Positions 1 through 64,000 of a stretch of 64,000 nucleotides of DNA are shown here, in pieces (within the stretch, counting starts at the first letter, position 1; each line of letters starts with the position of its first letter). Made by a program: the position numbers and the translations under genes. Source of the DNA: Octopus sinensis (Eukaryota). The notes beneath the pieces are model-generated. The model saw only the letters and a program-made list of their open reading frames with translations, was not told where the DNA came from and did no database searches. Where the stretch lies: the NCBI RefSeq assembly GCF_006345805.1, contig NC_042998.1, positions 135,594,001-135,658,000 of the forward strand, written 5' to 3'.

Positions 1-608
1 GAATATTTTTTAAAAACATATGTATATCTTATATATTTAAAATAATGTTTAATATATTCAAGAGTTAAAGAAGTATTTTAATGGTTTCAAAAAGTGAGAA
101 TATAAAGTCGTACAGAAGTGAACAATATTAAAAACAGTCGATATATATATGACACTGATTTGGTAAATAGAATTTATCTTTTAAGACCAACTTATAGAAT
201 TTCTATATGAAAGCTTCGTCTCACAAAAATGCGAACAACTAGGATAATCCTAGTATTAACAAAGAGTGTTCACTTCAAAGTAATGTTTTTATATATAATT
301 GATATATTATGAGCTATACTGTTTCTAAGATAGGCACCAGGCCTGAAAATTGGGGAGAAGTTTGCTGATTACATCAGCCACAAAACTTGACTTGTATTTT
401 ATTTTATCAACCCCGGAGGAATAAATGGCAACATCGATTTCGGTGGGATTTGAACTCGCTAAAGAGCCAGATGAAATTCTACAAGGTATTTTTGTCCACG
501 CCCTACCGATTTTACCAATCCAATTTTCACATAATGTTAAAATAGTCGCGTGTGCATTATAAAATTATTCTTAGACATTTTGGTACTCATGTATCTAAAA
601 TGTTACCA

Positions 609-1625
609 TTAATAAAATGATTGGGTTTCTTCCTCAGAAAAGAGGAATTCTTTGGATTCTTCCATACAATAAATTGAGTCATCAGACAACTTCATTTTGC
701 TGTGAATCTCGTCAAGTTTCAAATGCAAAAAGGCCCGACACCATAACATATGAATAAGTTCAGAATTATCAATCCCCTCTATAAAAGTTAGAATCTTGTG
801 ATGAAATCGAGGATAAAGTGATTTTATCAACGGGAAAAACTGTTTTATCAAAATTTTTTTATGAACTTTTGACGTTAAAGGAACACTGCTAAGTTCACTG
901 AATATTTTTCCTCCTTGTCCTTGTATTACGATCTGCGGAGATATTTCCTCTGTTATTCTTTCATCGTCATCAGTGGATGTTTGGTCACCTTCAAGAGTCG
1001 AGAATAAATCTTCTCCCAGCAGATGGCGCTCATCTACAATCTCAACTGATTCGTTTATATTGACGAGACTGTTTTTTACTGCATATGGTTGTTTCCCGGA
1101 ATAAGCTATTATCTGAGAACGAATTTCATCAATGTGCATTGTGCGGCAGTCAGCGCATTGTAAGAGATGAAGAATAGCCGAGTTGTCCAAATTTGCCAGT
1201 TCATTTATAATAATATCGGCAATATCTGCACAGTGATGTTGTAGGACAACCAAAAGTCGTATTTTGAGTAACCTGTTCAAAGGTTGGCGTCCAGTGAGTA
1301 ATTGGTGTAGAACGTTATTAGGTTCCGAAAAGTCTTTACACATATCAATAACAATAAGAGCCTCTTTCATTCGAACATCAAAGAAGTAACGACAGTTTAA
1401 CATATGGAACAATTCAGAATAATGGAATGTAGATGCCATTACATAGATGATTTGTTTGGCTATTTCAGGATAGAGGCTTTTGATAACCGGGTACAACAGC
1501 TCACCGATTATAACCATTCTTTCCGCTGGGGAGGCCTTGATTAAGGAATTTATAAATTTACGCTTTGCGTTCATGGATTGTGAAATCGTATTCTGTGATC
1601 TTGTTTCAGATTTTATGGAAGACAT
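609..1625 (-). CDS. Tandem MLLE (PABC, poly(A)-binding protein C-terminal) domain protein, 338 aa, single coding exon
   Basis: Three segments align by eye to the PABPC1 MLLE ([61 protein letters not shown]): LIKASPAERMVIIGELLYPVIKSLYPEIAKQIIYVMASTFHYSELFHML..RMKEA; LLKIRLLVVLQHHCADIADIIINELANLDNSAILHLLQC..HIDEI; KKILIKQFFPLIKSLYPRFHHKILTFIEGIDNSELIHMLWC..KLDEI. There is also a fragment ERHLLGEDLFSTL. An in-frame TGA four codons upstream supports the ATG at 1625. Confidence 0.85.
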   Translation of the reverse strand: MSSIKSETRSQNTISQSMNAKRKFINSLIKASPAERMVIIGELLYPVIKSLYPEIAKQIIYVMASTFHYSELFHMLNCRYFFDVRMKEALIVIDMCKDFSEPNNVLHQLLTGRQPLNRLLKIRLLVVLQHHCADIADIIINELANLDNSAILHLLQCADCRTMHIDEIRSQIIAYSGKQPYAVKNSLVNINESVEIVDERHLLGEDLFSTLEGDQTSTDDDERITEEISPQIVIQGQGGKIFSELSSVPLTSKVHKKILIKQFFPLIKSLYPRFHHKILTFIEGIDNSELIHMLWCRAFLHLKLDEIHSKMKLSDDSIYCMEESKEFLFSEEETQSFY

Positions 1626-1720
1626 GTTAATAAAAAGTCACTTCAGAATGGGACAAACTTTGCCGACGATTGACCCTGCAAACCTCAAAAGTAATCTGAA
1701 ATCAAGAACAATAGGACAGT

Positions 1721-1750
1721 CTGTAAAAATTTAACACATACAGGAAGAAA
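1721..1750 (-). promoter_or_regulatory. Candidate 3' splice acceptor ~95 nt upstream of the MLLE ORF start
   Basis: Minus strand reads TTTCTTCCTGTATGTGTTAAATTTTTACAG|ACTG (pyrimidine tract plus CAG), implying an upstream 5'UTR exon. Confidence 0.5.
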
Positions 1751-1904
1751 AATAATCAAAGCTTTATTAATACTGGCTAGTATGTGTGGCACAGTTTCAA
1801 AAATTTCAAAGTTGAAAGCTTAATTACCTCGGTTCACTAACTATTTAGAATAGGTTCACGTTTTCAACATTCATCCTTATGTATCCTTCAAAAATTATAC
1901 AAAA

Positions 1905-2300
1905 CTAGCAGTATCGCCCGGCGTTGCTCGGGTTTGTAAGGGAAATAACTATATAAGCATTTTTAGAGAGTTATAGCCAAAAAATAGCAAAAAATGCATG
2001 CATTAAAAATGGAAAAAAAAATTATGGTAAATTTTTTTTTAAATCGTTGACTCATCGTAGACATTTTTAGAGAGTTACTTCCCTTATATAATAGCGAAAA
2101 ATGCATTAAAATGGAAAAAATGGTAAATTTTTTAAAAATCGTAGACTCATCGTAGACGCGCGCTAATACCCAGAAGGGCTCGATATGAATCACGACTATA
2201 AGATACCCGGTTTTGGTTAAACTGCACCGCAAAATGTGGGAGTAGTTAGGAATCTAAATCGTAGGAGACAGACACACAACTTGACTTTTATATATAAAGA
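1905..2300 (-). mobile_element. Non-autonomous Helitron (~396 bp)
   Basis: Minus strand has A|TCTTTATATAT at the 5' end and hairpin CCCGAGCAACGCCGGG followed by ...CTAG|T at the 3' end (canonical AT target). It carries an internal ~110-bp tandem duplication (ATTTTTAGAGAGTTA...GACTCATCGTAGAC twice). Confidence 0.85.
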
Positions 2301-2395
2301 TTAAAGGTGACGTCATCTATCAAAATTACTCTTAAAAATGGGTGGGGAAACTAAATAAAATATTTATATACACTTAATTTCCACTAAGTTCAGTT

Positions 2396-2506
2396 TATGT
2401 ATGTATGTATGTATGTATGTATGTATGTATGTATGTATGTATGTATGTATGTATGTATGTATGTATGTATGTATGTATGTATGTATGTATGTATGTATGT
2501 ATGTAT
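2396..2506. repeat. (TATG)n microsatellite
   Basis: Perfect tetranucleotide run. Confidence 0.99.
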
Positions 2507-2509
2507 AAA

Positions 2510-2605
2510 AGAGAGAGAGAGGGGCGAGAGAGAGAGAAGAGAGGGGGGCGAGAGAGGGAGAGAGAGAGAGGGCGAGAGAGAGAGAGAGAGGAGGAGAGGC
2601 AAGAG

Positions 2606-2636
<31 letters not shown>

Positions 2637-2682
2637 GAGGAGAGGCAAGAGAGAGGAGAGAGAGAGAGAGCAAGAGAGAGAG

Positions 2683-2733
<51 letters not shown>

Positions 2734-3267
2734 GCCAGAGAGAGAGAGAGGAGGAGAGAGAGGCAAGAGAGAGGAGAGAGGCAAGAGAGAGAGAGAGAGA
2801 GAGGCAAGAGATGAGAGAGAGGAGAGAGAGGCAAGAGAGAGAGAGGAGAGAGGCAGAGAGAGAGAGAGAGAGAGGCAAGAGGAGAGAGAGAGAGAGAGGC
2901 AAGAGGCAAGAGAGAGAGGCAAGAGAGAGAGAGAGGCAAGAGAGAGAGAGAGGCAAGAGAGAGAGAGAGGCAAGAGAGAGAGAGAGAGGCAAGAGAGAGA
3001 GAGGCAAGAGAGAGAGAGAGGCAAGAGAGAGAGAGGAGAGAGAGAGGGACAAAGAGAGAGAGAGGCAAGAGAGAGAGGCAAGAGAGAGAGGCAAGAGAGA
3101 GAGGCAAGAGAGAGAGAGGGGCAAAAGAGAGAGAGAGGGGCAAAAGAGAGAGAGAGGGGCAAAAGAGAGAGAGAGAGGGGCAAGAGAGAGAGAGAGAGGG
3201 GCAAGAGAGAGAGAGAGGGGCAAGAGAGAGAGAGAGGGGCAAGAGAGAGAGAGAGAGGGAGAGAGAA
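2510..3267. repeat. Compound polypurine array, (GA)n interrupted by GGCAA/GGA units
   Basis: ~760 bp of almost only G/A on the plus strand, with recurring unit GGCAA(GA)n. Confidence 0.97.
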
Positions 3268-4186
3268 GATGACTTCGGTGGGAATCGAACCCTGAACGCA
3301 TAAAAAGGGCATAAGTACTGAAGATTTGTCGCTTTACCGCTTCACCCAATCCACTATTCTTGTTCCTCTAACAGCATAAACAAATCTCAGTGCATTATCG
3401 ATTGCTCAGGTGGACGATTACAACATCAAGGAGCATCATGATAGCTTGTTCAAATATTTGTAGTTACCCCACAATGTTTGCTGCTATTAATTGCTCTTCC
3501 TCAGATTTCATTAATTGACGAGAACAGCTATAATGTTATCGATTTTTTTTCGTCTACAAAACAGAAGAAAAGAACTCATATTTGCTTAAGTCGTAGGGCT
3601 GGGATATTCTATGAACGACGAGTGTTTCACTTGACTGAAGGTGCTGAACTCAAATCTTCAGAATAGTCTCGATAAGCCAAGAGAGAACCGTCTATCTAGA
3701 TCAGTCGTAAATTCGATATTTCATCGACAGTGTTATAATAAAAAATGGAACGTGACCGTATTTGAACACCGATATATTGAATTTGTTCCAATGAAGAATA
3801 TGCAGGTCAGCTTCAGCTATTTATTTTTCTAAAAATAAGTTTTCTTTTCATTTTTTTTCTAATGAATCATTTTCGAATAAATACAATGTAATACAAGTGC
3901 CATAATATATAATGACAAGCAGAGGCCACAACAGAGTCAATACTGTGAACTTCATCCCTCTCTCAGCAACAACCAGGAGAAATCGGAAACACTGAACTGG
4001 AAGTTGAAAATTTTCAGCTACTGTACAGCGCACACTTCGTTATTCCATTACCGTGGTACCTATTTACAGCTAAGCTAGAGCTAATGAGGAATCCTCGACC
4101 TGCTAAAAGTAACATCCAAATCTCCTTCAAATTACATTTTACCGACTTAAGGAAGGACACTGGATAATGTTTATAATCTAACAAAG

Positions 4187-4230
<44 letters not shown>

Positions 4231-6306
4231 CTGATCATAAACTGAATGTCTTCGCTCATAGATTTACTCTGGAGTTGAACAGCAATCCCGATATAGCTGG
4301 AAATGTAATGTTGACAGTTGAGTGTCTTGGCCATTAACACACTGCTAAGGAAACCACCGCCAATTAAAGGACTTCAGAATTTGGCTGGAACTATAGAACT
4401 ATTTTAATTGATATTCAGAGAAGGAAGATCAAAGATGACTTTGCTGGGAATCGAATCCTGAACGAAAAAAAAGTTTCAGCAAAATTTAAATTTTCGTTAT
4501 TTTCATTTTGACACATCAACTGTCATAAAGAGTGCAATGTTAGCTGCATTATATGCAAGTTAACATGTCAACTGCACGAAAGAATAAGTGACCTGACGAA
4601 TTAATAAAAAAACATCTAAGTGGTCACTCGACTTACTAGAAATAACAGCCAAATCCTCAACTCAGTACAAACTCAGTACTGGACGGAGAAACCTAGGAGT
4701 TTACCGTCCATCACTGGTCCCCCATGCCTACAGAGCAGATCCAAAAGTGTCCCCACCACCAATAAAGGCTTGCCTGAGCTGGGACTGATCGCCCCCAGTC
4801 CTCTTCCCTATTACTCAGCTCACTTAACTCTTAAAAAAGGACATTTTTAATACAGTTTACTGTTCCAAATATAAAAGACTCACTGACTGGGTATAAAGCA
4901 CCTTTGATTATTGATCTACTTGATTAAGATGTGGAGCTAAAGATTTTTTTTAGTAGAATGAACCTAGTTTCTAGTCGTTCATTTCCACTGCCTCTTATCA
5001 CGCGCAATATCTTCAGCAATTTACCACATACATTTTTTAATGGCCCAATGAATATGACATTCAATTCCTAGATGAACAATCACGATTTTTGTCTCATCAC
5101 TGGCAATGTGCTTAGAGCATGGACAAAGCACAGGAATCTCTTTTCTCTCGTTTAACTGATAGTAAAGCAGTTAAGAAAAGGAAGCGAATAAATCGATGAG
5201 TGAACAAACTGGATTAACCTGTAGTTAGGCGGTCCAACAACTACAGATAGCATTTCTTCTCTATTGACAACAAATTGCTGTTTGAAATCGTAACAAGTAG
5301 CAATAGAAATGTCCTCAGGACAAATTTATGATAGATTTATTATTTTGAAGATTCGACAGTGAGGCCAATCAACAGTTGAAAGGAACTGCGAGTTCAAAAT
5401 TCGCCCTTTCAACTTTGCCTTTTAGCTTTCCGATTCGACAAAATAAGTACCAGTCGAGTACTGGAGTCAACAGAATTTATTATATCTGTCTTCTAAATTC
5501 GAATGTTTTGTCCTTATATTAGAAATCAATTTCTTTCGGTGACCAAAGAAACTAATTGGGTTTCGATTTCAAGAAGCAGTCATTTCATTTAACAAAAAAA
5601 AAAAAATCATTACGAGCCAACAAAGGAAACTTTACGTTGCTGTTTGACCAGCTGGTAATATCAACCAAATCTTCAAACAACACCGTCATACAAGATGTAA
5701 AACAAAGTTCCAGATAGCGCTAATAAATGTGGGGATCATTGGTTCGTGCAATGGTTAACCTTGGACTTAACAACATATAGGCTCTGATATCTATGTAGAG
5801 AGTCAATAACTGCCAGAGATAACCAACTGAGGAATGTGCGAGCCGGTTAGTTGAAGGGTCAGTTTGCATTGGTACTGCATCAAAAACAAAAACAACTTTT
5901 AATAGTCCAGTACAATTATGTATGTATAGGCACATTGAGAAAATAGAGTAGGTAGTAGACGCAATTTACTAGTGACGAGTGTTTCGTTAGTTGATAGGTG
6001 TGGGACTAAAATCTTGAGTCTTGTTGGGAAACCGTCGTTTTAAGATACATTTCTTTCTCAAGATAGGATTTATCATTAATAGATTAAGATAAAATAACAG
6101 AATTGTTGATTTGTCACAATTACTACAAATATATATAGCACACAAAGTCCTATACTTTAAACGGAACCTGTAATATTTATCTTTTTGGAAGGGGAATGGG
6201 TTCAGTGAGAATCGAAACCGCACTATTGATGTCATTTAATCGATAAGTTAATTTTGACAACTGAGGATTTAAAAATCGTCAAAAGAAAAGTTAACTACAA
6301 TATATA

Positions 6307-6348
<42 letters not shown>

Positions 6349-6696
6349 CATTTCATAGAAGTCCGCCTATGGTGTAGCTATCGGCCGTTTTAGGTAATTG
6401 AATGATTTTAGAAAGGGTGTTCCATCAAATCTTACAAAGGTGAAATTTCGCAGCGACTAAGTTTGTACCTATGTTAGAAACCAATGCGTTTTACGTTACT
6501 ACAAAGACAACTATGGGTATAAAACAATATTCGACGAGCACTTATTTTATCGATTCTTGGACGGATTAAAGACTAAATCAATCTCAACGGGATTTGTTGA
6601 ACGCAGAATAAATGTATGCAACTAAATGTAAGGTATTGCCCGAAGCACTGACGATTGTTGTTAGATCTTCATGTTGTGCTCATCTGTCTTATATTC

Positions 6697-7036
6697 TTTT
6701 ACTCGTTTCAGTCATTTGACTTGCGGCCATGCTGGAGCACCGCCTTTAAGGGTTTTAGAAGAAATTGATCCCAGGACTTATTCTTTTATAAGCCTAATAC
6801 TTATTCTACCTGTCTATTACCGAACCGCTAAGTTTCGCGGACGTAAACACAACATCAGTTGTCAAGCGATGGGGGATGCGACAGACAGACAGACACACAC
6901 GGGCTTCTTTCAGTTTCCGTCTACCAAAACCACTCACAATGCTTTGGTCGGCCCGAGGCTACAGTGGAGACACTAAAAAAAGGTGCCATGCAGTAGGACG
7001 GAACATGGAACAATGGGATTAGGAAGCAAGCTTCTT
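6697..7036 (-). mobile_element. tRNA-derived SINE, family 2 (body ...TTGGGCAAGTGTCTT..., tail GTGCTCCAGCATGGCCGCAGTC..TGACTGAAAC)
   Basis: Reverse complement of a ~340-bp repeat also present at ~12455, 29270, 48140, 50190, 56000 and 63380. Confidence 0.8.
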
Positions 7037-8929
7037 GCTCTATCAGTGCTGATGTGGGCCTGAACAACGAAAGACTATCGGGCCGAAACTCTTATAAAAA
7101 TATAATAAATATGTACTCTACTAAAAACTATAAAGTAATTCTTCAGCTAAATTGTTTTAATTAAAACTTGACCTAAAAAAAACATACAGTGTGAGTGCGT
7201 TAGAGAGCGAGGTTGGGGAGTGGAAGAGAGAAACTTTAGCATTCCACTCATCATAAAGTTACTGGTTGAATTATCTTCAACAAGGAAAGATCTAAACGGC
7301 ATTATATTAAAAACAATATGGTGTCGCCGAAGACTGGGATTTTAGAATCACTCGTGTCACATTCTTAGATAAAACAATAATCACCCGGCCACCAATCAAG
7401 TCCTACAATGGTAAACATTTTTTTAAAGCCGAACTGAAGATACTATTAGCTGGATGTTAATCTTATCACTCCCATTAAAATAGCAAGCACTTTGACCTTT
7501 TCATTCCTTTAAGAGAATTTTAAAAAATCTTATATACGTCCGTTATAAATCTTGATAAAGAACCAAACTCTCTGTAAGCGAGTTTTGTTTTCTTTTGCCA
7601 TGGAAAATTAAGTGGTCGAAAGAATATCTGGTTAACCTTATACAAATTTCAAAGACAACGGAGTAAGAGAAATAGTGCATCATTACTAAATGAAATGCTC
7701 TTCACTGTGAGTTCAAACCAGGCGAGGTTGCCTTTGTCTTTCATCTTTCCAAATATGAAAGCCCATAAGTAAAATGCCAGTAATATAAGAGGGTGGATTA
7801 AATCAACGATAACTCCAGACATGCTAACTTTGCATCACAATGAGAAATATCAACTCTGTTTAACGATTTCATATTGGAAAATAGCTTCAAATCTTACCTT
7901 ACGACTCTAGCTTTGGACAATGTAGATATTCATGAATAAGACACCTGAAGACATTCGGAGTTGGAAATGAACGAAATGTAGCATTGATATAAATATTGCA
8001 AAATTATACATTGTAAAAAATGAGGTTAATATTTTTTTTCGTTTTTGGTTAATACACGAGGAGTCTATTCATTCGATTTACTTTACTTCACCCATATTTT
8101 AAAATACCCAAAAGAAAATGAACTTGAATAAGGCATTAATCCAGTTGCGATAATGTATCAAGCAAATCATTTACTGCTGCTCCAATCTCACCAGTCTACA
8201 TTTTTAGGTCAGCCTAAATCAAGCAGACCTACGAACAACGGCGTTCATATACTGCTCAAAGCTATCCTAAACAACAATATCCTGGATACCCTAAATGATT
8301 TCTTTTTAAGACAGTCGGAGTGGGTAAGTGACTTGGCTGCCATTTCTTGTAGGTTGTGTGACTACATAGAAACTGTTTAGTTCATTAGTAATTTTATATC
8401 TCGAAGTACTGAGTCATCACTGAAGGGTGACAAAGGTTTGACGAACAGAACTAAACTAGCAACTCGATATCGATTTTCCGTTGCAGCCATTTCACTACAT
8501 TTATCTATCATACTCTTGAGAAAAGTCATGAATGCCAGCAACCTCATTTCATCAGCCCTATAGTCTTACCATTGTCAATCAAGACAGACAGAGAACCATT
8601 CACAATGTTTTGATAATCTGGTAACTTTTTCTTTTTTTACTCTACGAAGACTAATTGCAGTCTAAGACAGGAAAGAATTAAAAGACGTAGCAAAGAATGT
8701 GACAACCAAATTTCACGATCCAGTTTTCGGTGATGTGACAGTACTGAAAATAATTTCTAACAAAGGCACACAAGTTCATATTTGAGGAATGGATATAATC
8801 GATTAGCTCAATTCAGTATTCAACCTGTACCTGCTAACTTATTTGATCGAGCCCGGTTACATGGAAGTTTATCCTGCCGGAATTTGAACTCAGAACGTAA
8901 AGCTATGCAGCAAATACGGCATATCTACC

Positions 8930-9520
8930 AATCCATCCAACAGCATTACTAATATTTGCACGGGGCCTCAAATTTGGGGTTGAGGAGGTCAGTACTTGAC
9001 TAGTATTATACTTCATTGACTCCAGAGAGATGAAAAGCAAAGCGGATATCGACAGGATTTGAACTCGGAAGGTAAAGAATATGCAAAGCATTTTTCCCAA
9101 CGCTTAAACCGATCTGTTAATTCACCGCCCGAAAACGCGTTAATAATGGTTTCTAATTTTAGGTACTAAGCCCGCAGTTTTTAGGGGTGATAGTACTTTA
9201 TATTATCGACCGCGAATAAATGAAAGGCAAAATTGACCTTGACGGGATTTAAAGTCAGCACGAGACAAAGGTCGCAAAGCATTTTCCCGATGCTTTAACC
9301 AATCTGTCATCCTTGCTGCTAAAGACACGAAGCCTAAAATTTGGTAGAAAGGGAGGTTTATTACATCGAACGCACTGCGTAACTGGTACTTGTATCATCG
9401 ACCCCGAAAGGATGCAAAGTAAAGTCGACATCGGCAGAATTTGAACAGAACAAAGATGGACGAAATGCTGGTAAACACTTTTCCCGGCGTACTAACGATT
9501 GTTAGGTCGCCACCTCGACA
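8930..9520 (-). mobile_element. Three head-to-tail tRNA-derived SINEs, family 1
   Basis: Repeated ...TATCGACCCCGAAAGGATGAAAGGCAAAGTCGAC..GGATTTGAACTC (reverse B-box). Confidence 0.75.
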
Positions 9521-10359
9521 GTACTAATAAATTAGCAAAGCAACAAATAAGGTAGCAGTGAATGCTCGTCAAACCGAGTCCACCATCAGGTTTGAATACA
9601 AAGTAGGAAGGATCTGAATTCATTAACAGAAAATGTTAAAAAAAGAAAATTTAAACCCTACGAAAAGGAAAGGGTAAATTATCATGAAACCAAAAGTCTG
9701 CAGAAAGTCTTTTCAATCGTGTGTGAAATGTTTACTCTAAACATATATTAATGTCATCGTCGATGTCTATCATCATACGTATTTCACTCCGAACATATAC
9801 CAAGGAACTACATAAAATTTTTTTTATGGTTTAGATGAGGAAATATTAACGATGAAAAATGGGCGTTCAGTCAGTATGTCGGTCCGGGGCTCGTGATGCA
9901 AAAAGGGCTTGTGGTTATCCGATTGTTTGTGGGACCCTCCTAAAAACAGTCCTATTGAAATTTAAGATGACTTACATTTCCTGAGGCCTGATAATTAAGA
10001 TTACTCGTATCTTCTGATACGAAATATGATGACCAACGTCTCCTGTATCACTTGGATACTCAGAGAAAGACACCGCCAATGAACCACTTCAAGGTCTCCA
10101 AGACTGATGGCAGAAAGAGAAACTTATGAGATCTGGCCCAAAACGAAAGTAACGCAAGCCAACATTTGCTCATTATAAATAGCCAAAGGTAGGAATAAAC
10201 CTCCTCCATTTCGTGATTTTTTTAATTATCACTACAAAACCCTGCTATGTTTAACTGAGGACCTGTAGAATTAATGTCCATTATTGCTAGGAAAGTGGAA
10301 CAGATATAACCACATATGTCGACATAACATTGCTAAAAGTAATTCTAATTTAAACACAA

Positions 10360-10890
10360 GGCCAGCAATTCTGAGGCGGTGGGTATGCAAGTCAATTACA
10401 TCGATCCCAGTACTTGCCTAATATTTTTATTTTATCGATCCTAAAAGAATGAAAAGTAAAGTTGATCTCAGCGTGGTTTGATCTCAGAACGTAAAGAGCC
10501 AGAAAAAAATGTCGTAAAACATTTTGTCCAACGTCATAAAGATTCTACCAAAAAGACCCTGAAAGGATAAAAGATAAAGTCGACCTCGGCCGAATTTGAA
10601 CTCACAACGTAAAGACGGACGAAATGTTGCTAAGCATTTTGTTCGGCGTGCTAATAATTCTGACTGCTCGCCGCCTTAATAATAATAATAGTTTCAAATT
10701 TTTGTACAAATCAGCAGTTTAAGAGAGAGGGGTTTAGTCGATAACATCTACCCTAGTACTCGGCTGCTGCTTATTTTTATCGATCCTGAAAGGGTAGGAT
10801 ACAAAACTGACCTCGGTGGTATTTCAATTAGGAAACGTTGTGAACCAGAAGAAATGCCACCAAGCATTTTTTCCCGATGCTCGCCACCTT
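10360..10890 (-). mobile_element. Three head-to-tail family-1 SINEs
   Basis: Same motifs, e.g. AAAGTCGACCTCGGCCGAATTTGAACTCACAACGTAAAGACGGACGAAATG..CTCGCCGCC. Confidence 0.8.
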
Positions 10891-12184
10891 AATATAATAA
10901 TTCTTAATATATTGGCAGAAAGCTATAACTTAAGTACTGCACAATTGGTTTGGTTGGCCACATTATATAACAGATACCTGTACAAATTTAAAGTAGCGAA
11001 TTGACAGAATTATAAGAGTGGAATTGTATTTTTCACAGTTGTCTGCGATCGGATTTCAAATCCTGTTGAAGTCGACTTTACCCATTTTTTTTTTCTTTTC
11101 GGATTAAAAGAAAACGTGTCAAACAGGCTAGAATTGTAAGACCGTCGGACGACAGTATGTCTTACGGATATCTCTTTCGTTTGAGCTTTTTGAGTTCAAA
11201 TGTCCCACACCCCCAATAAAGTGGTGACTGTTCTCAAGTGTTGCGACCAACAGCAAACATTAAGAATTTGAAAAACAGATGGAAATGTAGTTTCCATGGT
11301 TCGATCTGAAGATCGTCTGCCGCAACTACTTACATAAACTAACGAGGGAAGCCTATACATGGTCGTTTGATTTGCTAGAAATAAAGTTTCTCTCATCACA
11401 TCCAGTCACTATGAAAAGTCATTAGACGATGTGGCTCCAGATATCTCTTTAAAAGATGGGATGTTCACAGTTGGAATGCTTTATCAGGGTTACTCTGAGT
11501 CTAAACAGTAATAGGTATTTATCGAACCTGGAGGAATGGAAAGCAAAGCTTAGTAGTGGCGGAGTTTCAGAAAAAAAAAATGGATGCAAACTATATTGCA
11601 GCATGTGATTAAGAAGTTCGCTTCTAGGAATTTCAACTCGGGAGCAGAAAGAAACGTATCTAAATATTGCACAGCATTCTCTTCCAACAACTATGTTCTA
11701 CGTTCGAATCTTGCCAAAGTCGTCAAAATAAGTGGTTGTAAAATTCTAGGTAGAATCAATTGACTAACTACATTATTCTCTCCAGAACACAAATCCTTGT
11801 TCCAATGTAAATTACAATTTCCTTGCAGCCATTTATAATTGTACGACGTGGTGAAGTAAGGTTAGCTAAATTAATGAATACGACATCCACACTTGAAGCA
11901 CTTTAAGTATTTAATTGCCAGATACAATAACTACCCTCTAATTAAACATGGCCACTAACACTAGCTTATAAAAGAGACAGACTTGGTTTCTTGAAATAGT
12001 GGGAGTTTAAAGATAGAGTCGGTCAAGTTTTCAATTGTGATTAATTACTGAAAATTAACACTCATTTCAACAAATATGGTGGAATATACAGTACCATTAA
12101 TTGTAGATTATTAATTTCTTGATTAAAATGATTAATACCTCCTATTTTTTTAAGTATAGAATATTGATTGCAATATGGTGTGTT

Positions 12185-12350
12185 ACAAGGCGGAGAGCTG
12201 GCAGAATCGTTAGCACACCGGGCCAAATGCTTGGCATTTCGTCCGTCTTTACGTTCAAATTCCACCAAGATCAATTTTGCTTTTCATCCTTTCGAGGTCG
12301 ATAAAATGAATACCAGTTGAGTACTGGGGCCGATGTAATCGACTACCCCA
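12185..12350 (+). mobile_element. Family-1 SINE
   Basis: GGCGGAGAGCTGGCAGAATCGTTAGCACACCGGG...GTTCAAATTCC (A and B boxes). Confidence 0.8.
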
Positions 12351-12454
12351 CCATCAACTTGCACACATTGTGCCAACATTTGAAATCAATATGGTGCGTT
12401 ACTGAGTGAAACATATCTAATTAAAAAAACAAAAAAAAAAAAAACAGTATAGCA

Positions 12455-12790
12455 TGGTTGTGTGGTTAAGGAGTTTGCTTCGCAACCATATAGTTTCAGG
12501 TTCAGTTCCACTGTGCAGCACTTTGGGCAAGTGTCTTATAGACACATAAGTGAATTGGCAAACGGAAACTGCACGGAAGCACGTCATGCGTGGCCGTTTG
12601 TCTCTCTCAACTTGAAAACGTATGCTAGTTTGTTTACATCCCTATGACTTAGCATTTCGGGTGGATGGGTAAGAATACCGATAGAATAAGTATCAAACCT
12701 CAAATAAGTAGTGGAGTCGATTTCATAGAGCAATACCACCCTCACTACGTGGTGCCCCAGCATGGCCACGGTCCAATGACCAGAGTGTAT
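12455..12790 (+). mobile_element. Family-2 SINE
   Basis: GCATGGTTGTGTGGTTAAGGAGTTTGCTTCGCAACC...CTTTGGGCAAGTGTCTT...CCAGCATGGCCACGGTCC. Confidence 0.75.
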
Positions 12791-15004
12791 AAACAAAACT
12801 GAGGATACTGACTTGGTTTAATTAAGAGCGAAAGGTTGTTCCAGACTAAATATTTTTTTCCAATTTCGGTACAATACCAGCAATTTTAAAAGCAGTGGGA
12901 AATCCAATTACATCGACCTCTGTGCTCAAATGTTACTTACGTTATCGACTCCGAAAGGATGAATGGCAAAGTCGACCTCAGCAGAATTTGAACTCAACGT
13001 AAAACGCCGGAATTAGAGAAGATAATATTGATTCCTTACTTAGGAGCACAAATATATGGAAGATATGAAGATTAGGCAATATTCAAGCCCTTTAGATATA
13101 ATAGAGTTGCTGCCAATAGTAAATTGCTCGCAGAGGAAGTTCCTCGGGAACTTAAGAAGGGTCATACTCACCAAATATAAATACTGTATTTGATGGCATA
13201 TAGGACTCACACTTTTCTTTCTATAAAAAAAATCCCCAAATAAAATAAAATAAATCACCCCGGGTCTTCTATGAGAAGCTGAGCCTCCCATAAGTTCTTC
13301 GGAATATGCGCTGCCGAAATTAGGTTGCGTTTCGTGAGTGTCTTTTATGCCAGCAAATACGGTATAAACAGTTTTAGTCAACGAACCATATCAATCGGGA
13401 CAAAATTGTAGAGTAAATTAGTCAGACCTTCCAACACAGAAGTAAAAATAAAAACAACTTTAAACAGTAGGAAGAGGAGAGTGAACTCTGAATAACAATA
13501 TCAAAATAGTGACTGCTGTATCAAGGCGTGTTTGATTACCTGTTGCGCTATGAAGGTGGACGTGAAGTTGCCCACATTGACATTCAACTACGTTTAAGAC
13601 AAGCCCAGCAGTTAGTACCATAACTATATATATATAGTGTCAGTAGAAATTGATAAAGAACGAAAACAAGGCCTCGTTTAAAACAAAGTATATAACAAGA
13701 TTAAATGAAATTAAATAACTTTATCACAAGAGGCACCTGTTCACATCTTGTCTAACCGACCAATCACCTAGACTGTAACAAATACCTGTCGGAAGTTGTC
13801 ACATGGTATAAAACAGGTGTGCTAATTTTTTCTTCTTTTCTTCTTCTTAGTATTATATTCCGTGTCCCACATCCTGGTGTGAATGAGGTAGGTAAGCCAG
13901 CTATGCTTTATTCTGCATTCTCCTATTTATTTCTAAAGCATTTATATTGTTTTCATTGAAGTGTCATGAATTTTCTAGAAATATAATTTAATAACTTGTA
14001 AATAGGATCGAGTAATTTTGTTCGTGGAAAACCTGTACATGTACCCACCTATACCTGTGTATTGTATTTTGTTGATCACGCCGGATACACGAACCTTATT
14101 AACATGGCGACTAAAGGCTTGCGTAAAAATGTTTTAACTTTTAATTCACCTTTCTGAAATGCAGCTGCTCTAGTCATTTATTTTGAATGACTTTTTCAGT
14201 ATAACTTCTTGAACTTTTAATGTCATCTACGAGTTTCTAAACAACGTGTGAGTAACTTAAATCAAGAAGTTTCTCTCTGCCGAGTGGTAATAATTCTTCT
14301 TAGTAGTTTGTAAATATTTTCAAGTTTAGTTTAAATGAACAACTGCATTCCGTGTATTTCTTACTAGTTTAAATTTAACAATTTACAGAATTTCATGGCA
14401 CTATAATTTTGTCTGTTTATTTTTATCGTTGCTGCTGACGTTCAGATCCCAAATAGCTCCTGGTCAGTGGGGCATGTGATCAAAGATGTCTTTGCCACAC
14501 CCTCTTGCTCTTTTTAAAGGGTATATGAAGATACATTATCCAGTAGGGCCCCTTATCCCAACACGGTACAGGATATGATAGTTTTGTGAAAATGACTGCT
14601 GTTTCTAGCAAGTCCAGCAACCAGGTTAACACATCCTCGACGGGGCGTTATTTGTTTAGTTTTTATCTCTTATTGAACAAGGCCATCACTCGCTCTTATT
14701 AAAAGGCCTAGTTCACATTGATTTATTTGAAAATACAAAGCACAATCATAAAAATAGCGTGGTCGAATAAAATGTAACAGAAGGTGATAAGATCTACGAA
14801 ACAAATAAAATCAACACTTGAAACGCTTGAGTAGTTTCTAAGGCTGTGGGATACTGTGTATCTATATATAGGTGACGCGCGAAGTTTTAGAAACTACCTG
14901 TTACTTTTCGGACACAAATTAGTTGGGTTAATTGCATCCATTTGTTTATATTGTATTATAATTATAATTATTATTATTCCAATTATGATTGTTATTAGAG
15001 AGAA

Positions 15005-15400
15005 GGATTGGTAGAATGGTTAGAGCATCGATCTTGCAGTATTTCTTCCGCTTCTTTACGTTCTGAATTCAAATCTCAGCGAGGTCGTCTTGGCCTTTCA
15101 TTCATGCGGGGTCTAGTACTGGGGTCGATGTAATCAGCGCCCCCATCCTTCATCTTAGAACTATTGTGTTTGTTCCGACATTAGAAACGAATATTACCGG
15201 ACGACGGATTGGCAGAATCGTTAGAGCGCCAGACAAAATGCCGTGCGATATTTTGTTCCGATTCTTTATGTACTGAATTCAAATCCTTTCGAGGTCACTT
15301 TTTACCTTTCGTCTTTTCGTGGTCGATAACATAAAGTACTAAGCACGTGCGGGGGACAACGTTATCGAATAACTTCTCCCTTCAAAATTGTTAGCTTTGT
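15005..15400 (+). mobile_element. Two tandem family-1 SINEs
   Basis: GGATTGGCAGAATCGTTAGAGCG...GAATTCAAATC motifs occur twice. Confidence 0.7.
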
Positions 15401-15629
15401 CTCCTAAGTTAGAAATATTTTGAGGTCTAATGCGGGAATCAAAGGACAGCGCTGTTTTTCGGACGTAAATACTCAACCTTTTTATTGTATCATATGGATG
15501 GATTATCATTTGTGTTTACATTCATATGCGATAGATATGTCACTGTTGAACCTTTGGTTAGCGATGAGTGAGTAGAGCTAGAATCCAAAACGTCCCAGTC
15601 GTGCATTTCTCCACTTCCTTTTCAGATTA

Positions 15630-15824
15630 TACAAGGGGTTAATGGAAAGTTCCTGGCTAAAGAAAATACAGGAGGATCAGTTATGATTTTATTGAATATA
15701 TTCCCCCCTCTCATATTCATATACTTATTGTAGCAGTCCTTAAGTTTTTCTAAACCCCGTAAAAGAACTAGAAAAGCCTTTCGCGACACCCTTAAAGCCA
15801 GGAACTTTTCAACACCCACTCGTA
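15630..15824. mobile_element. Tc1/mariner-type MITE (~195 bp)
   Basis: TIRs TACAAGGGGTTAATGGAAAGTTCCTGGCT / AGCCAGGAACTTTTCAACACCCACTCGTA, flanked by TA on both sides. Confidence 0.75.
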
Positions 15825-16145
15825 TAGTGCACTCTAATCCTAGCTGTTCTTTTCTTAAGACTGCAAGGTGTGTGTGTGTTGATGGAAATTTGGCTGCAAT
15901 TTCCAGTAGACAGACTATATTTACTGGCCCTTCATTGAATTGATTTCCTTTCTCTCTCTCTCACGCACACATACTTGGGAACGGTCATCTTTTGCTACTT
16001 AAACACACGCACTATTAGTGCGTGTGTCTAATTGGCATAAGAAATAATCAAGTATATAACAATGTTTCAACACACGTTTTCACATCAAGAATCTTGCAAA
16101 ACAAATAAATGTGTGTGCATATATATATATATAATCTGCGCTCTT

Positions 16146-16280
16146 GAAGAATAGTCAGAACTTATCCAGTGCACCAAAAATCATAATTTCGTCGGACATG
16201 TTATAAGCATCATAGTTTACAAACACTCTCCCAAAACTGCCGTTTTTTAATGCACTGGATAATTTCTGACTCTATTCTTC
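16146..16280. mobile_element. Short foldback element / MITE with ~28-bp terminal inverted repeats
   Basis: GAAGAATAGTCAGAACTTATCCAGTGCA ... TGCACTGGATAATTTCTGACTCTATTCTTC; no clear TSD. Confidence 0.55.
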
Positions 16281-16317
16281 CGAATCGTTTCGGTTTAACT
16301 GAATTGGGAAAATAATT

Positions 16318-16516
16318 GAAGTTTAGCATTTAAATCGGCCATATCGAGACCTTATGTTGAATGCAGCCTAATCTGATTCCTTAAACCTACTTTACAATGC
16401 CATTCTAAAAATATCATTGAAACCTCAGAGCTACAAGACAGCGCATGATTAATCCAAAATATGTGGATGAAAAAAGCTTTACATTTGACGGAGTATGCTG
16501 AATGCTAAAGGGCTAA
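16318..16516. mobile_element. Degenerate piggyBac-like MITE
   Basis: Ends TTTAGCATT.../...GAATGCTAAAGGGCTAA resemble TTAA-CCCTTTAGCATT termini; the left end is decayed. Confidence 0.4.
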
Positions 16517-16854
16517 ATAGAAATATTTATTGGTTGTGAGCTGCCAAGGAATGGTTTGAACACTGGATTACATATGTTATATCAATCTGTTCAGCTTGTG
16601 TTCGGTTTCTTTATTAACCACAAGGGCCCAATATTCAGCTTGTGTTCAGATTGCACGGTAATAAACTTCGTGTTTTCAATATTTTCCAGGTTTGAGAAGG
16701 AGGCGGTCAGTATATACATTGTAGTACCAGTAATATACTAATGGTTTCAGTAAACTGTAAACGTTAGTTTTATGCCGACATAAAAGGCGCGTTACGTGTT
16801 TCAGGTGTAAAAATATCAACAATTAGGAAGAAAGAAAAAGAAATCATTATTTAG

Positions 16855-17740
16855 GGCGGTAGATTAACAGGATTGTTAGAGCGTCAGATGTGCAGTATTT
16901 AGATAACGGTTCTCTGTTAGAATTTCAAATCCCGCCGAGGTCAACTTTACCTTCCGTCCCTTTGGAGTCGATAAAATAAAGTACCAGTAAAATACTGATA
17001 TCGATATAGTTGGCTTATAACTTCCCTTTCCAAATGTTAGAAATAATTATTTTCACTTGATTGCGATGTGTGTGTATAGGATCAGGAGATCGTCAAACTT
17101 AATATCTTGTATTTAGTTACATCTCTTTATGCTGTAAGTTCGAATCTCACCCAGGTCGACTTTGCTTTTCATGCTTTTAAGACCATACATTTGAGACCAA
17201 TAAAATAGAGTAATACCAGTCAAATTGTTCCGATTAGACCAACTAAATACCTGCCAACTCGAAAAGTGTAACCTTAATGTCAGTTAGAAATCACTTCTGG
17301 TAATTTACATACTGAGTTCAAATCTTATCGCGATCAACTTTGTTTTTTATACTTCTTGGGTCGGTACAGCACCACTCAAAGTGTTGGGTTCGAAATAATC
17401 GACTGTCTTCCTCTTCAAAAACTTCAGGCAATATGCCTACAATGTTTACGCTCTGAGTTCAAGTCCTGCCGGCTTCAACTTTCATCCTTCGGGGTTTGAT
17501 ATATTCGCCTGTCCCTTCCCTCCACACACGTATAAGCTTTAAGTCTTGTGCCTAATTAGAAACAAACGAGGGCGGCAGATTGGCAGAATCATTATACAAA
17601 ATGTTTTACTCTACTATTCTCACTCTTTACATTCTAAGTTGAAATCCTGTGGAAGTCAACTTTACTTTTCATCATTCGTACCTATAAAATATTCGGGTCG
17701 GATATAATTAAGAATTCCCTACCTTAACATTTCTAGTTTT
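16855..17740 (+). mobile_element. Cluster of ~5 degenerate family-1 SINEs, all plus strand
   Basis: Repeated GAGTTCAAAT..(C)GCCGAGGTCAACTTT(G/A)C..TTTCATC segments. Confidence 0.65.
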
Positions 17741-18348
17741 TGCCCACATATTACAAACAGTTATTCTGTTTATTACATGCCCCAGCTAGAGCCATATTGT
17801 CTGTTTGCTAATTGATATACAAAATTGAAGAATTTTAGAAGTTTTTGTTTTGCTTCAGAACTATTTTGATCGTTTCGTCCATGACCATCCCACCTTATTT
17901 ACTGAAGGTGTGATTTGCGGGAGATTTGGCTGCTATTTCTAGCAGGTCAAATGACGACTTAGCCTCGTTCTTTTAAATATCGTTTGTATGTCAATGTGAA
18001 GCTTTCAATTTCCTCAATCAGATTTATCAATAACACACACACACAAAATGTGTGTGTGTGTTCAGTCGATACTAATTTTCATTGTAAGTTAACAATTAGT
18101 TTATATTAATCGATATTTGTATATCGTCAATGTAGATGTTTTTTTTTTACACTTGACACAGATCTTAGACCTTGTGTGTGCATGTATATAGCCGACTCAA
18201 CTGTAGTATTACATGAATATGAGGGCACACTACTACTAAACTGTATAAAGCTATGAGCAGGAAAAGAAGACAAGACGGTCAAGTTTCGACAAATGTATTT
18301 TCATTTGTTTGTCATTTGACTGTGGTCATACTGTAGCATCGTAGCTCT

Positions 18349-18464
<116 letters not shown>

Positions 18465-19089
18465 GCGAGAGAAATGACATTTCCTATTTTAAAATATATC
18501 ATTGACTCCTAATTTTCTGACACTCATAAGTGACCTGCGTTAAGAACACATCCGAATGATGTTTTTTTTTTTTTTTTTCAACGATCATACATTTTACAGG
18601 TGTAAAAATTGAAAATAACGATAGTTTTTGCTAACGTTAGATTTCATTGAATTCATTTTGCAAATCATATTTAATCATTTGCATGTTGAACTTATTTTCT
18701 TTTTTCATTTGTAAACATTTTGTGTAAAAAACCCCCCCAAAAAAACAGGAGTATATATCTGCGTATGTATATGCGTATGCATTTTTCCTGAGAGTGGTCT
18801 ATGTAAATTTGCATTCTACAATTAGGTTATCAAAATTATATATATCATCCAACGGTATTTTGTAATCGGCTAAAATCGGCTGAAGCTGGACAAACTGATA
18901 AGCTGGTATTAAATGTTAGAACGATTTTTTTTGTTGCTTTAAATATCGATTTATGATAATGAACTAGTTAAATACGTTGTCCTGACACTGTCACTTAAAA
19001 GTTTATATAAATTTTCCAGTCTTAACAACATAATTATTCAACAGGCGAACACACAACTACGTAATATGTAACGAGCTGAATAGTTGTTT

Positions 19090-19378
19090 GTGTGCGTCTA
19101 TATATGTGTGTCTGTATGTGTGTATGTATGTATGTATGTATATATGTATGTATGTATGTATATATGTATGTATATATGTATGTATGTGTGTATGTGTGTA
19201 TGTGTGTATGTGTCTGTGTGTATGTATGTATGTATGTGTATGTGTGTGTATGTATGTATGTGTGTGTATGTATGTATGTATGTATGTATGTGTATGTATG
19301 TATGTGTATGTATGTATATATGTATGTGTATGTATGTATATATGTATATATATGTATGTATATATGTATGTATATATG

Positions 19379-19414
<36 letters not shown>

Positions 19415-19558
19415 TGTATGTATGTATGTATGTATGTATGCATGTATGTATGTATGCATGTATGTGTATGTATGTATGCATGTATGTATGTATGCATGTA
19501 TGTGTATGCATGTATGTGTATGTATGTATGTATGTATGTGTATGTATGTATGTATGTA

Positions 19559-19591
<33 letters not shown>

Positions 19592-19636
19592 ATGTATATG
19601 TATGTATGTATATATATAAGTATATGTGTGTGTGTA
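19090..19636. repeat. (TATG/TG/TA)n compound microsatellite
   Basis: Direct reading; it is the source of the overlapping HTYI/MYVC ORFs. Confidence 0.98.
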
Positions 19637-20094
19637 ATAGCAGTTTGACTTAGTTCCGAGGACGCGTTCGACCCACCCACATTATCAGATGTCAGAAGTC
19701 ATATATACACACACGCACATACACCTCTCTCTCTAGCTTTATAGTTCACTCAGTTAATGTTTGTACAATAATGCAATATTTTTGTAGTAATTCCATTTGG
19801 TTTACTCAGATGCTAAATATCTAACTTCAAACTAAAGGTAGATATGATAACCGAATTATCGTCAATAGCATATATTTGGAACAACTACTACAGCAAAACT
19901 ATCTATAAACCCAGTGGATTACAGCTGACTGCAACGATTGATTTACACCATCTGGTAATAAATGAAATATATAGCTAAAAGTTCATGTAATTGTTAAGAC
20001 GTTATAATTGACACACATTGCTTAATGACGATTAAAACTGCATCGCCGAACACTTAACTGGCCTATAAGGCATAATAAGCTTGCGAGGTAATTG

Positions 20095-20330
20095 CCAGGT
20101 GACTGTTCGACCTGCTAGAAATAGCAGCCAAGTCACCCTCAGATTGTATTCTTTCAACTTAAAAAAAAAAAAAAATCAATGGATATACTGCAGAGTATCG
20201 TTCAAGGAACACAGTTTCCTGACAAAAAAAAAAAAAGAAAAAAAAAAGCTGGGATGATCATGGCTGAATTAATTTGAATAAAGATACGCCTATTTGATTA
20301 GGGCTGCCTTAGGGTTATCAGATTACTATC
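20095..20330 (+). repeat. Interspersed repeat family 4 (core GACCTGCTAGAAATAGCAGCCAAATC), probably a retroposon 3' end
   Basis: The core motif recurs in both orientations at ~4095, 4630, 8335, 14600, 17925, 25105, 28105, 32665, 44905, 45105, 49440, 53120 and 54210. Confidence 0.7.
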
Positions 20331-20744
20331 ACTGACCCACTGCCAGTATATGTGTATTATTACTCCTTTAAATGTACTGCCCCAGAGCCAACTGTGTGCT
20401 GTGAATTAAATGTGAATATTTTCATCACTGCCATTAGTTACACATGAATGTCTCTTTTAATACTCCTCTAGTTGATAAAAAAGTTGTCATTTATTGGACT
20501 TGCGAAAGCAAGGACATTAAAGAATGTTATGTTTGTTGTTTCTTACTTTGAAGTTATATTGTTGTTTAGTGTCAGGTTAGCCTTGAACAAGTAGATTTAT
20601 GACCAGAGGTATTTTAACCGTAACCTCTCTTTTTTAGACATAGGTTATATGAAATTTTATCAATAGTAGAACGCAATTTTACATAGATGCGATTTAGCTA
20701 GTTCTAGCAGGTCGTATACCTGAGCAAAATTTCATACTTATATG

Positions 20745-22564
20745 CATATATATATATATATATATATAGCGCGCGCGCATGTTCCTTATGCATTCGAAAA
20801 TTGAGTTGCCGATTTTGGCGTATAGGGTATCAAAAGATTTAGTAATCTTTCGGCTGCCAAATAAACTGTTTATGGCACAACTGTTTTCACTACTAAAATA
20901 ACCTCGGAAACGAGATCGGGTCGCACAATTTTGAGTCATTTTCGGCCAATATTTCGATTCGCTTCTAATGGTTCACTTTCGTCGGATGTTTCACGCACGC
21001 ACGCGCACACGCACACGCACCACACACACATACATGCCCATTTCAGATGCAAGTACATACATCTTTCACTTTCTGCTCTTACTTCAAAGCAAATGTTGCC
21101 TTTTCGCTTTCTCCTCTCTTTCAATTTCTGCACTCTTCAAAGCATAAAGAAAAAAAAAAATTACGGAAATTAACGAACAGTCATATAACCCTATATGATC
21201 GAGTAGACAACTTTGCCGTTTCAAACGAAAGAATGCCATGAAGTAACTTCTTTTGGCACGCGCTCACTCTCTGTGTAAAATCTGTACGAGTTATTTCTTG
21301 CTGTGCGTACGCGCAGAATTACAGCCCAAATCCAATTGAAACGACCTTTTTCTATTTTGTAATTCGTGTATTTAAAAACCTGATCTTCGATAGAAACTTA
21401 AAAGGAAGATTTTCCAGAAACTCTGTCCTTTACCTGTTTTTAGCATGTCCAAGGTGACATTTGCGCCCCACCCCCATTTTTTCCTAAGTTTCCTTCGATT
21501 TCTATGATTTCGATACAGGAGATTAGGATTTGGCCCCCCCCCCCAACACGTTCTCAATATTTTAATTTTCTCCCTCCCCACCCCAATTTCATTTTTTTTT
21601 TTTACTTTTTAAAAATTTTTGCTTCGAAATTCACGAAGAAAAAAAAGCAGCACGAATCTTTAAGAATTTTCATCCTTTTTTCTTAACGAAACACTAAAAT
21701 CTCCTTCCCAAACACCCACCCATCATCTCACCACTTTCAAAAAGCTACAAACTCCCAATATTTCTTTTATATCCCACAACAGGTTGGTATAGATAAATAT
21801 GCAGAGGAAGTTAATCAATGTGTTCGCACGACGTACTTCGCGAGGCTACCAAAACGCTCTCTCCTCTGCTACCGAGCACTACTCTTTATAAGAGTTCGGC
21901 TAATCCATTCTCCAATCCGCCAGGGGTGTCAATGGCTCTCGCCATAACAATTTCACTTTTAGCTTTTTGAAAAGCTAGGAAGTTTCTTGAGAAATAATGT
22001 CGTTTACCTGTTTTTAGCATGTCGGGTTTTCTGGTGGTGGTCTGGTATTTTTTACGTATTTTATTTCAATACAATTCTACGCATGCGTGAAACACCAGAC
22101 GAAAGTGAAACATTGGGAGATTTTCGCTTTTTGAAAGCGGGTAGGGGAAGGGGGCATTGAGTGTTTTTAAAAAAAAAAAAATATTTCTCAGATTCGTAAT
22201 CTCTGTATTTCTCTACGTGGATGATAAAAAAAAATTCGAAAAAGTGTTACAAATGAAGAAGTTGCGGTGGGGACGAAGTGAAATTAAAATTTTGAAAACG
22301 TGATTTCTGGGTAAAATCGTATTAACCCCCCTTTTATACGATGAAACAATTCATAGTTTGTGATCTTAAGAACAATGCACTTTCATGCAAACCCATGCAA
22401 ATTGTACCCTCCCCACCTTCACTTTTAAACAAACAATAACTTTCATTACGCCAGTAATCCCGTTCACTATGTATCAGCTGTACCGATTCTGCCCATAAGA
22501 AAGGAATAAATTATACAATGTGGCTGTAGGTCATAACACCCGGTCAAAGCCGGGAGCGCACTAC
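20745..22564 (+). mobile_element. Putative non-autonomous Helitron (~1.8 kb)
   Basis: 3' hairpin CCCGGTCAAAGCCGGG followed 6 nt later by CTAC (degenerate CTAG). The 5' end lies in a TA run, as in the other Helitrons here; that boundary is uncertain. Confidence 0.5.
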
Positions 22565-22618
22565 AATGTGTGTGTGTGTGTGTGTGTGTATGCACACATG
22601 CTTTGTTCTCGGGATACC

Positions 22619-23044
22619 GGCCGGCCGCGAAATTTTTTCCCACGAGTTTCCGGAACCCCCAGTATTGAACTCATTTGCATACAGCCAGAGTTCACCTTGA
22701 CCTTTTCAAGTTAACATATTCTACCAAGTAAACTCAAGATGAAGAACAGTGTTGTAAATCGACCGATCGCCAAGTTATGCCTGATTAGATAGATTTGCAT
22801 CTATACCTATTATCGGAGTAAACAATAACAAGAATAACTACACAGAGGCAGCCGTGGTTGAAACAAAAGCAACAAACATTATTAAGAGAAAAGAAACATG
22901 GTCATTCCTTAATCAAGTAACCTTACCGCCCATCACTTATGCACTCATAAATTAGTTTGATAGTTGATCTCTGATTGGCTGTATGCAAATAAGTTTATAA
23001 CTGGGGTCCGAAACTCTCGTGGGAAAAAATTTTCGCCAGCCAGC
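22619..23044. mobile_element. MITE with ~75-bp terminal inverted repeats
   Basis: GGCCGGCCGCGAAATTTTTTCCCACGAGTTTCCGGAACCCCCAGTATTGAACTCATTTGCATACAGCCA versus the reverse complement of TGGCTGTATGCAAATAAGTTTATAACTGGGGTCCGAAACTCTCGTGGGAAAAAATTTTCGCCAGCCAGC; no TSD recognised. Confidence 0.8.
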
Positions 23045-23119
23045 TTGGAAGAGACATACGTAGAAATACTTTTCTGGCGATAAATTATAGAAAAATCAGT
23101 TGAGCCCAACAACCCCAAA

Positions 23120-23930
23120 CCGTATAGTTTTCATTAACTTTACCAAGGTTTTTGAAAGCACACACCTTTCATCGCTTTGGAGTGTCCTAGATTGCAGCCC
23201 TATCCAGAAGGATTATTTATCCTCCTTAAATCTACACTTGCAGGTTTATAATTTGTTATGAAGACTTATGTTGGTACGAGTAGATTTGTGGAGACAATAA
23301 AAGGCATTAAACAAGGTCACATTTTGTCGGTTCTTTTTTTTTAATTATTATTTAGTATTGGCTAAAGAAGAAAATAGTAGTGGTATCTCTGTAGAGGTTA
23401 AATGATCCTTAAACCTATGTAGATGACATTGCTGCAATTAACAATGACATTACTAGCGTTCAATATTTCAGCATTTCATTAGTCACTTAGCTGCAAATGT
23501 AAAAGTAGGTCTCCAAATTAATCTTGATAAGACTAAGTGCATGACTACGGATAAGAGAGAGAGCAAAGCCTTGGAATAACAATTTAGGGCAGACCTTTAA
23601 AGCAAGCAGGAGAAATTTTCTATCTAGGGCATAAGCTGTCGATTTCAAACAAAAAGATTGCTGTCAGTCGCAGAATTGCGCTGGCATGGTCAGCTTTTTC
23701 TAAAAGGAATATTACCTTTGCAACTGAAATCGAATACCAGTTAAAGATAAAATATGTAACATTTGCATTGTCCTTGGAGTTTTAAATGGACTAGATTGGT
23801 TCACGTGATCTGAAAACAAAAAATTGAAATATTTCAGATAATATATCATGAGACAAACTGACAGTTAAAATATTAAATCTGCAATAAATGACACTTTCGT
23901 TTGTAAAGTTAAAAGCATATCTTTAAAACA
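23120..23930 (+). mobile_element. Decayed non-LTR retrotransposon RT fragment (RTE-like)
   Basis: Frameshifted motifs FINFTKVFES, GIKQGHILS, TYVDDI (YADD-like), GLQINLDKTKCM, FYLG, VSRRIALAWSAF. Confidence 0.75.
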
Positions 23931-23948
23931 GTCTAGCTACACCAAACT

Positions 23949-24000
23949 CAGACTTTCTCGGTGACTCAACGGGTCACGAGTAGTCTAGTATTTATATATA
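23949..24000. other. 52-bp templated insertion, an inverted copy of 24838..24889, flanked by a 12-bp direct repeat
   Basis: CTACACCAAACT at 23937..23948 and 24001..24012; 23944..24000 is the exact reverse complement of 24838..24894. Confidence 0.9.
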
Positions 24001-24452
24001 CTACACCAAACTTTCAACTTGTGATTTTTCTAAGATACTTTGAAAGAAAATCCGAGGATTTTGCAATGTAAGCAGGAGATCATATCCTACAATAGTCTCA
24101 ATAATCATGGATGGAACTCAATGTAATGGCAACGAACAGAGACGTGACTGTGTGGTAAGAAGCCTCCTTCTCAACCCACTGCTATCGAATGAACACCTTG
24201 GTAATTTTTTCTAAAAAAAAATAAATAAAAAAATAGTAATTTTAAGAGAAATTCAAGTTATGTACAGACAATCTGTTTTTAATGAATGTACATATTGACT
24301 GTACAATACAGTAGCAAAGTTGTTAGGGCAAAAGTGTGTGTGTGTGGGGGGGGGGAGAAATAGTTCTTTTTCATAAAGATAGATTATGCTTCTCCTGCTA
24401 CGTTTTAATGATTTATAGCAATAAACCCCAAATTTGGAAGAAAGTTTTAGTC

Positions 24453-24600
24453 TAGTGGTTCTCAGTCTGCGGTCCGCAAAGGTAGCACTGGGGGGTCCGT
24501 GAACATGTTAAGCTGACAGACCTTTCAATATCCTGGAGTCCGTGGGTAAACTCATTCACATAAAAGTGGTCCTTGGTAGTGAAAAGGTTGGAAACCACTG
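24453..24600. mobile_element. hAT/Charlie-like MITE
   Basis: TAGTGGTTCTCA... / ...GGTTGGAAACCACTG termini; flanks TTTTAGTC / TTATGGTC may be a degenerate 8-bp TSD. Confidence 0.65.
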
Positions 24601-24849
24601 TTATGGTCCATTAAAATCAACTTCCAATACTTAGCTGGTCCATATCTTATCGATCTTCAGAAGAATGAAAGGCCAGGCCGACCTCAGTGTAAATAGAACG
24701 TAAACGTATGCTACTAAATATAGCACAGTAGCAAAACTGGCCCAAAAAAGTTTTTCTTTTTATACTTATACAACTTTGCTATATTTACCAGCATACATTT
24801 ACGTTCTAATCCCACTGAGGTCGACCTAGCATTTCATTATATATAAATA

Positions 24850-25453
24850 CTAGACTACTCGTGACCCGTTGAGTCACCGAGAAAGTCTGAGTTTCCCAGT
24901 AATGGAGTTTTGTTTCGTGGGAATTTTTTTCTTTTCCATGTTATTTCGCATGCTTTCAACAAATGTAACATCGAAATCACGCGCAAACGGGTCCTTTCCC
25001 CAGAAAAAGAAAGATTTGGTTGCTATTCTTTGCATATCCTGCTACCACGTAACAGGTGCTTCGGGTCCTTTATCGCAAATGGTTGTTACGTGGTTTCAGG
25101 GTGTGCTAGAAATAGCAGCCAAATCTTTGAGGGTGAGATACGTTGAATGCACTCGAAAAAAACCTATGGAAACAAATTATTTCACACCGAGGTTACAAAC
25201 GGGTCTTTTGCAAAACATTTACCGTATTTTTGAAATCATTTTCACTTTAGAATATATTTTTTAAATGCTCCCCCACCCCCAAATATTTGCATTGGTATTC
25301 ACTTGAAAATAATTTTAAAAAAAAGCAAAAATATTGTCTACTTAATTCATAGTATTTTCCAGTTATTCGCCAATTTGGCTGGGTAACATTGCAAGCAAGA
25401 TTCAAGCTCACTTTTAAAACATTACACACACACACACACACATATATATATAG
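24850..25453 (-). mobile_element. Non-autonomous Helitron
   Basis: Minus-strand 3' end has hairpin TCGGTGAC-TCAACGG-GTCACGA then GTAGT CTAG|T. The 5' end lies near a (CA)n(TA)n run at ~25450 (uncertain). A family-4 fragment is nested at ~25040-25150. Confidence 0.65.
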
Positions 25454-26999
25454 TATGCATATTTTCAAAAGCTCTTTCTGTATATAATAATAAAATTGAA
25501 TTAAAGCAGGATTTTAAACTATAACGGATTTACTTTTCAAATTGAATTCACTCAAGCAGAAGTTAAAATGACCTCGAAATTGACGCCAAATGAAAGAAAG
25601 AAAAAGAAAAAAAAATCCTTTTAATTCAAAACAATTCTAAAGCACAAAAGGTTATGACATTGCGACTCTGGCGTACTTGTAGTTTTAACTATTGTAGTTA
25701 TAGTGAAAGCAGTCTTTCATCGTATTCAGTGATTATTATTTAGACAGCTGCCATTCTAACATACTTTATATCTGAAACGTAACAAGGAAATTAAATAAAG
25801 ATAAAAACTTAATTTGACAGTTATGTATAAGATTAAGGTTACAGCCGTGGTTGTGTGGTGAAGAAATTTACTTTCCATTTACCTGGCTTCGAAATCTCAA
25901 GCAAGTATGCTGTCGTGTGTGTGTGTGTGTGTTTGTTTGACATCGTGCGATACTTGTAAACGAATGTCACCGTCATATAATCAGTGTCATTCTTTTCCAT
26001 TCTTCTTTAAAACCATGTTCGACCTAGATAAATATTTTCTTGTGTGGAAACCGGTGAGGGTTGCAGCAAGAAATCATCTGGCTTTAGAATATCAACCTCA
26101 ATTAACTCCACCTGATCCATGCAAACATGGAAATATGGACGTTAAAACGATGATAATGATATTTTGTATAAAGGCAGCGGATCGGCTGTGTTATAAGAAT
26201 ATCAGATAGAATGCATTATTGTATTTGTTTTGGTTTTCTGTCGATATTAATTCAAATCTCGTCCCATATCAGTTTGCTGTATTTTTCCTTTCAGTCAAGA
26301 GATAAAGTATCACCTATCCGAAGGCGGACAATAAATTAACGAAATTTGTAAGAGCGTGAAACAGATTACCCTGCAATATCTATTTCGGCTCTTTACATTT
26401 TTTAAGGCAACGCCTGACCTTCGATGACCTTTGTGCCAAATTATATCAACCGCTGGCCACTCCTATATATAGACAAAGTCGGTGGTGTGGTAAGAGAAGA
26501 CTTGCATGCACAGGCATTTGAGGCTCTTTCATGAAAGACCTTGCCCAGGACTGCCTCCGCCTTCTTCATTGATAGTTAAACGTTGAATAAAGAACATTTT
26601 TATGTTTACTGGTGAAAAACCGGTGTTAAGTGAAAAGAAAAAAAACAACAAAAATGTGGGTTAGATATTCGTTAGAGTATAGATACATGAATTAATTGCA
26701 AATACTGAGTCCGATATAATTAACTAAAACTCTTTAAGACGGTGCTCCAGCATAGCCGCCGTTCAATTAATGGAACCAGCAAAAGAATAATATATTTCTG
26801 TCAGTATTTCGTGCTCTTCTTTGGTTTATTCCGTGTTATTTTGTCAAAGAAACTGTCATAATCAAATATATAAACTATATTACTGTGTACCAGTAATGTT
26901 ATGGGGTCAATCGACTAAATCTTTCTCAACTACAAATTTGTGATGTTCACCTTTATGTAGCTTGCGGGTACGCTCTGATACCGTTTCACCATATTTCCT

Positions 27000-27335
27000 C
27001 TCCCAACTGGGGTAGCCGTGTATCTCCTCTACTGCAAGGCACCTGTCTCTTTATTATACTTTAACCTCTCATCACCTGGCACAAAGCTATCTCACTCAAT
27101 ACTGCATCTCTTCTCAGTTGCGTGGTCTTTTTTTGCGAGTTACTTGGTGATCTCACTTGCGCCGGTACCACATGAGAAGCACCTAGTATGCGTGTTATGA
27201 AGTAGAATGCGTTATGAAGAGTATCCTGCTGTAGAAACCGTGCCAAAGCTAACATAGTTTGGTGCGGTTCTTTGGCTCGTCGGTTCCTGTCAAATCGTCC
27301 TACCCATTCCAGCATAAAAAACGGCCGTTAAACGA
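27000..27335 (+). mobile_element. Interspersed repeat family 5 (SINE-like, ends ...GACGTTAAA(C)GATGATG)
   Basis: The 3' end CCCATTCCAGCATAAAAAACGGCCGTTAAACGATGATG matches CCATGCAAACATGGAAATATGGACGTTAAAACGATGAT at ~26115. Confidence 0.55.
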
Positions 27336-28169
27336 TGATGGTGAACCTCTGTCAGATGGTGATCAGTTGCAATTCAGACCCGGCTGAACAGACCCGTGAT
27401 CAACGGTATTCCAGGTGTAACCAACACGCCTTTTTTAGGAGTATGTCAAACTAAATTATTCAGTGTCATTTAAGGGAGATTTGACTATTTTTAACAGGTA
27501 AGATGACCATATATATAACCCATCTAAGAAATTCTTATCTTTGACGTCCTAGATCTTTATAAATAAGCATTGTTTACAGGATCTGTATAAAGATTTCGAC
27601 TGGTCGGTTTTGAATCATAGATGGAAGACAATCTCGTATCAATTTGTATTTTGGGTACAATTTTAATTGAACCATCATTATTATTTTATCCTTCACTTAA
27701 CTATGTATTTTGCAGATGGTATCCCTGGGAAAATTTCCTATATCGTTACAGTAAAGATTGTCTGTTCATAGAAGTTAATGTTTGTGTCTTGAAGATATGT
27801 CTGGGATGCAAATAACTTTCGTAAAATTTGAAATAGTTTTTGTTCATAATTTCAATCAGATTGTATTTCTTTGTGAAATTTAATTAATCGTATTGTTAAA
27901 TCTAATTACTCGTATAATATTTCTTTGTTAAATTTAATTCGTCTGGCTGTTGTTTAGCCCCAGGTTGGCTCTTATTGAGCTTATCGAAAATCAACGGTAT
28001 ATTCCACTTACGGCAACTCGTTAGTTTTCCAGGCATCATATAGCTAGAACTACATTGGCAAATGTGTGTGTATGTCTCTTTTGAAACTGTAATTTAAGGG
28101 CGATTTGGCTGGTATTTCTAGCAGGTCGAGCGATCACGTTGACATTTTCTTGTATATAATCATGTATCT

Positions 28170-28848
28170 TTTATTTTTTAAATTTGTCATTCGACTGCGG
28201 CCATGCTGGGGTACCGCCTTAAAGAGTTTTTAACCGAACGAATCGACCTGGGTTTTTATTTTTTAAAACTTGGTGCTTATTCTGTCTATTTTGCCGAAAA
28301 GGTAATTTACAAAGACGTTTACAAACCAACACCGGTTGTCAAGCGTTGGTGGAGGTCAAACGCACGCACACTCTCATGTAAGAATATGAGGGGTTTAGTT
28401 TATTGGTGATCTAAACGAATAGGTACGCTGTGTAAGTACTTCAATTGGTCATCCGTTAGATTCCAAGTTCACAGCTGAGGCTGGAGCTAGGTTAGCTTGT
28501 ATATATTGGAGGAAAAGGACAACAAAAACCAAGGCAGGACGAGTATCTCAAGTCATTTAGAATATTTAGAATTTGAGGTAATTAATTAATTAGTTAATTA
28601 ATTACCTCAAATTCACCTTACTCTAAATATTCTAAATGACTTTAGATACTCGTCCTGTCTTGGTTTTTGTTGTCCTTTTTCATTCAATATATTTAATATG
28701 TATATAATGACGGGCTTCTTTGAGTTTCCGTTCACCAAATCCACTCGGATTTGGTGGACGGCTTTGTTCGGCCTGAAGCTATAGAAGCAGACACTTGCCC
28801 AAGTCACATAGTGGTTGGGGAGCAAACTTCTTACCACACAGCCACACC
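28170..28848 (-). mobile_element. Family-2 SINE split by a ~330-bp insertion
   Basis: 3' half at 28170..28370 and 5' half at 28700..28848, colinear with other copies. Confidence 0.7.
28501..28692. repeat. Long near-perfect inverted repeat (arms ~90-100 bp, ~4-nt loop)
   Basis: ATATATTGGAGGAAAAGGACAACAAAAACCAAGGCAGGACGAGTATCTCAAGTCATTTAGAATATTTAGAATTTGAGGTAATTAATTAA is mirrored by TTAATTAATTACCTCAAATTC(8-nt extra)CTAAATATTCTAAATGACTTTAGATACTCGTCCTGTCTTGGTTTTTGTTGTCCTTTTTCATTCAATATAT. Confidence 0.95.
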
Positions 28849-29269
28849 AATAATGGTTGTCAGCAATAACTTATATGATCATATGAAAGTATTTGTTTAA
28901 ACATTTGGCGTTCTGAGTTCAAATCCCGCCGAGATCAACTTTGCCTTTCATCTTCTCGGGACCGATAAAAAATAGTACCAATTCAGGGCGATGGATTAGC
29001 AAAACTGTAAGAACGTCGGACCGTAGACCTTGGGGCATTTCTACTAGTTCTTTATACTCTAAGTTCAAATCTCGCCATGTCCTTCTTGGGTGATAGACTT
29101 AATCCATTACCTGGTTCCACACCACCATTTGAAAGTACCCTTTGGATACTTTCAACAGAGTTCACTCTATTGCAAGCATTCGGGCTTATATTTTTTCCCC
29201 GAGCCTCGGAAGTCCCTTGAAGTGAATCATGTACATTGGATAAAAGGTATATAAAAAAAATAAAATATT

Positions 29270-29615
29270 GTAAGGCTGTGTGTTAAGAAGTTTGCTTTCC
29301 AACCAGATGGTCTTGGGTTCAGTTCCTCATCGTGGCACCTTGGGCAGGTGTCTTCTATATCTCGCACCGACCAATTCCTTATGAGTGAATATAGTTGACG
29401 AAAACTGAAAGAAACCCATTGTGTGCTACACAACTTGACGACAGTGCTGGTTTCTTTACGCTCTCCGTAACTTAGTGGTTCGGCAAAAGAGACCGAGAGA
29501 ATAAGTACCACTCGCAAAAAAAAATAGAAAACGTATTAAGATTGATTTGTTCAACTAAAATCCTTCAAAGTAGTGCTCCAGCATGGCCACAGTCCAGTAA
29601 CTGAAACCAGTAAAA
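29270..29615 (+). mobile_element. Family-2 SINE
   Basis: GGCTGTGTGTTAAGAAGTTTGCTTTCCAACC..GGCACCTTGGGCAGGTGTCTTC..GTGCTCCAGCATGGCCACAGTCC. Confidence 0.8.
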
Positions 29616-30429
29616 GGTAGAACATTGAAATAAATCGAATCTTCTACTTTGTTGCCAACATGTTCTCCTATTACACATTTTAAATCCATCAAATATTGAT
29701 CTTTCACGTTGACAGAAGTGTATCAATATTGAAAAGGAAGAGGTGTGGTCAACTAAATTGACACAATTAGCAGTATTTATTTTATCGATCTCTGAAGAGC
29801 ACACAACTACTACTTGCCACTTCATTGCGACAGCGGAATCGGAAGACCGTCGAACAAAATAATTTGCAGTGTATTTAGTTACGGCTCTTTTAATACGTTC
29901 CGAGTTCAAATCTTGCTGAGATCATAAACTTTACTTTCAGCGATTGATAAAGTAGCTGCTCATTACTGAGGAAGGATATAATTGATTACACTGACAATTT
30001 TTTATTTATTTATGGTCAGTGTTATTTCCTATTTGCTTCTATCTAGAAATCAAAGGAATTGAGTACTATTCTCTTCAAACAATGTTTTGAAACTGACCTA
30101 TTTTCCATTACATTTCAGACATTCAGCGCTAAGTTGCTGAAGCAGAAATATCGTTATAGCAAATATTCTGCTCAATACCACAGATTTACTTGTCAGTTGC
30201 TTGACCTTAACCACTTGAGCATGTCCCTTAGTGACTGACAATATGAGCAGGAGTAGTGGGGGAGCATTATAGTTATGTGTTGAGATGGATTTTTTGAGGT
30301 TTTAATAAAAGTAACAAAAGCAAAGTTTGAAGGAAATGTTAATCATTTTTCATATTTACTAGGGGTAAGCAGATAGGAAATAGGTTGCCACTTGAGAACA
30401 AAAATCTGTCTCAAGTATTAGAGCTCATA

Positions 30430-30660
30430 GAACCGGGTTACTCGGTTTCCACGGCGTGTAAGTGACCGAGATAACAACATTTCTCTCCAACGGGACGCCA
30501 GTTCGTCGCAGGGTCACTCATTTACATCTGAATGAACTAGGGCAACATGAAATGAAGTGTTTTGCTCAAGAACACATCACATAACACCGCCCAGGCCGGA
30601 AATCGAAACGACGATCTTACTATCGTGAGTCCAATACACTGATAACGAGATCACGGGCTT
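30430..30660 (-). mobile_element. tRNA-derived SINE, family 3
   Basis: AAGTGTTTTGCTCAAGAACAC..GGAAATCGAAAC..CGTGAGTCCAATAC; related to 31060..31225 (-) and 55067..55350 (+). Confidence 0.7.
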
Positions 30661-31059
30661 TCGCTAATTGGTTATTGCCTCCCACTAAATTCACGACCTG
30701 GTTCCTATGTAAATTAGTGAACACTTTGATAATATAATACAAATTATGTATATTTTATGCCAGCTAATAACTATTGGATGTGTGATAATTGCAGTCTCTG
30801 CAGATGAATACAAATAATTCTTGTGTTGCACCTGTTTGACAAGTGGTTTCATTTGGTATCGTGGACAATTGCATCACAGTAGAATTATTGTGGCCATTGT
30901 GCCTTTCATTGCTTTATTATCATTTTATAGCAATAATAATAATGGACTCTCCCGTCGAAGACGACGTACGAGCGCTCGGCTTTTGCCGGCCGATCTGCAC
31001 GATAAAATGTTCGTGTTGCACATTAGCTCACTCGCTCCATCAAATCGACGTTGTCTGAA

Positions 31060-31225
31060 CAGGTGCGCGGTATTCCACGCGTCAGGTGTCGGAGTGATCG
31101 CAGAGTAACGTGAGACAAAGTGTTTTGCTCAAAAAACACAACACACCACCCGGTCTAGGAATTGAAATTACGATCGCTAGGTCGTGAGTGCAACACCCTA
31201 ACCACTAGGCCAAGCCACCTCTAAT
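31060..31225 (-). mobile_element. Family-3 SINE
   Basis: GTGTTTTGCTCAAAAAACAC..GGAATTGAAATTACGATCG..CAACACCCTAACCACTAGGCCA. Confidence 0.7.
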
Positions 31226-31239
31226 AATGATCCTTTGTA

Positions 31240-31865
31240 CTGGAGAGATAAGGACTTAAATTTGGGGGAAGGATAAAGTCGATTACATCGATTCCCAGTG
31301 CGTAACAGGTATTTATTTAATCGACCCCGAAAGGATAAAAAGCAAAGTCGACTCCGGTGGAATTTGAACTCGGAACGTAGAAGCTCGGCGTGCTAACGAT
31401 TCTGCCAGCTCACCGCCTTACCAATAATAATAATCTTTAAAATATTGGCTCAAGGTAAGCAGTTATAGGGTGAGGAGTTAGTCAATTACAGCGATCCCAG
31501 TATTTGACTGGTATATTATCAACCCTAAAAGGGTGGAAAACAATGTTGATCTCAGTGGTCTTTGAACTCCGAAAGTAAACAACCAAAAGAAATTCTTCTA
31601 AACTTTTGGTCCGACTACCTAACGGTTTTGCTACCTCACCGCCTTAATAAGAATTGTTTATAAAATTTGGCATAAGGCCAGTAATTTTTTAGGGAGAGGG
31701 AACCAGCTGATTACATCGATCCCTCTCCCCAGTATTTGATTGATACTTTATTTTATCGGCTCCGGAAGGATGAAAGGCAAATTCGACACCGGCGGCATTT
31801 GAACTGAGAACGAAGAAATGCCGCTATGCATTTTGTCTGAGGCGCTAACGATTCTGCCAGCCCGG
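31240..31865 (-). mobile_element. Three head-to-tail family-1 SINEs
   Basis: Repeated TCGACCCCGAAAGGATAAAAAGCAAAGTCGACTCCGGTGGAATTTGAACTC..CGATTCTGCCAGCTCACCGCC. Confidence 0.8.
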
Positions 31866-32454
31866 ACTCAAGATTATTGATTAGATGTCTTGACTCAGAC
31901 TTTTTGCTTTGTATTCTTCATTCTAAGTGACCTAATCATGTTCCATTGAATTAATCACTTCGTGAATAAGCGGTCGCGCGCGCGCACATTAAATTAAGGA
32001 GACGAGAGAGAAAATATTTGTGGCATTGCTTCGAGATTCTTTTAAATAACCATCTCTGTACGTTCACAGTTGTCTTAGGTTTAACATCGGATAAGAGCGA
32101 TTCTGTTAAAGGGCCGAAAAATCCAGTGACTACAGAAGTAAATGATTGAATAATATTAGTAGATTACTTTAAATATTTATAACTATCAATGACGTCGTTT
32201 ATGTCAACAAGGGAGCTTATACGTGATAAGTGAACCTGCTGGAAAGAGCAGCGTAAATCTTCCTCACCACACGCATCCGTTTTTTACGTTTTTGATCAAA
32301 GCTTCTATTTGAACAAGATGACAGGGTTTAAATTATACTTGAAGCTGCTGTCTAAACATAATTTAGAATTCTGATCAGTGCCGTTCCAACTGTGACTCTC
32401 CTGTCTTTAACACATAGTATATCTAGGATCTCATTTATCAAACTTGTCCCGCCC

Positions 32455-32645
32455 CAGCGGATTGGCGGAATCGCTTGTATGTCGGACAAAATGCCCTGCG
32501 GTATTACCAACTTACTGAGTTCAAATCCTGCCGAGGTCAACTTTGCATTTCATTTCGGAGTCGATAAAATAAAGAAATTTAAGTAGACTGGGATCGATGT
32601 TATTACCGCCTTACCCCTTCCTCTCACAACTACTGATTTGGTGCC
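32455..32645 (+). mobile_element. Family-1 SINE
   Basis: GCGGATTGGCGGAATCG..GAGTTCAAATCCTGCCGAGGTCAACTTTGC. Confidence 0.75.
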
Positions 32646-33719
32646 TTAATTAAAAGCCGTTGTGCTGCTATTTTTAGCAGGTCGAGTGGCCCAATTAGAG
32701 GCCTCTTCGTTGGTTTATAAATCTGTTGTTGAATTGTATTGTTTTCAGCAGCAAATTTCTATCACCAATTGAATGGGATATCAGACAATGGGTATCATTA
32801 TAATTATAACAATAAGCTCGGCGAAAAAATATTGCTATTTCAGTTTTAACATCTGCTATATTTATCTTGTACGGTAGTGGATAAGTTGTTATTTACTAAG
32901 TATCAAAAAAGAATAAATAAATAAAAGTTAGTTTTAATTATATTTTTAGTGAGTTTATATATTTTTAGCGCGGTGAATTTAATAACTCTTTGAAAAAGTG
33001 GTTTCTAAGCGAGGCATGAGGCCGTAAGGTAGACAGTAAGCAGGACAAAGTAAAAAGTTAAATAAAAATACGAAATGAAAAACATGACCTATCAATTTAC
33101 AAGCAGTGTTCTTGCTTCACCAACAGCTTTTGACAAACGATAATAATAATCAAGTTAAAAAGAAATAAAAATGAAATTGTTTGAACCTTTCAAATCTTTT
33201 TCACCACATTTCCGACATGTTTGACGTTTGAAAGCCGATCGATGATTATTATTAATACAGACAACGTTTGTTGCGTTTTACTTCTATACAATAACAATTG
33301 CTTCGTTTTCAAATTTATATTATTTTCCTGCCTATGATGATTTTATTGGCTGCTAACTGGAACGAGTGGTAAATTGTAAATTAGATATGATCATACGGTA
33401 TATTAAGATTGGCCGTAAAACACTTAGGCTGGGCTTACATTCACTGATCGAGAGGAATTTATAAGAAACATGGATTAATTTAACAGGTAATTTATCTTTC
33501 CTTGTAAATTCTTTCACGTTGTAACTGATATTTTGTTATTCGTTTCAGAGATGATAATTTCTTTTGTCGTTTCTTTATTGTTTAAGCCACTAAAGCAACA
33601 AAAGCTGGAGAAAAAGGATTTTAAAAATATTAATATAGGCGTAGGCATGGCTATGTGGTTCCACATATGTTTCGGGTTCAGTTCCACTGTGGCACCTTGG
33701 ACAAGTGTTTTCTCTCAGA

Positions 33720-33900
33720 TGACACTCGTGCTTTTCTCGGATTGCTCTTTTTCTTCTCTCAGGACTTTTTGCTCTTTCTGATGAGGAGTTATGCTCGAAA
33801 CGTCATACACCCTCTTTTTATCAAATTTTTCTGAGCATCAATCTAATATATTCACTGTGTACGTCCTTTTGACTTTTGTTGCTTTTCCTGTTTTTATTTT
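33720..33900 (+). mobile_element. Penelope-like element tail nested in a family-2 SINE (SINE spans ~33645..34080)
   Basis: Hammerhead-like core followed by a pyrimidine-rich tail; the SINE head precedes it and the SINE body follows it. Confidence 0.5.
33772..33812 (+). ncRNA. Minimal type I hammerhead ribozyme core (probably degenerate)
   Basis: CUGAUGA (33778..33784) - G GAG uuaug CUC - GAAA (33797..33800) - CGUC, with palindromic ACGU helix III; helix I pairing is poor. Confidence 0.55.
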
Positions 33901-35703
33901 TATTTTTGATTTGCCTCACACACACACCGCTTGAAATCAGTGTTGGCTTGTTTGTGTCTCTGTAACGTAGCGGTTCATCAAAAGAGACCATTAAAATAAG
34001 TGCCATACTTCAAAATTAGTACTGGGATCACGCAGTGCCTTTGCATGGCCGTAGGCCAGTGACTGAAACAAGTAAAACTTTTTTAACTATTGTTTACTAA
34101 ATTGATAACAAGACTTGTTAATTTACGCGAAAATTTTTTTTTTCATTTTCCTAGTTTAAATTCCTGTGATTTGAAATATTCTTAGTTCACACTGTTAAGT
34201 ATTTTAGTATACCCTTAAATATGTTTTTCCATAAGAAAATTTCCAAAATTTTCTGTATTAGCTGTATAGGTTTCTTGTATGATTCTTATGATTCGTTAGA
34301 CAATCTGCTCTGTCTGTCTATTAAAGCTTATTCCAGTTTTACTCTTAATAAGACAGTTATGATTTGGGGGCCTTTGGTCATATACATTCCAGCTGTGATA
34401 GCCATACATCTTTTATAAGACAGTAGGTAGATATTTGGCTGCAGATATTAAGTCGCTCTGTTTTTTTTCTTGTTGGCTCCTGTCGAGATCGGTTGTACAT
34501 TTTCCTCAGTTTCATGGGGCCGTTTGAGCAAGATGTATTTTCCTAGCGTGTTAAATAGAAAGCCTTGCGCTTCTCTGAACTATGTAACTCCTACGAAGTT
34601 TCTTGTAGTTAGCTGTTTATGATAAACCTTTAGAAGACATTTTTTCAGAGTAAAGGATTAACCCATAAAGCGCTGGGATTTGCACTTACAAAGCATGGAC
34701 TGTTGAGCACATTTTATGAAAATGAGACTACCACGCGCACATGAAAAATAAAAAATAGTTAAAATATCTTAGTATAATGGTGGCAAGGTTTACATCATTT
34801 GAAAGTCATTTGTTGAACTATTAATCCTCTTGCATTCTGGGCGGTATCGGAGCGTTTGAGTGACGTTAGACCCCAATAAGCGCCCATAAATTAAATGCAT
34901 CTATCTGGGCCACGATCGTGGCCCGTCGCGCTTTGTGTTAACTATTTTACGAAAATAAATCGACAGGCTAACTTTGTACAACAGTATGATTTTGGAATAT
35001 TGCGTACCAAGAGCAAATGTATCTCATTTTGATGCTTAATTCTGTTAAAACCCGATATGTTTGAGAATATCTTAGTATTTGAAAACATAACACAAACAGA
35101 AAATAATTTTGTCTATTAATATTGCAATAATTGATGGAATCGCACAGAATATTATAACTAGATTGTCCCTTCCTAAAATAAAGACAATCTCTGTTTACTA
35201 AGAATAATCTTAATGTGCCACATAGGTTTATAAGAATATCCTACCCAATACCAACACTTTGCACAGTATCTGAGCAAACGTTTTAGAACTGATAAATTTA
35301 AATTTTAGATTTATCAGATTTAAGGCTGCAAAAGTCAAATTTACAATATCAAATTACTGCAATATCAAAGTACTGTATCTAAAGCTATTTCACAGTTACC
35401 TCTAGTTATGTCCTTGCATATGTGGATGTATGTATGAAGATATTGCACTTTGTTCTAGTAATTCTTCTACCTGTTGTGCTTGATATTGATTTCCTATCAG
35501 GCACAAGACCATAAATTCTGCGCATGGGTGTTAATCTATTAAACTGATCTAGTACTTGACTGGAATGTTGAAAGGCAAAGTTGACCCCTACAAGGAATAT
35601 AAAGGAACATAACTCGGTAATTGCATCACTGAACTCTCTTGCTTTTCCGAATCTGCCACTCGCCATTCTTTCATTTCTAACAAATTTAAAAGATGTGTAC
35701 AAT

Positions 35704-35880
35704 CATGCCCGTCGCTAAGAGGGTGCACTGACGGCACTGTTCCCTCACTATTCAATAGTGCACCCTCAGACTCACGGTGATACACTTATTTCGAAACTCC
35801 ACTTTAGGCTCATTACGAATTAGTGCCTACCCAGAATATTCTGAAGCACCTCCAGGCTTCAAAGTCTGGCGACAGGCCTG
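35704..35880. mobile_element. hAT-like MITE (~177 bp)
   Basis: TIRs CATGCCCGTCGCTAAGA / TCTGGCGACAGGCCTG; flanks TGTACAAT / TGTACGAA may be an 8-bp TSD; internal inverted repeat GAGGGTGCACT..AGTGCACCCTC. Confidence 0.6.
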
Positions 35881-35999
35881 TGTACGAATGAGGATATCGA
35901 AACTAGTCTTTGGGTAGTACTTTATATTCTCGATCTCTGAAGAAAGAAAGTAAAAAAAGATCACAGGGACTTTTTGTCCGATATTCAAATAGTTCTATC

Positions 36000-36237
36000 T
36001 GTTGTTGTTATATATATATAATGTATTGAGTATTAAAGGAAGTAGTGAGTACTTAGTATGAAAGATTAAGAAAATGAGAGAGACTGAAACAACGTGTTAA
36101 CGATACAAGATACTTTATTCGACTGCCGTTGTTGTACAAGTTAATTGTTTTGGCGGGAAACAAAGTGAAAGTCCTTTTATCAAGGGAGACAATGGGCGAC
36201 GTTGATTGTTCATGTTTGTTGTGATGATTATATAACA
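36000..36237 (-). repeat. 3' LTR
   Basis: Differs from 40282..40519 at 2 positions by my alignment. Confidence 0.97.
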
Positions 36238-36252
36238 TCTTCCTTTTTTTTA
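36238..36252 (-). promoter_or_regulatory. Polypurine tract
   Basis: Minus strand AAAAAAAAAGGAAGA abuts the 3' LTR. Confidence 0.85.
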
Positions 36253-36267
36253 TTTTTTTTATTTATA

Positions 36268-38778
36268 TCATCTGTATCTACAGGGAATAATTATTCGTCG
36301 TCCACTTTTTGTGGTTTTATTATTTTGTAGTGTTGAATTCTGTAGTTGTGCTGTTTTTGTTTTTTCATGCGTGTTTGTTGACTTTGGAAATATATTTTCA
36401 TAATCTAATTCTTCTGTTATGCGAACGTGTTCGTTTGTTTTAAGAATATGTTGTCTATTTCGTTTGACTGTATTACCTTCCTCTGTTATTACTAAGTATG
36501 AACGAGGTTGCTCTAGTTTTTTAATTATTTTGCCCCTTCTAAACCAATTGTTGTTAAACTTAATTCTAACCGTGTCGTGTGGTTTTAACTCTGGGAGTTC
36601 TGTTGTAATGTTTGATTTCTTCTTTTCGTGAGGCCTGATACCAATTTTGTCGTGTAATATGTTTGGGAGATTTGTTCGCAATGTTCTATTCATTATTTGA
36701 TTTGCAGGGGATGGTGCACCATTTTGTAATTTAGTCGTGCGTAATGCTAAGAGCGCTAACTGAGGTTCTTCGCCACTTTTGAATGCCTTTTTTAGCGTCT
36801 TTTTTATTGTCTGTATATTTCTCTCAACCATGCCATTCGCTTGATGATAATGCGGGCTTGTCTTCGTGTGATGAAAATGCCAATTTTTTGCAAATTTTTT
36901 GAATTCAGCCGAATTGAATTCTGGACCGTTGTCACTTACAACTGTTTGCGGAATTCCGAATTTAGCAAAAGTTTCTTTTAATTTTTTGATTACGGTTTTT
37001 GACTGGCAATCATTTATTTCGTGTAGATCAAAAAATCTTGTTGTATAGTCAATAATTGTGACATACGAATTTCCAGACAGGTGAAATACGTCTGTACCCA
37101 CTTTGGTCCATGGTGTAGTAGGTATTTCATGATTTATTAGTGGTTCGGCTGCTTGTTGATTTTTGTAGTCAATGCAGTATGAGCATGTGTTAATCATGTC
37201 TTTGATTTGAGCGTTAATGCCGGGCCAGTATATACATTCCTTCGCTCTCTCTATGCATTTTTCGATACCCATGTGTCCGGTATGTATTTCCTGTAGAGCT
37301 TCTCTACGTAATGACTTAGGTACAATTATTTTTGAACCTTTTAGAACGAGACCATTGACGATTGATATTTCATCACGAACGGATACGAATGGTTTGATGT
37401 TTATTGGTATTTTGTCTTTTGGGGGCCATTCTGTTCTTGTATATGTGACGAGTGTCTGTAGAAACGGGTCGTCTGCAGTGGCTTCTTTATACTCTTTTAA
37501 TTTAGTGTCGGTTATGGGGTAATTTTTTATTACTGCATGAATGTGCGATTTCATATCTTCGTCTGGTACTTCTGGAGTATTTTGCTCAAGGTATGCACGT
37601 GATAGGGTATCTGCAACAATTGATTCTTTACCAGGTATGTGGTTTAGGTCAAAATCATATCTTTGTAATGTTAGTAGAAATCTTTGGATTCTGGGGGGGC
37701 ATTTAGTGATCGATTTTTTGAATATTTGCTTCAACGGTTTATGGTCATTTTCGATTCTGAAATGAGTTCCGTATATAAACTGATGAAATTTCTTGCATGC
37801 GAAAACTATACTGAGAGCTTCGCTCTCTATCGGACAGTAGTTTTGTTCCGCTTGAGTTGTTGCACGAGATGCAAACGAAACAGGTAGCCATCTTTCGTTG
37901 TGTTTCTGCTCAAGTATCGCTCCGAGCCCATGCTTACTAGCATCTGTAGTTATTTTTATTGGTAGATCTGGATCATAAAATTGTAGCACTGGTTTTCTGG
38001 TAATCATTTCTTTTAGCTTTTTTATTGCTTCGATTTGTGGTTTGTCGAATGACCATAACGTGTCACTCTGTAGAAGCTGGCGCAATGGTGCTGTGACTTC
38101 GGAGTAATTAGATAAAAATTTACATAGGTAATTTGTCATACCTAGGAATCTTTGTAATTCTTTTTTACTTGTTGGCAGTGGCATGTGAATGATTGCTTGT
38201 ACCTTGGTTGGATCTTGTTTTATCCCTTCGCTGGTTAATATATGCCCAAGGTACTTGATTTGTGATTCATAGAAGATACACTTTGATTTATTTAACTTTA
38301 ATCCGTGCTTTCGGATTCGATCGAAAACTTGTTGTAGTCTATTTGTGTGTTCTTCTAAAGTGTTGGACCAGATTATGATGTCATCCTGTGAATTTCTTGC
38401 TCCTTCTATGCCCTCTATTATTTTTGAAATTCCTTTTTGGAAAACTTCACTGGCGCTGTGAATTCCAAAGGGTAGTCGTGTGAAGCGATACCTTCCAAAA
38501 GGTGTGTTGAACGTTAAAAGATGGGAGCTTTCTTCGTCAACTGGAATTTGCCAGTATCCATTAGATGCATCGAGTTTTGAAAAATATTTAGGGTTATGCA
38601 TTTGTGCAAAAATGTCCTCCGCTGTAGGGAGTTTGAAATGTTGCCTTTTTATGGCTTTGTTTAGATTCTTGGGGTCTAAACAGAGTCGGAGTTTTCCGTT
38701 GGCTTTTTCAACGATGACTAGGGAATTTACCCAGTCTGTAGGTTCACTAACAGGTTTTATGATATCTAATTCTGTCAT
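36268..38778 (-). CDS. pol: Pol: reverse transcriptase, RNase H and integrase (836-aa open portion)
   Basis: RT: KLDASNGYWQI, RLPFGI, SQDDII, YLGH. RNase H: TDASKHGLGA, NDHKPL, ADTLSR. IN: HTGHMG..C..C zinc finger, GTDVF, SDNGPEF, GMVER. Confidence 0.97.
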   Translation of the reverse strand: MTELDIIKPVSEPTDWVNSLVIVEKANGKLRLCLDPKNLNKAIKRQHFKLPTAEDIFAQMHNPKYFSKLDASNGYWQIPVDEESSHLLTFNTPFGRYRFTRLPFGIHSASEVFQKGISKIIEGIEGARNSQDDIIIWSNTLEEHTNRLQQVFDRIRKHGLKLNKSKCIFYESQIKYLGHILTSEGIKQDPTKVQAIIHMPLPTSKKELQRFLGMTNYLCKFLSNYSEVTAPLRQLLQSDTLWSFDKPQIEAIKKLKEMITRKPVLQFYDPDLPIKITTDASKHGLGAILEQKHNERWLPVSFASRATTQAEQNYCPIESEALSIVFACKKFHQFIYGTHFRIENDHKPLKQIFKKSITKCPPRIQRFLLTLQRYDFDLNHIPGKESIVADTLSRAYLEQNTPEVPDEDMKSHIHAVIKNYPITDTKLKEYKEATADDPFLQTLVTYTRTEWPPKDKIPINIKPFVSVRDEISIVNGLVLKGSKIIVPKSLRREALQEIHTGHMGIEKCIERAKECIYWPGINAQIKDMINTCSYCIDYKNQQAAEPLINHEIPTTPWTKVGTDVFHLSGNSYVTIIDYTTRFFDLHEINDCQSKTVIKKLKETFAKFGIPQTVVSDNGPEFNSAEFKKFAKNWHFHHTKTSPHYHQANGMVERNIQTIKKTLKKAFKSGEEPQLALLALRTTKLQNGAPSPANQIMNRTLRTNLPNILHDKIGIRPHEKKKSNITTELPELKPHDTVRIKFNNNWFRRGKIIKKLEQPRSYLVITEEGNTVKRNRQHILKTNEHVRITEELDYENIFPKSTNTHEKTKTAQLQNSTLQNNKTTKSGRRIIIPCRYR

Positions 38779-40231
38779 TCTTTTTAATTCTTTGTTGAGT
38801 TTTTCTTTTTAGAAAAAGGAACCGATCTTGGTGGATGAATTACAGGAGTTATTTGTGGATCCACTGTGATATGATGTGTTATTGACAAAGTGCCGATTTC
38901 TCCGAAACAGTCTTCATATTTTTCTAATATGTCGTTTGTGTTCGACGAATTTATTTTTGAAATTCTCTGAATCAGGTTCAGATCTTTAGCTGTCTTTGCA
39001 TCTATAACTGCGTGCGAGTTTGTTTTTGAACAATGAATTTTATTTGCTTTGATAATTCTTTGTATTTAATGACTGCTGTGCATTTTCCTAGCACTTTTAT
39101 AGCTGTGTTATTATAAGCTGATAATCGAGTTGAGGTTTTTGCAGTTGTGGTTTTGGAATTATATTTCTATATCTCTGAATGGCAGTACGGTTACGTCTGC
39201 TCCTGTATCTATTTTGAATGTTACATTCGAGTTGTTCACTTTTAGTTCGACCGTCCAAATGTCTTTTGGAGTCTTGAACTTTTCGATTTTGTGCACGCGG
39301 GAATTATTTGCAGTGATCATTTCGAGTACATGTGTATCGTCATCTGATTCATCGTCGGTATGTATCTCTACTTTATGTACAAATTTTCTTGATTTGCACA
39401 TTTTTGCATAGTGTCCTTGTTTCTTGCATTTTTCACATGTCTTGTGAAATGCTGGGCATTTATTTCTTTTGTGATTATAACCACAATAGTGACAGTTAGT
39501 GACGTAGTGTTGACTTGGCGCTTGAAACTTCGCGGGCTTTCTGTCACTTCCGCCTTGTTCGTTTTGATGTCTGGATTGCATATGGCGGGTTATTTGTGTT
39601 TTGGCGCCTTTTCTGTCGTGTTGACTATATACCCTCGAGATTTCGTTATCTCTTGTTTCGGATGTGGCATTTAGCATCCTTGATTGGAGTCGTGTTTGCT
39701 CTGCACTCTGACCTGCTTGAATTGTTTTTTTAGGTCTAAATTTGGTTCTCTCAATAATCTTTCTCTTAATCTCATGTCTCTGATTCCACATATCAGAATA
39801 TCTTTGGTGAGACTGTCTGTGAGGTTGCCGAATTCGCACTGTTGTGCCTTTTGGCGCAACTCTACTACGTACTCATCGAATTTTTGATGTTCCGCTTGTC
39901 CACATGTGAAGAATTTGTGTCTTAGGAAAGTTATGTTTTTCCTGGGTTCACAATATGCATCGAATTTTTCGATTACTGTCTGAAGGTTCATTTCTTCGTC
40001 GGGTGAATCGAAATCCAGTGTGGAATGGATATCTCGGCCTTTAGAACCGATGCAAGTTAAAAACATTGAAGTTTTTACTTTGTCTGGCTTCATGTCACTT
40101 TCTGTTGCTATCAAAAAGAGATTGAATTCTTTTTTCCACTTTTTCCATGCTGCGGCTAGATTTTCCTGATTAAAGTCTAGGTCTTTTGGATGCGGTAAAT
40201 TTTCCATTTCGTCTTTGAAGTATGATTTCAA
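38779..40231 (-). pseudogene. gag: Gag plus protease region, frameshifted in this sequence
   Basis: Gag N-terminus 39671..40231 (WKKWKKEFNLFL, RHKFFT, LRERLL). It continues in another frame (39159..39839) with CHYCGYNH..C and CEKCKKQGHYAKMC knuckles and protease IDTGADVTVL; further shifts lead into RT. Confidence 0.9.
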
Positions 40232-40270
40232 CTTTTTTCCTTTGGTTCTGTATTTTGGGTTCTTTTAGTA

Positions 40271-40281
40271 TTCTGACACCA
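40271..40281 (-). promoter_or_regulatory. Primer binding site TGGTGTCAGAA (tRNA-Leu type)
   Basis: Immediately 3' of the 5' LTR; complementary to the TTCTGACA-CCA 3' end known for metazoan tRNA-Leu(CAA). Confidence 0.8.
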
Positions 40282-40519
40282 TGTTGTTGTTATATATATA
40301 TAATGTATTGAGTATTAAAGGAAGTAGTGAGTACTTAGTATGAAAGATTAAGAAAATGAGAGAGACTGAAAAAACGTGTTAACGATACAAGATACCTTAT
40401 TCGACTGCCGTTGTTGTACAAGTTAATTGTTTTGGCGGGAAACAAAGTGAAAGTCCTTTTATCAAGGGAGACAATGGGCGACGTTGATTGTTCATGTTTG
40501 TTGTGATGATTATATAACA
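40282..40519 (-). repeat. 5' LTR
   Basis: 238 bp with TG...CA termini. Confidence 0.97.
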
Positions 40520-40649
40520 CTATCTACTGCTCTAACAATTACGGGAATTGTCGATAGATCAATCTCAGTACAGTACGTGACTGGTACTTAATTTAATCAA
40601 TCCCAGTTGGATTAAAAGATTTGACCAAGTGGATATTCGAATACTAATA

Positions 40650-40870
40650 ATTGTTTCTAGTACAGGTGCAAGGCCGGAAATTTTGAATAGAGGATTAATC
40701 GACTCCATTGAACCCAGTACCTGTTTAGTATATTTTATCAACCCTGAAAGGTTGAAAGGCAAAGATGACCCGAGCGACATTTGGACTCAACGCAAATAGC
40801 CGGAACAAATATAGCACTGCAGTTTAATTTTTCTCGATACTTTAACGATTATGCCAAACGACCGCCCTAC
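40650..40870 (-). mobile_element. Family-1 SINE
   Basis: TTTTATCAACCCTGAAAGGTTGAAAGGCAAAGATGACC..CCAAACGACCGCC. Confidence 0.7.
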
Positions 40871-41999
40871 ATTCGGATATTAATACACATATTTGTGAAA
40901 TATAAACTCTATTGTAAGTCTCCCGATATATCCACTCCTAATAATAGATAGATTTGTGAATTAAAATCTCCGTTGTAGTATCCTAATATATCCAACGTAC
41001 CGCCCTCTATTCGAATACTATTAATAAACTTACTTTAGTAATGGCACTTAGATGTTAGTCATTCATCAATCAGCCAAATGATTGGGTTTTTCACGATATT
41101 AAAAGGAGAGAAAATATCGATTTCCTTTTCGTAAACTTTGTAACGGATGTGTTTAAAGCCTCAACATATCCTCTTCGGTTTAGGAATATTTCCGGTCGCA
41201 GCTGTAAAGAGATTGAAGTATTGTGGTATTTTACAGCCTTATATCCGGTAAATCTACATTTTGGTGAAAAGTTGAACTGGTGCAAGTATGGCTGTTCGTT
41301 AAGAAGTTCACTTAACAAACGCCTGGTTCTGGGTTCGAGTCTACAACACAAATTCATATACATGTGCACATGCACAGTTGAGTACGAGTGGATATCGAAT
41401 GTATGTATATGTGTGTATGAATGAATGAAAGATTAGAACTTCTTGGATTCATTCGCATAAAAAATACCCACTAAGTTCAACTGAAATTATTTATCTCCCT
41501 TTACGCCAAAGTTTACTTGGCATTTCGTATTTTACTAGAACGATGAATTAAGTACCAGTTAAAGTATTGGGATCGCTATGACGATTGACTATAATTCCTT
41601 GAAGAATGCGTGACCGCGGTCTAATGATTGAAACCAGTAGAAAAAAAAAATACACGCGTTTACTTGCTCTAATACTGTTCGTCCTGATTTTATGAAGGTT
41701 TATAAAGTAAAATCTTTTGTGTCTTAATATAATTAACAAAATAACTGCTAAAATGTTCAGTAACAGCTCTCCTATCAAAATTAATTTAACAATGAGCTTA
41801 TTGGTCTCAAAAGCTGACTTCTTGGAATAAATTCAGTTTTCAAAATTTGCATACTTTTTATAATTTCGCTTAATTATTTATTCAATTTCTTGGAGCATTT
41901 TGTAATGAAATAAAGCTAATTGATATTATTACATTAAATACATTAACATTAACTTGTTTATGCAAACCGGGCATATAAAAGAATGGGCGAGAGTTTAGA

Positions 42000-43555
42000 G
42001 CCAGCAAATTGACACACTGTCCTTGGAATTAAGGAGCGGCTCATGAATATGACAGATCCCCCCCCATAAAAAGCCTTTGTTCAAGACCAGGCATTCCATT
42101 CATTTCCCAGCTCAACGAGGCAAGCTCCGTTCTATGCTCGGGTCAAGGCAAACAACGCAACCCCCCAATATCAGCAGCGGGGTCCGACAGCATATGCTGG
42201 TTTACCCCCCACCACATCATGCTGGTTCCGTACCCCTTTGAGCAACATCAAATTCATTCATCCGTCCACAAACACTATCTAAGCTTTCTTACCTCTCATT
42301 CCAACACCTCTAACCACCAAAGCTTTCCTCATTCCATCCATCCATCCACACAAACCGAGGTCTGCCTCAGGTTCTGCTGCCTACCATTTCTGCCTTCATC
42401 ACCCTCCTTACCATCCGCTCCTCATCCATCCTCTCCATGTGGCCAAACCACTTCAACATTCGTCTACCCATTTTGGTTGTTAGTTTTTCTCATTCCTGCT
42501 CGCCTTCGCACCTCCTCATTCCTCATCCTATCCACTCGTGTCACACCAATCATAGCCTTCAGACATCTCAAACACATCTAGTCGCCTCCTTTCCGCCTCT
42601 CCTATTCCCCATGTCTCTGCACCGTATAACATTGTTGGCACAATCATGCCCTCATACACACCTCTTTTCGCTTTCATACTCAACATTTTATCTTTCAGCA
42701 TACATTTCACAACTCCAAGTATCTTACTCCCCTCCCTCACTCTGTATCCCCCTTTCCTCCGCTAACCTTCCATCTGCCGTCACATGTGATCCCAGATACT
42801 TAAAAACACTCATCTCCTCTAACATCTTACCATTTATACTCGTATCCATCCCTACCAGCCATGCCATCTCTCGAACATCTCGCCACCTTACTCTTAGCTA
42901 CATTCACTTTGTTTCCTCATCTCGCACACTCTTCCAAACTCTACCACCAGTTTCCTCAGTTGCTCTTCCGAATCCGCTACCAGTGCTGTATCATCAGCAA
43001 ACAACAACTGACTCACCTGTCATTTTTCTCCATTTTCTCCCACCATTTGGGCTCCCCTACCAAAAGTTGTAGCATTTACCTCTCTCACCACACCATCCAT
43101 ATATAAATTAAACAGCCACGGAGACATCACACAACCCTGTCTTAACCCCACCTTCACATCAAACCACTCATTTACTTTACCACCCATCCTAACCCACGCC
43201 CTACCTTCTCTATAAAAGCTCTGAATAGCTCTCAACAATCTACCATCTACTCCACACAACCGCAACACCTGCCACATTGCATCCCTATCCTATAGTCCTG
43301 AGCATGACTATAAACTACCCTAGGGCCCTGGTTTCAGGGTTTGGGGAGTGTGGAATCACTTTTTAGCCACTATTGTTCCTAGGTCTATTCTGCCCCAGAG
43401 TGGTAACACCTGTAAGGGTCTCAGCTATGGGTTAACTAGCAACCCCGCCCCCTGTGACTGGTGGGAGGATCGGTAGAATGCAGTCGTCATATTCCCTGCG
43501 TGGCGTAAGAGGCGACGAAAAGGGGCGGGTGCGAAGGGACAGGGAATCCACTCCT
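42000..43555 (-). mobile_element. Internally deleted RTE-clade LINE copy (5' head plus RT and 3' region)
   Basis: AMWQVLRLCGVDGRLLRAIQSFY, GLRQGCVMSPWLFNLYMDG, LLFADDTAL, IVPTMLYGAETW; the ~260-bp head at 43295..43555 is shared with 56906..57166. Confidence 0.9.
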
Positions 43556-45698
43556 AGTAATTTTATATTCCTAAAAAGACAAGAAAATGTTTTACAAATA
43601 TATAAAACAATCTTAAATGAAATTGAAAGAATCGCTGAATATTTTTATTACAACGAAAAAATTGATAGTGATGCTTAAGTTTTAGGTTTACTCTGTGTGA
43701 GTGTGTGTGTACATGGTTGAATAAATTTCATCCTATTGGACAACATCTTGAGCAGGTATTTACAAAAGATGAGTTGATCTAAGGCTTGGAAGTGAAATTG
43801 TGTAGACAAAAACTGGAAACCAGTTGATGGACTCTGTAAATCAGAAGAGGCCATCCTTATCATACTGTCTGCCAAAACGTTATGTTAAGTGTATGTACAG
43901 TGTCGTTTAAACACTCGGCCACTCGCAAGTCGATATAATGAACTAAGTACTTCCGTTGATTGAACAAATGTAATGCACATCGATCCATTTTGTTTCTTTA
44001 AATTTTATAACCTGTATATATGTATATAGGTGTCTCAGCGTATGTAAATAAACTTCCGTGGATAAGTAATTTTTCTACGCTTACAAGAAACAACTCTCAC
44101 AATCAATATTTATCCCACAAAGAATATGTAGCTTTTCTAATAAAAACAGAAAGCATCAGTTGGGTTTAAAGATATTTTCCTGTTTCTTTTTTTTTTCATC
44201 TCAAAACAGATGAGATAGAAAGATACATACACTGTCTTATCTATTTCTCTCTCGTTGTTATATTAATGACACTAACCAATGATAGCAAGATAAGTCTTTT
44301 GTCCTAAAACTGTTTTGTTCTTATTGATTCTTTCTAATGGAAACACTACATTAATACGAAAAGAAATACTGCGTATTAGATGGCCTTCGTTATAAAAGAA
44401 AATCGTTGACTCCGATAATATAATAGAGTAGCAGTACGCATGCGTCGAAGTGATGTTCTGTTTGAAATAAATTGCAGTAACATAAAAAAAAATTAAAGAT
44501 TTTCAAGTTCTTATACCCCAGCACCGAAGCATGGCTCATTCTTTTCTGTATAGGCTTTGGTGTATTTTTACAAAGTTTTCTGCGATGTGTTATAAACCAG
44601 TTTCTGGGGCTTTAGCTAACGATCGCTGTTATTATAATTAATTATTAATTAGTTCTTTGGTTCTCGTGTTGCAAGCCACATGGCGGAAGCATGGAACACT
44701 GAACTAGACACGTCACTATTTTTTCGTAAAACAACGACAGAATGATTTTCGATAGTCTTTCGTTTTCTTTTGTTGTTTAGCCTCTAGGTTATTTTCTGAT
44801 CCAGCTATTACCATTCAGATATTTTTTGTCGGACATAGCGTATCTAGGACTACAGTGTTCATTGTGTTTTTTTTTTTTAAGACATTGTGATTCGAGGACG
44901 ATTGGTTGCTTATTTCAGCACCTCGAGCGAGCGACTACAGATTTCCCCGTCGGTTTATATTTGTTGTTCAACCCTGATCAAAGGGATCTATGAACAAAAG
45001 CATTCCAACCGTGACCATTTCGTCTTTTTAGAGTTGTGAGATTACATTATCCAATGTCTCCTATGCTTATATTAAACGATATGTATTTTGAGTATGTCGG
45101 TTGCTATTTCTAGTCTATCGAGCGACTGCTCTCATTAATTTTCATATAATCTCCTTGGGTCAATAAAATAAGCACCAGTTAAGTATGGCGATTGTTCAAA
45201 CGTTATATTATTTGAATATAACTGTCTAATTAAAAACTATTTGGTGAGCTTTACTGGGCTCAAATAACAGTAGTTATAGACAAGCAGAAGGAGCCTTTAG
45301 GCAATCCTTTGACCTACGAGAAACTCACACCACTCCCCCCACAACGGCGGGAGTGGACAAGTTTGGTGTTATAATGGGATAGTCATCTTTGATCATAGGT
45401 GTACTCAATCAGAACTGACCTGGTGTTTGACAACAGCAGCAATTGTTGATGGCATGTAAGAGACACTTACATATGAAGTTTCTAAACACTATCCCCTGTC
45501 CTATCTGAAAAGTTGGACCTACATTACGTATTTTATAAACATTTTTTCTGTATATGCGATGCTGAAATTGGTTGGAGTGTATGTAACATACCCATGCTGC
45601 TTTTATGCCATCAAATGAGGTACTCTTATCTATAATGTAAAGGGCAGCGAGCTGGCAGAATCGTTAAGCACGTCGAAAATGATTTAGCGGCATTTTTA

Positions 45699-46030
45699 CC
45701 TCCTCCAAGGAAGGAGGTTGTTTTCATTGGCGTTGGTTTGTCCGGCTGTGTGTAAAATAACTCAAAAAGATATGAACGGTATTTGATGAAACTTGCAGAA
45801 AAAAGTTGGTAATGACACAAGGAACAGATGATGGAATTTTGGTAGTGATCTGGGAATTTTTATGGATTCTTGAAGGATTTTTCATTTGTTATTTTTACTT
45901 TACATGAAGTATTACAATGTTACGTTCTTTGATTATCTCCCTTGAAAACAAGTTCATCGTTTCCACGTAACCATTGGTGGTTGCTGTTTAAAGACAGTGT
46001 TGATGATGACGACAGTCGAGATAAGTATGG
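45699..46030 (+). mobile_element. Helentron/HINE-type non-autonomous element nested after a family-1 SINE head (45643..45698)
   Basis: Starts TACCTCCTCCAAGGAAGGAGGTTGTTTTC..GGCGTTGGTTTG, homologous to the start of 46562..46690; 3' end unclear. Confidence 0.55.
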
Positions 46031-46125
46031 GAGGAGGATAAAATAGCATCGGTGGTTATAATGGCGACAGGGGCAGTGATGGTGGTGATAGTGGTGTTGA
46101 TGATAGTGTTAGTTGTGTGCTGGTG

Positions 46126-46362
46126 GGCGGCGAGCTGGCAGAAACGTTAGCACGCCGGGCGAAATGCGTAGCCGTATTTCGTCTGCCGTTACATTCTGAG
46201 TTCAAATTCCGCCGAGGTCAATTTTGCCTCTCATCCTTTCGGGGTCGATTAAATAAGTACCAGTTACGCACTGGGGTCGATATAATCGACTTAATCCGTT
46301 TGTCTGTCCTTGTTTGTCCTCTCTGTGTTTAGCCCCTTGTGGGTAGTAAAGAAATAGGTATT
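46126..46362 (+). mobile_element. Best-preserved family-1 tRNA-derived SINE
   Basis: A-box-like GGCGAGCTGGCAGAA, B-box-like GAGTTCAAATTCC, body GTCGATTAAATAAGTACCAGTT, 3' end CCCCTTGTGGGTAGTAAAGAAATAGGTATT. Confidence 0.9.
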
Positions 46363-46561
46363 GCAGTGGTTATACTGGTTGTGGTGGTGAAAGTGACTGT
46401 CAAGGTAACCGTTATGATAACATTGATGGCAGTGTATGTGGTTGAAGTGGAAGCAATGACAATATTGCTGATGATGTTGGTAGTTGTGAACTGCTTCAGA
46501 TGATTCCTGTTTTTAAAGGGTTTTTTTTTTCTTAAAATCATGACTGTGTTGTTTTTTTTTT

Positions 46562-46690
46562 AACTCCCGCCAAGGAGGTTATGTTTTTGCCGGCGTTGGT
46601 TTGGGAAATTGGGCGATTTTCAGCATGCGTATATATGGGTGGAAATGAGATGCTTGGCGGAGGTTTTCGCTCTCCAAGTGCTTTTCTAGT
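46562..46690 (+). mobile_element. Short Helentron/HINE-type element
   Basis: Sub-terminal inverted repeat CTCCCGCCAAG / CTTGGCGGAG and 3' end ..GTGCTTTTCTAG|T. Confidence 0.7.
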
Positions 46691-47137
46691 TTCCTTATAT
46701 TCTGAGTTTAAAATTCTGCTGAGGTCAACTTTTCCTGTCATCCTTTCGGGGTTGATAACATAAGTATCAGTCGAGTCCTGGGATCGATTAATTAATCCAC
46801 TAGCCCTTTTCTCCCATTCCCAAAATTTCAGGCTTTGTGCTTTATTAGCAGAAAGAGTTATCTGTAACATGCAGTCGTAGGCTGGAGATACTTGCGGCCC
46901 GCATGACTTCCTGAATAGCACGCTTAAACGAAAAGTTGCTTGAATTTTATTATCGTGATTCGTCTGACGGTGAGCCATGTCTCACGCGTCCTGCTTTCCG
47001 TAAAACGTTGCCCATTGCTGATCTGTAATGTCACTTGACTTGGTGAAACTAAGGATGTATCTTAACAATGAGCATCAACAAGGTTATTTAAAGATTGGTA
47101 TTTGTAATGTGATAAGCAGGAACTGGGCGTTTTTATC

Positions 47138-47172
<35 letters not shown>

Positions 47173-48139
47173 CTTTGAAAGAAAAAAACATTTTACACTA
47201 ATCTCTTACTTTCATTATCGTATATCAGAAATGGGAAATTTACTACGCACTTCTAAAGGCTTAAGGCGTGACCTGAAAAGTAGTACAATAATTTGAGGAA
47301 AAGTCATTCTACTGATATTTATATACACGTACACATTTGTTAAAGCTTATTTTTTCAATTAATTCTCAAGCTTTGAAACATTCATTCATTTGTAATTACT
47401 TTCGGGAAATGGAAATGTTCAAGGACATTCAAGCATGCTTAAGTACGCTTCGCCATGACAACGAAGTTCCTTTTCAAAATTTGGGGTACCATAAAATGTA
47501 TTTAGTTTTATGTATGGAAATACGTAACATAATTGACATTTTAGTACCTCTCAAACGTCTTAAGTTGTTTGTGCGTTGTTTGATAGTAATGACTGCGGTG
47601 AAAGTGATGGTAGCGGCGGCGCCGCGGTTTTATTTAAGAAATCTTTTTTCGTGTGTTTGCGCCATCGCTTGTTTTGTATGGTGGTGTCGATTACGTTGAT
47701 TATGATGGCGGCGATGATATCGTTGGATGTGTGGTGGAGGCGGCGATGACGTCGAACGATGTGTGTGGCGGGCGGAGTGGAGGCAATAAAGTCGATTGTA
47801 TGTGGTGACGATGATAATGTGTGTGTGATACAGGAAGCTATAACGTCATCGTTGTGTCCTAGTGGTAGTTTGGATGATCTCATGGATATCGTAGTTCGCG
47901 TTAAGTGGAAGTTTGATTGCTTCTTCACGAGAGTGGACCTATTTGTGTGATCAAAAAGTATCTGGAGTCTCAGATACTTTTAGATGCCAATCAGATACTT
48001 TTATATATACCAATCTATAAATAAGAGATGGTCAGAGCATAGATATTCAAAACTTCCAATGTCTAAATTTGCGCAAGTGGAGCCCTATTTCACGGACATG
48101 ATGTGGCGTGTACGACAGCTATAATTGGACTTACTAAGA

Positions 48140-48475
48140 GACAACAACCACGTGGTTTCGAGATCAGTCCCACAACGCGGCACATTGGGCAAGTGTCTTT
48201 TACTATAGCCCGGTCCTACAAATGCCTTGTGAGTGAATTTGGGAAACGGAAACTGTGTTGAAGCCCGTCGCATTGGGTTTATATCCGTGTGTTATGTTTT
48301 TTGCTCTCCACCGCTTGACAACCGTTGTGCTTTTTTTCTTTGTTTACATTCATATAAATTAACGATTCGGCAAAAGATACTGATAGAATAATTAGCAAAA
48401 TTATAAGATAATTGATGGTCATGGTAGTGCTCCAGCATGGTTGTGGTCCAATGAGTGAAACGAATAAAAATAACA
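48140..48475 (+). mobile_element. Family-2 SINE
   Basis: GGCACATTGGGCAAGTGTCTTT..GGAAACTG..GAAGCCCGTCG..GTGCTCCAGCATGG. Confidence 0.75.
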
Positions 48476-50189
48476 CGTTTTAGTTTTATGCTGTTTGTCA
48501 CATGGATTGAACTCGAAATCGCGTGATTGTGAATCAGACTTAAACCGTAGCTCTATGCTTGTGCCATTTTTGAAACAGTGATGCTATAGTCTCTATAATG
48601 AACCATTTTTAAAGTTCACATGTGGTTTCGATGAGCGAAATATCCACCATCCTTTCTCGGTAAGCCGGAAACTTCAATGCTCTCTACAAAATACTCTATC
48701 ATGAACCAGAAGTGGAGCCTGTCTGTGCTAGAAGGAGCAGTCAAATCTTCATGAAACCATATCCTATTGTTATAAAAAAGTCTGAAACATCTTAGGCGCG
48801 GTTTCGAAAGAAAAATACAGAAATAAACGTAATGGTCATGGTTGAAAAGCCTTTCTTCATAGGTCTGTTCGGTCAGAGTTGACTGAGATTAAACAATAAA
48901 AACCACGTAGTTTGCCATTTTCTTTATGGAAACATTACTTGTCTTTTTAACGTCGTGTTTGTTATCCAGTTGTTTCAATAACCAAATTGTTTAATTGTCG
49001 AAGTTATCAAATTCAGTGTCGAATTATAATTTTGTTGATACATGTGTGTGGGTGTGTAATTTTCATTTATTCATTCCAGGGGTAACAAGTTCAAAAGAAG
49101 CTACGTCTAGTCACTTAGAATAAAGTACTCAAAAGATAAGTCTGAGGGTGAATGAAAAAGTTAATCTATAATCGTTAGTCAGACAAAATATATTTTGTCG
49201 GACAAGCGATTATGGATCTCTCTCTCTCTCTCTCTCTCCTTCGTTTCAGATCAAATACATGCAAAGATACACACTCTCAACATACAATACACAATACTCA
49301 TGTTTTTGCCCCCCTCCACCCAAATTATTAGACCTTAGGTTTAGAAATATCAAAGGCGTCTCATCCGTGACTATGGTTTCAGTTTGTTTGACAAAAAAAG
49401 TCCTTCGTATAGAGTGTGATTAGAGTGAATTTGGCTTATTATTCAGCAGGTCGAGCGACTGCTTAGCGGCTTCTTTCTTGACTCATGGCAATAACGATAG
49501 TTTTTTTTTGTTTGTTTTTTTACGACAAAGCTCTCACACTCCATTCTAGTATTAATATAATTCTCTTATCTTGAATTATCATTAAGCATTGTTGTGTTGT
49601 CCCCGTTTAGTGTGACCAAGGTTGTCTCTTGAATTAATGAACGCAATTCACAGATTAATGCTTGCTCAAGGTCACGCTGTTGGATTCAGACATCCAGGTA
49701 CTGCAATATGTTTGTCTGGCAACAGCTAAGCTATACACTGGATTACTGTACTGCTGTTTTTATTTAGTCTCATCCCAGCCCTAACCGAAAACGCTATGAT
49801 TAAATGTATTTCAGCTGTGTACATCTCAGATGACTTTTTTTCCTTTTTGAAAAATGATATAGAATGCTTCAAGGGAAATTTTGCCTCTGTTTAAAAGCAT
49901 TCTATCCTTGACTATTTAGTCTTTTTTACACTTAGCAAGGCTCATTTCCTTTTTAAAAGACTCAGAGATTTTAGCTGCTTTTCTAACTATCTGGTCAAGC
50001 GATCTTACAGAAGCTCCTCGTAAATACACTATCGTCTCTCTGCAATCTCCTTCCTTCATGCTCATGTTTTTCTTGCAAGTGTTGACCTACAATGTTTTAA
50101 ACAGAACATTAAACCCATCAATATCGAATGGCCTATAAAGATCAAAGGTAATGCTTCTTCCGGATTAAAGAATAAAAAAGACTTTCATC

Positions 50190-50545
50190 TTTTACTTGTT
50201 TTAGTCATTGGACTGCAGTCATGCTGGGGCATCGTCTTGAATCGACCCCATTACTTCCCTTTTTAAATCCTGTTACCTATTCTATTCATTCCATTTGCCG
50301 AACCGCTAAAAGTTATAGGGGCGTAAATAAAGCAATATCGGTTGTCAAGCGGTGGTGGAGCAAACAAAGGCGCGCACGCACATGACGGACTTCTTTCGGT
50401 TTTCGTCCACCAAATACATTCACAAAGTATTGGTTAGCTTTGGGCTGTTGTAGAAGACATTTGACCAAAGCGTCACTCAGTGGAAACGAACCCGGAACCA
50501 TGTGATTGGAAAGCAAACTTCGTACCACACAACCACGCCTGCGCC
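50190..50545 (-). mobile_element. Family-2 SINE
   Basis: Reverse complement of the family consensus, ending ACCACACAACCACGCC. Confidence 0.8.
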
Positions 50546-50926
50546 TGTATGTGAATGTACATACGAATATGGTGGTAAACTGCTCGATTTCGATTATAAT
50601 CACTTTTTCATTATAGCAGGTTTGATAGCTTTTCGGCTGTGGGGCCTTCAGATGACTACGTAGCCCTAATTTGCTTAAAATTTTCTATCATAAAAAAAAG
50701 AAAATCGAAAAAAAAAAAATAGATCTTGTGGTCATCAGAGCCATAGCAAAAAAACCTATAAATGTCGATATATGCCTGCAGCAGGTTTCATAAAATGATT
50801 TTAAATCGTGTTGAGCGCCATAATATACACATTTGTGTGTACATGCACACCTGTGTGTATGTATGTGTGTATACGGGTGTGCGTGTATAAATACACCCCC
50901 CACACTCATATGTAAAACACACACAC

Positions 50927-50929
<3 letters not shown>

Positions 50930-50993
<64 letters not shown>
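50930..50993. repeat. (TA)n microsatellite
   Basis: Direct reading. Confidence 0.98.
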
Positions 50994-50996
<3 letters not shown>

Positions 50997-53900
50997 TGAC
51001 GAACTGCCAGAATCGCTAGCGCAACGGACAAAATAGCGGCGTTTCATCAGTCTTTTGAAATCAAGCTCCGCCAAGGTCGACTTTGCCTTTCGTCCTTTCG
51101 GACGAAAAAACAAACTAATACCTGTTAAGTGGTGGGGTGGTAGACACACACATACATATACACACGCATACACTCACTTTCTATCTACCAAATTCCCTTT
51201 TGCTCAACCCGAGATTATAGAAGACACTTGTCCTTATGTACCGTGCAGTGGGGTTGAACCCAAAACAACGTAGTTGCAAAGCGAGCTCGTTTTAACCACA
51301 CAGTCATACGGCTGTGTGGTTATAACCGAAAATTCATTACTTTTACCTAATTTGAACGTAAAGATACTGTTCAAAGAAACATTAGTAAATAAATAGAGGT
51401 AAATCATTTGGTGGATGTTGGAATAATTTTGAATTGGCCAGGACCAGCTGAAATAAAATGGTTGTCGATTGTGTCGATTTTTTTTTTTTTTTTTTTTCAA
51501 GTGATACCAGATCTCCACTTTTGGGTAATTTTAAAATTATATATGCCTACGCCGTAAAGATACATTTTGCTCTGCATCTCACCAGTGTTATATAATATTA
51601 TAAAACGATCTTGTCTTTGTTGAACATCTCCAAGCTCATTAGATTTAACTTGCAACTCTTTAACGAGAAAGATTTTACAGGAAAGAACAAAATGTATACT
51701 AATTTAAGATTTTTGTTATACACACTTTCATAACATTATACTAAGGCACCAGATGCTTAATGTTAAACAAGTCTCTTTAACACTTGTATATATTAGTTGA
51801 CTTTTTTCTTTTTGTTAATGTATTATAGCTGATACGTTGACGAAACAAGCTTCACCTAGAGCTGATAATAATAATAGCATTCTGAAAATTTCAAATGTCA
51901 GTTTATGAGAGATGTTCCAGTTAAAATGTCTTTGACTAGTCTAAGTGCTATTCTGAAGTCTGGTCTATAATGCTAACCTTTTATCTCTAGCTTACATTAA
52001 ACTAAACAAATTGTGATTTATTCTTTCGAAGTAGACTTGTATCCAATAACGTGCTCATGAGAAGAGTATATAATTTATTTTCCTCTCCCCTTCTCGTTCT
52101 CGCTTTTTATTGCCACCGTCTCTGTCTGCCCGCCACTCACACTTCTCTCTCTCTTTCCCTTTCCTCTCTCCTACGCCCTTCTGCCTCAAAATAACTATTA
52201 CCATGCTATTATACCACTTATCTGAGAGGAAATAAGAGGGTAAAAGTATACAAACAATATCCTAGACAAATCTAAATATGACCTTTTTAATTTAGTTTTT
52301 GTCTGTGTTTATAGGACCGACATTTTCTTCATGGATTTTTGTTATTCAACTCTGATAAACTGAAGAAACTTGGGTTCTTTTATTCATCCAGACACCAAAA
52401 TTAGCCAGGCAAACAGTAGGTTTTACATTTTTTAAAATTTAGATTTCGTCTCTTTATCGTAAAATTTACTTATTCAATAGTAATAATATTCATTAGTTTA
52501 AAACTAAATTTCGAACAATGCAGTTTTGTTTTTCTTTAAATACTAGTTTCCGTTAACATTTTCGTAATCCACGGACACATTTCAATTGAGCTTTTTTTTT
52601 CTATTATAAAGTTAAAAGTTGTGTAAACAATGTTAACTATCGACAATATGTTAAATATCAACAATGTTATTGATTCAGTATTTATTGATTCCTACACTGT
52701 TATTGCTCACTGCTTGATTCATTGATATTGAAATTTTTAACTTACATTTTTGAAATCTGATCATTATGTAGACTAAAATGCGATCTCTGCAAACTCCATC
52801 TCTTTTAAACTCTCCTATAAAAGTAGCTACTTTTTTGAAGTTATCAAACTTCTGTGCATGTAATAGCAGAATCGTGAAGAGTGTTGGAAAACTATCTGCA
52901 ATATTTAGTTACGGTGTTTTACGTTCTTAGTTCAAGCCCCACTTCGGTCAACTTATTCTTTTCATCACCCCGGATTGATAAGTACGTCAAGTTATAAATA
53001 GAATTATAATAGACTAAGGGACTCTCATTTTCACCAACATTTTTGACTCCTCGTGGTAATCCTTTGAAGCTTCCCAGCCTACATTTCATTTCCAACGAAG
53101 GAGTCTTTAAACAATCGTTTGACCTGTTAGAAATACCATTCAGATCTCTCTCAAATGTCTAGGAAAGAAACCTCGCATAATGTACTTATAAGTCAATAAA
53201 AGATAGAATGGTCAGAGGACTACTCAATTTAACTCTCGTTGACTTGACTTAATTATTTTGATCCCTCCATCTTCACTGGCTTAACATAACGGTCAAGGCA
53301 TTAAAATTTCCAAAAGAACAAATAGAGAAAAATGAAATGTCCAAACCATTTATTTCTCTATCCCACACATCCCGATATACATTGTCCGACATAAAGGCTT
53401 GGTTGTTTCGATGATTTTCTGAAATGCATTTTCTTTTAAGGAGGCTCAAATCTGCTATTCACCTTAAACATAACTATATAAAAAAAACTAATCTTCACTA
53501 GTAGCTCATCGAAAATTTACCTCCTGATCCTCTTACATTGCTTATAGAACAAAATTTAAGGGCTTTACCAAATATTTATTACCATATGTTGTTCCCTAAA
53601 ATAAATTTGATAGGACATTACTATGGCATTATTGTCCTTATATGTTCTTCATACGTATTAGAACAAAAACCTTAAGAAAATATTTCATTAACAAATTATA
53701 ACATTGTTTCTTAAAATCGTCATCTGCATTTTTAATATGCTATTATATGCTGTGAATAGTCCAGACTTTGTGATTTTTCTGTATTTTCCTTGCCTTTTCT
53801 TTAGAGCTCATGTTACTTTATTACAAGGCATTTATTGTATGTTGTCTATAGATATTATCAAGACGATGAACAGGTCTAGAAGAGGGTATGCAATACTGTT

Positions 53901-55066
53901 AAATCATAGACTTATCGTTGAGAGGGAATGTATCTATGGAGAACATTAAACAGTGAGAGATCATCTCTGAAATTATAATTATAACGGACAAGCTAAAGAA
54001 ATTCTTGTTAATCTCTTTTCATCTCTGTTTCTGTCTCTTTGTCTCCCCCCCCCCCATCCACTCTCTCAGATTATTCGTTTCGATGGATATACCGATAATT
54101 AAGTTGAATATCTTAAGCGTCACTGCTAGAAAAATGGTTGCCAGTCTTCAACCAAATCAGCTTCTTACTCAAATTTTTGCTTATATTCCATGGATTATTG
54201 GTCATTCGACACGCTAGAAATAGCAACCAATTTCCCTCAAATCTCAAGCTACCATGTTTAAAAACAGAATATGTTGGGTAATGTGGTCTGAGTTCCCTGT
54301 ACATAGAGAAAAGGAAGATTAGTCACAGTTGGAATTTCCTATGATCACAGACCTTGATAAAAGCTAACTCGGCGTTACACCACAACAACCGTAAGACTGG
54401 TGCTTGCAGCCTGATTTAACAGTAGATACGACGAATGGATTTCTGTTAATGTTGTTATAATTAAAATAGTGTGATGAAAATATACTCTTAGCTGCATCTA
54501 GTGAATGGTTAGCTTTTTCCTATCACTATTATAATAGGCTCTGCTTCTCAGAGTTTGCTGAGCTCATTTCAGATTCGCTTAGATGCTCATCTCTCCTCCT
54601 CCTCCCATCACCCTTGCTGTGTTTTTCCCCATCAGGACTCGTGTTACTCTCGACGACCACTCCTTCCTTACCAAAACGTCAGCTCTCTAGAATCTTTTCC
54701 TGTGGTGTTGACTTACAAATGTTCACGAGGAACAGTAATGGCGCCAGTCTTACAAGTTTAGGAGAGCCTGCGAAGACTGGGTATTGCACTCGCCTTTGCA
54801 TATTACAAGTGAAAAAGAAATCGTTTCGGCACTTCGGGGAGATAGCTGTTTCTCTGGGGCGGTTATATATAGTCTCAGCTCCATCAATAGAAACAGTAAT
54901 TTTAGACATTTTACTCATCTCGTTATTATTTCTTGTTAGATTTTTGATGCTTATGCTACTGATAAAAGTCAGAGGCAGAAATGCGCATCCGCTATTCTCA
55001 CGACGGTTTTGGACGATTTTCTTCTGCTAATGGTATATTTGATTTTAAACAGTACGTCCATAGAAT

Positions 55067-55350
55067 GGAAGCGCGTGGCTTAGTGGCTTGGGTGTTCGGT
55101 TCAGGATCGTAACGTTGGGAGTGCGACTTTTGGCGGCGCCATTGTGTACTTGAGCGAAAATCTTTATTTCGCGTTTATTTACACTCAGCTGATAAAAATG
55201 AGTCCAACCTGTAATTCAAACGGCCAGCTTTATCACATTCTGTATCGTGCTGAATCTCCCTGAGAACTACGTGTCTGTGAAGTGCTCAACCACTTTGACG
55301 AGCAGGTTGTTCAATGGATCGGATTAACTGCAAGCTCTCGCCGTCGCAAG
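55067..55350 (+). mobile_element. Family-3 SINE
   Basis: GGAAGCGCGTGGCTTAGTGG(C)TTGGGTGTTCGG.. tRNA-like head, TGTGTACTTGAGCGAAA. Confidence 0.7.
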
Positions 55351-55579
55351 CGGAGAGTCAGGCACGCCCATAAGATTTTACCTCTGATCAAATACCGCAG
55401 TTAATTTGCTTTTTCGAGATGCATTAGCATTACGCGTGAATCACGGATGGATCTTTGTTTTTTCCGGGCAAATTTCATTTCTGACTGAATTACTATGGAA
55501 ATTAATACACAACTCAAAATGTGTTCACTAAAACGCTATCAATCTTCAGTATCAACTTTGTGTGTGCACGTGCGATAAT

Positions 55580-55790
55580 ATTGGTTTCAAATTTCGGCTC
55601 AAGGCCAGCAACTTTGGGGAAGGGGTAAGTCGATTACATCGACCCCAGTACTTAAATGGTATTTATTTTATCAACCCCGAAAGAATGAAAGGTAAGGTCA
55701 ACCTCGGTGGAATTTGAACTCCGAACGTAAAGACGGACGAAATGCCACTGAGCGTTTTGACCAGCGTACAAGCGATTCTGCCGCCTTATG
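55580..55790 (-). mobile_element. Family-1 SINE
   Basis: AAGTCGATTACATCGACCCCAGTAC..GGTCAACCTCGGTGGAATTTGAACTCCGAACGTAAAGACGGACG. Confidence 0.85.
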
Positions 55791-55871
55791 TGTGTGAAAA
55801 TATTATTGAAGCCTTACATTGAAATTCTGTCACTTTTCGTAATGCTGTATTTTGGTTTTGTTTTATTTTAG

Positions 55872-55920
55872 GAAATCAGTTTGTTGACCATGCCGGCCGC
55901 TAGTGTTGAAACTGGCTTCT
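55872..55920 (+). other. Candidate 49-nt exon
   Basis: Acceptor TTTTGTTTTATTTTAG| and donor |GTAAGT; the only open frame is EISLLTMPAASVETGF, with ACCATG context. No partner exons identified. Confidence 0.35.
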
Positions 55921-56905
55921 GTAAGTATTCTTTTATCCTTTTACTTTTTTTCCTTTAGTTTGGGCCAAGCTGGGGCACTGTCTTAAAGGATTTAGTCGAT
56001 CAACACCACACCCTGTACTTATTTTTAAATCTGGTCCTTGTTTTGTCCGTTTATTATTACTGAACGATAAAGACGCTGGAGCGTAAACAATCTAATCCCG
56101 GGTACCAAGTAGTCACACACGCATCAGTGCTAGGGTTCCGATTTGTTTCCGTTTCCCAAATTCATTCACGAGATATTGTCCCGAGGTTGTAGTAGAAAGT
56201 GTTTACCCAAAGTAATGTGCAATGGGGTTGAACACGAGACCTTGTAGTTGCAATTCAAACTCCTTAACCACACAGCCAAGCCTGAAAAATAGATAATTTT
56301 TTTTTTCTAGATTTTTATTGCCTCTGTATCTCTCAAATGCAGTTTATTTATTCACCGAGGTACCTTCTGTATGAAAATTAGGTCAGATTTCTCAGTTGTA
56401 ATTGACTTCACTTTATAATACATGGTGAAGTGGGTGCTAGCGTAATTGCTGTTGGGATTTAAAGAATTTCAGCTTAGTGAAATTAGGTTTTCAGAGATGA
56501 GATCAATTTCTAAAATACTAATTATTGTGAAAAGGCGTAGTGGAGATGACCCTAGAATGTTTATGAAATATGGCAGCCAATTGACTGTCGTTAAAACCCC
56601 CTTCACGCAAGGGAGCAAATTAATTACATCGATGCCAGTGCTTCACTGGTACTTTATTTTATCAATGCAGAAACGATGAAATGCGAAGTTGACCTTGACG
56701 CGATTTGAACTCAGAACGTAACTAACCATAGGAATGCCGCTGCTAAGCATTTTGTCCAACGCACTAACCATTCTGTCAGCAATTGTTCCTCACATTGGTG
56801 CAAGGCTTCAGATTCAAGGCTGTTGGACTTCGTCAATTAAATTGTCTTTAATATTTGACTGATGCTTTATTTTATTTTCTTGTCTTTTTAGGAATATGAA
56901 ATTAT

Positions 56906-57840
56906 AGGAGTGGATTCCCAGTCCCTTCGCTTGTCCCACTTTTAGTCGCCTCTTAAGTCACGCAGAGAATACGGCGACTGCATTCTATAGGTCCCCCCCC
57001 CCCAGTCGTAATGGGCTGCTAGTTAACCCATAGCTGGGACCCTTACAATTGCTACCACTCTAGGCCAGAGTAGATCTGTGAACAACAGTGGCTAGGAGGT
57101 GGTTCCACACTCCTCAAACCCTGAAACCAGGGCCCCACTACCGGATATAGTTTAGTCATACCTAGGTATGTTGAGTATGAAAGCGAAAACAGGTGTGTAT
57201 GAGAGCGTGATTGTGCCGACAATGTTATACGGTGCAGAGACGTGGGGAATGGGAGAGGCGGAAAGGAGGCGACTAGATATGTTTGAGATCTCTGAGGGCT
57301 ATGATTGGTGTGACACGGGTGGATAGGATGAGGAATGAGGAGGTGCGAAGGCGAGCAGAAATGAGAGAAAAACTAACAACCAAAATGGATAGACGAATGT
57401 TGAAGTGGTTTGGCCACATGGAGAGGATGGATGAGGAGCGGAGGGTGATGAAGGCAGAAATGGTAGGCAGCAGAACTGAGGCAGACCTCAGTTTGTATGG
57501 GTGGATGGATGGAATGGGGAAAGCTTTGGTGGTTAGAGGTATTGGAATGAGAGAGGCAAGAGAGTTTCTAAGCGATAGGAAAACTTGGAGTGTGTTTATG
57601 GACGGATGAATGAATTTGATGTTGCTCAAAGGGGCACAGAACCAGCATGATGCAGCGGGAGTAAACCAACATATGCTGTCGGGCCCCGCTTCTAATATTG
57701 GGGGTTGCATTCTATGCCTTGATCCGAGCATAGAACAGGGCTACTTTCTTTGAGCTGGGAAATGAATGGAATTCCTGGTGTGTGTCTTGTAGTAGTTAGC
57801 CCCTCCTAAAAAATGGGGATTAGGCCTGGGTATATAAAAA
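56906..57840 (+). mobile_element. Internally deleted RTE-clade LINE copy (5' head plus 3' end only)
   Basis: Head shared with 43295..43555, then MLSMKAKTGVYESVIVPTMLYGAETW, MRSLRAMIGVTRVDRMRNEEVRRR, LKWFGHMERM and a 3'UTR homologous to 42090..42220. Confidence 0.9.
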
Positions 57841-58874
57841 AATATATATTTTATCGACACCGGTTGGATTCTGGGGTCGATTAGATGGACTAAATCTCCT
57901 TCCACAAAATTTCAAACTTTATGCCTATAGTAGTAGTAGCAGCAGCAAATAAGAGTTGACAAAATTCCCCCTCCCGTACACCATACAGGTCTATCTACGT
58001 TTTGGAGAAAACGTCAGACTTAGACGTGATTAAGCTGTGTGCCACCATACCTTGTTAATGCTAACTCATCTGATCATACTGTCACTACTGACTGACAGGT
58101 TGATTATTACAATTTCTTTTATCCCACTAGGATTTGACAGTTTAAAGTTTACATTTAAGGACAAAGACTGGCAACTTTAAATGCGAATTTGGAAAGCATG
58201 AAGTAATATGTTCTCTCCCGCCTCCCACTCCATCAAAGTTAGTGGGAGAGGACTTTTAGTTGTTCACAGCAGATAATATTTTGCTTAACTGTCTAGTAAA
58301 CATGTCGGCTCGTCCTTGAAACCGGATTGATTACAATGTCTTCTCAAATCAGGTGTCCATGAAGCTTCTATATTTTGTAGCATAAAGCCGATGAGCAAAA
58401 CGTCCTTTATAAGGTATTAGACAATAACAAGCAACATTTCCAGATTTACCTTTCCCCGATCGTTAGCAGTACTGACACAGAATAAACTATTTTATTCAGA
58501 GATCGTTATTTGCCTCTGGTGCATACAAACTTATTTGGTTGTCCAACATCTTATCTACTTAGAAAAAATTAAAACTTCAGTAATTTTTATATTTAGCTTT
58601 TTAAAATGATTTTGGAAGTTATATAGCGTTTGTGTCAATTTGCACATCTGTCAAAACAGATATTAAATTTATCGATGACTTGAAACAGCCGTTCCCGAAC
58701 TTATTTTGACGTGGAAAATCTGCACCTGTATTTTACAATCTCCTTTACCTTAAAATTAATCAGCCATTAGAGTGAGAATATATATAACTAATTTATTAAA
58801 ATGGTATTCGTTATTTTCAGAATAATAAGTGCTGAAATGGTGGCTTTGGTTGGTGTTTTGTGGAGCTAATAAAT

Positions 58875-59270
58875 GAAGTTATATTTCGTTGGCCGCGTAA
58901 ATAATAACTGAAACACACTTGCGAACATTTAACTGAAAAATTTATTGCCAGATATGAATGAACACAAATGTTTGCTAACTGGGAGTGATAAAAATCGCAC
59001 AGCATCTACAGAAGTTTCTTATGAGACACTGTGTGAATGTCCAGTTCAGTCTGTCGGTCTTGAACCGCCAGCTACCCTGAATGGACGCGCATATCGCTCA
59101 GTCGCCTTCAACATGCTACGATCAAAAAGCGCCAAAAGCGTTTTTTTTAAAGGGGGACAAGAACATTCTATAAAAGAAAAAAAATCACGTCACAGCTTCG
59201 TGCTGTAAATTGAGGCCGATGATGTAGTCTCTGACCGGTTATCTAGCGGTTAGGGTTTCGAATCCAGAAT
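58875..59270. repeat. Copy 1 of a diverged ~400-bp local duplication
   Basis: Colinear blocks with 60880..61320: TTCGTTG(G/A)CCGCGT, TTATGAGACA, AAAAGCGC(C/T)AAAAG, CACGTCAC, ACC(G/A)GTTATCTAGCG. Confidence 0.8.
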
Positions 59271-59604
59271 ATACATAAAATTAAGCCAACATGAGTACAA
59301 AAAGAGAAAACATATGAGGAATAAATGCTGAAAGAATACCTATAAAACAATTAGTTCGTAGAAGATGCAAAATTCTGTAGTTTTTTTTTCTTTTTTCTTA
59401 ACTATGAAAAAGAAAAAAAAGCTTTGTGTGTGTCAAAAAAAATTAGTCTGTGTAACCAGAATACAAAGTATTGATATGAAAAACGATAGTGTATCTGTTG
59501 CAGAAATTTTTCAGCGTCTTTTATGTCGCATATCTACAAGCAAACTGAAATATGGTTAATCTCTAGTTTAAGACCCGGTCACAAAAATGAGAAGAAAAAA
59601 ATAG

Positions 59605-60021
59605 GGATCTTTTCGGTTTGAACGGCAGTTTTTAACATTATTTCTAGGTAACTAAAAAATTTTAAACTTCGTATACTGGTAGAATATATTTATAAAACAT
59701 CTTTTTCTCTTGGCTTTATTGAGAAAATTCTATAGTTTGTAAGATATTTGTTGTTTTTTTTTCTTCAAGTTCTGCAATTTCAACCAATCAATGACGTCCA
59801 TTGAGGTGAAAATATTCTGTGCCACATGAATATGTCCCTCGTTTAAGAAACATTGGGTTTATTTACATTTTTGAAGAAAAAAGATACCTTCCCCCCACCC
59901 CTAACCCACCCTAATCCTAAAACAGATTGAAATGCAATAGATCAATACTAGGGTCATAATTACGGGTGACAATTTCATATGACACCGCTAGAAAAAACTG
60001 CCGTTCAAACCGAAAAGATCC
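59605..60021. mobile_element. MITE with perfect 29-bp TIRs and 8-bp TSD
   Basis: GGATCTTTTCGGTTTGAACGGCAGTTTTT / AAAAACTGCCGTTCAAACCGAAAAGATCC; AAAAATAG at 59597..59604 and 60022..60029; internal CCCTAACCC-like motif. Confidence 0.92.
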
Positions 60022-60879
60022 AAAAATAGTGTTACAGGTCAAAACAATGTGTAATAAGCGTTTACTACACATTGTACTCTTAAACTAGAAAGTAACCTGA
60101 AATATAATCAAGGTGTTTGCTGTCTCTTGGGTAGTTTTCATCTGTGTTGGATTATAATGTGTAGGTTATGGTTGAAAGTTTCATGCACGGTGAAGGGTCT
60201 TCCTTTCTAGGAATGGCCTAAGTGCGTTATTGACAAAGAAGTTGCTGTTTTCCCGCTTTTGAGCAGCTAACTTGAAAAAACGAATGCAATGACTGATTCC
60301 TGAAGTCCTCTAGCCACGAGAAGTCGATCGCGCAAAATAATGAGGCAAGTGTTGCTGCACGTGTCTGCCAGAGGCTGAATTTTGTCTTCGGTTGCCAGTT
60401 CAGAGGAAATGGAAGAGACGAAGGGAGGTGGAAAAGTACCTGCATTAGAAATATTCGAAGAGAGAATATCCATGGTGTTGCAATTTAAAAAAAAAACCAA
60501 GTTAGTTGGAATCACGCAAATGAAATGATGGGAAAAGATTAAATATCGGCCGTTACAGCAAACTTGGAAGATTCTGGATAAAATTCGCTCCGGAATCATC
60601 CATTCGAGAGAAGACTTTCCTCGGTGTAAAAAGTTGGTTTTGACTGTAATTTTGAGCAGATGAAAGATACACCTAAGCCAATAGCCATGCTTAACAGTGT
60701 TATGTCTTAGCTCCAACAGGTGGGGTTTGTGGTGGTAAAAGTAATGAGCAGCGGTGTCTGTCCTCTTTTATCTTCCCTCTTTGTCGTGGTAGTGGTGATG
60801 AATTGATTTTTCATGAGATAAATGAGACGGTCTATTGATGCAACTTTTGCTTTTTCCTATGTTGAATATCACCAAATGT

Positions 60880-61320
60880 TCAATTTCGTTGACCGCGTGA
60901 ATAATAACGGAAGCACACATGTGAACATTTTAACTGAAATATGTATTACCATATATAAAGATATTGAGAGTTAACTATTCACAATGAACAACATAAATGT
61001 TACGAGAGAGAAAAACCGAATCACGTCCATAAAAGTTATTTATGAGACATTATGTGAAAATTAAGTTCCGTCTGTCCGAGAACTTGCAAATGTCTGGAAC
61101 GGTAGGCGTGGCAAGAATGGAGGCACATGTCGCTTAGCTGCCTTCTAGACTCTGCAATAAAAAAAAGCGCTAAAAGGGTTTTTTTTCTAATAAAGGGGGC
61201 AAGAAAACCCACGTCACGCCACAGTTTCACGCTGATTGGTTGATTAAGAGACCGATGGCATAAAATTGTGTTGGGTGTCTAACCAGTTATCTAGCGATTA
61301 TGGGTTCTAGTCACCGCTAC
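60880..61320. repeat. Copy 2 of the diverged ~400-bp duplication
   Basis: See copy 1; this copy also has CTGATTGG (reverse CCAAT). Confidence 0.8.
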
Positions 61321-63379
61321 AGAAGTAAATCTGAAAAAAAAAATACCTTCCGATATTTGTTCCGGTTTGAGTTACGAGTTCAAATTTCACTTTGTCACCA
61401 TTACCTTTCATCCTTTCCGGATCGATAAAGTAAAGTACCAGTCAAGTACTGGTCGGTAGCATCAATTAATACCTTCCTAAAAAGAAATAGAAATAAAAAG
61501 CTGCTGGCCTGGTACTAGATTAGAAACAAATTTTATTAAGACACCCTATTTCAAAGAACTGCAGAATCTTTTTCACTTGAATGTGTTTTTTTTTTCTTCT
61601 TCTTCCTGACTCAGAAATGACTTCACGCGCATGCACTCTCATGTACACACACTTCCACGCCCGAATTATTTAGTTATGTCATTGTGTAACGCTTCCGTTT
61701 TACATAACTAACTTGACCTCATTATCAGTAAACCAGGTTCAAAATATATAATGTTTGATACATGTCTCTTTAAAAAGGATAAAACAAACAATAATGTGTG
61801 TATATTTTAAATAGCCAATACGAGTCTATCATGAAGCTGTTTAGTTTCAGCACACAATCCTATTACATGAATACATGACATTGCATTCAAAAACTCTTTA
61901 TCTATCTTTAGTTAACAAACAATAACAGACAGTATTGAAAATCAGACAAGCTTCATTTTTGTAGCGGCTTCCAATGAATCTATTATTTTATATTAAAATA
62001 AATTTTTAAAATGTGTGATTGTCTCACCTGGTTACAAGAAAAAAAAATCCTAGTTTTTCCTGGTGGGAAATGTTTTAAGCAGTAAACGTTTTCGCTTTCC
62101 ATAATGAATGGAACAATAGCGATGAACAATGCCTCACACGCTAAAGCAATATAGTTCACATGACTCATCATTGATTTTTTTCTTTTAAAAAAAGACGAGG
62201 AAATAACTAATATATATGTCTGTTTAGAAATACAGGTAAACTGTCCATTATATTTATTTCGAAGCCACTAAGCCACAACCACTCCTATTTATCCTAACAT
62301 ACATACGTACGTATATATATATATATATATGTATGTATATATGCATGTGTGCATGCTTATTGTTTTAACTCTTCGCTGCAATCCATGCTTTGTATAACTG
62401 ATTCATCTATCTTTAAATGTGTTGTGAATCCTTGTAACAACGCATGACGTTAAAAAAAACTCTATTAAAAGCAGTTTCTGTCGTGGCTTCATCTTTTATC
62501 GCTTTGGCTCGTAAGACATAAAAACATTTCTGATCCGGCTTGTCCTATTTAAAAGTTTACTGACCTTTCATTTACAGTATTTGGACTCTGTTTGTTATGG
62601 CTTAAGGCCATGCTAGAGCACCGCCTTAATTTGGATGAACAAAGTAAAGCGTATCTAATACATGCAGTTGGAATTTATTCATTCATTTGGAGCTGATAAT
62701 TCATTGTTACTACTCTGAGTTTCTCGCATTACTCGAAACAGTTACAGTGAATCAACTAAGAACGAATGTGTTATACATTTCATGCTTAATTTTGATACTA
62801 TTTAGTTCTCCATGTGTCCGACAGTAATAAAGCGGTTTCCACTAATCCTTGCGTGGGTGATTGGTTAACTGACACAACTGCTAAAGAGAAGCAAATGATT
62901 GTGGAAGTTAGAGAAAATACTCCAGACGTATTAAAGCTATACATCTCTCCCTTCTCCCCCTCTTTCCTTCGCACCCCTTTTACCCGAAGATAAATTTTTG
63001 AGATATGTTAGTTACGTCAGAAGAATTTTAGGTATCCCACGCACGCTCGTACGCTAACGTTTCATCGTTTGTCTGGGTTTGTAATGTTGGTAGGAGATGC
63101 TCAGACTGCCAGTAAAGTCTGAATGTATTTTTAAAACTAGGTTTTACATCTTATTTTGTATTCAGTGGTCAAATTTTTTGCTCACACATAATCTCAATGA
63201 TGCACACATTTTAAATGCAAATAACTAGGGCTTCCACAAACACATTTATTATAGAACACCTCTGAATACATCGAACATACATATTTTGTCATGATGGAAA
63301 CTCAGATGAAACAAGTGTTCAACAAACTTGTTTCGTAAAGTGTATATTTTTACCTATTGTTTCATTCATTCTTGGAACT

Positions 63380-63660
63380 GCAGTCGTGCAGGAGACCTGC
63401 CTTAAATAGTTTAGTAGAACAAATGAACCCCAGTTCTGCTTTTTAAGTTTATTCTATCCGTTCGCTTTTACTGAATCGCTAAGTAATGGGACATACCAAC
63501 GGTGTTGGCGTACATACAATCATGACAGGCTATCATACAGTTTGTCTATCAAATCCGTTCACAAGGCATTAGTCGGTCTAATGCTATAATAGAGGACATT
63601 TACCCGAGGTGCTGCGCTGCATGACTGAACCCAAAACACGTGCAGTTTCTTAACCATCAA
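63380..63660 (-). mobile_element. Family-2 SINE (degenerate)
   Basis: TACTGAATCGCTAAGTAATGGG..TAGTCGGTC..GACATTTACCCGAGGTGCTGCG. Confidence 0.6.
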
Positions 63661-64000
63661 GAAATTATGAAATAACGGGCTAACATTTTTTTTTTCATTC
63701 TTCCTTAATGTATAACATCCAGTTACTCTATTTGTAGCATGGAAGGTTATTAATCAATAAAGACCTCCTCTCTCTTTCTCTCATTGTTCCTTTTTTCTAT
63801 CTCCCTCGCTGACAGTTTTCTCCATTCATTTGTTGTTGTTCCCAACCCATCCTATATAATTAGTGATTGTCACGTAACGAAGTTACAATGACTAGACAAC
63901 TTCAAAGCTATAATTTATCCATGCTGGTCTGAACAAGCTTCTGTTTCTTTTTCTCTCGCTCCTCTTTATTCATTTTTCTTTTTCCTGGTCAATGTCAAGG

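Follow-up and report, generated by a model that had tools for sequence, protein, structure and literature searches.

The window (the whole 64-kb stretch of Octopus sinensis DNA analyzed here) carries on its reverse strand a complete single-exon open reading frame (ORF) at positions 609 to 1625, whose 338-residue product is built from three diverged MLLE repeats, a disordered linker and two weakly conserved or variable tails. A TGA lies in frame 15 nt upstream of its ATG. No Pfam match to RRM, HECT, UBA or UBR was found in the 338-aa protein, tblastn with RRM-containing PABPs recovered nothing outside the ORF anywhere in the 64-kb window (including the 62 kb upstream), and no RRM exons were found by tblastn within ±10 kb of the ORF at three orthologous loci (L001 to L003). 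The neighborhood of the ORF is rich in transposable elements, and an Rfam scan of the window returned 0 matches. The features, with nucleotide positions in the window and residue positions in the protein, are as follows.

609..1625 (-): whole coding sequence in a single exon, 338 aa from the ATG to a stop codon at 609-611
1563..1625 (-): N-terminal tail, residues 1-21; weakly conserved in the alignment, pLDDT 35-41
1332..1562 (-): MLLE repeat 1, residues 22-98; five helices, helix 3 reading QIIYVMAS
1098..1331 (-): MLLE repeat 2, residues 99-176; more diverged than the other two, helix 3 reading IIINELAN, with an invariant CxDC
906..1097 (-): disordered linker, residues 177-240; pLDDT 23-32, acidic in octopods only
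996..1031 (-): invariant linker motif ERHLLGEDLFST, residues 199-210; invariant in seven sequences except at one position
855..938 (-): segment PQIVIQGQGGKIFSELSSVPLTSKVHKK, residues 230-257; a homolog of the linker that leads into the MLLE of PABPC1
690..905 (-): MLLE repeat 3, residues 241-312; closest to the canonical PABPC1 MLLE, helix 3 reading KILTFIEG
612..689 (-): C-terminal tail, residues 313-338; variable and disordered

The 5′ end of the Logan contig L004 was considered as a spliced 5′-UTR exon, which would have been evidence of transcription. It first matched one site ∼5 kb upstream in the window and in Octopus bimaculoides, but a more sensitive search recovered the same sequence in many copies and both orientations, as a SINE-like dispersed repeat, and the candidate exon was rejected. 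The gene-bearing Logan contigs end in repeats and are indistinguishable from genomic DNA. An additional 25-aa tail on the ortholog P0004 proved to be an artifact of a TGA read as Trp, the true ORF ending in ...SPTSLC.

Identification of the MLLE repeats

A scan of the whole protein against Pfam PF00658 matched the MLLE HMM over two stretches (53.8 bits, E = 1.9 × 10−14; cutoff, 27 bits), and orthologs scored between 35 and 57 bits. Taken alone, repeat 1 (residues 1-99) reached 30.9 bits, repeat 3 (residues 235-338) reached 19.9 bits, which is under the cutoff, and repeat 2 (residues 100-181) gave no Pfam match. A phmmer search of PDB aligned repeat 3 to PABPC1 at 35.3 bits. Self-BLAST of the protein detected no internal repeat; the copies are too diverged for pairwise BLAST, so that profile methods were needed. 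By hhalign, repeat 1 aligned to repeat 3 with a probability of 97.8%, and the family profile of repeat 2 aligned to repeat 3 with a probability of 93.9% (E = 1.5 × 10−7). Searched against PDB, the repeat 2 profile matched only PABP and HYD MLLE chains, in register (E ∼ 1 × 10−3), and a canonical gastropod MLLE reached repeat 2 by tblastn at E = 2 × 10−4.

Predicted structures were consistent with these assignments. The full-length AF2 model, made from an input alignment of five sequences, had a mean pLDDT of 57.6, and repeat 2 modeled alone had a pLDDT of 74. The top 34 PDB matches of the full-length model in Foldseek were all MLLE structures (target TM 0.72 to 0.85, with the exception of one NMR model at 0.49), as were the top 35 matches of the repeat 2 model (mostly query TM 0.62 to 0.73; rmsd 1.0 to 1.8 Å). 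DSSP assigned five helices per repeat on the predicted models, with helices predicted at residues 33-51, 56-66, 69-77 and 79-97 in repeat 1 and at 253-270, 275-283, 287-295 and 297-318 in repeat 3, and the modeled four- or five-helix bundles superposed on solved MLLE structures. Repeats 1 and 3 are therefore classed as MLLE by Pfam, and repeat 2 by profile-profile comparison and predicted fold.

The protein resembles PABPC most closely toward its C terminus. Repeat 3 keeps IDNSELIHML, and together with the upstream segment “PQIVIQGQGGKIFSELSSVPL” it aligns to the C terminus of human PABPC1 through the MLLE signature; the phmmer alignment of the region of residues 230-257, in which GQGG, IF and VPL are invariant across the family, runs to 1g9l_A residues 42-120 (E = 6 × 10−8). 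The pre-MLLE linker pattern V.VQGQ...L...L, the string IDNSEL.HML and the five-helix fold of each repeat are thus shared with PABPC1. In contrast, PABPC1 has four N-terminal RRMs and one MLLE, whereas the cephalopod protein has no RRMs and three MLLE copies, in which Ser599 of PABPC1 is replaced by Cys and both KITGMLLE and the Gly579 equivalent have been lost from every copy. The MLLE of UBR5/HYD/EDD has the same fold (Foldseek matches 1i2t and 3ntw), but the cephalopod protein lacks HECT, UBA and UBR and is nearer to the PABPC type in sequence. Pfam, profile comparison and predicted folds agree in this respect with the sequence-only reading, which had described a complete, stand-alone 338-aa protein of three diverged MLLE domains, with neither RRM nor HECT and with a PABPC-type C terminus as its ancestor.

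Peptide groove, cysteines and linker motif

Residues that contact PAM2 (PMC2854688) were mapped onto each repeat across species. The PAM2 Phe10 pocket comprises Gly579, Gly563, Phe567, Thr582 and Leu586, the Leu3 pocket comprises M584, I588, K606, E609 and A610, and Gly579 is required for the key PAM2 Phe to approach the backbone closely (PMC2854688). The helix 3 strings QIIYVMAS, IIINELAN and KILTFIEG, as first read, were correct and stand in register with KITGMLLE. This signature is gone from 3/3 repeats, only the L585 core position (M, L or I) being retained throughout. The Gly579 equivalent is lost in all species, replaced by K or N in repeat 1, D or E in repeat 2 and H, Q, R, E or L in repeat 3. 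Repeat 1 retains equivalents of G563, E564, F567 (as Y), P568, K606 (as R), E609, A610, V613 and L614, with Lys in place of Gly579. Its Phe10 and Leu3 pockets are partial, and most Phe10 pocket residues are absent from repeats 2 and 3: G563 is retained (as G or S) in repeat 1 only, and at the F567 position repeat 1 has Y or F and repeat 2 has L, while repeat 3 varies. Where repeat 1 keeps A610, the other two repeats have I or T. By these residues, no repeat qualifies as a canonical PAM2-binding MLLE, and PAM2 binding is doubtful because KITGMLLE and the Gly579 equivalent have been lost from every copy.

These substitutions weaken the earlier proposal of a decoy with changed PAM2 specificity. 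In that reading at least one repeat, of which repeat 1 is here the best candidate, would still bind PAM2 or variants of it in eRF3, PAIP, TOB, PAN3, GW182 or ataxin-2. The pockets retained in good part by repeat 1 make weak or variant PAM2 binding conceivable, and GW182 and PAM2L ligands occupy the helix 2-3 groove only (PMC11572963). Likewise, the plant stand-alone PABC protein MPC has been hypothesized to regulate translation (PMC4307191). However, a bulky or charged residue stands in place of Gly579 in all three repeats of all species, T582, G583, M584, L586 and E587 are changed too, and MLLE1 and MLLE2 of the fungal protein Rrm4, with the same loss of Gly, bind neither PAM2 nor PAM2L (PMC9249222). 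We consider PAM2 binding of this kind rather unlikely, and give a similarly low chance to its proposed consequence, the titration of factors off PABPC with altered deadenylation or translation. With the Gly579 equivalent and KITGMLLE lost in all repeats, sequence and analogy make non-canonical peptide docking, as in the accessory MLLE1 and MLLE2 of Rrm4, more likely than a PAM2 decoy.

Further conserved elements lie outside the groove. The Cys noticed just after HML/HLL in each repeat (C78, C157 and C296) is invariant in 7/7 family sequences and sits at the position of human S599, where canonical MLLE has Ser; C160 is likewise invariant and completes the CxDC of repeat 2. The four cysteines are likely to be additional functional elements and could form a metal or redox site. 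The linker had been described as acidic, which holds in octopods and fails in decapods. Within it, ERHLLGEDLF (residues 199-208) belongs to the most conserved stretch (ERHLLG.DLFST, invariant across the family) and lies 82 residues past the helix 2 motif of repeat 2, or one repeat period (helix 2 motif spacing along the protein, 81/82/57 aa). The string thus exists as reported, but its suggested ancestry as a fragment of a fourth MLLE fared less well. By hhalign it aligned with the beginning of repeat 1 in the expected register, but at a probability of 0.6% (E = 0.09); no match to repeat 3 was obtained, and its profile gave only chance matches against PDB (CTR9 and Rad32). Homology of the motif to an MLLE N terminus has no statistical support; period and register are the basis for regarding it as what may be left of helix 1-2 in a fourth unit that decayed. 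Today it is a candidate short linear motif and a likely functional element in its own right, and it could be a ligand for the protein itself or for a partner.

Such conservation is also what speaks for a compact, self-regulated module, in which the four Cys would bind metal or form disulfides that lock the bundles while ERHLLGxDLFST docks in cis on a groove. We hold this to be very unlikely. All four cysteines are invariant in about seven octopod and decapod sequences, three of them at the position where canonical MLLE has Ser, the motif is invariant inside an otherwise variable, disordered linker, and intramolecular binding of a PAM2-like sequence by the MLLE of UBR5 is mentioned in PMC11572963. 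Against it, the support consists of conservation, the linker is not confidently docked in the AF2 model (pLDDT 23 to 32), and a regular-expression search found no PAM2 or PAM2L motif in the family proteins.

Conservation across coleoid cephalopods

Members of the family were found in O. bimaculoides (LOC106878547), a third octopod, Argonauta hians and two decapod lineages including Acanthosepion pharaonis, with products of 327 to 344 aa. When 1.84 billion representative proteins were searched exhaustively, only two representatives of the family were returned, and none outside coleoids. Database records of orthologs already exist under the names “uncharacterized protein” or “PABC domain-containing protein”; the literature search returned no paper naming LOC106878547, its accessions or its sequencing runs, and no relevant paper tying MLLE to cephalopods. 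The ORF is uninterrupted at the window locus and at five orthologous loci (L001, L002, L003, L004 and L008), giving an intronless CDS in 6/6 cases, and all length differences among them are in frame. The start Met is conserved, with in-frame stops closely upstream in three lineages. The window locus is syntenic and colinear with that of O. bimaculoides, whereas conservation against Argonauta and against a decapod is confined to the ORF.

dN/dS was 0.069 between decapods, ∼0.18 between Octopus and Argonauta and 0.33 to 0.51 among Octopus species, and neutrality was rejected in every pairwise test (P = 0.012 down to 5 × 10−43). Among close Octopus species dN/dS was only moderately below 1, and in the closest species pair it was ∼1 in repeat 2 and the linker, where substitutions are few. 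The ORF has been kept open, as had been supposed at first reading, clearly under purifying selection, and represents a real, conserved, coleoid-specific protein-coding gene with a single coding exon. The MLLE HMM matches, the six intact CDSs, dN/dS below 1 and the lack of RRM exons in the 62 kb upstream each run counter to an outcome that the sequence-only reading had named as refuting it. A nonfunctional relic or miscalled ORF (a decaying open retrocopy, or one exon belonging to a larger, conventional PABP gene) would fit the lack of introns, the transposable elements and the near-neutral values in the closest pair, but it is extremely improbable given six intact orthologous ORFs across the octopod-decapod split, the rejection of neutrality throughout, conservation of the ORF alone, a conserved start with stops just 5′ of it, and no RRM exons nearby.

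Related architectures and proposed origin

MLLE is regarded as a docking domain that occurs once each in PABPC and UBR5. The earlier statement that no family with the present architecture had been described was too strong, and a multi-MLLE architecture without RRMs is not unique to the cephalopod family. Rrm4 of Ustilago maydis is a three-MLLE platform on flexible linkers, whose MLLE1 and MLLE2 are accessory, lack the key Gly and are so strongly diverged that they were found only through iterative modeling (PMC9249222); MLLE cores set specificity through several distinct pockets (PMC11572963). Three tandem MLLE on flexible linkers are likewise present in the cephalopod protein, and Foldseek links its repeat 2 to Rrm4 MLLE2 (7pze). 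However, Rrm4 is fungal and has three N-terminal RRMs, whereas RNA-binding domains are absent from the cephalopod protein, and the seven-helix MLLE3 of Rrm4 keeps the Gly and binds PAM2L, whereas 0/3 cephalopod repeats keep it. The resemblance is best taken as functional analogy with independent origins, and not as membership of one family. In plants, PMC4307191 describes Arabidopsis MPC (MATERNALLY EXPRESSED PAB C-TERMINAL; Tiwari et al. 2008, cited therein) as a stand-alone PABC protein. On that account MPC shares with the cephalopod protein a PABP C-terminal domain without RRMs and derivation from a PABP gene, but it carries only one PABC domain and is no ortholog of the cephalopod protein.

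Databases also hold many uncharacterized RRM-less proteins with 2 to 7 canonical MLLE, which come from further molluscs, from plants and from a crinoid. Among them are Octopus vulgaris CAI9723533 (7 MLLE), Babylonia XP_076446257, Plakobranchus GFO13914, Haliotis XP_071109053 and XP_046545996, and the crinoid Anneissia XP_033124296. Like the window protein they consist of tandem units, in O. vulgaris as a single uninterrupted ORF in which the unit includes the pre-MLLE linker. Their units are young, near-identical (88 to 92% DNA identity in O. vulgaris) and lineage-specific, keep KITGMLLE and score ∼60 to 70 bits each, and some of these proteins may in part be gene-model artifacts. In contrast, the window family is ancient and has orthologs across the coleoids, and its binding helix has degenerated. 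Derivation of the family from the seven-MLLE array of O. vulgaris was rejected, since canonical IDNSEL.HML is retained in the window family whereas the array reads LDEAELLPLI there. Judging from the tandem MLLE arrays that arose independently in other molluscs, in a crinoid and in plants, new genes appear to have come repeatedly from the 3′ end of PABPC.

The interpretation that we favor, with moderate confidence, is a coleoid-specific triple-MLLE gene derived from a PABPC-type C-terminal unit and encoding a flexible platform with several docking sites for short linear motifs distinct from canonical PAM2. A unit of pre-MLLE linker plus MLLE would have been copied without introns and tandemly amplified, probably to four units of ∼82 aa, before the octopod-decapod split, after which the third of the four would have decayed into the linker motif. 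The MLLE fold would have been retained while the canonical PAM2 groove was rebuilt in each repeat, and the protein would bridge or sequester partners, plausibly in mRNP or PABP-associated complexes. A bolder version, which we think quite unlikely, would make it the first animal MLLE platform: an RNA-binding-free coleoid adaptor with three re-specified grooves that read a short-linear-motif code of their own, the fourth-unit relic as a ligand in cis or trans and a four-Cys inter-domain metal or redox switch, organizing mRNP regulation, for instance where neurons or germ cells localize or store mRNAs.

A multi-MLLE, RRM-less protein that octopods and decapods have both kept would mean that MLLE platforms evolved in animals too and that the MLLE fold can be re-specified away from PAM2. 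Its three diverged grooves would offer a natural set for working out MLLE specificity. Cephalopods are known for unusual RNA biology, and the gene would be a lineage-specific candidate regulator among them.

Retrocopying of a PABPC 3′ end followed by internal multiplication is a plausible route to the gene. The coding sequence is intronless, as that of a retrogene should be, and relics of a poly(A) tract or of target-site duplications would not be expected to survive from before the octopod-decapod split. A living example of such an origin is found in O. vulgaris, where intronless ORFs are composed of 273-bp tandem units of PABPC linker plus MLLE.

Identity, conservation and distribution of the triple-MLLE gene

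The 338-amino-acid (aa) open reading frame (ORF) runs complete from ATG to stop (609..1625 of the window, minus strand), with an in-frame TGA 15 nt 5' of its ATG. Scanning the protein with PF00658 (MLLE), as the sequence-only reading had proposed, gave 53.8 bits (E = 1.9e-14, two stretches), and Pfam found neither RRM nor HECT, nor anything else notable beyond MLLE. Matches of phmmer against PDB sequences were almost all PABP MLLE chains; the top alignment (1g9l, E = 6e-8; query 229-309, reading 'spqiviqgqggkifselssvpl...idnselihml') began in the pre-MLLE linker of PABPC1 and extended across the domain. Scanned by themselves, repeats 1 and 3 scored 30.9 and 19.9 bits, respectively, and repeat 2 had no Pfam match, so the middle repeat needed separate tests. 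A repeat 2 profile (seven family sequences) aligned with that of repeat 3 (hhalign probability 93.9%, E = 1.5e-7) and, among PDB sequences, recruited solely MLLE chains (PABPC1, PABPC3, wheat PABP and HYD), in register; a canonical gastropod MLLE also matched repeat 2 by tblastn (E = 2e-4). Modelled alone (AlphaFold2), repeat 2 was predicted to form five helices (pLDDT 74), and its best 35 Foldseek PDB matches were MLLE structures (mostly query TM 0.62-0.73, rmsd 1.0-1.8 Å), among them MLLE2 of Ustilago maydis Rrm4 (7pze). The predicted full-length model has three bundles, each of five helices, with residues 177-244 as a disordered linker; its best 34 PDB matches were all MLLE. The earlier observation of three diverged MLLE domains without RRM or HECT is thus confirmed, by Pfam for repeats 1 and 3 and by hhalign and AlphaFold2/Foldseek for repeat 2. 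The helix-3 strings quoted with it and the Cys following HML/HLL were borne out by the family alignment and residue map, and the fragment ERHLLGEDLF is present in the alignment; the linker is acidic in octopods, but not beyond them.

Splicing of the region into an RRM-type PABP had been named as a possible refutation; RRM-like exons were absent from the upstream 62 kb and from the 10-kb flanks of the gene at three orthologous loci. One uninterrupted ORF with the start Met kept was found in six of six loci examined, with in-frame stops just 5' of it in the window, Argonauta and the decapod locus L002. The window is colinear with the O. bimaculoides locus; against Argonauta or the decapod, nucleotide similarity is limited to the ORF, beginning in Argonauta 10 nt before the ATG. 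Searching 5.8 billion clustered proteins yielded five clusters, whose sources included a third octopod and a second decapod lineage in addition to the following.

Family members from cluster look-up
Octopus bimaculoides, XP_014783276, 'uncharacterized protein LOC106878547'
Argonauta hians, GAB1602481
Acanthosepion (Sepia) pharaonis, CAE1171667, 'PABC domain-containing protein'

Searched exhaustively with an HMMER profile, 1.84 billion representative proteins contained just two representatives of the family (E = 1e-164 or better), the remaining matches being canonical MLLE proteins. On the public data, the family is therefore confined to coleoid cephalopods and single-copy; tblastn detected no paralog within the 64-kb window.

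Pairwise dN/dS (Nei-Gojobori)
Two decapods: 0.069
Octopus versus Argonauta: about 0.18, with dS saturating
Among three Octopus-group species: 0.33-0.51

Neutrality was rejected in every pair (binomial test, P = 0.012 down to 5e-43). In the closest pair the ratio was near 1 in repeat 2 and the linker, but very few changes underlie it. Constraint on CDS 609-1625 was lineage dependent (0.33-0.51 in the Octopus group versus 0.07 between the two decapods). The ORF is very probably a real, selected, stand-alone triple-MLLE gene.

Repeat anatomy and origin

Helix-2 motifs by starting residue
41: GELLYP
122: IRLLVV
204: GEDLFS
261: KQFFPL

Successive helix-2 motifs lie 81, 82 and 57 aa apart, which places the fourth fragment (ERHLLGEDLF, residues 199-208) exactly one unit past repeat 2. 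A probable reading is that it remains from a third unit that decayed after an ancestral array of four had formed; the best hhalign placement aligned 'pDERH-LLGxDLFSTLEG' with 'sPAERmvIIGELLYPvIKS', where repeat 1 starts, but not significantly (probability 0.6%, E = 0.09). ERHLLG.DLFST is identical from octopus to cuttlefish inside a disordered, otherwise variable linker, an invariance that marks it as a candidate functional short linear motif.

Two derived features foreign to canonical MLLE recur in each of the three repeats: a Cys at the position of human Ser599 and loss of Gly579. Duplication of an already-changed unit would fit this pattern; convergence could conceivably have produced it as well. 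Origin by retroposition is plausible because the CDS is intronless and retains the PABPC pre-MLLE linker. On another chromosome of Octopus vulgaris (OX597818.1, locus L011), two intronless ORFs of 331 and 593 aa (L011 109-1087 and 4934-6731) consist of tandem 273-bp repeats, each unit being a PABPC pre-MLLE linker plus canonical MLLE; one array holds 6.6 copies at 92% identity, the other 3.6 copies at 88%. These arrays resemble a minisatellite that codes for MLLE domains and are a present-day parallel to multiplication of a linker-plus-MLLE unit; P0165, a sister gene model, has 1754 aa. Descent of the window family from the array is ruled out, as the family keeps canonical 'IDNSEL.HML' versus the array's 'LDEAELLPLI'.

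PAM2 groove and candidate mechanism

Residues contacting PAM2 in human PABPC1 MLLE were mapped onto the repeats: the Phe10 pocket (G563, E564, F567, T582, L586 and the carbonyl of invariant Gly579), the Leu3 pocket (M584, L585, I588, K606, E609, A610), further contacts (V613, L614, H617) and polar contacts (K580, Q560, E587) (PMC2854688).

Residues at human PABPC1 positions in the family
Gly579: repeat 1, K/N; repeat 2, D/E; repeat 3, H/Q/R/E/L
G563: repeat 1, G (octopods) or S (decapods); repeat 2, K; repeat 3, I/L
F567: repeat 1, Y/F; repeat 2, L; repeat 3, variable

Core residues L585, L593, H595, M596, L597 and E609 are conserved. Rrm4 MLLE1 and MLLE2 carry Ser and Arg in place of the Gly; neither domain binds PAM2 or PAM2L, and both have an accessory role in a flexible platform of three MLLE domains (PMC9249222); MLLE cores set specificity through different grooves (PMC11572963). 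Given the altered pocket residues and these precedents, the best-supported mechanism, tentative and somewhat less than evenly likely, is that of a multivalent adaptor that does not bind RNA and in which three re-specified bundles would dock non-canonical short motifs. A selected gene working in this manner is, taken together, the best explanation and a reasonably probable one. The PAM2 decoy function suggested earlier is a weaker alternative that would essentially concern repeat 1 alone: this repeat retains more pocket residues than the other two, but the Gly579 equivalent is replaced in all three repeats, and the Gly-lacking Rrm4 domains argue against binding. The earlier interpretation is partly supported as a whole. 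Within the docking adaptor, a self-ligand or a metal/redox element may further be provided by the linker motif and by four cysteines (C78, C157, C160, C296), all of them invariant; the family contains no PAM2 or PAM2L pattern.

Related proteins and surrounding sequence

The MLLE domain itself is already known, and the family shares fold and ancestry with that of PABPC1. Rrm4, described in 2022 as the first multi-MLLE protein (PMC9249222), is analogous in its three-MLLE architecture but is fungal and carries RRMs; Arabidopsis MPC is likewise a stand-alone PABC protein (PMC4307191). The profile search also turned up many uncharacterised RRM-less proteins with two to seven canonical MLLE domains (Octopus vulgaris, Babylonia, Plakobranchus, Haliotis, Nucella, the crinoid Anneissia, the plants Kingdonia and Urochloa, and other eukaryotic assemblies), some of which may be gene-model artefacts. 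The claim that no described family has this architecture is right only in part; neither these proteins nor the window family were found in the searchable literature. The window family is set apart by an age preceding the octopod-decapod split, strict orthology, purifying selection and a systematically rebuilt binding helix. Among related models outside the window, P0018-P0041 and P0061 (the gastropods Haliotis, Plakobranchus and Babylonia, the crinoid Anneissia, the grass Urochloa and other eukaryotes) have two to seven canonical MLLE and no RRM, and one from Kingdonia has four MLLE plus an F-box; those combining MLLE with a GPCR (Nucella) or with MIF4G and RRMs (Mytilus) may be fused.

Other features of the window
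36268-38778, minus strand: 836-aa ORF with reverse transcriptase, RNase H and integrase
2396-3266: (TATG)n, then ~750 bp of degenerate (AG)n, 0.8 kb upstream of the MLLE gene
19099-19623: second (TATG)n array
6691-6750, 28169-28220, 48429-48469 and others, both orientations: SINE-like dispersed repeat ('GGCGGTGCTCCAGCATGGCCGC..GTCAAATGACTGAAAC')

By domain content, 36268-38778 is pol from an LTR retrotransposon of Ty3/gypsy type, unrelated to the MLLE gene. Short Logan contigs bearing the MLLE gene terminate in dispersed repeats and may be genomic DNA rather than transcripts; the 5' end of ortholog-bearing contigs is the SINE-like repeat. A 211-aa ORF at 42437-43072 (+) had no Pfam match, and at 42001-44000 GC content is locally raised (0.448) while GC skew is strongly negative (-0.34). 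Both simple-repeat tracts generate spurious long ORFs in several frames, and that at 2396-3266 falls in the 2-4 kb bin of peak GC skew.
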